Assembly (NCBI GenBank): GCA_002269645.1
Contig: NIVC01000343.1
Coordinates: 39,755 to 103,754 of the forward strand
Direction of reading: 5' to 3'
DNA from: Macrostomum lignano
Lineage: Eukaryota
DNA: 64,000 bases
A program made the translations under genes and the position numbers. The notes beneath the pieces were generated by a model, which saw nothing but the letters and a program-made list of their open reading frames with translations, had not been told where the DNA came from and did not search any database. This document shows, in pieces, positions 1 to 64,000 of the stretch. Positions within the stretch are counted from its first letter, which is position 1. Each line of letters opens with the position of its first letter.

Positions 1-3000
1 TATTCCTACTGAAAATTCCCCTTTAATCCTACTGAGAATTCCCCTTTAATACTACTGTGAATTCCCCTTTAATCCTACTGAAAATTCCCCTTTAATCCTA
101 CTGAGAATTCCTCTTTAATACTACTGTGAATTCCCCTTTAATCCTACTGAGAATTCCCCTTTAATCCTACTGAAAATTCCCTTTTAATACTACTGTGAAT
201 TCCCCTTTAATGCTACTGAGAATTCCCCTTTAATCCTACTGAAAATTCCCTTTTAATCCTACTGAGAATTCCCCTTTAATACTACTGTGAATTCCCCTTT
301 AATCCTTCTGAAAATTCATTTTTAATCCTACTGAGAATTCCCATTTAATCCTACTGTGAATTCCCCTTTAATCCTACTGAAAATTCCCCTTTAATCCTAC
401 TGAGAATTCCTCTTTAATACTACTGTGAATTCCCCTTTAATCCTACTGAGAATTCCCCTTTAATCGTACTGAGAATTCCCCTTTAATCCTACTGAGAATT
501 CCCCTTTAATCGTACTGTGAATTCCCCTTTAATCCTACTGAAAATTCCCCTTTAATCCTACTGAGAATTCCTCTTTAATCCTACTGACAATTCCCCTTTA
601 ATCCTACTGAAAATTCCCCTTTAATCCTACTGAGAATTCCTCTTTAATACTACTGTGAATTCCCCTTTAATCCTACTGAAAATTCCCCTTTAATCCTACT
701 GAGAATTCCTCTTTAATACTACTGTGAATTCCCCTTTAATCCTACTGAGAATTCCCCTTTAATCCTACTGAAAATTCCGTTTTAATCCTACTGAGAATTC
801 CCCTTTAATCGTACTGTGAATTCCCCTTTAATCCTACTGACAATTCCTCTTTAATCCTACTGAGAATTCCCATTTAATCCTACTGTGAATTCCCCTTTAA
901 TCCTACTGAAAATTCCCCTTTAATCCTACTGAGAATTCCTCTTTAATACTACTGTGAATTCCCCTTTAATCCTACTGAGAATCCCCCTTTAATCCTACTG
1001 ACAATTCCCCTTTTATCGTACTGTGAATTCCCCTTTAATCCTACTGAAAATTCCCCTTTAATCCTACTGAGAATTCCTCTTTAATACTACTGTGAATTCC
1101 CCTTTAATCCTACTGAGAATCCCCCTTTAATCCTACTGACAATTCCCCTTTAATCGTACTGTGAATTCCCCTTTAATCCTACTGAAAATTCCCCTTTAAT
1201 CCTACTGAGAATTCCCCTTTAATCCTACTGACAATTCCCCTTTAATCCTACTGAGAATTCCTCTTTAATCCTACTGAGAATCCCCATTTAATCCCACTGT
1301 AAATTCCCCTTTAATCCTACTGTGAATTCCCCTTTAATCTTACTGATAATTTCCCTTTAATCCTACTGAAAATTCCCTTTTAATCCTACTGAGAATTCCC
1401 CTTTAATCGTACTGTGAATTCCCCTTTAATCCTACTGAAAATTCCCCTTTAATCCTACTGAGAATTCCCCTTTAATCCTACTGAAAATTCCCCTTAAATC
1501 CTACTGAGAATTCCCCTTTAATCCTACTGAAAATTCCCCTTTAATCCTACTGAGAATTCCCCTTTAATCCTACTGAAAATTCCCCTTTAATCCTACTGAG
1601 AATTCCCCTTTAATCGTACTGTGAATTCCCCTTTAATCCTACTGAAAATTCCCCTTTAATCCTACTGAGAATTCCCCTTTAATCGTACTGTGAATTCCCC
1701 TTTAATCCTACTGACAATTCCTCTTTAATCCTACTGAGAATTCCCATTTAATCCTACTGAGAATTCCTCTTTTATCGTACTGTGAATTCCCCTTTAATCC
1801 TACTGAAAATTCCCCTTTAATCCTACTGAGAATTCCCCTTTAATCCTACTGAGAATTCCCCTTTAATCCTACTGAGAATTCCCCTTTAATCCTACTGAGA
1901 ATTCCTCTTTAATACTACTGTGAATTCCCCTTTAATCCTACTGAAAATTCCCTTTTAATCCTACTGAGAATTCCCCTTTAATCCTACTGAGAATTCCTCT
2001 TTAATACTACTGTGAATTCCCCTTTAATCCTACTGAAAATTCCCCTTTAATCCTACTGAGAATTCCTCTTTAATACTACTGTGAATTCCCCTTTAATCCT
2101 ACTGAGAATCCCCCTTTAATCCTACTGACAATTCCCCTTTTATCGTACTGTGAATTCCCCTTTAATCCTACTGAAAATTCCCCTTTAATCCTACTGAGAA
2201 TTCCTCTTTAATACTACTGTGAATTCCCCTTTAATCCTACTGAGAATCCCCTTTAATCCTACTGACAATTCCCCTTTAATCGTACTGTGAATTCCCCTTT
2301 AATCCTACTGAAAATTCCCCTTTAATCCTACTGAGAATTCCCCTTTAATCCTACTGACAATTCCCCTTTAATCCTACTGAGAATTCCTCTTTAATCCTAC
2401 TGTGAATTCCCCTTTAATCCTACTGAAAATTTTCCTTTAATCCTACTGAAAATTCCCCTTTAATCCTACTGAGAATTCCTCTTTAATCCTACTGTGAATT
2501 CCGCTTTAATCCTACTGAGAATCCCCCTTTAATCCTACTGAGAATTCCCCTTTAATCGTACTGTGAATTCCCCTTTAATCGTACTGTGAATTCCCCTTTA
2601 ATCCTACTGAGAATTCCTCTTTTATCCTACTGTGAATTCCCCTTTAATCCTACTGAAAATTCCCCTTTAATCCTACTGAGAATTCCCCTTTAATCGTACT
2701 TTGAATTCTCCTTTAATCGTACTGTGAATTCCCCTTTAATCCTACTGTGAATTCCTCTTTTATCCTACTGTAAATTCCCCTTTAATCCTACTGACAATTC
2801 CCCTTTAATCCTACTGAGAATTCCCCTTTAATCCTACTGTGAATTCCTCTTTTATCCTACTGTGAATTCCCCTTTAATCCTACTGAGAATTCCCCTTTAA
2901 TCCTACTGAGAATTCCCCTTTAATCCTACTGATAATTCCCCTTTAATCCTACTGAAAATTCCCCTTTAATCCTACTGAGAATTCCCCTTTAATCGTACTG

Positions 3001-4110
3001 TGAATTCCCCTTTAATCCTACTGAAAATTCCCCTTTAATCCTACTGAGAATTCCTCTTTAATACTACTGTGAATTCCCCTTTAATCCTACTGAGAATCCC
3101 CCTTTAATCCTACTGACAATTCCCCTTTTATCGTACTGTGAATTCCCCTTTAATCCTACTGAAAATTCCCCTTTAATCCTACTGAGAATTCCTCTTTAAT
3201 ACTACTGTGAATTCTTCTTTAATCCTACTGAGAATCCCCCTTTAATCCTACTGACAATTCCCCCTTTAATCGTACTGTGAATTCCCCTTTAATCCTACTG
3301 AAAATTCCCCTTTAATCCTACTGAGAATTCCTCTTTAATCCTACTGACAATTCCCCTTTAATCCTACTGAGAATTCCTCTTTAATCCTACTGAGAATCCC
3401 CATTTAATCCTACTGTAAATTCCCCTTTAATCGTACTGTGAATTCCCCTTTAATCCTACTGATAATTCCCCTTTAATCCTACTGAAAATTCCCTTTTAAT
3501 CCTACTGAGAATTCCCCTTTAATCGTACTGTGAATTCCCCTTTAATCCTACTGAAAATTCCCCTTTAATCCTACTGAGAATTCCCCTTTAATCCTACTGA
3601 AAATTCCCCTTTAATCCTACTGAGAATTCCCCTTTAATCCTACTGAAAATTCCCCTTTAATCCTACTGAGAATTCCCCTTTAATCCTACTGAAAATTCCC
3701 CTTTAATCCTACTGAGAATTCCCCTTTAATCGTACTGTGAATTCCCCTTTAATCCTACTGAAAATTCCCCTTCAATCCTACTGAGAATTCCCCTTTAATT
3801 CTACTGAAAATTCCCCTTTAATCCTACTGAGAATTCCCCTTTAATCCTACTGAAAATTCCCCTTTAATCCTACTGAGAATTCCCCTTTAATCCTACTGAA
3901 AATTCCCCTTTAATCCTACTGAGAATTCCCCTTTAATCCTACTGAGAATTCCCCTTTAATCCTACTGAGAATTCCCCTTTAATCCTACTGAAAATTCGCC
4001 TTTAATCCTACTGAGAATTCCCCTTTAATCCTACTGAAAATTCCCCTTTAATCCTACTGAGAATTCCTCTTTAATACTACTGTGAATTCCCCTTTAATCC
4101 TACTAAAAAT
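1..4110. repeat. 23-bp tandem array (CCTACTGAGAATTCCCCTTTAAT), runs off the window start; probably intronic to the PCGF gene
   Basis: Period 23 read directly; variants GAAA/GAGA/GTGA/GACA; many EcoRI sites; decays at ~4110, about 230 bp before the PCGF acceptor. Confidence 0.97.
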
Positions 4111-4338
4111 TTCTTTTAATCCTTCTTTAATCCTACTAGCTTCAATCCGACAATCAAGTTCTAATTCCTTAAAGAATCCTCTTTAATCCCCAAATGGGTT
4201 CTCATCCCTAATTTCCCTTAGAATCCTGTATCTAATTTCCTTGTAATGTGACAGAACACGGCCTTCTATCTAATAATATCGGCTAAATAATATCGCTATT
4301 AAGCTACAGCAGGCAGAGAATATCGTTTCTAACTGCAG

Positions 4339-4605
4339 GTGACCCTACGCCTAGTAACAGCCGAGCCCGAGCTGAAACAGATCGATCGCATGTTCGTCCG
4401 CTTATCAACCCTGGCAACTGTCACCCACGTGAAAAAGTACATAGCAATGCAAGTATTCGAAGATGCCAGCCGATTTAAAGAGATTGACATCACCTGCGAC
4501 AATCAGTTGCTAGGGAAGGATCATTCGCTGAAATTTGTTATAATCACTAGGTCGTCTCGGCCGCAGCCATTGACGTTGCATTATTGCATGAAGTTGCAGT
4601 TCTGA
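4339..4605 (+). CDS. PCGF3: Last coding exon of a Polycomb group RING finger protein (PCGF3/5-like), RAWUL domain
   Basis: Acceptor ctaactgcAG at 4337-4338. Translation ...LSTLATVTHVKKYIA...EIDITCDNQLLGKDHSLKFV...PLTLHY closely resembles the recalled PCGF3/5 C-terminus (ATVLHLKKFIA...LGKDHTLKFV...LLLHY). Stop at 4603-4605; AATAAA at 5825 and 6031. Upstream exons lie outside the window. Confidence 0.82.
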   Translation: MTLRLVTAEPELKQIDRMFVRLSTLATVTHVKKYIAMQVFEDASRFKEIDITCDNQLLGKDHSLKFVIITRSSRPQPLTLHYCMKLQF

Positions 4606-6124
4606 TCGGCTAGTTAAGTAGTAAAGTGCGAGCGAATGTGCCAAAAATTATGCTTCATTTTTGTCCTATGTAGTCATGCACAATAGTTTTGTACTTATAT
4701 ATAGTGCTATCTGAATTTACGATTCACCATATGATATGGTTAACTTATTAATTGGCTATATTAATTAATTATTTAAAATGGTTCGGCTTGTTAAACTTGC
4801 TGTTAATTGTTTGCTTGCTTGCTTTCTTCTCTATCAACTAAGTGCTTAGTAGTTTATTGTTGTTGAAGTCTTTCCCTGCAGTCGTAAAAAATGTCATTAT
4901 AAAATTATCATTATCAGCGATGGCGCTTATTATTGTGAGTTTAGCGTTTTTTATTCTTCTGGCATTTTTTATTGCTTATTTTGGTTCCTCGTTTTTAATA
5001 GTATATTGGACCATAGACAGCAGGTTTATATTTGAAACGGCTGTTAGAAGTCGTTTAGAACAGTAACAACAAGCTGTGTTAACAGTGAATACACCTGGCT
5101 GGCCGTAGGGCGGAGAGGAGAGAGAATAGAGATGAGAGAAGAGAGATGCAGAAAGGAGAGGCGAGGGGCAACAGGCGAGGCGAGACTAAAAAAGTGAGGA
5201 GACAAAAGGAGAAGAAAGAAGAGAGAGGAGCAGGGAGAAGAGACAAACCCTGAGCGGGCCGATCCCTGGTCTATGGTATTGGTATATTCATCTAGTGCTT
5301 CGACGATTGTCTATGGCCAAAACTGTGTATGGCCAGAGCATTGAATCTCAGACATTGAGCAGTTGAAGAACCGGAACCATTAGATAAAAATTTTGTATTT
5401 TGTGATGCACATAGCGAAAAAGTCTGCAACTGAAACTGTGACTAAACTGTCAAACCGCATGTGTGCTCAACCGTGATTAGTAACCATGCCTGACTCAGTG
5501 CTTCTCTGTAGTTACCATGGGAACGCCAATACTTTAGATGATTGGCATGTAGTGGACTCTGCAGCTCTATTTGCTTGGTGGGCATGGCTTCTGAATTTAG
5601 CTGCCCTGTGCTCTGTGCCATAGACTGTGTTTTGACCATAGAGGAAAGTAGAAACTTTGCTTCTTCATCATAATGTCTAGTTTCAAATAGCAAATCTCGT
5701 CAGCTTGCTGTGTGTAAATTGTGTACTTTCAAGTTCTGTTTCTATAAATATGAGCACATGGATAGAACACTTAGCATCTTGATTATTTTCCTTGTTCGCT
5801 TCGTGTGTACCGACTGCTTGTATCAATAAAATTCATTTCATTTTTACTCAATTTTTTAATTCCGTGTGTCTCATAGTCTGTAGACATTTATTATTGGAAT
5901 TTTAGTTAACCCATTTGTCTTTTTTATTGAATGCTAATTCTTATTAACAATTGCATGTAATCCTGTTTTTACCTGTATTGTATATAGACAAGAGCCGTTA
6001 GACATGATTGTAATTGTTAATTATATAGTAAATAAATGATTACATTCAGTGTTTGTTGTATGCTTCTCGTCTACTGGCCTTTTATTTTTTTAGCTCTTTG
6101 GGTATTTTAGCTGTCTTTACCGGC

Positions 6125-7520
6125 AAGTTAGGAGGTGGCGCCTCACTGAAGTCTCTGGTAGGAGGTGGCGCCTCACTGAAGTCTCTGGTAGGAGGTGGCG
6201 CCTCACTGAAGTCTCTGGTAGGAGGTGGTGCCTTACTGAAGTCTCTGGTAGGAGGTGGCGCCTCACTGAAGTCTCTGGTAGGAGGTGGCGCCTCACTGAA
6301 GTCTCTGGTAGGAGGTGGCGCTTCACTGAAGTCTCTGGTAGGAGGTGGCGCCTCACTGAAGTCTCTGGTAGGAGGTGGCGCCTCACTGAAGTCTCTGGTA
6401 GGAGGTGGCGCCTCACTGAAGTCTCTGGTAGGAGGTGGCGCCTCACTGAAGTTACTGATGGGAGGTGGCGCCTCACTGAAGTCTCTGGTAGGAGGTGGCG
6501 CCTCACTGAAGTCTCTGGTAGGAGGTGGCGCCTCACTGAAGTATCTGGTAGGAAGTGGCGCCTCACTGAAGTCTCTGGTAGGAGCTGGCGCTTCACTGAA
6601 GTCTCTGGTAGGAGGTGGCGCCTCGCTGAAGTCTCTGGTAGGAGGTGGCGCCTCGCTGAAGTCTCTGGTAGGAGGTGACGCCTCACTGAAGTCTCTGGTA
6701 GGAGGTGGCGCCTCACTGAAGTCTCTGGTAGGAGGTGGCGCCTCACTGAAGTATCTGGTAGGAAGTGGCGCCTCACTGAAGTCTCTGGTAGGAGGTGGCG
6801 CCTCACTGAAGTTACTGATGGGAGGTGGCGCCTCACTGAAGTCTCTGGTAGGAGGTGGCGCCTCGCTGAAGTCTCTGGTAGGAGGTGACGCCTCACTGAA
6901 GTCTCTGGTAGGAGGTGGCGCCTCACTGAAGTTACTGATGAGAGGTGGCGCCTCACTGAAGTTACTGATGGGAGGTGGCGCCTCACTGAAGTTACTGATG
7001 GGAGGTGGCGCCTCACTGAAGTTACTGATGGGAGGTGGCGCCTCATTGAAGTGACTCATGGCAGGTGGCGCTTTCCTGAAGTTACTGATGGGAGGTGGCG
7101 CCTCATTGAAGTGACTCATGGCAGGTGGCGCTTTCCTGAAGTTACTGATGAGAGGTGGCGCCTCACTGAAGTGACTCATGGCAGGTGGCGCTTTCCTGAA
7201 GTTACTGATGGGAGGTGGCGCCTCATTGAAGTGACTCATGGCAGGTGGCGCTTTCCTGAAGTTACTGATGAGAGGTGGCGCCTCACTGAAGTGACTCATG
7301 GCAGGTGGCGCTTTCCTGAAGTTACTGATGGGAGGTGGCGCCTCATTGAAGTGACTCATGGCAGGTGGCGCTTTCCTGAAGTTACTGATGGGAGGTGGCG
7401 CCTCATTAAAGGGACTGATGGGAGGTGGCGCCTTATTAATGGGACTGATGGGAGGTGGCACCTCATTAAAGGGACTGATGGGAGGTGGCGCCTCAATTAA
7501 GTCTTTGGTAGGAGGTGGTT
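6125..7520. repeat. 30-bp minisatellite (GGAGGTGGCGCCTCACTGAAGTCTCTGGTA) grading into a 60-bp dimeric unit
   Basis: Period 30 to ~7040, then two alternating 30-mers. Source of ORFs 6053..7054, 6082..7596, 6117..7046 and 7051..7500. Confidence 0.95.
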
Positions 7521-7635
7521 TCTTACTGAGGTGACAGATGGTACTAGTGTTAAAAAATTTCATAAAAGTGCACAACTGCAACTTGATGTACCGCAAGCGC
7601 TGCCAACAGCCAGAGGCTCCGTCAGCATTGGCTGA

Positions 7636-9718
7636 ATGACGTCGCCAGCTACTACTTCGTCATTTATCGTTGGCAGCGGCGCCGATTGGGCTGCCGCAAT
7701 CGAATCTGACGACGAGCTTGAAGCAATTGAAACGGACGCGCTAGTGAACAATGGCGAAAGTGTTGGCCAGTTCTGGGGCGGCGGTACATCACTTCCGATG
7801 CGGCAGAGAAAGAGTCAACAGCAGCGTGAGCTTGCTTTTAATTGGTTTTTATTTTGCGTTAGAGGATCGTAAAAAGCAGATATTTCTACTCTTAGTAGAG
7901 TATATACATCTGTACACTATTTTAGCTTGTCCACTTTTTTAATATAAGATACACTATCGCTGTGTACGTGCACACTTTGTACGTACCTTGCCGAACTGCG
8001 ACAGTGTTGGCTCTCTTCTCCTGTTTAACTAATGCGACCAATGTCGCCTACAAACTGCAGAAGAAAGTGAGCGGCAAAGATAAAGTATGTACTCTTTGTA
8101 CCAGCTGATACTAGCAAATATATTATTGAGGACTGAGGCACAGCAGTGTGCTCGCGGTTTATAAATTAGATCGACTGAGATTAGCAGTCTGACTGAACTA
8201 TATACAAGCTAGAAATGTCGCTAGCCGAAATCAATGATGCTGACGAGGCCGAAGAGCAATTAGCCAATCCGTTCAAGGACAACGACGTCGAAGTAGATGG
8301 ACCGGACGATCTGTTTTCATTTAACTTTAAATCGCTTGGTCGGTGGGACTCGCGCGGTAGGGGTCCATGGCAGCTATTTATTGAGCTCTGTTTGTTTTTT
8401 TGCTAAAGTCGATCCGGCCGCTACTTCCGGTCCTTCAGCTGTCTGCAGCCTCCTTCCGGTTCTTCAGCTGTCTGCAGCCTCCTTCCGGTCCTTCAGCTGT
8501 CTGCAGCCTCCTTCCAATTCTTCAGCTGTCTGCAGCCTCCTTCCAATTCTTCAGCTGTCTGCAGCCTCCTTCCGGTTATTCAGCTGTCTGCAGCCTCCTT
8601 CCAATTCTTCAGCTGTCTGCAGCCTCCTTCCAATTCTTCAGCTGTCTGCAGCCTCCTTCCGGTTATTCATCTGTCTGCAGCCTCCTTCCGGACCTTCAGC
8701 TGTCTGCAGCCTCCTTCCGGACCTTCAGCTGTCTGCAGCCTCCTTCCGGACCTTCAGCTGTCTGCAGCCTCCTTCCGGACCTTCAGCTGTCTGCAGCCTC
8801 CTTCCGGACCTTCAGCTGTCTGCAGCCTCCTTTCGGACCTTCAGCTGTCTGCAGCCTCCTTTCGGACCTTCAGCTGTCTGCAGCCTCCTTCCGGACCTTC
8901 AGCTGTCTGCAGCCTCCTTCCGGACCTTCAGCTGTCTGCAGCCTCCTTCCGGTTCTTCATCCAGTCATTTAACAATCCGTCTTTCAATTCCAACCTTCAG
9001 CTTTTAAGTTTTTGGAAGACTCGCTTGTGCTTTTGCATCTAGCGTGTGTATTGTGATACATCTCTAACGATACTATCGTATTGGCCATGCAGGCTCCACA
9101 GTCACTGTCGGTGTCGCTGATGTGGACCTGACCGGCGGCCAAGATGGCGCCGAGCATCAATACGCCGACTTCGACACCATCGATTGGCTGCGCGACATTG
9201 GCAGGCATCGGCGTCGGAATCGTGAAGTTCAACGTCGACGCCGGGTGAACTATCGGGGCCGACTGGCCGCCGCCTTTGACAGCGTTTCCGGCTGGCTGTG
9301 CGTCGGCTTAATTGCGGTTGCGGCGGGTGAGTGCAGTGCCTGGAATTGATCAGCGACTGCTACTAATATCCTTCATTTTAATACCATTGCATTCATGATA
9401 CACAATGGCCAGGTCTAGTTGCCGGTGTTGTGGACATCGGCACCAACTGGATGTCTGACCTGCGCAGCGGCATCTGCGTTGAAGCATTCTGGTTTAATAA
9501 AGAGCAGTGCTGCTGGTCAGCCAACGATACCGGCTTCGATGATGAGCAAGCTTGTGCTCAGGTGAGTGGCCGCTTCTTCAGCTTTGCCTGTCTGTCTGCC
9601 TGCCTGCCTGTCTGTCTGTCTGTCTTAGTGTCTGTCTCTGCTGTCTGTCTTAGTGTCTGTCTTAGTGTCTGTCTGTCTGTCTCTCTGTCTGTATGTCTGT
9701 CTGTCTGTTTGTCTCTGC

Positions 9719-9755
<37 letters not shown>

Positions 9756-12700
9756 GCTGTCTGTCTGTCTGCTGTCTGTCTGTCTGTCTGTCTGTGTCTG
9801 TCTGCTGTCTGTCTGTTTGTCTGTCTGTCTGCCTGTCTGTCTGTCTGTCTCTGTCTCTGTCTGTCTGTCTGTCTGTATGTCTGTCTTAGTGTCTGTCTTA
9901 GTGTCTGTAACTCTGCCTATATCTGCATGTGTTAGTATCTGTCAATCCCCAATGTTATTTTAATGTACAAAGCAAGCCTCTCACCCGGCTCGGCAATGCA
10001 GTGGTACACCTGGGCGGAGCTGGTGGGCAACAAGAACAAAGACGCCGGCGCCTACATCTTGCGCTACGTCTTGTACGTGTTCTGGTCACTGCTGTTCGCC
10101 CTGCTGGCAGCCATGCTGGTCCGCATGTTCGCCCCGTACGCCTGCGGCTCGGGCATCCCGGAGATCAAAACCATCCTATCCGGTTTTGTCATTCGCGGCT
10201 ACCTGGGCAAATGGACTCTGCTGATAAAATCTGTTGGCATCATGCTGTCGGTCTCCTCAGGCCTCAGTCTGGGCAAGGAGGGCCCGATGGTTCACATGGC
10301 CTCTTGCTGCGGCAACATCATCGCTCACCTGTTTCCCAAGTACGGCCGCAATGAGGCCAAGAAGCGGGAGGTTCTATCGGCCGCCGCTGCCGCCGGCGTC
10401 AGCATCGCATTCGGCGCTCCGCTTGGCGGCGTGCTGTTCAGCCTTGAAGAGGCCAGCTACTATTTCCCATTGAAGACTCTGTGGCGCAGCTTCTTCTGCA
10501 GCATGGTGGCAGCTTCGGTGCTGAAGCTAGTTAATCCGTTTGGCAACGATCACCTGGTGCTGTTCTACATTGAGTACAACTCAACCTGGTCCGTACTAGA
10601 AATTGGCCCATTCATCTTGCTAGGCATTGTTGGCGGAGTGTTCGGCGCTGCTTTTATCCGAGCGAACGTTTGGGTCTGCCGGCAGAGGAAGTTCGGTCGA
10701 CTGGGCCAGTTCCCCGTAGCCGAGGTGCTCGCCGTCACCTGCGTCACGGCACTGTTAGCGTTTCCCAATCCTTACACCAGAATGAACACTAGTCAGCTGA
10801 TTAAACTGCTGTTTAGCAAGTGCGGCCCCGAGGATGTTAACGAATTGTGCGACTATAAGCGGAATACTACTAACGATTTCTCCGGCTCCGCGCCCGCCGG
10901 ACCGGGAATCTATAGCGCCATGTGGAAACTGCTGCTAGCTTTTGGATTCAAAATTATTGTCACCATTTTCACCTTTGGCATTAAGGTTTGTTGTGGGGCT
11001 TTACTGTCGATTCGTTTTTGAGGATCTTGGGGGTATGTTTGGTTAGCTTTACTATTAGGTATGTTTAGGTCGCTTTAGATCTAGATCTGCTTAGGTTGCT
11101 TTAGGTCTATTTAGGTCGGTTAAGGTTGCTTTAGGTCTATTTAGGTCGGTTTAGGTTGCTTTAGGTCTATTTAGGTCGGTTTAGGTTGCTTTAGATCTTT
11201 CTAGGTCGCCTAAGTCTGTCTAGGTCGCTTTAAGTTTGTCTAGGTTACTTTAGGTCTGTTTAGGTCGCTTTAGGTCTATTTAGGTCTCATAGGTCTGTTT
11301 AGCTTGCTTTAGGTCTGCTTAGCTTGCTTGTTTGCTTTAGGTCTGTTAAGATTGTTTTAGGTCTGTTTAGCTTTCTTTAGGTCTGTTTAGATTGCTTTAG
11401 GTCTGGTTAGCTTGCTTATGCTGTTTAGATCACTAGATGTTATTTGGATCACTTTAGTTCTATCTGTATCGCTTTAAGCCTCTATGTCGCTTGACATTTG
11501 TTCAGGTCTCTGGAGATCTGTTTGTGTCAGTTTATTGTCGTTTTAGGATTTTTAAAGTATCTTTAGGCTTTTTTATTAAGATGTTTGGCTCTGTTTAAAC
11601 TTGCATTATTAGCTGCGGCACTGTTAACCCATAGCTTTTAAAACCTTGTCTGGATCTTTTTAGGTCTCAGGGTCAAGCAGAGTCTAGTGAGTCAATTTCA
11701 GAAGTGGCTGCAGCCTTTGTAAATTTTTACATTAGAAAATTAGCACTCCTGTGCTAATCTAAACTGTCAGCTATGTAGGGGGTCTGTGGCCTGCGCTCTG
11801 CAAGCTAGTAGCATTAGTGAATAATTTAGCATTTCTCACCAAGCACGCGTTTACGAGTATGAAGTCTTTTACCTTTTGGAAAGAAAAAGTGGCAGTGAAA
11901 CTGTTGCTGTAAGTCCGATAAGAACTTGGGTGTGACTGAGAAAAACAACGCATTATCTTACTGCTGTGCTAAATCGCATGACAGCATAGTGTATAGTAGC
12001 TTGGCACTGCTTCAACTGTGGCTGTAGCATGTAGAATCGGGACTCGATGGAGTAGAAAGTTACTAGAACTGAGACTAGATAGAGTAGAGAGTGACTAGAA
12101 CTGAGACTAGATAGAGTAGAGAGTGACTAGAACTGAGACTAGATAGAGTACAGACTGACTAGAACTGAGACTAGATAGAGTAGAGAGTGACTAGAACTGA
12201 GACTAGATAGAGTAGAGAGTGACTAGAACTGAGACTAGATAGAGTAGAGAGTGACTAGAACTGAGACTAGATAGAATAGAGAGTGACTAGAACTGAGACT
12301 AGATAGAGTAGAGAGTGACTAGAACTGAGACTAGATAGAGTAGAGAGTGACTAGAACTGAGACTAGATAGAGTAGATAGTGACTAGAACTGAGACTAGAT
12401 AGAGTAGAGAGTGACTAGAACTGAGACTAGATAGAGTAGAGAGTGACTAGAACTGAGACTAGATAGAATAGAGAGTGACTAAAATGAGACCAGATAGAGT
12501 AGAGAGTGACTAGAACTGAGACTAGATAGAGTAGAGAGTGACTAAAATGAGACCAGATAGAGTAGAGAGTGACTAAATGACACTAGATAGAGTAGAGTGA
12601 TGAGTAGAGTGGTGATTGAGACTAACTGAGACCAGATAGAGTAGAGAGTGACTAGAACTGAGACCAGATAGAGTAGAGAGTGACTAAAATGAGACCAGAT

Positions 12701-15700
12701 AGAGTAGAGAGTGACTAGAACTGAGACTAGATAGAATAGAGAGTGACTAAAATGAGACTAGATAGAGTAGAGACTGACTAGAACTGAGACTAGATAGAGT
12801 AGAGTGACTAGAACTGAGACTAGATAGAATGACTAAAATGAGACCAGATAGAGTAGAGAGTGACTAGAACTGAGACTAGATAGAGTAGAGAGTGACTAGA
12901 ACTGAGACTAGATAGAATAGAGAGTGACTAAAATGAGACCAGATAGAGTAGAGAGTGACTAGAACTGAGACTAGATAGAATAGAGAGTGACTAAAATGAG
13001 ACTAGATAGAGTAGAGACTGACTAGAACTGAGACTAGATAGAGTAGAGTGACTAGAACTGAGACTAGATAGAGTGACTAAAATGAGACCAGATAGAGTAG
13101 AGAGTGACTAGAACTGAGACTAGATAGAGTAGAGAGTGACTAGAACTGAGACTAGATAGAATAGAGAGTGACTAAAATGAGACTAGATAGAGTAGAGAGT
13201 GACTAAAATGAGACCAGATAGAGTAGAGAGTGACTAAATGACACTAGATAGAGTAGAGTGATGAGTAGAGTGGTGATTGAGACTAACTGAGACCAGATAG
13301 AGTAGAGAGTGACTAGAACTGAGACCAGATAGAGTAGAGAGTGACTAAAATGAGACCAGATAGAGTAGAGAGTGACTAGAACTGAGACTAGATAGAATAG
13401 AGAGTGACTAAAATGAGACTAGATAGAGTAGAGAGTGACTAAAATGAGACCAGATAGAGTAGAGACTGACTAAATGACACTAGATTGAGTAGAGTGATTG
13501 AGTAGAATGATGATTGAGACTAATTGAGGCTAGATAGAGTAAAGAGAGGTCAGCTGTGAGAGGCCAGTTGCTAAACAAATCAGTAGACAGGTGAAAGTGG
13601 TAGGTAGGCAGACAGCTGATGCTGCTAATAGCCCGGCCGGTCTCACCGCCTGCAGGTTCCGTCCGGCCTGTTCATCCCGTCCCTAGCTGTTGGCGCCATA
13701 GCCGGTCGCGTCCTTGGCAACCTGCTAGAACAGGTGGCCGTCTCCAACATGGAGGCCTTCCCGTTCCGCCTGTTCTGCCGAGTCGGCCAGCCGTGCATCA
13801 ACAGCGGCCTGTACGCCATGATCGGGGCTGCCGCGGCTCTGGGCGGAGTGACCAGAATGACTCTGTCTCTGGTAGCCATCATGCTTGAACTAACGGGCGG
13901 CCTGCAGTACATTGTGCCACTAATGATAGCGGCTGTCACATCCAAATGCGTTGGCGAAGCCATCACTAAGCACGGTATCTATGAGGAGCACGTCCGGTTG
14001 AACGGCTATCCGTTCCTAGATAATAAGGACGAGTTCACGCATACCACTATAGCCGCAGACATTATGCGGCCCAGGCCTGGCGAACCGGCGCTTAAATTAC
14101 TTTATCAAGACTCTATGACTGTGGAAGCTGTGGAACGTCTGCTAACTAACTCCGATGTTAACGGCTTTCCTATTGTTGTTTCCGAGCATTCGCACTATTT
14201 GGTTGGCTTTGTTACTAAGCAGGAATTGGCTTTGGCAATTGGTGAGAAATTCTCTCTTCGTATTGATTATAATAAGCATGGATCCCATTGATCACAATGG
14301 CATATTGTGTCTATGGTTGTGGAGTCAGCCAATGGCATATTGTGTCTATGGTTGTGGAGTCAGCCAATGGCAGATTGTGTCTATGGTTGTGGAGTCAGAC
14401 AATGGCATATTGTGTCTATGGTTGTGGAGTCAGCCAATGGCATATTGTGTCTATGGTTGTGGAGTCAGCCAATGGCAGATTGTGTCTACGGTTGTGGAGT
14501 CAGACAATGACAGATTGTGTCTATGGTTGTGGAGTCAGACAATGGCATATTGTGTCTATGGTTGTGGAGTCAACCAATGGCATATTGTGTCTATGGTTGT
14601 GGAGTCAGCCAATGGCATATTGTGTCTATGGTTGTGGAGTCAGCCAATGGCAGATTGTGTCTATGGTTGTGGAGTCAGACAATGGCATATTGTGTCTATG
14701 GTTGTGGAGTCAGCCAATGGCATATTGTGTCTATGGTTGTGGAGTCAGCCAATGGCAGATTGTGTCTACGGTTGTGGAGTCAGACAATGACAGATTGTGT
14801 CTATGGTTGTGGAGTCAGACAATGGCATATTGTGTCTATGGTTGTGGAGTCAACCAATGGCAGATTGTGTCTATGGTTGGGGAGTCAGCCAATGGCAGAT
14901 TGTGTCTATGGTTGTGGAGTCAGCCAATGGCAGATTGTGTCTATGGTTGTGGAGTCACACAATGGCATATTGTGTCTATGGTTGTGGAGTCAACCAATGG
15001 CAGATTGTGTCTATGGTTGTGGAGTCAACCAATGGCAGATTGTGTCTATGGTTGTGGAGTCAACCAATGGCAGATTGTGTCTATGGTTGTGGAGTCAGAC
15101 AATGGCAGATTGTGTCTATGGCTGGGGAGTCAGCCAATGGCAGATTGTGTCTATGGTTGGGGAGTCAGCCAATGGCAGATTGTGTCTATGGTTGTGGAGT
15201 CACACAATGGCATATTGTGTCTATGGTTGTGGAGTCAAACAATGGCATATTGTGTCTATGGTTGGGGAGTCAGTCAATGGCAGATTGTGTCTATGGTTGT
15301 GGAGTCAGACAATTGCAGATTGTGTCTATGGTTGAGGGGTCAGCCAATGGCAGATTGTGTCTATGGTTGTGGAGTCAGACAATGGCAGATTGTGTCTATG
15401 GTTGTGGAGTCAGACAATGGCAGATTGTGTCTATGGCTGGGGAGTCAGCCAATGGCAGATTGTGTCTATGGTTGTGGAGTCAGCCAATGGCAGATTGTGT
15501 CTATGGTTGTGGAGTCAGCCAATGGCAGATTGTGTCTATGGTTGGGGAGTCAGTCAATGGCATATTGTGTCTATGGTTGGGGAGTCAACCAATGGCATAT
15601 TGTGTCTATGGTTGTGGAGTCAAACAATGGCAGATTGTGTCTATGGTTGTGGAGTCAGCCAATGGCAGATTGTGTCTATGGTTGTGGAGTCAGCCAATGG

Positions 15701-17547
15701 CAGATTGTGTCTATGGTTGTGGAGTCACACAATTGCAGATTGTGTCTATGGTTGGGGAGTCAGCCAATGGCAGATTGTGTCTATGGTTGTGGAGTCAGCC
15801 AATGGCAGATTGTGTCTATGGTTGGGGAGTCAGCCAATGGCAGATTGTGTCTATGGTTGGGGAGTCAACCAATGGCAGATTGTGTCTATGGTTGTGGAGT
15901 CAGCCAATGGCATATTGTGTCTATGGCTGTGGAGTCAGCCAATGGCAGATTGTGTCTATGGTTATGGAGTCACACAATTGCAGATTGTGTCTATGGTTGG
16001 GGAGTCAGCCAATGGCAGATTGTGTCTATGGTTGTGGAGTCAGCCAATGGCATATTGTGTCTATGGCTGTGGAGTCAGCCAATGGCAGATTGTGTCTATG
16101 GTTGTGGAGTCACACAATTGCAGATTGTGTCTATGGTTGGGGAGTCAGCCAATGGCAGATTGTGTCTATGGTTGGGGAGTCAGACCCCACACAGTTACCA
16201 TGTTCATATATTTCTACTGCAAGTAGTATTGAACATTGACGCTAAAAAAGGATTAAATTATCAATCCAATTTGCGCAAATTTATTCAAGAGTATTCGCGC
16301 AAGCACGAGGACGGCATAGTAAGCGAGTCGCTGGTGTACTTTACCGAACGTCTGACCCACGGCGGCGACGCCAGACGGTCGGACCAGCCGCCTGAGCTCA
16401 AGCTGAGACGGGTTGTTGACTTGGTATGTACTGCAATTTGCCGCACAAACATAACGTTAAAGTACAGGAGTTCACAACTAGATTTTTCACAAATTAGCCG
16501 CTTCGAAAACAAGACATTTCACAAACTAGACACTTCACAAACTAGCCACTTCACAAACGAGATATTTCACAAACTAGTCACTTCACAAACTAGACACTTC
16601 ACAAACTAGACACTTCACAAACTAGACACTTCACAAACTAGACACTTCACAAACTAGACATTTCACAAACTGGACATTTCACAAACTAGTCACTTCACAA
16701 ACTAGTCACTTCACAAACTAGTCACTTCACAAACTAGTCACTTCACAAACTAGACACTTCACAAACTATTCACAAACTAGACATTTCACAAACTATTCAC
16801 AAACTAGACATTTCACAAACAAGACACTTCACAAACTAGACACTTCACAAACTAGACACTTCACAAACTAGACACTTCACAAACTAGTCACTTCACAAAC
16901 TAGACACTTCACAAACTAGACACTTCACAAACTAGACACTTCACAAACTAGACATTTCACAAACTGGACATTTCACAAACTAGTCACTTCACAAACTAGT
17001 CACTTCACAAACTAGTCACTTCACAAACTAGCCACTTCACAAACGAGATATTTCACAAACTAGTCACTTCACAAACTAGACACTTCACAAACTATTCACA
17101 AACTAGACATTTCACAAACTATTCACAAACTAGACATTTCACAAACAAGACACTTCACAAACTAGACACTTCACAAACTAGACACTTCACAAACTAGTCA
17201 CTTCACAAACTAGACACTTCACAAACTAGACACTTCACAAACTAGACACTTCACAAACTAGACACTTCAGAAACTAGACACTTCACAAACTAGCCACTTC
17301 ACAAACTCGAGTGTTAACTGACTCAATAAAAGTGAATAATTTCAATGCAAACCGCTTCCAGTCGCCAATCACAGTGACAGACCAGACTCCAATGGAAGTT
17401 GTCCTGGAGATGTTTCGAAAGCTGGGCCTCAGACAGACTCTGGTGACGCACAATGGCCGTCTATTGGGTATTATCACGCGAAAAGATGTGCTGCGGCATA
17501 TTGAATATCTGCACAATATTGATCCGCACAATTTACTCTTTAACTGA
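7636..17547 (+). CDS. CLCN3: CLC-family H+/Cl- exchange transporter, ClC-3/4/5-like. Predicted exons 7636-7825, 8213-8338, 9093-9326, 9413-9561, 10002-10985, 13656-14241, 16290-16423, 17362-17547 (862 aa)
   Basis: All junctions are GT-AG and phase-consistent (2589 nt). Motifs: [20 protein letters not shown] (gating Glu), [10 protein letters not shown] (proton Glu), GLFIP, two CBS domains, C-terminus DPHNLLFN. The first two exons are less certain. The symbol denotes the CLCN3/4/5 clade. Confidence 0.93.
8410..8960. repeat. 29-bp intronic minisatellite (CTTCAGCTGTCTGCAGCCTCCTTCCGGAC)
   Basis: Period 29; lies in CLC intron 2; produces ORFs 8297..9007 and 8400..8972. Confidence 0.95.
9585..9910. 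repeat. (TCTG)n degenerate microsatellite
   Basis: Seen directly, in the CLC intron after exon 9413-9561. Confidence 0.95.
11040..11420. repeat. Degenerate 10-bp TTAGGTCNNT array
   Basis: TTAGGTCGCT/TTAGGTCTAT/TTAGGTTGCT units just after donor 10986. Confidence 0.85.
12060..13530. repeat. 32-bp minisatellite (CTAGAACTGAGACTAGATAGAGTAGAGAGTGA) with a duplicated variant block
   Basis: Period 32 (12063, 12095...). A variant cassette recurs at ~12580, ~13240 and, degenerately, ~13475. Confidence 0.95.
14290..16190. repeat. 35-bp minisatellite (AATGGCAGATTGTGTCTATGGTTGTGGAGTCAGCC)
   Basis: Period 35; fills CLC intron 14242-16289; nearly stop-free on +, hence ORFs such as 14288..16609. Confidence 0.96.
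16500..17310. repeat. 16-bp minisatellite (ACTAGACACTTCACAA)
   Basis: Period 16 in the last CLC intron. Confidence 0.95.
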
Positions 17548-18698
17548 TCAATATCGTCGCGCTTTTCTTCTTATTGAGTAAGTGCCCCTGCTTTCAATTG
17601 AAAATTTGCTTCTTATGTAATCTTTTGTGTTAGAGTTTTATTTTTTCTTGTTGTACTATTATACTACTGAATTGCTGTAACAAATGGCTTATATGGTAGT
17701 AGTATATAAGGAATATATTTTACCGTATAAATTTATTGTTGTTTTTTCTTGCGAACCGTATTATTCCAAGGAGTCGTTAACGCTATTTTGTCTTCTTGTA
17801 TTGTGTCATTCGATGTTTGCTATTGTGGTGCAGTGCGCACGTTTCTTGGAAATGCATTACCGACATATGGCCGATTGATTTCTTATAAAATTGACATGAG
17901 TTTTTGTTCAATATAAGCTAGCTATAAGCATTGACAAGCTTTCAAAAAAATTCCAAGAAGCAAACTACTTGTATACGCGTAATTTTCTAAAATAATTTTA
18001 TCCGTTTGTTTTTGTTTTTGGAAGTGGCCAAACTACTTAATACAAAACATTCTGTAGTAATTGTAGTAGCTATATTGTATTAGTAATATTACTACTGCGC
18101 GCTAGGGACCAAAGATAAAGATATAGGCATAAAGATAGAGAATTAATACGGTTGTAAACTATTTGCTGTGTAATGGCGTTTAACTTTGCGTTTTTGTCTG
18201 TGTTTTCTGCAAATACATGTTTTTGAGAGTTGGCCTACTTACATAAGTAGTATGTTGAAACAGTAAAATTAAGATATTTAGCATTTTACAAGCCAAATCT
18301 AAGAAAGTCTGTTCTTGATTAATTTCTAAGAAAACATGGTTTAATTCCCAATGTACTCAACTAGTGTGGAGCTTACTGATATGATAGATTATGCATTCTG
18401 ATGATTCCATATTATATATTAATTTGTTTATGCGCTATTAGTGTGGAGTATTGATTTTTGTTAGCGATATTTTTTCGACTGGGAAAATAGACAGCTTTCA
18501 ATACTCGAGTGTCCATTTTAACAATAACAATGTTGCTGTTCTGAACTTTTAGCTTTCGCTTTTTAATTCTCTGCATTTGCTTCCTTTGTTATACTGGTGG
18601 GTTACGAGTTAAGCAGAGTTGGCCGCGGTTAGTATGAAGATACTAAATAGACTCTAGCTTTAGTTTAACGCCATGCTGTGATTGTACAGAATGTACAG

Positions 18699-18704
18699 AA
18701 TAAA
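18699..18704 (+). terminator. Candidate poly(A) signal of the CLC gene
   Basis: First AATAAA I can find after the CLC stop at 17547, ending an AT-rich 3'UTR-like region. Confidence 0.5.
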
Positions 18705-18970
18705 AGTACAAGCTGCACCCGGTTTAAGAGGGGAGTGATTTGTTCGGCCATAAGACCTAAATGTCACAAAGCATAAAACTTCTTAAGACCTAAATTTCAT
18801 AAGATCTTAATTTCATCAGACCTAAATTTCATAGCGCCTAAACTTCTCAAGACCTAATAGACCTAAATATTTTCGGCGATGCAAACTTTCGGGCTTGTGA
18901 TGACTGCGCCCTGTTTAAGAGAGCCTAGTAGCGGTAGTAACTAAGGAACCTCCCTGTTGCACGCCTTCAG

Positions 18971-21900
18971 CTCCGAATAGCCGCTTTGAACGCGGCGCCG
19001 CCGCAGGCGCCCACAAGCTCGGCGTCATCGGCATCTGGAGCTGTGCAGGCCAAGCAGCACCATCAGCATAGCAACAAGCAGCAGCACAGGCACCAGTCAA
19101 ACCATGCCTCATCGTCGGCTAATTCCTCCGCTATGGATGAATCTGCTGTCGCGTCGGGCACTCGCGAAACCGAGGAGGCGCTTGTGACGCGCAGTTTTCA
19201 GCGCGCGCTTGCGCGTCTAGCGCAAATTGGCGCCGGCTCCGGCAGCGACAGCGGCGGCCCCGCAGTTGAAGAGGCCATGCGCTCTCTCGAGGCCATCACT
19301 GCTAGCCGGATCTTCCTTGACGGTCCCGCGGCTGCTCACCTATCCGAGCACCTGCGCCAGATCCTCGCCAGCTGCCACCGTCAGCTCGGTCAGCATCACT
19401 GCTGGGCTAGGCGGTTCGACCTCGCCGTGCGCCATCTTTCAGCCGCTGTCGAGGCCGATCCGCGCGACATTGCGGCCGCCTTTCACCTGGCCTGGTCGGC
19501 CTACCTCAGCTGCGACCTGCGCTTGGCCGCCTCCGCATTGCGCGCCTGTTTGAAATTGAATCCCGACCATCTGCCGGCTCTGGATCTCAGCCTGTCTGTT
19601 GCTTATTGTATGGGCGAGCCAGAGACTTGGCTAGCCGCCTGCGGTCGGCTGCTGGACCGCCTGCCGAGCCACCGTCGGGCGGCCTTCTGCGTTGCCGAGT
19701 ATCTGCGCTGCGCACCGTCAGCTTCAAACTGCCTGCCAGCGGGCTCGGCCCTGGCCAAGCTGGCTGCAGCGATTCAGTTGAAAACTGTAGATGAGAGCGA
19801 GTGGGAGGCTGATAGGAAAGAGTTGATGGCTGTGCGAGCGGAGCATCAGGTGAATGTTTCATCTGTTTATTGGTTCGTCTGTAAGCGTCCAGCTACAGAC
19901 TCATTAGGCTCCAGCTACAGACTCATTAAGCTAATGCTACAGACTCATTAGGCTCCAGCTACAGACTCATTAGGCTCCAGCTACAGACTCATTAAGCTAA
20001 TGCTACAGACTCATTAGGCTCCAGCTACAGACTCATTAAGCTATTGCTACAGACTCATTAGGCTCCAGCTACAGACTCATTAAGCTAATGCTACAGACTC
20101 ATTAAGCTAATGCTACAGACTCATTAAGCTAATGCTACAGACTCATTAAGCTAATGCTACAGGCTCATTAAGCTAATGCTACAGACTCATTAAGCTATTG
20201 CTACAGACTCATTAGGCTCCAGCTACAGACTCATTAAGCTAATGCTACAGACTCATTAAGCTATTGCTACAGACTCATTAGGCTCCAGCTAGAGACTCAT
20301 TAAGCTAATGCTACAGACTCATTAAGCAATGCTACAGACTCATTAAGCTAATGCTACAGACTCATTAAGCTAATGCTACAGACTCATTAAGCTAATGCTA
20401 CAGACTCATTAAGCTATTGCTACAGACTCATTAGGCTCCAGCTACAGACTCATTAAGCTAATGCTACAGACTCATTAAGCTATTGCTACAGACTCATTAG
20501 GCTCCAGCTAGAGACTCATTAAGCTAATGCTACAGACTCATTAAGCAATGCTACAGACTCATTAAGCTAATGCTACAGACTCATTAAGCTAATGCTACAG
20601 ACTCATTAAGCTAATGCTACAGACTCATTAAGCTAATGCTACAGACTCATTAAGCTAATGCTGCCGATACTGCAGGCGCGAACAAATCCACAGTCTGCCG
20701 AAGCAGCTGCCGCGAAGCCGTCAGTGCCGGAACTCGTGCCAGTTAGCCCGACGGAAGCCTCCAATTGGACTGCAATGGCGGCTCTGCTCGAGCAACTGTG
20801 CGCGACTTCAACAGTTGACGATGCAGACAGCTGGGGCAGCTGCCGAGCCTACAGGCTGATCCGCCTGGTGCCCGCAGCGCTGGTTTCGGAGTCCGATGAT
20901 CAGCTGCCTGCTGTCCAGGATGATGAAGCTTCTGAGCCTCCTCCGCCACCTCCGCTGGCTACTCCCGCATCGTCCGCTGAGCTGACCTCGATGGCAAAGT
21001 CTTCAACGGCCAGTCTGGGCCAGGCCTTCCCGGCTGAGCTGCTGTGCAGTCGCCGGTCCAACCGCTTGGCTGCCGCCTCCGCCAATTCCGCTTCCGCTTC
21101 CGCTAGCGGCGGCGGCGACTCGACCGCTGAGGACTCCGACGACGATGACGACGAACTGGCAGCTGCCGCTGGCTCGTCTGACGCCGCCTCGGCTGCCGCG
21201 GCGGTTGCCGATCGACTTCGGCGACTGCTGGACGCCTCCGGCCGCTGCTGCTTGCCCAGCTGCGTTCGCCGACTGTCGGGCGTTTACTTTGCTAGACGCT
21301 ACTGCGCCGGCCGCAGCGGCGGCAGCTCCGACGATGACAACGACAATGACGGCGATTGTGAAGCTGATGCCGCCGCTTCCGCTGCATTGGCGGCTGTCCA
21401 GCTGTTGAGCCCGTTCCGGCTGGACGAGCTCCTTTCTCGACTGTCCGAGTCTGCCGAGCTGTACACCCCGCCGACGCCGCCGCCGTGTTCTGCGGCCTCC
21501 TCGCCGAACAGTTCGAACTCCGCTGGCCCGCTGAATTGCCCGCAGCTTTCCTCCGCCTAAGCGGGCCGCGCCTCGGCATTCTGGCCGACAATCCGAACGT
21601 GTCCGTCAGCGGGTTGCACTGCCTGCCAGCCGAGTCGCTCTGTCTGGTGGCCCTGGCTCACCTGGAGCTCCGATTGGACCGTCGCCGCGTCAAGGATGCC
21701 GCCAATTGGGTGAGCACTGATCTCAGCTGGCCAAATTTGGAGTCTCTGGCGCACTCGATCGCCTGCCTGCTGTTGCGCCTGGCGTCGCCGCCGGCTCGTC
21801 TGCTGCTGCGCCTGGCCTGGGCCCGGCTGCGGCTCTCCGCCGCGTGTCGGCGCGGACTGGACGATCAGGCGGCGTTCGGCTACCTGGCGGCCGGCCTGGA

Positions 21901-24900
21901 CTCGCCGCTGGTCTCGCCCAACTCGCCCGACTGGCCAGTTGTCAACTTGGCGGCTCTCCGTCGGCTGCGTCGGGCAGCCAAATCTGGTCGCGAGTTTGCG
22001 CTGGCCTCCGCTGCCGCTCGGTCGGGCAACTCGGCCGCCGTGGTGGCCGCTCTTCGACCGGCTTTGTACGCTCGCGAGCGCTGCAGCGATGCGGCTTCAA
22101 CTGCTGAAATCAGTGCTGAACGGGCCAGGTGTGACATCTTAGTTAATTAGCTATCTTATCCTGTCCCTGTAACACCTGAACAGTCTTGCCCGTAATAAAA
22201 CCCTTTGAAAAATCCCTAAAATCCCTAAATATTAAGCTGTAACACCCCCAAAATCACTCCTGTATGCCCCCTCCCCCAAAATCATCCTTGTAACACCCCA
22301 AAATCATCTCTGTAACCCTCAAAATCATCTCTGTAACACCCCAAAAATACTCTCTGTAACACCCGAAAAATCATCTCTGTAACCCCAAAACTATCCCTGT
22401 AACACCCCCAAAACTATGCCTGTAACACCTCTCAGAACTATCCCTGTAAACACCCCTCAAAGCCATCCCTGTAACACCCCTCAAAACCATCCCTGTAACA
22501 CCCTCAAAGCCATCCCTGTAACACCCCTCAAAACCATCCCTGTAACACCCTCAAAGCCATCCCTGTAACACCCTCAAAGCCATCCCTGTAACACCCTCAA
22601 AGCCATCCCTGTAACACTCCTCAAAACCATCCCTGTAACACCCTCAAAGCCATCCCTGTAACACCCTCAAAGCCATCCCTGTAACACCCTCAAAGCCATC
22701 CCTGTAACACCCCTCAAAGCCATCCCTGTAACACCCCTCAAAACCATCCCTGTAACACCCCTCAAAAGCATCCCTGTAACACCCCTCAAAGGTATCCCTG
22801 TAACACCCGATCCTTGGCAGGCAAATCTGCGAGATGTTCGTGAGCTCCTGTTACCGCCTCGGCGACCTCGCCCAGTGCTATTCGCACGGCGCCCGCCTGC
22901 TCCGGCTGCTGGCCGCAACCGACGAATCCCGCCCAGTTCGAGCATCAACCGTGGCATTCGCGTTTCGCAATCTGCTGGCCTGCCAGGAGCATCTGGGCGC
23001 CCGGCCAGCCGACTTGGCCGAGACTTGCGCTCAGCTGGCTGCGTGCGCCGATCTCATTGTCCGGTGCCTGCGCCATCGAGTGCCGCTCACAGATGCGGAA
23101 GCTTGGATTTACCTGCACCGGCACTTTGTGTTTTTGATTGAGGAAACTGAGAAGCAGATAAATGACAAGTCCATGGATACTGTACATGTATCTGCCCATT
23201 GCGTTATTGAAGCTGTGGCCGAGGCTGTGGAAGTTGATTCTGATGCAGCTGCTGAGAAGCCCGTGTTGGAAGCTGGAACTGGTCAAGCAGCGGGAGCTGG
23301 AACTGGTCAAGCAGCGGAAGCTGGAACTGGTCAAGCATCGGAAGCTGGAACTGGTCAAGCATCGGAAGCTGGAACTGGTCAAGCAGCGGAAGCTGGAACT
23401 GGTCAAGCATCGGAAGCTGGAACTGTCAACACATCGGAAGCTGGAACTGTCAACACATCGGAAGCTGGAACTGTCAACGCATCGGAAGCTGGAACTGTCA
23501 ACGCATCGGAAGCTGGAACTGTCAACACATCGGAAGCTGGAACTGTCAACGCATCGGAAGCTGGAACTGTCAACGCATCAGACGCTGGATCCGGTCAAAT
23601 GCAGGTCGCAGGCGAAGTTGATGAAGCTAGAATACGCGCGGAGCTGCGGCAGCGTCAGTCCAATCTGCTGGAATCTGCGGGCCGCCTGTTGATTCTGGCC
23701 CACCAGCTGATGCACGAGACGTCGGCGGCGGCGGCGGCGGCGGTGCCAAGTCAGCAGCCTGCCTGCAATGCCGGCTGTCAGCGAAGCGATGGCCGGCTAC
23801 TGCACTACACCGTGGCTAGTCTGGTGCCGCTGCTGCTGCGCCAACAGCCGCCACCGGACCACCCGGCCTACCTGGCCGTTGACCAGGCCTTCCACTGCCT
23901 CTACGGCCTGGGCAGGCGGGGCCGCTACTCCCGCCGCGGCCGGATCCGGGATCATCGATGCGGCGGACCGCCGGTTAGCATCGACTGGGAGACCGGACGA
24001 CACCTGATGCGCTACTATCTGCCGGACAAATTCCCCGAGTTCGATTCCACCAGGCTGGCCTCGCTGCCGGCCGATCTGGAGCGCTGCTTCGACTTGGCCG
24101 CCGCTGGCCTGCCCGACCGGCTGCGTGTTGACGCCAACGCTGTTAACGACTTCCTATTCGGCGGAGTGGACACTTTGCCTGAGTATAATCGGCCGTTGAC
24201 GCCGGATGAACGGTTGACTGCCGATATTCACTACCTGCTGGCCGACTGCTGCCTGAAATCCAACCGCTTCCTGCCGGCTATCAAGCACTATTTGAGGGAT
24301 CTGGCGCTGAGTCCCGACCGCTTCGACTCTTGGGCTGGTGAGTTGGCGGCGATTGCTCATAAACCAACCTGGGAATCGCTCATAAATCAAACCCAGGAAT
24401 CGCTCATAAATCAAACCCAGGAATCGCTCATAAAAAATTAAGAATCGCTCATAAACCAAACCCTGCAGGAATCGCTCATAAACCAAACCCAGGAATCGCT
24501 CATAAACCAAACCCAGGAATCGCTCATAAAACAATTAAGAATCGCTTATATATCAAACCCAGGAATCGCTCATAAAACAATTAAGAATCGCTCATAAACC
24601 AAACCCAGGAATCGCTCATAAACCAAACCCTGGAATCGCTCATAAACCAAACCCTGGAATCGCTCATAAACCAAACCCAGGAATCGCTCATAAAACAATT
24701 AAGAATCGCTCATAAACCAAACCCAGGAATCGCTCATAAACCAAACCCAGGAATCGCTCATAAACCAAACCCAAGAATCGCTCATAAACCAAACCCAGGA
24801 ATCGCTCATAAGCCAACACGCTAATAAACCTGAACATCATTCGAACAGCCAGCCCGTTAATCCTGAAAATAAACAATCGGGATAATACACTGCCCGTATA

Positions 24901-27900
24901 ACAAATCAAAGCACACCTCCCACCGCAGGCATGGCCCTGGCCCGGTGCAGCCGACTCCAACAGAAGCTGAACCTACAGGACGGAAGCAACAGCAGCACTG
25001 TTAGCCGCAAATATTCCCTAGCCTGTCTGCGCTCGTTCGATCAGGCTCTGCGCATTAATCCGCTGTGCCCGAAGCTGCTGACTGAGCGCGGACTATTCGC
25101 CTACGAGCTGCACTCGCACGCCAGCCAGCTGGGCCGGCGGGGCAAGCAGTTGGAGCTGGCCGCTGAGTGGCGTCTGCCTATGCTGCGGCTGGCTAGGGAG
25201 TCTTTTCTACAGGTAGGTTGCAGGTGACGCGCTTGAGATGGGAATCGGTTGTGAAGCCGATTGCAGAGTAAACGTGCTGGTTTTCAATTTTCATTTGAAT
25301 AGCCATTGGAACAGGGGTCTGAAAGATTCCGGCCGATCAAGGTTAGTCTTTCGCATCTCTCCTCTCCTCCCTCTCCTCTCCTCTCCCCCTCTCTCCTCTC
25401 CTCTCCTCTCCTCTCTCCCCTCTCCTCTCTCTCCTCTCCCCTCTCCTCTCCTCTCCTCTCCTCTCTCCCTCTCCTCTCTCCTCTCCTCTCCCCTCCTCTC
25501 CTCTCCTCTCCTCTCTCCTCTCTCCCCTCTCCTCTCTCCTCTCCTCTCCCTCTCCTCTCCCCTCTCTCCCCTCTCCTCTCTCCTCTCCTCTCCCCCTCTC
25601 TCCTCTCCTCTCCTCTCCTCTCTCCCCTCTCCTCTCTCCTCTCCTCTCCCCTCTTCTCTCTTCTCCTCTCCCCTCTCCTCTCTCCTCTCCTCTCCTCTCC
25701 TCTCCTCTCCCCTCTCCTCTCCTCTCCCTCTCCTCTCCTCTCCTCTCCCCTCTCCTCTCTCCTCTCCTCTCCTCTCTCCTCTCCTCTCCCTCTCCTCTCT
25801 TCTTTCCTCTCTCCTCTCCTCTCCCCTCTCTCCTCTCCTCTCCTCTCCTCTCCTCTCCTCTCCTCTCCTCTCCTCTCCTCTCCTATCTCCTCTCTCCTCT
25901 CCTCTCCTCTCTCCTCTCCTCTCCTCTTCCCTCTCCTCCCTCTCCCATCTCTCCTCTCTTCTTTCCTCTCCTCTCTCCTCTCCTCTCCCATCTCCTCTCT
26001 TGTCTCCTCTCTTCTTTCCTCTCCTCTCCTCTCTCCTCTCCTCTCCTCTTCCCTCTCCTCCCCTCTCCTCTCTCCTCCCTCTCCCATCTCTCCTCTCTTC
26101 TTTCCTCTCCTCTCCTCTCCCATCTCCTCTCTCTTGTCTCCTCTCTTCTTTCCTCTCCTCTCCCCTCTCCTCTCTTCTCTCCCCTCTCCTCTCCTCCTCT
26201 CCTCTCTTCTTTCCTCTCCTCTCCTCTCCTCACCTCTCCTCTCCTTGAGGTAAAAAGGCCCTGCATTAGAATATAGTTTTCTTTTTTGTATATCTGACTG
26301 GTAGCAAAAATATTATTTGGCATATATTGAGTAGTATGATCATTCATTTGTCTATTTGTCAAAACTACTGTTAGTAGTTCAATATCAAAATTTAAAATCT
26401 CAAATTTCTCAGGCGGCCTCTGCGGCCAACCATCCGGAGCTGCGCGATGCCGGGGAAGAATGCGAGAACTGGCTGTACAACTACATGCTGGGCAAGTGCT
26501 GCGAGAAGTCGGCCGATCATCCCGATATCTGCCTTGGTTACTACGCCGCCGCGGCTAACGAGCTGCGACAGAGCGGCGCCCGCTATCCCAAACGAATCAG
26601 CACCTCCTACGGTAGCACTCCCCGGCTGGCTGTGGAAGCCCTGGAGATGCAGTACAGACAGCTGGCCATTGTCTGCAAACAGCTGCTCATGTTTCTGCCT
26701 AGGCCGAAATCTGCTGTCAGTTCACCGACTACAGCGTCTGTCAATCTTAGCTGGATTGAAGCGCGATTGATTGAACTGTCCAAGTCTGCCTTTCAACGTC
26801 GCGACGCTCTTGGCGGCGGCGGCGGCGGCGGCGGCGGCGAAGGATCGAAGCGTCGACATGCCGGCGGCGGCGGCAGCGGCAGAACCAGGCGAGTTGATTG
26901 TGTTGAAGATCACGAGGGTGGTGGCAGAGTAGCTCCGGCCAACCTCCCCAAGGCAGAGAGAGTGTACAGCCCCGACGACAGGTATTCATATATATGCAAC
27001 CGACAGCTCAGCCGCAGCTATTGCGCGGCGCATCTGAAGGCTGCGTACGGCTGTTCAGTCCAAGGACTGGGGGGTCGCCACACACACCCTCAATCACCCC
27101 AGCTAATGCTGGCACCCATTTTACAGCTGGGTGAGCTGAAGCAATGCAGAGTTCAGTGTCTTGCTCATAAGGACACAGATTGTTCCGAATTGGATCAGGA
27201 ATCGAACCCCCGACCTATCAGTCGTGAGTCCGACGCTCTGACCACTAGGCTACAACCCCCTATGTATATATATATATTTGATTATATTTATGATTCCCGC
27301 AGAGCCAGCAAGCGGGCCAGGATCGAAGACAGCGGCTGCAGCGCGGCCGAGGACTCCAGTGCCCACCATGGCGGCGTCTCGGCCAAATCGCAGCTAGCGG
27401 AGGTCGACAGTCGAGCCGAGGTTCGCCAACTGCTCAACGACCAGCTAGACGTGGTGTCCGCTGTGCACTCGCTCGTGTCCGGCGCCGCTGGAATCTGCGG
27501 CGAATCCGCGCCTCGTCCGGACGAGCTTCTGGCCAGGAGATTGGCTCGCTGCGTTGCTATGGCAACCGAACAGTTGGCCGACCTGCTGGCGAGACTGCCG
27601 CATCACTACAAAGCTGCCTGCCTGCTGGCCCGGCTTCGGCTTCGAGTTGGGAAGCGGCGGGAGGCCCGCGACCTCCTGCTGGGGCCCGGCGACCCAGGAG
27701 TAGGCTGGCAGCGGCTGGCTCATATGCCCTGTCCGGGACTGTTCCAGGTGTGCGGGCTTGGTGTGCAGTTAGTGTGCTCAGGATTAGAGGTTTGAGTTTG
27801 GGGATTTTCAGTTCGAGTTGGGGATTTTGAGTTTGGGGATTTTGAGTTCGAGTTGGGGTTTTGAGTTCGAGTTGGATTTTGAGTTCGAGTTGGGGATTTT

Positions 27901-28898
27901 GAGTTCGAGTTGGGGATTTTGAGTTCGAGTTGGGATTTTGAGTTCGAGTTGGGGATTTTGAGTTCGAGTTTGGGGATTTTGAGTTCGAGTTGGGGATTTT
28001 GAGTTCGAGTTGGGATTTTGAGTTCGAGTTGGGGATTTTGAGTTCGAATTGGGGGTTTTGAGTTCGAGTTGGGGATTTTGAGTTCGAGTTAGGATTTTGA
28101 GTTCGAGTTGGGATTTTGAGTTCGAGTTGGGGATTTTGAGTTCGAGTTGGGGGTTTCGAGTTCGATTTGAGGGGGGGGTTGAGTTCGAGTTGGGGATTTG
28201 AGTTTGTGTTAAGGGGTTTGAGTTCAATTTGAGGATTTTGAGTTCGAGTTCCGTCGGTTTTGAATTATGATTTGAGATTAGATTAGTTACGATTATGAGT
28301 TGAGATTAGATTTGCGATTTAAACTGGGATTTTGAGCTCGAATTACGACTGCAAATTTGAGATTGGGTTCTTAGAAGGACTCGGAATCAAAGTATTATTC
28401 CTCAGTTTAATTCCCCAACCCCCCTCCCCCCAGGACCGCCGCCCGGCCAATCTGTTCAACGGCGTCTGGCGTCTGCCAAGCGACGACATCGACAGGTCCG
28501 GCTGCTTCGCCGCCCACATGCGCCGCGCCCTCGAGCTGGCCATCGAGGCGGCCGATTGGCACCGCCTGCTGCCGCTGCATACCTGCCTGCGCAGCACCGA
28601 GAACCGCGGCTGCCTTGTTGACGACGACCTGCGCTGGCTGACCGACCGCAGCTTGGCGGCCATGGCCGACCTGCTGGCAGATGAGCGCTCGCCTCCGACT
28701 GTCAGCCGGGCCCAGCTGCTTCAGCTGATGAAGTGTCGGAAGCTGGCCTCGGCCGCTGCTGCTGGCGGCGGCGGCGTTGTCTACGATCGACTGCTGGCGG
28801 CCGCCTTCGCTAGGTGCGGCGCTGCCGTGGTCCGTCCGGACAGGCCGCTTCTGGACCAGGCGCTGGAGTTCTGCGAGAGCGGCGGCGGTAGCCTTTGA
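18971..28898 (+). CDS. CABIN1: Calcineurin-binding protein cabin-1 orthologue (HIRA complex TPR subunit). Predicted exons 18971-19849, 20676-22128 (1-nt frameshift near 21460), 22821-24337, 24929-25212, 26413-26981, 27303-27747, 28434-28898 (~1870 aa); initiator ATG not found
   Basis: Matches to recalled CABIN1 motifs: RIAALNA (N-terminus), NPDHLPALD, FELRWP, QAFHCLYG, LPDKFPEFDS, IHYLLAD, PDRFDSWA|GMALAR, WLYNYMLGKCCEK, ARYPKRI, LAVEALE, NLFNGVWRLPSDDIDRSGCFAAHM. Junctions are GT-AG and phase-consistent; the summed length is one base short of a multiple of 3. Confidence 0.9.
19888..20660. repeat. 22-bp minisatellite (GCTACAGACTCATTAAGCTAAT / ...TAGGCTCCA)
   Basis: Period 22; fills CABIN1 intron 19850-20675. 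Confidence 0.96.
22200..22810. repeat. 23-24-bp minisatellite (CATCCCTGTAACACCCCTCAAAGC)
   Basis: CABIN1 intron 22129-22820; degenerate at the 5' end, regular at the 3' end. Confidence 0.93.
23269..23604 (+). repeat. In-frame 24-bp coding repeat in CABIN1 (six EAGTGQA(A/S)-type units, seven EAGTVN(T/A)S units)
   Basis: 13 units plus one degenerate unit inside ORF 22834..24441. Confidence 0.9.
24350..24810. repeat. 24-bp minisatellite (AATCGCTCATAAACCAAACCCAGG)
   Basis: CABIN1 intron 24338-24928. Confidence 0.94.
25355..26245. repeat. ~0.9-kb almost pure C/T tract ((CTCCT)n/(CT)n)
   Basis: CABIN1 intron 25213-26412; source of the L/S/P-rich and E/R/G-rich ORFs. Confidence 0.97.
26997..27260 (-). 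mobile_element. tRNA-derived CORE-like SINE, copy 1
   Basis: Minus strand reads an A box (TAGCCTAGTGG), a B box (GGTTCGATTCC), a MIR-CORE-like segment and a GC-rich hairpin tail. Homologous to 39640-39888 and 56447-56685. Confidence 0.85.
27790..28260. repeat. 19-20-bp minisatellite (GAGTTCGAGTTGGGGATTTT)
   Basis: CABIN1 intron 27748-28433. Confidence 0.94.
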
Positions 28899-28914
28899 TC
28901 TTTTGTTTTAAAAC

Positions 28915-29560
28915 TGTTTGAGCATAGGGATTCTTGTTGGAGCAAAGGGATTCTTGTTGGAGCATAGGGATTCTTGTTGGAGCATAGGGATTCTTGTTGG
29001 AGCATAGGGATTCTTGTTGGAGCATAGGGATTCTTGTTGGAGCATAGGGATTCTTGTTGGAGCATAGGGATTCTTGTTGGAGCATAGGGATTCTTGTTGG
29101 AGCATAGGGATTCTTGTTGGAGCATAGGGATTCTTGTTGGAGCATAGGGATTACAGTTTGAGCATAGGGATTACAGTTTGAGCATAGGCATTACAGTTTG
29201 AGCATATGGATTACAGTTTGAGCATAGGGATTACAGTTTGAGCATAGGCATTACAGTTTGAGCATAGGCATTACAGTTTGAGCATAGGCATTACAGTTTG
29301 AGCATAGGCATTACAGTTTGAGCATAGGCATTACAGTTTGAGCATAGGCATTACAGTTTGAGCATAGGCATTACAGTTTGAGCATAGGCATTACAGTTTG
29401 AGCATAGGCATTACAGTTTGAGCATAGGCATTACAGTTTGAGCATAGGCATTACAGTTTGAGCATAGGCATTACAGTTTGAGCATAGGCATTACAGTTTG
29501 AGCATATACATTACAGTTTGAGCATAGGCATTGCAGTTTGAGCATATTGGGATTATTGTT
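28915..29560. repeat. 20-bp minisatellite in two blocks (GAGCATAGGGATTCTTGTTG, then GAGCATAGGCATTACAGTTT)
   Basis: Period 20 with an abrupt unit switch at ~29150; immediately 3' of the CABIN1 stop. Confidence 0.96.
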
Positions 29561-31501
29561 TGAGCATATTTGAATTGCAGTTTTTAAACAGGGATTAAAG
29601 CTTGAGCTGAGTCCCTATAATGTAATTTGACTGCTGTGTGTACAGCTTCAGTACTGCATCACTACTGTACATGCATATGAACTGTAATAGTGTTGGTCTT
29701 GTTCTCCCATTTTTCAGCTGATAATTAATAAGCCGTATTAAAGTAGCCCACAGTTACCTGCTGTCACAGGTAATAAAAGTTTAATGCTGTCTGCTGTAGT
29801 AGACGTACTAGCTGTAGTAGACGAGTAGTACGCGTACTGGTGCAATGTATTTCAGTATATTTGGCCGTTAATTTTATTTCTAATCAATTTATCATTGCAG
29901 ACATTAAATATAGCAAATTAATTTGCGCTGTGCATTTTCGTACATTTTCAAGTTCTTTTCTATTGTTTTTTAATAAATTAATATCAAGTAAATCGTTTTT
30001 TAATCGCACAAATGAAATTGCTAAAACAATTTTTGTCTATGGTCTATAGGCCTTAAAAAGAATCAGAATTACTGGATGTGGATTAAAAAGCATCGATCCG
30101 CTCAAATCCAAGTTCAGTCATAATCCATCATCTCTCAGGCTCTTGGCTGGTGTGAAAAGTTAACTCGATCAGTGCATAGCTACGAGGGGCGTCCGGAAAT
30201 TTCTGAAACTTTTAATCTAGGCATTTTGTCTATGGTACAAATGTGCGGACTTCGCCCCCACACTCCCAGTGGTGTCCTTTGCGACTGGGGATAAAATATA
30301 GGCTATCACAGCCCCGCGTAAAAACTGTTCTATGGTCGAAAGTCCGCAGTCGCTATTCGCAAGCTTCTCCATAGAAAAATTGTGATACTATACACGTCTT
30401 GCTAACTGTCCAGGCCACGAGTGCGCTGCGGGTCCAGTTATCAGCGCGTAGCAGTGTTAATCGCCGCTCTACAGCTACAATCAAGCTTTAGAGTGCACGA
30501 TGAAGAGAAAGAAGAGGAACTTTCACTTCTCGCTCTATGCAATCCGTGCCTCCTAGATTCTCTCAACCGTTTGCCTCGTGTAAGCACCTCATCAGCAGCG
30601 CTCAGTCCAGGCCCTTACTCTGACCCCAACCCTCCCAATAATTCTATCCTCAGGCAACCAGCATTTGCTGGGCCATCCCTATCCACTTTTCTGCCTGCCT
30701 TGCACCGCAGCTGTGTGCGCGTGTGTGTGGCTACAAATGAGGGGCTGGGAGAGTTCGACAAAACGGAGGGCTTGAGGCCGGCAAGAGTCGGGATGCAGGA
30801 TGAGGAGGAATCTGGGAACAGTAAGTACATCTCCATCGTCGACTGGTTGCTCTCCCATCTCCCCGCTCCCCCCCCCCAGATCTTCCTTCTTAGTCTTAAC
30901 CGAGGCTTAAGCAGAGAGAGAGAGAGAGATTGAGTGAGGTGGACGGAGCAGGGGCTTGGAGCAGTTAAGGGAAGGATGAGAGGGGAGAAGTCCGGAGCGA
31001 GTACGGGAAGTGGAAAGAGAGCAGCAGCCTCTGTTCCCTTCTCTTCTCCGGGCCGGTTTTCTCCATTTTTCTCTTTCTCCAATTCCACACGTGTCTCGCA
31101 CCAGCCCCCCCTGTCTCTCCCTTCATCCTTCTCGCCCGGCCTGCTAAACTTTTTTTGTTGAAAAAAAATCGGATTGGTTGAGGTTGGAGGCGGGCGGTGG
31201 GATAGGGAAGGCTGAGAGCTGGGGAAGGTCCGCTTTACGATTGGGGATCTTTTATGAGCCAGCAAGCCGGGTACAGCAACGGCCTAGCCGGTTGTGCGCC
31301 CTCTGTGTGTATCGGCAATTGCCCGGTCTGGACTGGAGCTGGAATTCGCGCTGATCTGCGGCTGAGCGAGGGCGGCGCCCCGCGGTGGCTGCTGGCCGCA
31401 CTGAGATTGAAACTCTGCAGATCTTGCCCTCACAAGCACACCTGCCACCTGGCTGCTACTGCTGCTGCTGCTGCTAATTCACTTGCTGCGCCCCAGCAAC
31501 C

Positions 31502-34500
31502 ATGCGGCGGCTGCTGCTCAGGTGGAGAAATTCCACAGGTAAGAGGAAGAGGTTGAAAGACTGACGGAGATTGAGCACTTTTGACTGACGGAGATTGAGC
31601 ACTTTTGACTGACGGAGGTTGAGCCATGGAGTGGCTGACGGAGGTTGAACCATTGAGTGGCTGACGGAGGTTGAACCATTGAGTGGCTGACGGAGGTTGA
31701 ACCATTGAGTGGCTGACGGAGGTTGAACCATTGAGTGACTGACGGAGGTTGAGCCATGGAGTGACTGACGGAGGTTGAACCTTGAGTGACTGACGGAGGT
31801 TGAGCCATTGAGTGACTGACGGAGGTTGAACCATTGAGTGGCTGACGGAGGTTGAACCATTGAGTGACGGAGGTTGAACCATTGAGTGGCTGACGGAGGT
31901 TGAACATTGAGTGACTGACGGAGGTTGAACCAGCGAGTGACTGGCGGGGGGTGAGCACTTTTGACTGGCGGAGGTTGAATCATTGAGTGACTGGCGGAGG
32001 TTGAACCATTGAGTGACTGACGGAGGTTGAACCATTGAGTGACTGACGGAGGTTGAATCATTGAGTGACTGACGGAGGTTGAACCATTGAGTGACTGACT
32101 GACGGAGGTTATCTATCAAGTGACTGACGGAGCGTGTTACCATCAAGTGAATGACGAAGGTTATTCATCAAGTGACCGACAGGGTGTGACCATCAAGTGA
32201 CTGGCAGAGGGTGAACAAGGTGAAGAGGGTGGCAAAGTGGCATTTTGACAATCTGAATGACTAGTCAGTATTAACATAATCAGGTCACAGAGCCGTCAAA
32301 ATCTCTAATCTTGTCAGAAGCCAGATTTATAACTTCGGCAGAGAACAGCGCCTGTCAATTAACTGATCGATAGAATTCAGCTAGCTGGCACCGACTGACC
32401 GCACAGATTGGTGAGGGAAGACTCTCTAACAGCTCTTGCCGACAACTAAAAGTGCAACAGCTGCTCGAGCCCCACCGAATCCCAATGGGAATTGATTTGA
32501 GACTGGCTGCCAGGCCCCATGTTCTGGAGGAGGGGATTAATAAAAGTGGCACCAGCTTTGGCGCTTCCTGCTGCCCCCCCCCTGCTTGCTGAAGGCTCCT
32601 CATCAACATTTGCTCATTGTCGATGCAGCCACCTCCGGGCAAGTCTCGGAGCAAGTCGCAGTTGATTTTCTAGCAGCCTGTTTCTGGCAGTTGCTCATTA
32701 ATCAGAGTGAGGCCCCCCGGAGCCTGCGTCAGCAAGAAAACTTGACTTTTGTGCCGCATTTCTCCATGCAAACTTTATGGCTTGTCAAGTGTGTGCTCCC
32801 CCCGGTATCAGCTGAGTTCGTAAAATTTATGTGTAAAAAAAGGATTAAATTTCTTTGCAATAAGACTGGCGTTATGGTTGACCTCGCGTGTGGCCCATAT
32901 CTGATGTCTCACAGTCTGCTTGTGCCATTCTACCTGATGTCTCACAGTCTGTTTGTGCCATTCTATCTGATGTCTCACTGTCTACTTGTGCCATTCTATC
33001 AGATGTCTCACTGTCTACTTGTGCCATTCTATCTGATGTCTCACTGTCTACTTGTGCCATTCTACCTGATGTCTCACAGTCTGTTTGTGCCATTCTATCT
33101 GATGTCTCACTGTCTACTTGTGCCATTCTACCTGATGTCTCACAGTCTGTTTGTGCTATTCTATCTGATGTCTCACAGTCTGCTTGTGCCATTCTACCTG
33201 ATGTCTCACAGTCTGTTTGTGCCATTCTATCTGATGTCTCACTGTCTACTTGTGCCATTCTATCAGATGTCTCACTGTCTACTTGTGCCATTCTATCTGA
33301 TGTCTCACTGTCTACTTGTGCCATTCTACCTGATGTCTCACAGTCTGCTTGTGCCATTCTACCTGATGTCTCACAGTCTGCTTGTGCCATTCTATCTGAT
33401 GTCTCACAGTCTGTTTGTGCTATTCTATCTGATGTCTCACAGTCTGCTTGTGCCATTCTACCTGATGTCTCACTGTCTACTTGTGCCATTCTATCTGATG
33501 TCTCACTGTCTACTTGTGCCATTCTACCTGATGTCTCACAGTCTGCTTGTGCCATTCTACCTGATGTCTCACAGTCTGCTTGTGCCATTCTATCTGATGT
33601 CTCACTGTCTACTTGTGCCATTCTACCTGATGTCTCACAGTCTGCTTGTGCCATTCTACCTGATGTCTCACAGTCTGCTTGTGCCATTCTATCTGATGTC
33701 TCACTGTCTACTTGTGCCATTCTATCTGATGTCTCACTGTCTGTTCATGCCATTCTATCTGATGTCTCACTGTCTACTTGTGCCATTGTATCTAATGTCT
33801 CACTGTCTGTTCATGCCATTCTATCTGATGTCTCACTGTCTACTTGTGCCATTCTATCTGATGTCTCACTGTCTGTTCATGCCATTCTATCTAATGTCTC
33901 ACTGTCTATTTGTGCCATTCTATCTGATTTCTCACTGTCTGTTCATGCCATTGTATCTAATGTCTCACTGTCTATTTGTGCCATTCAGTCGGATGTCTTT
34001 GATTCCACTCCAAAATCTATCGCATTCCGTATGCTCAAATTCTGGGCTCTCAGTCTCACTACACCATGTTTAGTCGCAGCATCCCATTTCAACCCTGCAG
34101 AGCTTCATCAATCGCTGTCCAGGCAGGGGCTGCTTCTGCTGTTGCTGCTGCTTGCGCCACCGCGGCCTGTAGACGGCGACTCTTCTCCGGTGTCAACCGC
34201 CGGGCACCACGGCGGTCAAAGGGTGAAGATGGCGGAGAAGAACCTCATCCAGGAGCTGCTGCGAGACTACGACAAAAAGAGCCGCCCTGTGGTGGACTTC
34301 GACCCGGACGGCGCGACGCCGAAGATTCTACGGCCGAGGGAGAAGGGCGCGAACTCCAGCAAGATCCCCATACAGCAGATCACAGTGCAGTTCGGCCTGC
34401 GCTTGGTGCAGATCCTGGACCTGAACGAGATGGAGCAGGTGCTCACGATCAGCGTTATATCGCTCTATGTGAGTGGCGAACCTGTTATATCTCGGATTCT

Positions 34501-37500
34501 GGTGTGTTAGATCTGTTATATCCCTGATTCAGGTGTATTATAAATGTTATATCCCTGATTTTGGTGTGTTATATCTGTTATATCCCTGATTCAGGTGTAT
34601 TATAAATGTTATATCCCTGATTTTGGTGTGTTATATCTGTTATATCCCTGATTCAGGTATATTATAAATGTTATATCCCTGATTTTGGTGTGTTATATCT
34701 GTTATATCCCTGATTCAGGTGTATTATAAATGTTATATCCCTGATTTTCGTGTGTTATATCTGTTATATCCCTGATTCTGGTGTGTTATATCTGTTTTAT
34801 CCTCGATTCCGGTGTGTTATACCTGTTATATCCTCGCTTCACGTGTTTTATATCTGTTATATCTTTGATTCTGGTATGTTATGTATAATTGATTCTGGTG
34901 TGTTATATCTGTTTTATCCTCGATTCCGGTGTGTTATACCTGTTATATCCTTGGTTCACGTGTTTTATATCTGTTATATCTTTGATTCTGGTGTGTTATG
35001 TATCATTGATTCTGGTGTGTTATATGTCTTGTATCCTTGATTCTGGTGTGTTATATGTGTTGTATCCTTGATTCTGGTGTGTTATATCTGTTATATCTTT
35101 GATTCTGGTGTGTTATGTATCATTGATTCTGGTGTGTTATGTGTTGTATCCTTGATTCTGGTGTGTTATGTGTTGTATCCTTGATTCTGGTGTGTTATAT
35201 GTGTTGTATCCTTGATTCTGGTGTGTTATGTGTTGTATCCTTGATTCTGGTGTGTTATGTGTTGTATCCTTGATTCTGGTGTGCTATATCTGTTATATCT
35301 TACATTCTAGTGTGTTATATCTTTGATTTTAGTGTGTTGCATCTGTTATATCTGTGACTCTGGTGTGTTATATCTGTTGTATCCTTGATTCTGGTGTGCT
35401 ATATATCATCTGTTATATCTTTGATTCTAGTGTTATATCTGTTATATTTCGATTCTCGTACCTGTTCCATCTTGACTATTGTGTGCTATATCTATTATAA
35501 ATCTTCATTCTTGTGTGCACTCTATCCCAGATTTCTGTTTATTCTACCTCAGCTCTCGTGTCTTGTATCATTTTTCATAACCTTCATCATCTCTTGTGCT
35601 TCTTTCATCCCAGAATCCCACAACTTGCGCTCAAGATTCATTAATCATTTCTTGAGCGATACCGAGTCCTCGAATGGCCCAGAAAGGGTAGCAACTGCCT
35701 CCCGTCCTCACCTGTACCCGCAGCAATGGGTTGACTATCACCTGCGCTGGGAGCCTGAAGAGGAGTCAGGCATCAAGCTGCTGCACATTCCCACCAGCAA
35801 ACTGTGGCTGCCGGATATTGCGCTGTACAACTAGTGAGCTCTGAATGCTTTGAATGCTTAACATACTTATGGTTATGCACATTGGGGGCATTGGTATCCT
35901 CAGAGGGGACCAGGGGGTGCGACCCTCAATTAGTCTAAAAAATGCGTTCTCCCAAGAGCTATCAATAAATAAAACTGGCAAGGGGCGCCAACCAAGAGAC
36001 AGGGGCGCCAACCAAGAGACACCAGCCAATTATCGGTTCCCAGACCAGCTAATTTCAAATATATGATTCTCAAAATATGGAGTCAGTGTGTCCCTCTGAT
36101 TGATTTCTGGCTAATCTTGAATCACCCCCCCCCTCGGCAACAGCGCCGACGAGAGGTTGGAAGAGAGGCGCGATTCGGCAGCCAAGGTGCACCACAACGG
36201 CACGGTGGAGTGGCACCCGATGGCCATCTACAAGAGCGCGTGCGAAATCAAAATCAAATATTTCCCATTTGATAAGCAGGTCTGCTGGTTGAAGTTCGGC
36301 CCATGGACTTACGATGGGTGAGTTGGGGGGGGGGGCATTGCTGATTGTGGTGGTGAGCTGACTGACTGTCTGATGGCCTTAGAAACCCGTCTAGAAGCCC
36401 TCAAAGCGTCGTTAGCAACTGTTGTAACCAGTTTCAGAGCCTTACAAGAAACCCTTCTAGCGCCCTTAGCAACCAGTTTCAGAGCATTCCAAGAAACCCT
36501 ACTAGCGCCCTTAGCAACCATTTTCAGCCCATTCCAAGAAACCCTCCTAGCGCCTTTAGCAACCGGTTTCAGAGCATTCCAAGATATCCCTAGCAACTGA
36601 GCTACTAAGCAACCCACCTTTTGGCATATTTTTGCTATAATTTATACACGGAGACAGTTAGAACTTTCCCTAATTTCACACAGCTGGCGAGTGAACATCA
36701 CCTACTATCGAAACATGACCGCCTTCGACGTTGAGGGCATGGTGGACAGTCCAGAGTGGGAGATACTGAACCACTCGGCCAAGTTCAAGGAGCAGGTCTA
36801 CCCCTGCTGCCCAGAGCCCTACGTAGACATCACGTTCTGGCTGTGGATCCGGCGAAACACCGCCTTCTCCACCCTGATCCTCATCCTGCCCTGCTGCCTG
36901 CTGTCCTCCCTCACTCTGGTGCTGTTCTGGCTGCCGCCGGAGACTCCGGCCAAGATGGTGCTCGGTGAGCTCGCCACCTGCTGGCTGCACAATGGACAAG
37001 TATAATAGAAAAGGTGGAAGGGTATCCACACTAGAAAACCTGGTCTGGTGACGGCCACAAGCGGATATTTTACCACTAAATTAACAATAGCTCACCTTAG
37101 GAGATTGTGAAGATTCGAGCTTGTGAAGCTTCGAGCTTGTGAAGCTTCGAGCTTGTAAAACGCCTCAGTTGAGGTTGATTTATAATTTTATTTTTTATCA
37201 AACGGATTAGGAAACAAACAAATAGGTTAAACTTATTTGAAGCTTTAGCTTGAGAAACTTGGCAAAAACGCATTATGCAGAGGAAAAAACCACCTCTAAG
37301 AGAAATCTGCACGATTTTGGACTGAATGCAGCTTCATTCTGATCTTGTTGTTTATGTAGCTCGTGGTTAGTGATGGTTGCTAATGACTTAATTGATTTCG
37401 CAATGCTCAGGCATGAACATCTTCGTTGCATTCTTCCTGCTGATGCTGCTGCTCGAGGGCCAGACTCCCTCTGCATCGGACTCGTTCCCGCTGATTGGTG

Positions 37501-39457
37501 AGTTCGGTTTGAGCAGTCGAATTCGGGCTGGTTGGGCTGTCAGGGTCTTCGACGAGAGGTTGTCAGATTCCCTACGAGAGGATGTCAGATTCTCTACGAG
37601 AGGATGTCAGATCCCCTACGAGAGGATGTCAGATTCCCTACGAGAGGATGTCAGATCCCCTACGAGAGGATGTCAGATTCCCTACGAGAGGATGTCAGAT
37701 TCCCTACGAGAGGATGTCAGATTCCCTACGAGAGGATGTCAGATCCCCTACGAGAGGATGTCAGATTCCCTACGAGAGGATGTCAGATTCCCTATGAGAG
37801 GTTGTCAGATCCCCTACGAGAGGATGTCAGATTCCCTACGAGAGGATGTCAGATTCCCTTACGGGAGGATATCAGATCCAATACGAAAGGTTGTCAGATC
37901 CCCTACGAGAGGATGTCAGATCCCTACGAGAGGATGTCAGATCCCTACTAGAGGTTGTGAGATCCCCTACGAGAGGATGTTAGATCCCCTACGAGAGGAT
38001 GTCAGATCCGCTACAAGAGATTGTCAGTGTCTCCGACGAGAGTGTCAGGTTTCCCACTGGGTTGTCAGACCCCCTACGAGAGGATGTCAGATCCCTACAA
38101 GGGATTGTACAGGGATTGTCAGGGTCTCCGACGAGTGTTAGGTCTTCCACTAGGTTGTCAAATCTCTGAATTAGGAATTTTCAACTTCAAAATAGTGAAT
38201 GTTGTTGACTTGATTGATTGTGAATAAATTTCAAATTTTCAATTAACTCAAACGAAATGCAGTGCGGTGTTGCTCAGAAAAATGATTGACAGAGTACAGA
38301 GACAGACAGTGGTTAATGAGGACAGAATTTGTGGATCGGATGGCACCGCTTGCGTGACTGCATCCGGGAACGAAAAAGCTTTCTATTTTTGTATTTTTAC
38401 TCATCTTTTTACTTTGCCTCGGTCGAAATAAACCGCAAATCTCTCCAACTCCCCGCCCACGCGCAGGCCAGTACTACTGCCTCAACATGGGCATCATCAC
38501 CCTATCCACCTTCCTGTCTGTCATTGTGGTGAATTTTCACTTCCGCGGCGACAACAGGCAGGAGGTGCCGCGCTGGCTCAAAAAGGTGAGCCGCTGTGTT
38601 GCGAACGCAGTATTGCCAAATACAGCGGGAATTCCTTACACCATGGTTAGCTAGTTTGAAGGGGCCGTAACCCAGTGGTCTGGCGCCGCTCTTATGTTGC
38701 AGAGGATATTCCAAGTGCAGTCACTTTAATTTGGGGCAAAATTGGAATCTCGGCTTGGCTCTGCTCGTGCAATTAACGGCCTGAGGGCCAACCCCCAAGG
38801 CACAGTGAAGTGTACATGCCTGTGTTGTTCGAAGCTTTTGTGTTCAGTCGAACCGCCCCTGCACCGCACGCTCGCCCGCAGCTGGCCATCGAGCACGGAG
38901 CTCGCATGCTCTTTGTGACCTTGGCGGCCAAGCCCCAGCCGCAGCAGCAACAGCAACAGCAGCAACAGAAGCAGCAAAAGCAACAGACAGAGTTTCAATT
39001 ACGGCAGATGCAGCAGACTCAGCAGCAGCAGCAGCTGCTCTCTTCGGCACCTCCCTACAGCTACGGCCGGGTCAACGGCGCCTCGGTGCAGCCGAACATG
39101 TCGCAGCAGCTGCTGCTGTCGCAGTCAAATCCTTTAGGCTACTTGAACTGTCAGCAGCAGCCGCTGATGGCGCCAGCCCTGCTAGCGATGGAGCCGATAG
39201 CCAGACGAAAGCTGAACACCCTGGCCAAGGACCTGCGAGACATTGTCAAAGCTCTGCGCTACATTCAACGACTGCACGAAGGCAAAGAACGGGTCGGTCG
39301 CACCGTGCAAGAGTGGCGCTCGGTTGCCATGGTGCTCGACAGGCTGTTCTTTGTCATCTACTTCGTCACCATAGTGATGTCGATCGTGGTCTACTACCCC
39401 AAAGAGGGCAACGAGATTGTGCCGGGTGTCATTCCCAACGACACGAACGTGTCGTAA
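31502..39457 (+). CDS. Cys-loop receptor alpha subunit, nAChR family, predicted acetylcholine-gated chloride channel. Exons 31502-31538, 34080-34468, 35724-35833, 36144-36317, 36684-36964, 37411-37497, 38467-38585, 38882-39457 (590 aa)
   Basis: Signal peptide ([12 protein letters not shown]), loop A PDIALYNYAD, Cys-loop C-x13-C ([15 protein letters not shown]), loop B WTYDG, loop C YPCCPEPY (vicinal Cys = alpha), M1-M4 ending [10 protein letters not shown]. All junctions GT-AG, total 1773 nt. Exon 1 (caaccATG...G|GTAAGA) is inferred from phase match. Confidence 0.93.
31560..32200. repeat. 26-bp minisatellite (GAGTGACTGACGGAGGTTGAACCATT)
   Basis: Period 26; starts about 20 bp after donor 31539. 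Confidence 0.94.
32895..33990. repeat. 33-bp minisatellite (CTATCTGATGTCTCACTGTCTACTTGTGCCATT)
   Basis: Period 33; receptor intron 1; source of ORFs 32586..34073, 32872..33720 and the 5' part of 32888..34510. Confidence 0.95.
34490..35470. repeat. Degenerate ~27-30-bp AT-rich array (TATCCCTGATTCTGGTGTGTTATATCTGT)
   Basis: Receptor intron 34469-35723. Confidence 0.9.
36370..36600. repeat. Short ~45-bp degenerate tandem repeat
   Basis: TTAGCAACCAGTTTCAGAGCATTCCAAGAAACCCT...AGCGCCC, 4-5 copies. Confidence 0.8.
37545..38140. repeat. 22-bp minisatellite (AGATTCCCTACGAGAGGATGTC)
   Basis: Receptor intron 37498-38466. Confidence 0.93.
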
Positions 39458-39639
39458 GATCCAGCACTCAGGGATGGCTCACGCGTCACGCTCATAGACC
39501 TCAGCCGTTTGCATGCTTGTTGCTAGGCAGGTTTTGTTACGACTTATTTTGTTTTTGGTCAAAGCCATTAATGCCAGTCCCAGGGACTCAAGGCCTGATA
39601 CAGTGTAAAGTTGCCAGAAGGTCGTTAAGAAGGTCGCAG

Positions 39640-39888
39640 AACCGACAGCTCAGCCGCAGCTATTGCGCGGCGCATCTGAAGGCTGCGTACGGCTGATCAA
39701 TTCAAAGACTGAGGGGTCGCCACACACAGCCTCAATTACCCCAGCTAATGCTGGCACCCATTTTACAGCTGGGTGAACTGAAGCAATGCAGAGTCAAGTG
39801 TCTTGCTCAAGGACACAAATTGTCCCGACTGGGTCGGGAATCGAACCCCCGGCCTTTCAGTCATGAGTCCGACGCTCTAACCACTAGG
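39640..39888 (-). mobile_element. tRNA-derived CORE-like SINE, copy 2 (in the receptor 3'UTR region)
   Basis: Minus strand: CCTAGTGGTTAGAGCGTCGGACTCATGACTGAAAGGCCGGGGGTTCGATTCCC...GTGTCCTTGAGCAAGACACTTGAC...CAGCTGTAAAATGGG; ~53-bp tail identical to copy 1. Confidence 0.87.
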
Positions 39889-42164
39889 TAGATTGTGCAT
39901 GCATGTAGGTCTTGGATGCGTGCGGAGATCCGCTATTTGGGTCCCGAAATTTCAGGGAGGGTCTGACTAAGACAGTTATCTTAATTAAAATCTTTAGCCA
40001 AGATATCTGATGGCTACTCGATGGCTCTGTATATATATATATATATTGCTTGCCTGCAGAGGGCACAACATTCATTATACTAAAGTGTGTCTGTGTTTCT
40101 GCAAGCACCAAGTCGTGTACACGTCAGCTGAACACTTCCTATTACACTGTACCATCATTGATTTTCCGTTGCGTAGTGTGCGTTGCTAGATTCAAAGCCC
40201 ATTAATTTATAATCGCAATCGCTTCAATTCTGCAGGTTGTAGCTGCGGGGCAGAGCAGCCCCCCTCCAGCTTGGTTCTTTCGTATTTCAACGCGCTTTTG
40301 CTTTTTAGCCCTGTTCTTTTTCTCATTTTTCTGCTGTTGTGAAAGCAATCAATTTTAAGCCACTTTAGCAGCAGTAGCATGAGTGCCCCCAGCCCAGCAA
40401 AACGAATGCAAAATAAGTAAAACTGCTTTGCATTGAGCAGTTAGCAACATATGGCCTCTGAAAACCCTTCTGTTTCTAAACTTCATTTTCTATTCATTCA
40501 AACAAAATAGCAGTTCACGACTGGCATTTTTGTAAACTATGAACAGCTGTCGTGAACTGCTATTAGAAGTTAGAACGCAGTAGCTTAATATTCAACGTAC
40601 GTATTGTAATGTATAAGCATAATGTGAAAGTTTACCTGACGCATTCAATTAAATCTATTATTAAAATAAACAGGTTGTCACAAGCACCCAGTCCCAGACG
40701 CCAATAGATTCTCAATAGATATTAGCTATATAGTATGCTTGCAGTTGAATTCGGTCTTTTTAATTGTATCTGATTGATAGTGAAGCTGCCTGGGTTCGAA
40801 TCTGGATCCACACAATTCTGCACGAGAGCCAGGGAAACTCTCAACAGCATTGGTGTTGCACTCTCACAACTGAGCATTACAGCCCTCTCAAAGATTTCTC
40901 AGGCGAAGCAATTTAGATTTAATCCAAGCCGCTTACACCCTAGCCTAGAAATGCAGTTTTACGGCCAACTAGCCAGACTTATACACGAGAGGACACACAG
41001 AGAGCTGGGCACGCCAGATTTGATCAGCGAGTACTCCTCATTCGCAGCCAGAGATCTGGGAGAGAAGGGGAAGGAATTAATATAAAATTTTCTTAATCCA
41101 GAATGAGATGCGCTGCCCGGCAGGGTGATGGAGCTGGGGAAGGGGGCGGCCGTGAGCTCGAGTAGAAAATCCGATTTCGCCGCGGTTCCGAACGAGCCTT
41201 GGCAACAAGAATTCTGAGCAGGGATGATTATATAAGGAATAGGGAATAATATAAGGAGCATACACCTAGATAAAATGTATAGGCAACAGACTACTGATAG
41301 TAAAGTAATTAGCAAAGTTGCTTTAGTAAAACTTCTGGTTTAAAATTTCTGGATACGAATTTATTCAACACCCAGGGTATTAATTAAAAAAAAAACTTTA
41401 AAATTAAAGAGGTACAGATAAAATTGAAATTAATGAAGAACAAATGTTTTAAAGGACGCAGAAAGCAGCAGACTGACAAATACTATAGTTAAAAGCACTG
41501 GATTTAGGATGGCATTTGTAAAAATATTATTATACAAGCTTTCAAACCTATAATATGCTATGCTAATTGATCATTGTTATTACTACATATTATTTGTCTG
41601 TGACCAGGTTATCTACAAAGCAGTGCGAATATAAGCTAGACTTGTCACTGACCAGAGTAATATATAAAGGGCGAATAGTTTAAAAAAAATAAAGTGCGTC
41701 TCTTCCTACTCTTAGTAGGCAAGAAGCATATTTGATTTTGTTGAAAAAAAAAATTACATGTAAAATCCACTAGCTTAGTCTGAACTGGGTGGGCTTCGAC
41801 AATATATATGAACAATATCGGAGTTTTTGTTTAAAAAAAAGGTAGCGTTGTTTTTAAAAAAAAAACAGAAAAAATTAATCATTACATAGGCCATCTATAT
41901 TTATGTAAATAGTATAAGAATCACATGTATGTTATTCAATGAAAAAAATGTAAACAAAGAGTTATGCTTTAGATCGAAATCTAAGATTTTAACCACAAAC
42001 AATTACTGGTGATGACGTAATGGATATTTACGACATAGGCTCGCGGCAAAACAGAACAATTGCAAAGCATTTCTTAGATGTGAAAAAATAAAAAGTGGAA
42101 GTCAAAATGCCTCAAAGTTTGAGGCATTTCATTTTTTGGCTGCGCAATCCAGCCATGCAGGAAG

Positions 42165-43490
42165 CAGGAGTCCTCTGAAGCATTGGGGGGGGCAGCGGAG
42201 TCCTCTGAAGCATTGGGGGGGGGCAGCGGAGTCCTCTGAAGCATTGGGGGGGGGCAGCGGAGTCCTCTGAAGCATTGGGGGGGGGGGCAGCGGAGTCCTC
42301 TGAAGCATTGGGGGGTCAGCGGAGTCCTCTGAAGCATTGGGGGGGGGCAGCGGAGTCCTCTGAAGCATTGGGGGGGGGCAGCGGAGTCCTCTGAAGCATT
42401 GGGGGGGGGGCAGCGGAGTCCTCTGAAGCATTGGGGGGGGGGCAGCGGAGTCCTCTGAAGCATTGGGGAGGGGGCAGCGGAGTCCTCTGAAGCATTGGGG
42501 GGGTCAGCGGAGTCCTCTGAAGCATTGGGGAGGGGGCAGCGGAGTCCTCTGAAGCATTGGGGTGGGGGGGCAGCGGAGTCCTCTGAAGCATTGGGGGGGG
42601 GGCAGCGGAGTCCTCTGAAGCATTGAAGGGGCAGCGGAGTCCTCTGAAGCATTGGGGTGGGGGGCAGCAGCGCCCTCTGAAGCATTGGGGTGGGGGGCAG
42701 CAGCGCCCACTGAAGCATTGGGGTGGGGAGCAGCGCCCACTGAAGCATTGGGGTGGGGGCAGCGCCCACTGAAGCATTGGGGTGGGGAGCAGCGCCCTCT
42801 GAAGCATTGGGGTGGGGAGCAGCACCCTCTGAAGCATTGGGGTGGGGGGCAGCAGCGTCCTCTGAAGCATTGGGGTGGGGGGGGCAGCAGCGTCCTCTGA
42901 AGCATTGGGGTGGGGGGGGCAGCAGCGCCCTCTGAAGCATTGGGGTGGGGGGGGGCAGCAGCGCCCTCTGAAGCATTGGGGTGTGGGGGGGGGCAGCAGC
43001 GCCCTCTGAAGCATTGGGGTGGGGGGCAGCGCCCACTGAAGCATTGGGGTGGGGAGCAGCGCCCTCTGAAGCATTGGGGTGGGGAGCAGCACCCTCTGAA
43101 GCATTGGGGTGGGGGGCAGCAGCGTCCTCTGAAGCATTGGGGTGGGGGGGGGCAGCAGCGTCCTCTGAAGCATTGGGGTGGGGGGCAGCAGCGTCCTCTG
43201 AAGCATTGGGGTGGGGGGGCAGCAGCGCCCTCTGAAGCATTGGGGTGGGGGGGGGCAGCAGCGCCCTCTGAAGCATTGGGGTGGGGGGGGCAGCAGCGCC
43301 CTCTGAAGCATTGGGGTGTGGGGGGGGGGCAGCAGCGCCCTCTGAAGCATTGGGGTGGGGAGCAGCGCCCTCTGAAGCATTGGGGTGGGGGGGGGCAGCA
43401 GCGCCCTCTGAAGCATTGGGGTGTGGGGGGGGCAGCAGCGCCCTCTGAAGCATTGGGGTGGGGAGCAGCGCCCTCTGAAGCATTGCCCCA
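42165..43490. repeat. G-run-rich ~27-35-bp minisatellite (CATTGGGG(G)nCAGCGGAGTCCTCTGAAG, then CATTGGGGTGGGG..CAGCAGCGCCCTCTGAAG)
   Basis: Two sub-blocks switching near 42650; begins ~75 bp beyond the Vav stop codon. Confidence 0.95.
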
Positions 43491-43564
43491 CCCCCCGCCC
43501 AATTAGCAACATTACGCAAGCTAGTCACGCACACAATCACCGGTCCCTGACCAGTTGCCAGGCG

Positions 43565-46500
43565 TCACTCCGCGGAGGGCTGAGCACTGATTGGGCCAAC
43601 ACAGTCGGCAGGGAAAAGTCCAACCTGACTGTTGAGCTTCCGCCCGGACCAGAGGCTGCCCTCCTGCGACAGCACGGCGACAACCTCACCGGCGCTCAGG
43701 CTGATGTGACCAGCCGAAGGCGGGGCACTGTACTCGCGAATCACCGGCGCCCAGCCGATGACGCTGCCGGAGGAGCTGCGCACCGACTGGCGGGCCGACT
43801 GGCGCTGCTGGGCTTTGTAGGGAATTTCTAGTAAACAGTCCAGCTCGCGGAAGCACTCACGAAGGCTGTTCGAGCTGGAGAGGGGAATAAGTATAAATAA
43901 AGAGATGGTTTTTGACAGCTGCTGAATGCAAACCTGATAACTTAGGGCCCTGGATGAGTGTTAATCCCTGTTTTTAATGCCTGAGATACCAGTTAATTAA
44001 AATATGAGATTTTTCAGATGCCTGGAGTCCCCGTTCTCTAATTAGAGATGCCTGGAGTCCCCGTTCCCTAATTAGAGATGCCTGGAGTCCCCGTTCCCTA
44101 AATAGAAATGCCTGGAGTCCCCGTTCCCTAAATAGAAATGCCTGGAGTCCCCGTTCCCTAAATAGAAATGCCTGGAGTCCCCGTTCTCTAATTAGAGATG
44201 CCTGGAGTCCCTGTTCCCTAATTAGAGATGCCTGGAGTCCCGTTCCCTAATTAGAGATGCCTGGAGTCCCTGTTATCTAATTAGAGATGCCTGGAGTCCC
44301 CGTTCTCTAATTAGAGATGCCTGGAGTCCCTGTTATCTAATTAGAGATGCCTGGAGTCCCCGTTCCCTAATGAGAGATACCTGGAGTCCCTGTTATCTAA
44401 TTAGAGATGCCTGGAGTCCCCGTTCCCTAATTAGAGATGCCTGGAGTCCCCGTTCCCTAATTAGAGATGCCTGGAGTCCCCGTTCCCTAATTAGAGATGC
44501 CTGGAGTCCCCGTTCTCTAATTAGAGATGCCTGGAGTCCCCGTTCCCTAATTAGAGATGCCTGGAGTCCCCGTTCCCTAATGAGAGATACCTGGAGTCCC
44601 TGTTATCTAATTAGAGATGCCTGGAGTCCCCGTTCCCTAATTAGAGATGCCTGGAGTCCCCGTTCTCTAATTAGAGATGCCTGGAGTCCCCGTTCTCTAA
44701 TTAGAGATGCCTGGAGTCCCAGTTTCCCAATCAGTTATGCCCGAAATGCCAGTTACTAGTTAAAGCAAATTGCCAAACCATCAAAGCAGACTCACGAATA
44801 ATAGGTAATCAACTCTGGCACTGTGGCGAAATTCATATTCTCGCCCAGCTTATAGCCGTCAGCAGATCTGAGCACTCGCATGTGCTTGACAGTGTCTTTA
44901 CAACGCAAGGACACTGCGTACTCTCCGTTGCCCTGGCTCTCCCGCACCAGATAGGTGCCGACCGGCATAGGCATGAGAGCGTCTTTAGCGTCATCCCTGA
45001 CCATGACGCCGACATAGTAGTCCGACCAGACTGGCGGGCCGCTGCTGACGACGGAGGCTCTCGGCTGCTGCACACCCGACGCTGGGGCTGCTGCGGCGGC
45101 GGCGACGACCCGACCTGGTGAGATTGGCGACCGGGGACTGCCGGTGGGCTCCGGCATCGTCGGTGCCACGTAGCTGATGGTGTCGCGTCGAACGGGACCG
45201 GCGCCTAGCGCCGGACTGCGCGGCGGCGCCGGCGATATCAGCGACTGCGGCCGGGAGCTGCTGGGCACGGCCACGCCTGGCGCAACAAGGGTGGAGATGA
45301 GAATCCATCCGATCCATAGTGTTCTAAATTCTGCTTTAAATATGCTTTACGGAAACTTTGCTGGCTTAAAACGATTGTTTGCTGCAATACGCAAGTAGTC
45401 AGGCCCATTGAGCTGGCCTCTGAGCAACACGCACACCGACCTACTTAGAGATACCTGGAACACCTGTTTTCTAATTAGAAATACCTGATATCCCTGTTCT
45501 CCAATTAAATATACCTGGAACACTTGTTTTCTAACTGGAGATACCTCGAATTCCTGTTCCCTAATTAGAGATACCTGGAATTTTTCTCCCTGGTTAGAGA
45601 TGCCTGAAACCCCTGTTCCCAAAATAGAGACGCCTGGAATCCCTGTTACCCGATGAGAGATGCCTGGAATCCCTGTTACCCGATGAGAGATGCCTGGAAT
45701 CCCTGTTACCCGATGAGAGATGCCTGGAATCCCTGTTACCCGATGAGAGATGCCTGGAATCCCTGTTACCCGATGAGAGATGCCTGGAATCCCTGTTACC
45801 CGATGAGAGATGCCTGGAATCCCTGTTACCCGATGAGAGATGCCTGGAATCCCTGTTACCCGATGAGAGATGCCTGGAATCCTTGTTACCCGATGAGAGA
45901 TGCCTGGAATCCCTGTTACCCGATGAGAGATGCCTGGAATCCCTGTTACCCGATGAGAGATGCCTGGAATCCCTGTTACCCGATGAGAGATGCCTGGAAT
46001 CCTTGTTACCCGATGAGAGATGCCTGGAATCCCTGTTACCCGATGAGAGATGCCTGGAATCCCTGTTACCCGATGAGAGATGCCTGGAATCCCTGTTACC
46101 CGATGAGAGATGCCTGGAATCCCTGTTACCCGATGAGAGATGCCTGGAATCCCTGTTACCCGATGAGAGATGCCTGGAATCCCTGTTACCCGATTAGAGA
46201 CTCTCGCTTAGATGCCACATGCTCACACAGGGTGTACACAGAAGCCCTGACTATCTCATTGACAGACATGTACACACTCTGTGCCTTGAGCCGGGGGGGG
46301 GGGTGGGCTCATGGGTGTGAATCGCACGAAAACGCCCCGACCAAATGACCAATTTTCAAGTGAATGACAAATTTCAAGTGATTTAATCACTTAGTCAATT
46401 AATTTGACTCCCTCATTAAAACCTACCGTGATTATTAGCGGACGGCGGCGCAATAACCGACGTAGGAATGCACTGTTTGTGCACAACGTGGCCAGACTTG

Positions 46501-49240
46501 CGACACTTGTAGCCCTGAAAGAAGCAACCGTGTATGAGCTTATTGCACACGGTGCACATAGCCGGCGGATCGAGGGTTCGCCTCTCGAAAAAATAGCCGT
46601 TGCAATTGTAGTTCGCCGGCGCCACGTCGTCTTTGGCGCGTTGGAAAGCCTCGAGCCAGCGAGTTCGGGTCTCCCGAGTCTTGGCCAGGAACAGGTAGTT
46701 CACCCGGTCCGGCTGGTCCTTGGGCGAGGGGGTGGACGAGCTGGAGGCGGGAGAGGCTGAGCCAGACTGCTGCTGCAGCTGCTCAGACACCAGGAATGCC
46801 CAAGTCCATTTGCCATCGCTTGAGGAGCTGGACAGCACCGAGGATGTGGTGGATCGATTGCCAGCCGGGCCAGAGGCGGACGAGTTGGCCAGCTGGTTAG
46901 GCGAGGCCAGGTCCACCTCCCGGATGAAGAGGTTGGGCTTGACAGCGAATGCGGTCTTGAAGGTGAGGCCTGGCCGCGGCTTAGCCATCATGAACATCCG
47001 GGTCCAGAGGAAGCAGACCCGCAGCTTGCTGCTCCCGTTCGGCTTGCTGACGTCGTTAGCAATGCGGAGGTCGCCGTCCTGTTCCAGACGGCCATAGTCA
47101 ATCAGACGAAGACTGCCAGGCATATCCAAGCTGCTGATCTGATGTATTCGGGCGCGAGATGAGAGGCTATTAAGCGAAACTGGTCTTTGCGTTTCTTAGA
47201 AAAATATTGAAGGTTGGCTCTCATTGTTTCCGAAACATAAATAGCGATTGTTTTTATTTATTGAAACCACAAATTTGTACACCAAATACATGGACTTCTC
47301 TAGCTAGCATCTGGACTGGAGAAGTCTACAACATGAGGCAATGGTAGGCCAAGGAGTTTCATATTAGCATCTGGAGTGGAAAGAAAAGCGCACTTTGTCA
47401 TTCTAGGTAGCTTAAGAGGACAGCCTGTTGTAGTTGCTCGCGCTTATTTTGCAGCATGGTAAAAAAATGCAATGCTTTCAAATACAGTTCGAAGAAACCC
47501 TTCTGACTTATTAATTAATAAAAAATGAAAAGTTACTAACAACTTTTGCTGTTCTTTTTGTCTATATTGGAGTAGCCTCATTGCATGCGTGTCCTTATTA
47601 GATAAAAGTGAAAAACTCGTTTCCAGTCCAGATTCTAATTTTAGAACTCCTTGCACCAATTCAAAAAATATATATTCAAGTTTCGATTTCGTTTCATTTC
47701 GAGTTGTAGAAGACTCAGGGGCGGAGCCTTCTTGTCCAGATTCTAATTTTAGAACTCCTTGCACCAATTCAAAAAATATATATTCAAGTTTCGATTTCGT
47801 TTCATTTCGAGTTGTAGAAGACTCAGGGGCGGAGCCTTCTAGTCCAGATGCTAACTGGAGAAGTCCATGCTCTTTAGTAATAACAATACTATATGCCTGT
47901 GACAAAAAAGCGCATTCGTCTATGGCCAAAACGGTTTTACGAGCTAAAATTTCAAACAGAGTAAACTGGCTGATGTTTTATCGAAGGAACGTGAAATAAT
48001 TTTTTATTATTGTTCTGTGACTCTGGACAATTAATAAACAATATATTAATAGTATTGAATCGTTTATCGTACATGCCACAAATTGTACTGAGTGCCTTTC
48101 CAACTGACAAAGTATTGCCACATATTGTAAAAAATACTCGTATTTAAACAACTATTCCCTTATAATTGACTAGACGCATTCCGAAGCGCGCATATCACAA
48201 GAGCGCACTGGCATAAGCGCATCCACACATGAGCGCACTAACGCAAGTGACAACGAACAAGTCCACAATGCGAGTGCACAAGTAGCCTTAAATGTATACG
48301 TACACGTACGAATACTGGTATGACAGAGATTGCGGACAAAGACTGCGCGCTTATGACACTGCGCGATTATGATACTGCGCGCTTTTAACACTGAGGAGTC
48401 CCTATGACACTGCACTTTTGACACTGCGCTTATTACACTGTGCGCTTTTGACACTGCGCTTATGACACCGCGCTTATGACACTGCGCGCTTTTGACACTG
48501 TGCGCTTATGATACTGCGCGCTTATGACACTGCGCGCTTTTGACACTGTGCGCTTATGACACTGCGCGCTTATAACACTGCGCGCTTGTGACACTGAGCC
48601 CCTATGACACTGCGCGCTTATGACACTGTGCGCTTATGACACTGCGCGCTTATGACACTGAGCCCCTATGACACTGCGCGCTTATGCAGCGCATCCTATT
48701 TAATAAGCTATAAGTTATGTTTCATTTAGTAAGGTTATTAAAATCCGTAAAATAAAACATCACTAATAACACTAACATTATTATTAGCTAGTAGTAGTAC
48801 AGCGAGCGTTTGAACAACATTATCATAAGAGAATTGAAGAAACAGTTCGACTTCGTTTAAGAAAATGCTTATAGAATGCACTAAAAAAGATACTTTAAAT
48901 GCTTATAAAATGAAATGGCAAAAATGACGAGTAAATAAATGATAGATTCTATTCACGATATCAATAATACATTAAAAACCCACACTGCGTCGTGGCTTGG
49001 ACTTTCTGCCAAGCGAGAAATCCGCTAGTGGCAATATCTGCAGAGGATGGGAAGATTAGTGACTGACTGACTGACTGACTGACTGACTGACTGACTGACT
49101 GCCTGACTGACTGACTGACTGACTGACTGACTGACTGCCTGACTGACTGACTGACTGACTGACTGACTGACTGACTGACTGACTGACTGACTGACTGACT
49201 GACTGACTGACTGACTGACTGACTGACTGACTGACTGACT

Positions 49241-49284
<44 letters not shown>

Positions 49285-49513
49285 TGAGTGATTGGGTGAC
49301 TGACTGACTGACTGACTGACTGACTGACTGACTGACTGACTGACTGACTGCCTGACTGACTGACTGACTGACTGACTGACTGACTGACTGACTGACTGAC
49401 TGACTGACTGACTGACTGACTGACTGACTGACTGACTGACTGACTGACTGACTGACTGACTGACTGACTGACTGACTGACTGACTGACTGACTGACTGAC
49501 TGACTGACTGACT

Positions 49514-49557
<44 letters not shown>

Positions 49558-49622
49558 TGAGTGATTGGGTGACTGACTGACTGACTGACTGACTGACTGA
49601 CTGACTGACTGACTGACTGACT

Positions 49623-49666
<44 letters not shown>

Positions 49667-49703
49667 TGAGTGATTGGGTGACTGACTGACTGACTGACTG
49701 ACT

Positions 49704-49754
<51 letters not shown>

Positions 49755-49851
49755 TGACTGACTGACTGACTGACTGACTGACTGACTGACTGACTGACTG
49801 ACTGACTGACTGACTGACTGACTGACTGACTGACTGACTGACTGACTGACT

Positions 49852-49895
<44 letters not shown>

Positions 49896-49952
49896 TGAGT
49901 GATTGGGTGACTGACTGACTGACTGACTGACTGACTGACTGACTGACTGACT

Positions 49953-49996
<44 letters not shown>

Positions 49997-50041
49997 TGAG
50001 TGATTGGGTGACTGACTGACTGACTGACTGACTGACTGACT

Positions 50042-50085
<44 letters not shown>

Positions 50086-50146
50086 TGAGTGATTGGGTGA
50101 CTGACTGACTGACTGACTGACTGACTGACTGACTGACTGACTGACT

Positions 50147-50190
<44 letters not shown>

Positions 50191-50259
50191 TGAGTGATTG
50201 GGTGACTGACTGACTGACTGACTGACTGACTGACTGACTGACTGACTGACTGACTGACT

Positions 50260-50303
<44 letters not shown>

Positions 50304-50336
50304 TGAGTGATTGGGTGACTGACTGACTGACTGACT

Positions 50337-50379
<43 letters not shown>

Positions 50380-53300
50380 TGACTGACTGACTGACTGACT
50401 GACTGACTGACTGACTGACTGACTGACTGACTGACTGACTGAAATCAAATCGGTATCGCGGCAGTGATGGAGCATAAGTGGATAAGAAAGCAGGAGACAT
50501 GCAGGGCTGGGCGGGGCCTGTGCATATCGCATATCAGAAGCGATATTTAATATCCTTAAAAATGGGCATTTAACATTGAAAGCCTCATCATTCGAAGGGG
50601 ACTGACTGTCACTGACACGCCTAGCACACTGAAAATGAGATGATTTCTTTTCGAAAGTAAAAAAGTACATTTCTGACAGCCGGATTGAAATGCAGGTGGG
50701 ACTGTGGCAGCCGTAGTGGAGAAAAAATGTGCGAAGTCTAAGATATAGGGATTAGGAAGCGCTGCAAAAGCGGGAAGGAATTTATCATAAAATCTATTAT
50801 TAAAGCAGGCAAAAAAGTCCAAAGCAGCTAAAATTCAAAATTGCTTTCCAATTTACACTATGCTTGATTCTGCACCATGTAAACGGTGGCACTTGCATAT
50901 CAGATTGGGGCATAGATTTGAGGGCACAGATATTGTGGCATAGACATTGTGGGCATAGACATTGTGGGCATAGACATTGTGGGCATAGACATTGTGGCAT
51001 ATACATTGTGGGCATAGACATTGTGGGCATAGACATTGTGGGCATAGACATTGTGGCATATACATTGTGGGCATAGACATTGTGGGTATAGACATTGTGG
51101 GCATAGACATTGTGGCATAGACATTGTGGGTATAGACATTGTGGGTATAGACATTGTGGGTATAGACATTGTGGGTATATACATTGTGGGCATAGACATT
51201 GTGGGCATAGACATTGTGGGTATAGACATTGTGGGTATAGACATTGTGGGCATAGACATTGTGGCATAGACATTGTGGGTATAGACATTGTGGGTATAGA
51301 CATTGTGGGTATAGACATTGTGGGTATAGACATTGTGGGCATAGACATTGTGGGTATAGACATTGTGGGCATAGACATTGTGGGCATAGACATTGTGGCA
51401 TAGACATTGTGGGTATAGACATTGTGGGTATAGACATTGTGGGTATAGACATTGTGGGTATATACATTGTGGGTATATACATTGTGGGCATAGACATTGT
51501 GGGCATAGACATTGTGGGCATAGACATTGTGGGCATAGACATTGTGGCATAGACATTGTGGGCATAGACATTGTGGGCATAGACATTGTGGGTATAGACA
51601 TTGTGGGTATAGACATTGTGGGCATAGACATTGTGGCATATACATTGTGGGCATAGACATTGTGGGCATAGACATTGTGGGCATAGACATTGTGGCATAT
51701 ACATTGTGGGCATAGACATTGTGGGTATAGACATTGTGGGCATAGACATTGTGGCATAGACATTGTGGGCATAGACATTGTGGGCATAGACATTGTGGGT
51801 ATAGACATTGTGGGTATAGACATTGTGGGCATAGACATTGTGGCATAGACATTGTGGGTATAGACATTGTGGGTATAGACATTGTGGGTATATACATTGT
51901 GGGCATAGACATTGTGGGCATAGACATTGTGGGCATAGACATTGTGGGCATAGACATTGTGGCATAGACATTGTGGGTATAGACATTGTGGGTATAGACA
52001 TTGTGGGTATAGACATTGTTAGCATAGACAGCACAAGCACCAAGAAATCCCAGCACCTTACCTGAGTCTGAATCTGGTTGATAAGCACTCGCATCTCGGT
52101 GTCCCGCTTGGTCTCATTAACATAAGTGGCCACATCGCACATAGCATCGTGAGCCTCTTTGAGCAGCTCCTTATCTTTGCCGCCTTCCTTTCGATCATAG
52201 TCCATGAGACTCCTCACCAACAGGTGGTATCTGGGAGGATTAGATAAACAGAGGGATATAGAGTGATAGGTTATCAAATTTCATCTGCGGTTATTGTTGA
52301 CTCCAATTCATGGGCAATTCATAAGCTGTTTGTGCCAGCCAACTTGTTGCCAAGCATTGATAATAAACAAAGGAGTTTGTCCTCGTACTTTTTAATCAGT
52401 GTTGTGGGTTTAAGACAAAAAAATACAAAAACCACGAAAACGATGGTGGGGATGGTCCTTTAGAATGTTTTATTTTTATGGTACACTGTGAACAGTCCTT
52501 TAGAATGGCACTTCAGAATGAGAATGATCCAAAGGGTGGTTTTCTCTTATGGTGCATCAGGAATAGTACTTTACAGTCCTTTATGATCCTTCAAATGGGA
52601 ATGGTCCAGTGTGGTTCTTCTCGAAGGTGCATCGGGATGGTCCTTCAGAATGATCCTTTGGGACGGTCCTTTGGGATGGTCCTTCAAAATGATCCTTTGG
52701 GATGGTCCTTCAGAATGATCCTTTGGGACGGTCCTTTGGGATGGTCCTTCAAAATGATCCTTTGGGATGGTCCTTCAGAATGGTCCTTCGGGAAGGTCCT
52801 TCAGAATAGTCCTTTGGTAAGGTCCTTCAGAATGGTCCTTTGGGATGGTCCTTTGGGATGGTCCTTTGGGATGGTCCTTTGGGATGGTCCTTCAGAATGG
52901 TCCTTTGGGATGTTCCTTTAGAATGGTCCTTTGGGATGGTCCATCAGAATGGTCCTTCTGGACGGTCCATCAGAATGGTCCTTTGGGAAGGTCCTTCAGA
53001 ATGGTCCTTTGGGATGGTCCTTCGGGACGGTCCTTTGGGATGGTCCTTCAGAATGGTTCTTCGGGACGGTCTATCAGAATGGTCCTTAGAGATGGTCCTT
53101 CAGAATGGTCCTTCGGGACGGTCTATCAGAATGGTCCTTAGAGATGGTCCTTCAGAATGGTCCTTCGGGACGGTCTATCAGAATGGTCCTTAGATATGGT
53201 CCTTCAGAATGGTCCTTCGGGACGGTCTATCAGAATGGTCCTTAGAGATGGTCCTTATGGTCCCCCGGTATAGTTCTTTGGTGTTATCTTTCTTGCATGG

Positions 53301-56300
53301 TCCTTCGGCATGGCGTATGGTCCTTCGGGATTGTTCTTTATGGTACATCGGGATGGTCTTTCAAGAGGTCGGGATAGTCCTTCGTTTGGGTTGGATCGAA
53401 CTTGGCTCTCCGAGCTGTCACAAAATGTCAAGCACAGACGGAGCTTCGGCACCTTTCAACACGCCACAGCGCAGTTCCCTCCCTCTCTTACCTGAGCACC
53501 CTTTGCATAGGCACGGCCAGATATTCGTTTAGTTTAAACTGCGCCTTAGCCGCAGTCAGATGCCGTTGAAGCTCTTCCTGACGCCTCTTGTCTGACCTGC
53601 AGGCGTCTTCCAGCAGAGAGATGGCCTCGGTCATGTGGGCGCAATAGTTTCCATAGAGCAGCAGCTGATTGTGATAGCTGATGAGCACAGCTGGCAGGGG
53701 CTTTGCCCCGCGTAGCTGGGTAGCAACCTCCAGTTCGCGGAGTAACTTCTTGTGCAAGCTGAGCAGCTCAGGCAAGTGCTCAAATATGGCGTCCACCTCC
53801 ACTGGGGTCCACGAGGACTGCGACTCCTGTAGGTTGGGATTTCAGGTGGATGGCTGAGGATAGTAGGAGTCACTTGAGGTTTGGGAATCCCAGTATGGTA
53901 TTCCAGTTATGGGGTTCCAGGTTATGGGATTCCAGGTATGGGATTCTAAGCATGGGATTACAGGTATGGGATTCTAGGTATGGGATTCTAAGCATGGGAT
54001 TACAGGGCATGGGGTTCTAAGCATGGGATTACAGGTTATAGGGTTCTATGTATGGGATTCTAAGCATGGGATTACAGGTATGGGATTCTAGGTATGGGAT
54101 TCTAAGCATGGGATTACAGGTATGGGATTCTAGGTATGGGATTCTAAGCATGGGATTACAGGTATGGGATTCTAGGTATGGGATTTTAAGCATTGGATTA
54201 CAGGGCATGGGTTTCTAAGCATGGGATTACAGGTTATGATATTCCAGGTATGGGATTTCAGGTATGGGATTCCAGGTATGGGATCCCAGGTATGGGATTC
54301 CAGGTATGGGATCCCAGGTATGGGATTCCAGGTATGGGATTCTAGGTTTGGAATTCCAGGCTATGGAATTAGGTATGGGATTTCAGGTATACAACAACAA
54401 CAACAGAATACGCAGTTAGCGTCACAGCGTCAGGTATAACATTTCAGATAGGTATGGGTCTATGGGATTATAGGTTTGGGATTTCAAGATAGGTTTGGGA
54501 TTCCAGGTTATGGGATTCCAGGGTATGGGATTCCAGTAAGTATGGGTTTTTAAGTATAAGAGATTCAAGTGTGAGATTTCCGGCGAATGACTGATTTCAG
54601 GTATGGGATTTTTTGCGACGGCTAATGCTCTTGGGAATTTAAGCTTCGGAATTTGGGATACGAGATTTTAGCCAAAATTTATCATGACTTTAGGGCTGGT
54701 GGGATTTAAGTGTGTATGCGTATGAATTGCTGAAAGTTCAGGCGCACTGACGTCAAGCAGTGGGGAATTTTGGTTGTTTAAGGCTATGGGAGAAAAAATG
54801 TTTTTTTAAAAACGCTAGCAAAATGTCAGCATATTAGTAACGAATGCTTACTAGCCAGAAATGCAGCGTAATACTTGAGCGTAAACCTATAAACTGGGCG
54901 TTGCAATTACTAGCATATAGTTTTTTTCAATACTAGATTATATGAAAATACTGAACCTGCTATCAAGTTTGGCTAGGCTGGCACGCGCTGAACGATCAAT
55001 GTTGTGTTGACACTCATATTGCAGCTCTTTTTTAGCGGCTGAATGGCCAACCCGTTTGTTTAATTAACCTGAGTGCGTCTCTGCTACAGTGCATCCAATC
55101 ACAGTGCTGATGGAGGTGGAATAGCCAACCAAAGGGCAGATTCCAGCTGGGAGCCTTGGCCAGTTTGTGGGGCAGATTCCAGCTGGGAGCCTTGGCCAGT
55201 TTGTGGGCAGATTCCAGCTGGGAGCATTGGCCAGTTTGTGGGGCAGATTCCAGCTGGGAGCATTGGCCAGTTTGTGGGGCAGATTCCAGCTGGGAGCATT
55301 GGCCAGTTTGTGGGGCAGATTTCAGCTGGGAGCATTGGCCAGTTTGTGGGGCAGATTCCAGCTGGGAGCATTGGCCAGTTTGTGGGGCAGATTCCAGCTG
55401 GGAGCATTGGCCAGTTTGTGGGGCAGATTCCAGCTGGGAGCATTCGGCAGTTTGTGGGGCAGATTCCAGCTGGGAGCATTCAGCAGTTTGTGGGGCAGAT
55501 TCCAGCTGGGAGCATGGGCAGTTTGTGGGGCAGATTCCAGCTGGGAGCATGGGCAGTTTGTGGGGCAGATTCCAGCTGGGAGCATTGGGCAGTTTGTGGG
55601 GCAGATTCCAGCTGGGAGCCTTGGCCAGTTTGTGGGGCAGATTCCAGCTGGGAGCATTGGCCAGTTTGTGGGGCAGATTCCAGCTGGGAGCATTCGGCAG
55701 TTTGTGGGGCAGATTCCAGCTGGGAGCATTCAGCAGTTTGTGGGGCAGATTCCAGCTGGGAGCATGGGCAGTTTGTGGGGCAGATTCCAGCTGGGAGCAT
55801 GGGCAGTTTGTGGGGCAGATTCCAGCTGGGAGCATTGGGCAGTTTGTGGGGCAGATTCCGGCTGGGAGCCTTGGCCAGTTTGTGGGGCAGATTCCAGCTT
55901 GGAGCATTGACAAAAAAACAAAATCATGAAAGCAGCCACAAGCCAGAGGCGGTAGAAATACAAAAACGCGGCTATTTTTAAAAAGCACAGCTGCAAGCCT
56001 TTGCAGGCTTAGTAAAAACATCGAATTTCACCCGACCGAGGCCGGGTGTTTCAGAACCCCGCCCCCCTTTAATCTGGCACTGTATGCTATACATATAGCT
56101 AAGCAATACTGGCTCTGAACTCCCAGATGAGAATATCGAAATCCCATGTAGGCAAGTGAGAAAAATATGGAAAAAAACGGCACTCACGCGCACGCGAAAC
56201 GGCCGCAATCGAGAGAGAGCCGATTTTGTTAATCCCCTCGATCCCAGTCCCCGCCACTCCCTCACCGTCCCTCCTAGTGCAACAACATAGCCGAGCACAC

Positions 56301-58579
56301 ATAGTGGTCATTAATCATTTTGTCCAGAAAAACACCGTCTCAGCTGGATTGTTCGACGCGTGTTTTAATAATTACTTTACTTTATTAAATTTACAGTTTT
56401 TTGTTTCATAAAAATGCATTAGTTGTTCTATCATTGATTTGAAGACTTGTAGCTTAGTTGTCAGAGCGTCGGGATTCACGACTGAAAGGTCGGGGGTTCG
56501 CTTCCCAATCCCACTCGGAACAATTTGTGTCCTTAAGCAAGACACTTAACTCTGCATTGATTCAGTTCAACCAGTTGTAAAATTGGTGCCAGCATTAGCT
56601 GGGGTAATTGAGGGTCCTTGAACTGAACAGCCGTACGCAGCTTCAGATGCGCCGCGCAATAGCTGCGGCTGAGCTGTCGGTTGCAGGTGTAACCACTCTG
56701 AAAACCCAAAAGACCATCAGGCGCAGGGTCTCACCTTCATAGGTCGCATAATATCTTCAACCAACAGTCGCAGAGTTTCAACATAGGTCCGCTCAGTGGT
56801 CACCAGCTCTTCCATACAGATCTCCTTAGCTGATCGTTTGGCGCCAGCATCCTCAGCATTGCCGCTGACTAGAGTCTTGTTCATGATGGTCTCGTAGACT
56901 CGCTCAGCCGCGGCGTCAACATAATTGCTGCCAACAGGCTGATCGGCGGCCGTGGGGACAGCCAGATGCTGCCGCTGCTGGCTTTTCTTAGCGGTGGCCG
57001 TGGCCATCAGGTTGCAATAATCCGAGGATAAGTCCGTCACAGCGGCGGCGTCATTGCCGTTGCTACTAGTAGCAACCGTGAAGCCTTCAATGCCGCTCTG
57101 CTTAGCTCTGGGACTGTTAGACAGCAGCGACAGGGTGCGAATGATTCTGCCAACGTTCTCTTGGCTGAGCAGGTCGTCAGGTGAGAACAAGTCAGCTGGG
57201 GACAGGCCGAACTCTGTCTGACAAGCCGATAGGAACAGGTTGAGGTTCCGGCGGAAGGCGAATTGAGAATTCAGCGTGGCCAGCTTGAAGCCGGGCAGCT
57301 GCTCCGGGGTCACCTGCGGGGGAGTGGGATTTGGGATACTTGGGATAGGTACAGGTCCAGGTAAGGGATTCCAGGTATGGGATTCTAGGTATGGGATTCA
57401 AAGTATTGGATTCCAGGTACAGGATTTTAAGTATGGGATTCTAGGTATGGGACGTTAGGGAATGGGATTCCAGGTATGGGATTCTAGGTATGGGACGTTA
57501 GGGAATGGGATTCCAGGTATGGGATTCAAAGTATTGGATTCCAGGTACAGGATTTTAAGTATGGGATTCTAGGTATGGGACGTTAGGGAATGGGATTCCA
57601 GGTATGGGATTCTAGGTATGGGACGTTAGGGAATGGGATTCCAGGTATGGGATTCTAGGTATGGGACGTTAGGGAATGGGATTCCAGGTATGGGATTTTA
57701 GATATGGGATTCCAGGAAATGGAATTCTAAGTATGGGATTCCAGGAAATGGGATTCTAGATATGGGATTTCAGGGAATGGGATTCCAGGTATTGGATTCT
57801 AGGCATGGGATTCCAGGGAATGGAATTCTAAGTATGGGATTCCAGGAAATGGGATTCTAGATATGGGATTTCAGGGAATGGGATTCCAGGTATTGGATTC
57901 TAGGCATGGGATTCCAGGGAATGGAATTCTAAGTATGGGATTCCAGGAAATGGGATTCTAGATATGGGATTTCAGGGAATGGGATTCCAGGTATTGGATT
58001 CTAGGTATGGGATTCCAGGGAATGGAATTCTAAGTATGGGATTCCAGGAAATGGGATTCCAGATATGGGATTTCAGGGAATGGGATTCCAGGTATTGGAT
58101 TCTAGGTATGAGATTCCAGGGAATGGAATTCTAGGTATGGGATTCCAGGGAATGGAATTTTGAGAATGGGATTTTAAGTATGGGATTCAGGTACGGGCCG
58201 CTGCTGCGAGGATTAGAATGAGATAATTAGGATAATGAAGCCTGCTTATTAATAAAATTAAAAGCCACTGCACTTCTATTAATTTAGATTTAAAGGTTAA
58301 TTTTATAACTAAATTATCGCCCACCTGCTGGGAGCTGATCGCAGGCAGAATATGACACAGCAGCACACCGTCGGTCAGGCAGTTCAGCAGGTCAACCACC
58401 GTGGCACCTGGCGTATCAACCAGCACGGACTGAGCTTGGGCGAGTATATCCGGGCAGGAGGCCAGACAGCGGAGCAACCAGTCGGCGCACATTCGCCATT
58501 CGGCATCGGCGCCGCCGAACTTGTCAACGGCTGGCATCATGGCTGCGGACTGGGGCTGGCTGGGCAGCTCTGCAATCAT
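43565..58579 (-). CDS. VAV: Vav family Rho/Rac GEF (CH-acidic-DH-PH-C1-SH2-SH3). Exons 58579-58325, 57313-56735, 53826-53492, 52230-52062, 47138-46427, 45276-44796, 43874-43565 (946 aa)
   Basis: CH (EWRMCADWL, LTDGVLLCHIL, FAFRRNLNLFL), three acidic-region Tyr (DYCNL, NYVD, VYETI), DH (EELVTTERTYV; LAVPMQRVLR|YHLL; ATYVNETKRD), PH, C1, SH2 (GTYLVRES, VKHMRV), one C-terminal SH3 (VGLFP). All junctions GT-AG, total 2841 nt. Confidence 0.95.
44026..44730. repeat. 30-bp minisatellite (GAGATGCCTGGAGTCCCCGTTCCCTAATTA)
   Basis: Vav intron 6. Confidence 0.95.
45440..46200. repeat. 30-bp minisatellite (GAGATGCCTGGAATCCCTGTTACCCGATGA), same family as 44026-44730
   Basis: Vav intron 5; nearly perfect units from 45630. 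Confidence 0.95.
47289..47869. mobile_element. Candidate MITE (581 bp) with 29-bp imperfect terminal inverted repeats and an internal 108-bp tandem duplication
   Basis: Left end CATGGACTTCTCTAGCTAGCATCTGGACT; right end reverse complement CATGGACTTCTCCAGTTAGCATCTGGACT (27/29). Duplication starts at 47627 and 47735. No clear TSD. Confidence 0.65.
48330..48690. repeat. Degenerate 16-18-bp repeat (TGACACTGCGCGCTTA)
   Basis: Vav intron 4. Confidence 0.85.
49060..50440. repeat. (GACT)n microsatellite with a recurring interrupting cassette
   Basis: Vav intron 4; cassette TTAC(TGAC)4TTGAGTGATTGGGT recurs eight times. Confidence 0.97.
50930..52020. repeat. 15-bp minisatellite (GACATTGTGGGCATA) with periodic 13-bp variants
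   Basis: Vav intron 4, adjacent to donor 52061. Confidence 0.96.
52620..53260. repeat. 13-bp repeat (GGTCCTTCAGAAT / GGTCCTTTGGGAT)
   Basis: Vav intron 3. Confidence 0.92.
53880..54520. repeat. ~15-bp repeat (GGGATTCCAGGTAT family)
   Basis: Vav intron 2; same family as 57330-58190. Confidence 0.9.
55130..55910. repeat. 36-bp minisatellite (GGGCAGATTCCAGCTGGGAGCATTGGCCAGTTTGTG)
   Basis: Period 36 with 35-bp variants; Vav intron 2. Confidence 0.95.
56447..56685 (+). mobile_element. tRNA-derived CORE-like SINE, copy 3 (small internal deletion)
   Basis: TTGTAGCTTAGTTGTCAGAGCGTCGG...GGGGTTCG...GTGTCCTTAAGCAAGACACTTAAC...; the reverse complement of copies 1 and 2; ends ~50 bp from the Vav exon 2 donor. 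Confidence 0.85.
57330..58190. repeat. ~15-bp repeat (GGGATTCCAGGTAT/GGGATTCTAGGTAT family)
   Basis: Fills Vav intron 1. Confidence 0.92.
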
Positions 58580-58599
58580 TCATTCATTTTTATTTATCT

Positions 58600-58915
58600 G
58601 ATGCTTCAGTGGCTGCTGACACCCCCCTGATCTGATGCTTCAGTGGCTGCTGACATCCCCTGATCTGATGCTTCAGTGGCTGCTGACATCCCCCTGATCT
58701 GATGCTTCAGTGGCTGCTGACATCCCCTGATCTGATGCTTCAGTGGCTGCTGACATCCCCCCGATCTGATGCTTCAGTGGCTGCTGACATCCCCCTGATC
58801 TGATGCTTCAGTGGCTGCTGACATCCCCTAATCTAATGCTGACATCCCCTGATCAAATGCTTCAGTGGCTACTGACATCCTTTAATCTGATGCTGCCATC
58901 CCCTGATCTGATGCT
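58600..58915. repeat. 33-34-bp minisatellite (CTGATCTGATGCTTCAGTGGCTGCTGACATCCCC)
   Basis: Ends about 20 bp upstream of the Vav ATG. Confidence 0.93.
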
Positions 58916-60120
58916 TAGGCTCCAGCTGAAGATTGAAGTTGGCTTGTCCTCAGACCGTGGGTATGACAGCACAAAATTGCCCTAGATTGCCTATCTAATA
59001 CTAATAATACTAAAGGCTACACGCGACTTAACAATACCAATTCGAAAGAGAACATTGCAATGCAAATAATCATGTCCCCCCAAACTTACACAAAAGACGA
59101 TAAGCAACCGTATTTTAACTATACCAAAAAATAGTCCTTATATATTGTTTTTCGGATCGAAAAGAGCGAAATAGGTAGAAAAAAAGGGAGATCTGGAAAA
59201 AACAGGCCAGCGCAAAGGCAGAGTTGGGAAAGCAGCAGCGAGCGAGTGCAGCGCGCATTTTAACTATCGGTTATCAACGGGCAAGGGAAGGAAGGGAGGG
59301 AGAGGAGCCGCCTCTCTCTCTCTCTCTCCACCGATTCCCCTGCGCCTGGGCAACCATTCAGTTTTCAACGATGCGAGATTTGATAGAGGCGTCCGTTGGG
59401 CAAAGCTGGGGATACAATAATGGCAGAGGGCGAGATTGAGGGCAATGGAAGTGGGCTTAGGCAGCAGCTTAGGCCAGATGAAAGTGGAATTGGCAAAGAG
59501 AGAGAGAGAGAGGCCAGATAAGGGCAATGCAGTTGCGGCAGGAATGAGAAAAATTCTAATTTATTTCAATTAAACCTCGATATTAATACTAGCTAGTGAA
59601 CACGGAACCAACAAAAAGCGATAGTTGAAAAAAAGAAGCACACATTAGTCTAGGTAGGAGCAGCCTGTTTAAACCTGTCTTCTTGACTTTCGATAACTCG
59701 CCCCTACCAGACTGTAAGTACAGAAACAGCGGGAGAGGGCAGCAATCATGGCAGCAACAAGAAGGGGAGAAAAGAGCCACCTAAGGAAAGGTATCCCCAC
59801 TTGACCGGAACTTGGAACGCTAATGATGGCAAAGCCCCGAGGCGGATATGGCCGAAACAGGAAGCCTCTTATCTCTATCTAGCACGGCGGCACCGATATT
59901 ATTATAATATAGATAGATACGGAAGATGCAGTCATATGGAAATTAGCGCATGTAATGATTATTTACTATGGCTAACCAGAAAATGCCAAATGGCCGATAC
60001 GGTATGTGTAACACTGCTATCTAAAATGCTCTCTCTCTACCCACCTACCCTTCTATATACCTAACCTAATTACCTTACTACACTAGTGATTGAAATAAGC
60101 AAGCCAGAAGGCGACACCGT

Positions 60121-60151
<31 letters not shown>

Positions 60152-60295
60152 GTACGAGAACAAGAAAACATGAGACGCGTGTGAGAGAAGAACAAATCAT
60201 AATTGTGCTGTGCGAAATAGTTGTTTCTTACCTGTGTGTGTGCAATAGTTTCTTAGATTTATTACTTTCAACAAACCAAAAAACACACAAATATA

Positions 60296-60615
60296 CGAGG
60301 GCTGTTGCAACAGTTTGTGTTGACTGTTAGCGACAACAATTGTCAAAACGAGCTAAAATTTTAGTCAAAACTCCTTGCACATCTGCTGAATGGTAAAACA
60401 GAAACCCATGGGTTTTATCAAAAAAATTGGAAATTTAAATTATCACTCATTATGATCGTCACTCTTGCCGTTGGCTCTCCTTTGATTTCATAAGTCGGAA
60501 GGATTTTTTCTATCATTTTTTTTAGCTATCACGTTGATATTCAATCCGCAAGTTGTCTATGGCAAATGCTTTCAAATACTTTTATAAACCAATTGTCGCT
60601 TATCAACACCCCTCG
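60296..60615. mobile_element. Non-autonomous Tc1/mariner-like element (320 bp)
   Basis: TA|CGAGGGCTGTTG ... CAACACCCCTCG|TA: 12-bp TIR (11/12) with TA on both flanks; CGAGGG termini are typical of mariners. Confidence 0.7.
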
Positions 60616-61264
60616 TATGTAAAAATAGGCATCAAAATAATAAACTTGGTCTCAGAGGTTTGAGCTCTGCACTTCTGAATAACCACTGTTGAACGCGTAA
60701 TTGAAGATTTTAGCACAAACGGAAAACTTACGCAGAGTTAGTTGGTTTGATTAATTTTTTGTTAAAAAGACAACAATACAATAACTTAAATATGATTTTA
60801 AGGGATTAATTAGTGCAGACATTTAGAACACAGAGAGCAGAAAGACGCACAGTCAGGACAGCAATAATATTAAATATAATAAGTATACCTGGATAACATA
60901 GCAATGCAAAACTCGGTTCCATTCGGTTTATATCGGCCACCGGAGTGCTGAATATATGCTTATATACTACTATATACTACTGACAAACTGACAGACACAA
61001 ATATAAAACATAGTCGATCTCTACCAAAAATTCCTAGCTACTCTTAGTTGGGTTAGTAGTATCAGGGTCAATTCAGGTCACGCATTCCGTGATTGTATGA
61101 ACTAAAAAGACAAAAGACATCCAGTTATACGAAACGATTTGCAGGATAATAAGACAGAAACAAACAGACCGATATGATTTTTGTAGAGCTTTGTCAGAAA
61201 CAAAGGAATGAAAAAAGGGCGGGGGAGAGCTACACAAGCTGATCAAGTTAGTTTATTGGTTATT

Positions 61265-61860
61265 AATGTAAACTATTCTGTTGCTAGGCAGCTTGGACTC
61301 GCCTAATCTATGAAGCCTTGTTATCTGCTAATACAATAACCGTTACCAACGTAAACTTCCCCGTTGCTAGGCGGCTTGATGTCTAAGGAAATCTCTTATC
61401 TGAGGATAGAATAGCCGTTACCAAGGTAAACTTCCCCGTTGCTAGGCGGCTTGATGTCTAAGGAAATCGATTATCTGAGAATAGAATAACCGTTACCAAA
61501 GTAAACTTCCCCGTTGCTAGGCGGCTTGATGTCTAAGGAAATCGATTATCTGAGAATAGAATAACCGTTACCAAGGTAAACTTCCCCGTTGCTAGGCGGC
61601 TTAATGTCTAAGGAAATCGATTATCTGAGAATAGAATAACCGTTACCAAAGTAAACTTCCCAGTTGCTAGGCGGCTTGATGTCTAAGGAAATCTCTTATC
61701 TGAGGACAGAATAGCCGTTACCAAAGTAAACTTCCCCGTTGCTAGGCGGCTTGATGTCTAAGGAAATCTCTTATCTGAGGACAGAATAGCCGTTACCAAA
61801 GTAAACTTCCCCGTTGCTAGGCGGCTTGATGTCATCCAAACCTTGTAAGCCGTTACTAAG
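61265..61860. repeat. 75-bp tandem repeat, about 7.5 copies
   Basis: GCTAGGCGGC recurs at 61366, 61441, 61516, 61591, 61666, 61741 and 61816. Confidence 0.95.
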
Positions 61861-62005
61861 GTTAATTGACGTGAGTATAAAGAGGACAGATGCGACGAGT
61901 TAAAACAAAAAAGTACAGCTTGATTACGGCGCAAAACTAAAAAAACTAAACTTAAGCTTTCAGCTGCTAGTAATAAAAAAATGTCGAATTTCAGGCAACC
62001 AAAGC

Positions 62006-63214
62006 TCAGCAATTAGCCGGCATGTAGATCGGATTGTGAAAGGAGGTGCCGCCACCGCCGGCAGCCAATCCCGTGGCGGCGTCCAGATTGAGCTGCGGCC
62101 GGTAGCCGGCAGCCCAGCGGCCGCGGCGCCACAGACGGACCCCGATGACAATCAGACCGGCCAGAGCCGCTGCGCTGCACAGAGCCAGCACGACGGCGAC
62201 CGCCACAAACGTCGTCGACGAATATGTCGCGTTGCCGCTATTCCCCGAGCTAGTAGGCGTTGTTGGCGTTGCAAAGCACTGAGGCAGGCTACAATAGGCC
62301 AATTGAAGTTGCAGCGCTGGCGATTGAGCCGCAGTCACAAAGCAGACTGGCGAAGATCCAACACCGACAGAAGACACATTGCGGCAATAAGCAGCCGCAG
62401 AGCCCACAGTTTCGCTAACAAATTCATTCGCCTTCAGTCTGTCCGCGGCGGCTGCGTCGGTCTTGGCGACAAACGCTGTCGCGCCCAATGAGCTTCGACG
62501 AGTCGCCAGAGCCACGTCCCAGCGGATACAGGCTCGACCGTCGCGAGCTTCGCCAACTAGACTGCGGCTTCGAAGACAAGTTGAGTAGTTAGGGTCGGGT
62601 GCTGGCGTAGCGACTGCCGGTTGCCCAGCAACTAACCGTTTGCAGATGTAGGCAAACTTGTCTGAGCAGTTGGTCGCTGAGCGGAGGCCCCAGCCGAGGC
62701 TGAGCGAGTAGCAGCTGGCGGCGGTGGACCCGGCGCTGACGGCGGCAGGCGTCAGGTGGCCGACAGCTACGGCCGGATAGAGCAGGTCGGAGCGCAATGG
62801 CCGACTGTCCGAGCGCCAACTCCAATTGCCTCCTTGGCTGGTCAGGCCCAGCCAGACTTCGCTACCAACGCTGATGGCAGCTGATCGCAGAAAGTGCAAC
62901 TCGGCCGACTGGGCAAAGCCGCCCTGCTCAAGCTCGAGTAGCTGTCTGCTGCTGGCCGAACTATTGAGGCTTCTACAGGCTGCCTGAGCATCGGCGAACG
63001 TGGCAACGCTGTCAGCTGATCTGAATTCGTAGCAGGCGGAGCCAAACCGGGCAAACTTAGACGGACAGCCGGCGGAAGATGCCGGAGGGGCGACCGCGAC
63101 GGGTACGCCGCTGACTCGACAGAGTGGGCGAAGTTTCTTTGAGCACTGCTCGGTGCTCATGTGGCCGGATAGCCACCAGTAGGGGCTGCTACTGAGCCGT
63201 ACGCAGTCGTATTT
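62006..63214 (-). CDS. Last exon of a type I membrane protein: end of a C-type lectin domain, a full CTLD, a kringle-like domain, TM helix and FxNPxY tail (5' part outside window)
   Basis: Acceptor tctAG at 63216-63215, exon starts KYDCVRL...W...C...PLC. Then CPSKFARFGSACY...AQAAC...VWLGL...C...C...YICK; six-Cys kringle pattern (C, CIRW, YCRN, PVCF, YC, PQC); hydrophobic FVAVAVVLALCSAAALAGLIVIGV; FHNPIY. Confidence 0.85.
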   Translation of the reverse strand, partial: KYDCVRLSSSPYWWLSGHMSTEQCSKKLRPLCRVSGVPVAVAPPASSAGCPSKFARFGSACYEFRSADSVATFADAQAACRSLNSSASSRQLLELEQGGFAQSAELHFLRSAAISVGSEVWLGLTSQGGNWSWRSDSRPLRSDLLYPAVAVGHLTPAAVSAGSTAASCYSLSLGWGLRSATNCSDKFAYICKRLVAGQPAVATPAPDPNYSTCLRSRSLVGEARDGRACIRWDVALATRRSSLGATAFVAKTDAAAADRLKANEFVSETVGSAAAYCRNVSSVGVGSSPVCFVTAAQSPALQLQLAYCSLPQCFATPTTPTSSGNSGNATYSSTTFVAVAVVLALCSAAALAGLIVIGVRLWRRGRWAAGYRPQLNLDAATGLAAGGGGTSFHNPIYMPANC

Positions 63215-63359
63215 CTAGATTGATGTTTATAAATACACGGTTGTCGAACAAAGACTAAACAAAGAGTGTTGATTTAAATCAATATTCAACGAATATATAC
63301 TACTAAAGTATAAGGCCGCTCTGTGAAGTAAAATCCGTCTACAACTGTCTTTTTAGAAG

Positions 63360-64000
63360 CTCGAAACTTCACAATCACAATCTCGAAACTTCACAATCAA
63401 AATCTCGAAACTTCACAATCAAAATCTCGAAACTTCACAATCACAATCTCGAAACTTCACAATCACAATCTCGAAACTTCACAATCACAATCTCGAAACT
63501 TCACAATCACAATCTCGAAACTTCACAATCAAAATCTCGAAACTTCACAATCACAATCTCGAAACTTCACAATCACAATCTCGAAACTTCACAATCACAA
63601 GCTCGAAACTTTACAATCACAATCTCGAAACTTTACAATCACAATCTCGAAACTTCACAATCACAATCTCGAAACTTCACAATCACAATATCAAAACTTC
63701 ACAATCACAATATCAAAACTTCACAATCACAATATCAAAACTTCACAATCACAATCTCGAAACTTCACAATCACAATCTCGAAACTTCACAATCACAATC
63801 TCGAAACTTCACAATCACAATATCAAAACTTCACAATCACAATATCAAAACTTCACAATCACAATCTCGAAACTTCACAATCACAGGCTGAAACTTCACA
63901 ATCACAGGCTGGAAACTTCACAATCACAGCTGGAAACTTCACAATCACAGGCTGGAAACTTCACAGTCACAGGCTCGAACTTCACAATCACAGGCTCGAA
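63360..64000. repeat. 22-bp minisatellite (CTCGAAACTTCACAATCACAAT), runs off the window end
   Basis: Period 22; intron upstream of the lectin exon. Confidence 0.95.

What the first reader, a model, noticed from the sequence alone, without database searches (positions are those of the whole stretch)
18940..19000. CABIN1 has no ATG of its own: the initiator may be donated by the spliced leader
Seen: a good acceptor (...cctccctgttgcacgccttcAG, 18969-18970) is followed directly by CTC CGA ATA GCC GCT TTG AAC GCG = LRIAALNA. This matches residues 2-9 of vertebrate CABIN1 (MIRIAALNA, from memory). The first in-frame ATG (19133) would skip this conserved motif. I find no ATG|GT between the first AATAAA after CLC (18699) and the acceptor. 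Established: flatworm spliced leaders end in a conserved AUG that can act as the initiator Met (shown in schistosomes). Inference: SL trans-splicing at 18971 supplies Met1 exactly in frame, making translation dependent on trans-splicing.
Basis: partly seen in the sequence, partly recalled or inferred. Interest (0 to 1): 0.8.

Follow-up and report, generated by a model that had tools for sequence, protein, structure and literature searches.

The report
Spliced leader supplies CABIN1's start codon
In the flatworm Macrostomum lignano the CABIN1 gene starts at a splice acceptor exactly where its start codon should be, so the ATG at the end of the trans-spliced leader most likely supplies the first methionine; this mechanism is already known in flatworms, and CABIN1 is a new example of it.

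Summary
AG at 18969-70 is followed by CTC CGA ATA GCC GCT TTG AAC GCG (LRIAALNA). There is an in-frame stop at 18938, and the first in-frame ATG is codon 55 (19133).

The window is Macrostomum lignano, 100% identical to GenBank scaffold NIVC01000343.1. The gene is CABIN1 (E=1e-41 to Bemisia cabin-1). CABIN1 proteins from vertebrates, a crinoid, a mite, a beetle and marine metagenomes all begin M-[ILF]-[RKH]-I-x-A-L-N, so only Met1 is missing here.

The published M. lignano spliced leader ends ...TTGCATG|GTAAG. The acceptor CTTCAG fits the published trans-splice motif [T/C]TNCAG. About 30% of genes in this species are trans-spliced.

Two paralogous copies keep the same junction. Three independent gene models are 5'-partial and begin 3-21 nt after the acceptor, with no upstream exon.

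After the leader AUG, the next AUG (19104) is out of frame.

No read joining the leader to this exon could be retrieved, so trans-splicing at this site is inferred, not shown.

This is a new example of a known mechanism (Cheng et al. 2006).

Caveat: this copy has a 1-nt deletion in a C-run (21466-69) that breaks exon 2.

The parts
17311..17547 (+). Last coding stretch of the upstream CLC-type chloride channel gene (CBS domain), with stop TGA at 17545-47
   Evidence: ORF; sequence. The annotated 820-aa Voltage_CLC/CBS gene ends here in L006, and at the matching place in L001 and L002.
18699..18704 (+). Only AATAAA between the CLC stop and the CABIN1 acceptor. It is the presumed CLC poly(A) signal and lies 271 nt before the acceptor.
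   Evidence: The poly(A) function is inferred.
18749..18857 (+). 16/32-nt tandem repeat (AAGACCTAAATTTCAT...) in the intergenic stretch (outron). It is expanded in paralogue L001.
18879..18940 (+). Outron features that rule out an unspliced N-terminal extension: out-of-frame ATGs at 18879 and 18900, and an in-frame TAA at 18938-40
18950..18970 (+). Pyrimidine-rich tract and 3' splice acceptor. CTTCAG at 18965-70 fits the M. lignano trans-splice acceptor motif [T/C]TNCAG.
   Evidence: motif from PMC8629364. Conserved in L001, L002 and L006.
18971..18994 (+). Codons for LRIAALNA, which are residues 2-9 of the conserved CABIN1 N-terminus. The position of Met1 is occupied by the acceptor's CAG.
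18971..19849 (+). CABIN1 exon 1 (293 codons; donor CAG|GTGAAT)
   Evidence: GC content, GC3 and codon usage behave as coding sequence from 18971 onward.
19104..19106 (+). First AUG downstream of the acceptor. It is out of frame, has a good context (caaaccATGc) and opens a 27-codon ORF that overlaps the next in-frame AUG.
19133..19135 (+). First in-frame genomic ATG (codon 55; context tccgctATGg). It is a possible alternative start that would drop the conserved motif.
20676..22128 (+). CABIN1 exon 2
21466..21469 (+). C4 run where paralogue L002 has C5. This 1-nt deletion shifts the frame and leads to a stop at 21558-60 in this copy.
   Evidence: The same C4 is in GenBank NIVC01000343.1, where this copy is annotated only from 22834 (P0152, 1017 aa).
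22821..24337 (+). CABIN1 exon 3. It contains an in-frame 24-nt repeat at 23268-23589.
24929..25212 (+). CABIN1 exon 4
26413..26888 (+). CABIN1 exon 5 (apparent GC donor, CAG|GCGAGT)
27303..27747 (+). CABIN1 exon 6
28434..28898 (+). CABIN1 exon 7, ending in the stop codon

Best explanation
[quoted passage not shown] Its CABIN1 gene has no genomic start codon. The first coding exon begins at a 3' splice acceptor (CTTCAG|CTC, 18970|18971), and the acceptor sits where the ancestral ATG would be.

I propose that the 35-nt spliced leader (...CAATTTATTGCATG) is trans-spliced onto this acceptor. The mature mRNA would then read ...UUGC-AUG-CUC-CGA-AUA-GCC..., with a 32-nt 5' UTR. The leader's terminal AUG would be the first AUG on the message and would restore the conserved N-terminus M-LRIAALNA.

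CABIN1 lies 271 nt downstream of the only poly(A) signal of a same-strand CLC channel gene. It is therefore probably the downstream gene of a two-gene operon, or at least has a short outron.

Shown here: the sequence anatomy, the species, the gene identity, the conservation of the N-terminal motif, the fit to the acceptor motif, and the 5'-partial gene models.

Inferred: trans-splicing at this particular site, use of the leader AUG by ribosomes, and the operon.
For: - **Species.** P0001, P0151 and P0152 are M. lignano GenBank proteins. The window is 100% identical over 22,167 nt to NIVC01000343.1.
- **Gene.** P0151 matches Bemisia cabin-1 with three collinear matches, the best at E=1e-41.
- **N-terminus.** Cabin-1 proteins begin MIRIAALNA (vertebrates), MIHIAALND (crinoid), MIRIKALNE (mite), MLKIRALNR (beetle), and MLRICALNE, MLKICALNE and MFKICALNE (marine metagenomes). 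In L003 the ATG is contiguous in genomic DNA with CTG AGA ATC TGT GCG CTC AAC. Only the Met is missing in M. lignano.
- **Leader.** The M. lignano leader is CGGTCTCTTACTGCGAAGACTCAATTTATTGCATG with a GTAAG donor. The trans-splice acceptor motif is [T/C]TNCAG. About 30% of genes are trans-spliced, and 45% of genes conserved with human are (PMC8629364; PMC5173321).
- **Known use of the leader AUG.** It is established as an initiator in flatworms (Cheng 2006, as cited in PMC9851317 and PMC12582326; E. granulosus, PMC3510090). It is assumed to be the start codon in Macrostomum (PMC10468722).
- **Gene models.** The Mlig_3_7 pipeline trimmed leaders before ORF calling (PMC5730564). This would explain why the CDSs in L002 and L001 are 'partial' and start 15 and 21 nt after the acceptor, and why the independent model P0002 starts 3 nt after it. 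None has an upstream exon.
- **AUG order.** With the leader attached, the leader AUG comes first, the next AUG (19104) is out of frame in a good context, and the in-frame 19133 comes after it.
- **Coding signal.** It starts at 18971: GC rises from 44% to 62%, only frame 0 is open, and GC3 is 0.70.
- **No consensus donor upstream.** No ATG-initiated, phase-0 upstream exon has a GT[AG]AG donor.
- **Operon geometry.** Poly(A) signal to acceptor is 271 nt, of which 109 nt are tandem repeat. This is within the species' 1-kb operon criterion.
Against: - No read, EST or cDNA with the leader joined to this exon could be retrieved. The protein collection holds no M-LRIAALNA product, and the supplements of three M. 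lignano papers do not list the gene.
- The leader AUG has a weak context (U at -3, C at +4). The AUG at 19133 has G at -3 and G at +4. Leaky scanning could therefore also give a shorter protein.
- An ATG|GTAGTA (17693) is present in all three copies and cannot be excluded from sequence alone.
- The annotated CDS starts are 15-21 nt downstream of the acceptor, not exactly at it.
- In this copy a frameshift at 21466-69 would truncate the product, unless it is an assembly error.
Confidence: 0.78

Rival explanations
1. Translation starts at the genomic in-frame AUG at 19133 (codon 55). Under this reading the LRIAALNA stretch and the following low-complexity segment are 5' UTR, or a relic of the old N-terminus, whether or not the mRNA is trans-spliced.
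For: 19133 has the better context, tccgctATGg. The 45 residues after the motif are a low-complexity insertion that is absent from other cabin-1 proteins. The leader AUG context is weak.
Against: The motif is intact (7 of 8 residues identical to vertebrates), in frame and placed exactly at the exon start. Frame 0 is the only open frame, and its GC3 and codon usage look like coding sequence. An out-of-frame AUG in a good context (19104), with an ORF that overlaps 19133, precedes it. All three annotation efforts extended the ORF up to the transcript's 5' end.
Confidence: 0.1
2. A cis-spliced upstream exon supplies the ATG. The candidate is ATG|GTAGTA at 17693-95 inside the CLC 3' region. The window-specific ATG|GTTTAA at 18336-38 is a weaker candidate.
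For: ATG|GTAGTA is present in the window, in L002 (8708) and in L001 (8147). Flatworm acceptors are often shared between cis- and trans-splicing (PMC12582326).
Against: Neither donor fits the species' GT[G/A]AG consensus. 18336 is absent from L001 and L002. 17693 lies about 150 nt after the CLC stop, inside that gene's presumed 3' UTR, so a promoter would have to sit there. The RNA-seq-guided models in three copies contain no such exon.
Confidence: 0.05
3. Translation starts at a non-AUG codon on an unspliced transcript or on the trans-spliced mRNA, for example at ATA (18977) or AGG (18944).
For: Near-cognate codons lie in frame close to the motif.
Against: ATA and AGG are among the weakest near-cognate starts (general knowledge). 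Out-of-frame ATGs at 18879 and 18900 precede them on an unspliced RNA. A cognate AUG is supplied by a leader that is known to be used on about 30% of the genes.
Confidence: 0.02
4. This copy is a decaying duplicate, and its lack of a start codon has no functional meaning.
For: There is a frameshift at 21466-69 and a stop at 21558-60. GenBank annotates only a 1017-aa 3' ORF for this copy. M. lignano DV1 carries many recent duplicates.
Against: The two copies with intact reading frames (L001, L002) have the identical start-less junction. The missing ATG is therefore a property of the gene and not of this copy. A C5-to-C4 difference is a typical long-read homopolymer error.
Confidence: 0.25

Closest known systems
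Schistosoma mansoni trans-spliced mRNAs that use the leader's 3'-terminal AUG as initiator Met (Cheng, Cohen, Ndegwa & Davis, J Biol Chem 2006)
   Same: The flatworm leader ends in AUG. The acceptor is placed so that this AUG is in frame and restores a conserved N-terminus. No genomic ATG is available. According to PMC9851317, 28% of S. mansoni trans-spliced transcripts are in frame with the leader AUG, and more than 40 cDNAs need it.
   Different: The lineage is different: free-living Macrostomorpha, not a trematode. The gene is different (CABIN1). Here neither the junction nor the translation has been observed directly.
Echinococcus granulosus leader-bearing cDNAs predicted to be full-length only with the leader ATG (PMC3510090)
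   Same: The logic is the same: the conserved N-terminus requires the leader AUG.
   Different: Those cases rest on sequenced leader-bearing cDNAs. This one rests on genome sequence plus 5'-partial annotations.
slORFs: ORFs created by spliced-leader addition in nematodes, Oikopleura and trypanosomes (slORFfinder, PMC9851317)
   Same: The leader sequence supplies the start codon to the recipient mRNA.
   Different: Most of those slORFs use NUG codons inside the leader and give new or alternative ORFs. Here a cognate AUG at the leader's very end rebuilds the canonical protein.
M. lignano operons resolved by leader trans-splicing (Ustyantsev & Berezikov 2021, PMC8629364)
   Same: Two adjacent genes lie on the same strand. 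The repeat-adjusted distance is well under 1 kb. The downstream gene starts at a [T/C]TNCAG acceptor. The gene pair is kept in all three copies.
   Different: Neither a polycistronic precursor nor leader reads were seen here. Whether the upstream CLC gene is itself trans-spliced is unknown.

Membership tests
Flatworm mRNAs initiated at the spliced leader's 3'-terminal AUG | The organism has a spliced-leader RNA whose leader exon ends in AUG directly before the GU donor | tested here: met
   The species is identified as M. lignano. The published leader is ...TTTATTGCATG with a GTAAG donor (PMC8629364; PMC5173321). No leader RNA gene lies in the window itself.
Flatworm mRNAs initiated at the spliced leader's 3'-terminal AUG | [quoted passage not shown] | tested here: met
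   CTTCAG|CTC fits [T/C]TNCAG. No upstream phase-0 ATG exon has a consensus donor. The gene models have no upstream exon. A weak ATG|GTAGTA at 17693 remains formally possible.
Flatworm mRNAs initiated at the spliced leader's 3'-terminal AUG | The leader AUG is in frame with the main ORF and is required to complete a conserved N-terminus | tested here: met
   Leader plus exon 1 gives MLRIAALNA.... Orthologues begin M-[ILF]-[RKH]-I-x-A-L-N. There is an in-frame stop at 18938, and the next in-frame ATG is codon 55.
Flatworm mRNAs initiated at the spliced leader's 3'-terminal AUG | Leader-bearing reads or cDNA at this acceptor | not testable with these tools
   No RNA-seq reads are accessible. Exact-product look-ups and cluster listings gave no M-LRIAALNA product.
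Flatworm mRNAs initiated at the spliced leader's 3'-terminal AUG | Translation shown to start at the leader AUG | not testable with these tools
   This needs ribosome profiling, N-terminal proteomics or a reporter assay.
CABIN1 / cabin-1 (subunit of the HIRA histone chaperone complex) | Collinear similarity to named cabin-1 proteins over the N-terminal TPR region, the central ...RFDSWAGMALAR... region and the C-terminal ...FNGVWR(I/L)P..(E/D)IDR.G.FA.HM... region | tested here: met
   P0151 against Bemisia tabaci cabin-1 gives E=1e-41, 1e-17 and 8e-13, in order along the protein. Pfam finds only TPR repeats. No solved CABIN1 structure matched.
CABIN1 / cabin-1 (subunit of the HIRA histone chaperone complex) | An extreme N-terminal motif, M-[ILF]-[RKH]-I-x-A-L-N | tested here: met
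   LRIAALN at 18971-18991. Only the Met is not encoded in the genome.
M. lignano operon (polycistron resolved by leader trans-splicing) | Adjacent same-strand genes with a repeat-adjusted distance under 1 kb | tested here: met
   From the CLC stop (17547) to the acceptor (18970) is 1.4 kb. From the poly(A) signal (18699) to the acceptor is 271 nt, of which 109 nt are tandem repeat. The poly(A) site itself is inferred.
M. lignano operon (polycistron resolved by leader trans-splicing) | The downstream gene is trans-spliced, and a precursor RNA spans both genes | not testable with these tools
   No transcript data are available here.

The most novel reading that the evidence does not exclude
The ancestral CABIN1 start codon was replaced by a trans-splice acceptor. 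Production of the full-length protein, a subunit of the HIRA histone chaperone complex, would then strictly require spliced-leader addition. If the same start-less junction is found in other Macrostomum species and in other flatworm classes, it would be an old dependence on the leader AUG shared across the phylum. That could help date when the leader AUG took on its role as an initiator.
Probability: 0.3. Interest if true: 0.45.

Novelty: new member of a known kind. Interest (0 to 1): 0.3.

Why it matters
It corrects an annotation. The three M. lignano CABIN1 copies are deposited as 'hypothetical protein, partial', or as a 1017-aa fragment. The most likely reason is that the start codon is not in the genome but on the spliced leader.

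It is also a clean test case for leader-dependent initiation in the one flatworm with stable transgenesis. The junction is precise, the N-terminus is deeply conserved, and the next AUG is out of frame.

It does not reveal a new mechanism.

Tried and rejected
- Two word-seeded protein searches, with exon 1 and with the conserved central region, returned nothing. All hits of the third search were under 400 aa, so these negatives were not informative.
- The PDB search found only designed TPR proteins and OGT. Pfam found only TPR repeats.
- Rfam found nothing in the window. There is no leader RNA gene and no match to a known flatworm leader tail in the window. No tRNA genes were found.
- Exact-product look-ups gave nothing. 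I tried the window ORFs, P0002, and a hypothetical product of M plus exon 1 with a retained intron.
- The gene is not mentioned in the supplements of the MBE 2025 flatworm trans-splicing paper, Grudniewska 2018, Wudarski 2017 or Grudniewska 2016, nor in a full-text search for the gene ids.
- In one search I first found no ATG|GT in L001. One search shows ATG|GTAGTA at L001:8147, so that candidate is present in all copies.
- I rejected the idea that the missing ATG is specific to a decaying copy, because the intact paralogues share the junction.
Full report
**Observation.**
- The tract cctccctgttgcacgccttcAG ends at 18970. CTC CGA ATA GCC GCT TTG AAC GCG (LRIAALNA) follows at 18971-18994.
- Upstream in frame there is a TAA at 18938-40 and no ATG. 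The first in-frame ATG is 19133 (codon 55).
- The only AATAAA after the upstream gene's stop (TGA 17545-47) is at 18699. No ATG|GT lies between it and the acceptor.
- The pattern [ILFMV][RKH]I.ALN occurs once in the six-frame translation of the window, exactly at 18971. The expected count is 0.047.

**Source and gene.**
- A full HMMER scan with exon 1 (18971-19849) found a 100%-identical protein, P0001. The cluster listing names it and its relatives as Macrostomum lignano GenBank and UniProt entries.
- The window is 100% identical over 22,167 nt to NIVC01000343.1 of assembly GCA_002269645.1 (L006).
- Two paralogous copies were retrieved: L001, on the same scaffold in inverted orientation, and L002, on NIVC01000202.1. 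In all three copies an 820-aa CLC/CBS channel gene lies upstream on the same strand.
- The gene is CABIN1. P0151 aligns with Bemisia tabaci cabin-1 in three collinear blocks (E=1e-41, 1e-17, 8e-13).
- Pfam sees only TPR repeats, and the PDB holds no informative relative.
- The gene model in the window has seven exons: 18971-19849, 20676-22128, 22821-24337, 24929-25212, 26413-26888, 27303-27747 and 28434-28898.

**The N-terminus.** A profile search returned cabin-1 N-termini from many animals:

| Source | N-terminus |
|---|---|
| Mammal-like P0159, Anguilla, Ameca | MIRIAALNA |
| Crinoid Antedon | MIHIAALND |
| Mite Panonychus | MIRIKALNE |
| Beetle Rhamnusium | MLKIRALNR |
| Unnamed sequencing-run assemblies (P0175, P0207) | MIKISALNK, MIKIKALNE |
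| Marine metagenome contigs | MLRICALNE, MLKICALNE, MFKICALNE |

- In contig L003 the ATG is contiguous in genomic DNA with CTG AGA ATC TGT GCG CTC AAC.
- The Met therefore directly precedes the motif everywhere. M. lignano encodes residues 2-9 and puts CAG, which carries the acceptor's AG, where ATG should be.

**The leader.**
- Published work gives the M. lignano spliced leader as CGGTCTCTTACTGCGAAGACTCAATTTATTGCATG, followed by a GTAAG donor.
- The motif enriched at trans-splice acceptors is [T/C]TNCAG.
- About 30% of genes are trans-spliced, and 45% of the genes conserved with human are.
- Operons have a modal spacing of about 100 bp and are defined with a 1-kb threshold (PMC8629364; leader confirmed in PMC5173321).
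- The window's CTTCAG|CTC fits the acceptor motif.
- All reported flatworm leaders end in ATG (PMC12582326).
- Cheng et al. 2006 showed that this AUG serves as the initiator. More than 40 S. mansoni cDNAs require it (as summarised in PMC9851317). The same holds for E. granulosus cDNAs (PMC3510090).
- The Macrostomum genome paper explicitly treats the leader's final ATG as the translation start codon (PMC10468722).

**Indirect transcript evidence.**
- The Mlig_3_7 annotation trimmed leaders from reads and transcripts, cut transcripts at the trans-splice signals, and then called ORFs (PMC5730564). A gene that depends on the leader AUG must come out of such a pipeline as 5'-partial.
- That is what is seen. 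PAA88095.1 starts LNAAPPQ, 15 nt after the acceptor in L002. PAA85158.1 starts GAPPQ, 21 nt after the acceptor in L001. The independent UniProt model A0A1I8JR48 starts RIAALNA, 3 nt after it. None has an upstream exon.

**Translation logic.**
- With the leader attached, the leader AUG is the first AUG on the mRNA. Its context is tattgcATGc, which is weak.
- The next AUG (19104, caaaccATGc) is out of frame and opens a 27-codon ORF that overlaps the in-frame AUG at 19133 (tccgctATGg). The arrangement is identical in all three copies.
- From 18971 onward, GC rises from 44% to 62%. Only frame 0 is open. GC3 is 0.70, against 0.69 in the rest of exon 1. Codon usage fits frame 0 best.
- On an unspliced RNA, the out-of-frame ATGs at 18879 and 18900 and the in-frame stop at 18938 rule out an N-terminal extension.

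**Rivals.**
- *Cis-spliced ATG exon.* ATG|GTAGTA (17693) is present in all three copies. ATG|GTTTAA (18336) is present only in this one. Neither fits the GT[G/A]AG donor consensus. The first lies 150 nt after the CLC stop. No model contains either exon.
- *Initiation at 19133.* This cannot be excluded as a minor product of leaky scanning, but it would discard a motif kept across Metazoa.
- *Non-AUG initiation.* This is unlikely.

**Operon.** The poly(A) signal lies 271 nt before the acceptor, and 109 nt of that are a 16/32-nt tandem repeat. In L001 the repeat is expanded, giving 437-494 nt. This meets the published operon criterion, provided that CABIN1 is trans-spliced. The precursor RNA was not observed.

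**Caveat for this copy.** The window has C4 at 21466-69 where L002 has C5. This shifts the frame and gives a stop at 21558-60. It explains why GenBank annotates only a 1017-aa ORF from 22834 for this copy (P0152). It may be a homopolymer error of the long-read assembly or a real lesion in one duplicate. The start-less junction is shared with the intact copies either way.

**Verdict.** I put about 0.78 on the leader AUG being the CABIN1 initiator. No junction read was available. The mechanism is well known in flatworms, so this is a new member of a known kind. Its value is mainly as an annotation fix and as a clean test case.

Noticed in passing
window 21466-21469: The C4 homopolymer here is C5 in paralogue L002. 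It frameshifts CABIN1 exon 2 and gives a stop at 21558-60. The same base count is in GenBank NIVC01000343.1, where this copy is annotated only as a 1017-aa 3' ORF. It is either an assembly error or a decaying duplicate.
   Followed up: partly
window 19892-20662, 22283-22808, 24355-24816, 25356-26245, 27790-28250, 28916-29500: Almost every CABIN1 intron and the 3' flank carries its own long minisatellite, with periods of 22, 23/47, 24/118, 5-12 (CT-rich), 20/39 and 20 nt. Similar arrays fill much of the rest of the window.
   Followed up: partly
window 23268-23589: An in-frame 24-nt repeat in exon 3 encodes AGTGQASE/AGTVNASE units. The copy number differs between the window, P0001 and P0151.
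   Followed up: partly
window 26998-27249 (+), 39640-39888 (+), 56447-56685 (-): A dispersed element of about 255 nt occurs three times at 84-91% identity. One copy lies inside CABIN1 intron 5. Its reverse strand looks tRNA-derived, with box A and box B-like sequences, which suggests a SINE. ARAGORN calls no tRNA gene.
   Followed up: partly
L006 and L001 (NIVC01000343.1: 52,588-78,652 forward; 116,627-147,555 reversed), and L002 (NIVC01000202.1): The CLC-CABIN1 gene pair is present three times in the assembly. Two copies lie in inverted orientation on one scaffold. This fits the recent duplications known in the DV1 line.
   Followed up: partly
window 26886-26894: Intron 5 appears to use a GC donor (CAG|GCGAGT). 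This was inferred by fitting the window to the annotated protein P0151.
   Followed up: no
window 4333-4602 (+), ~35.8-39.5 kb (+), ~44.8-58.6 kb (-): Other genes were seen only as ORF fragments. They include a PCGF/BMI1-like C-terminal domain, a nicotinic-receptor-like subunit, and a Vav-like exchange factor with CH, DH and SH2 pieces on the minus strand. These identifications come from reading the ORFs and were not tested.
   Followed up: no
tool behaviour: The word-seeded protein search missed 100%-identical long proteins (1017-1795 aa) that the full HMMER scan found. In the one successful search it returned only proteins under 400 aa. Negative results from that tool for long proteins should not be trusted.
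   Followed up: no
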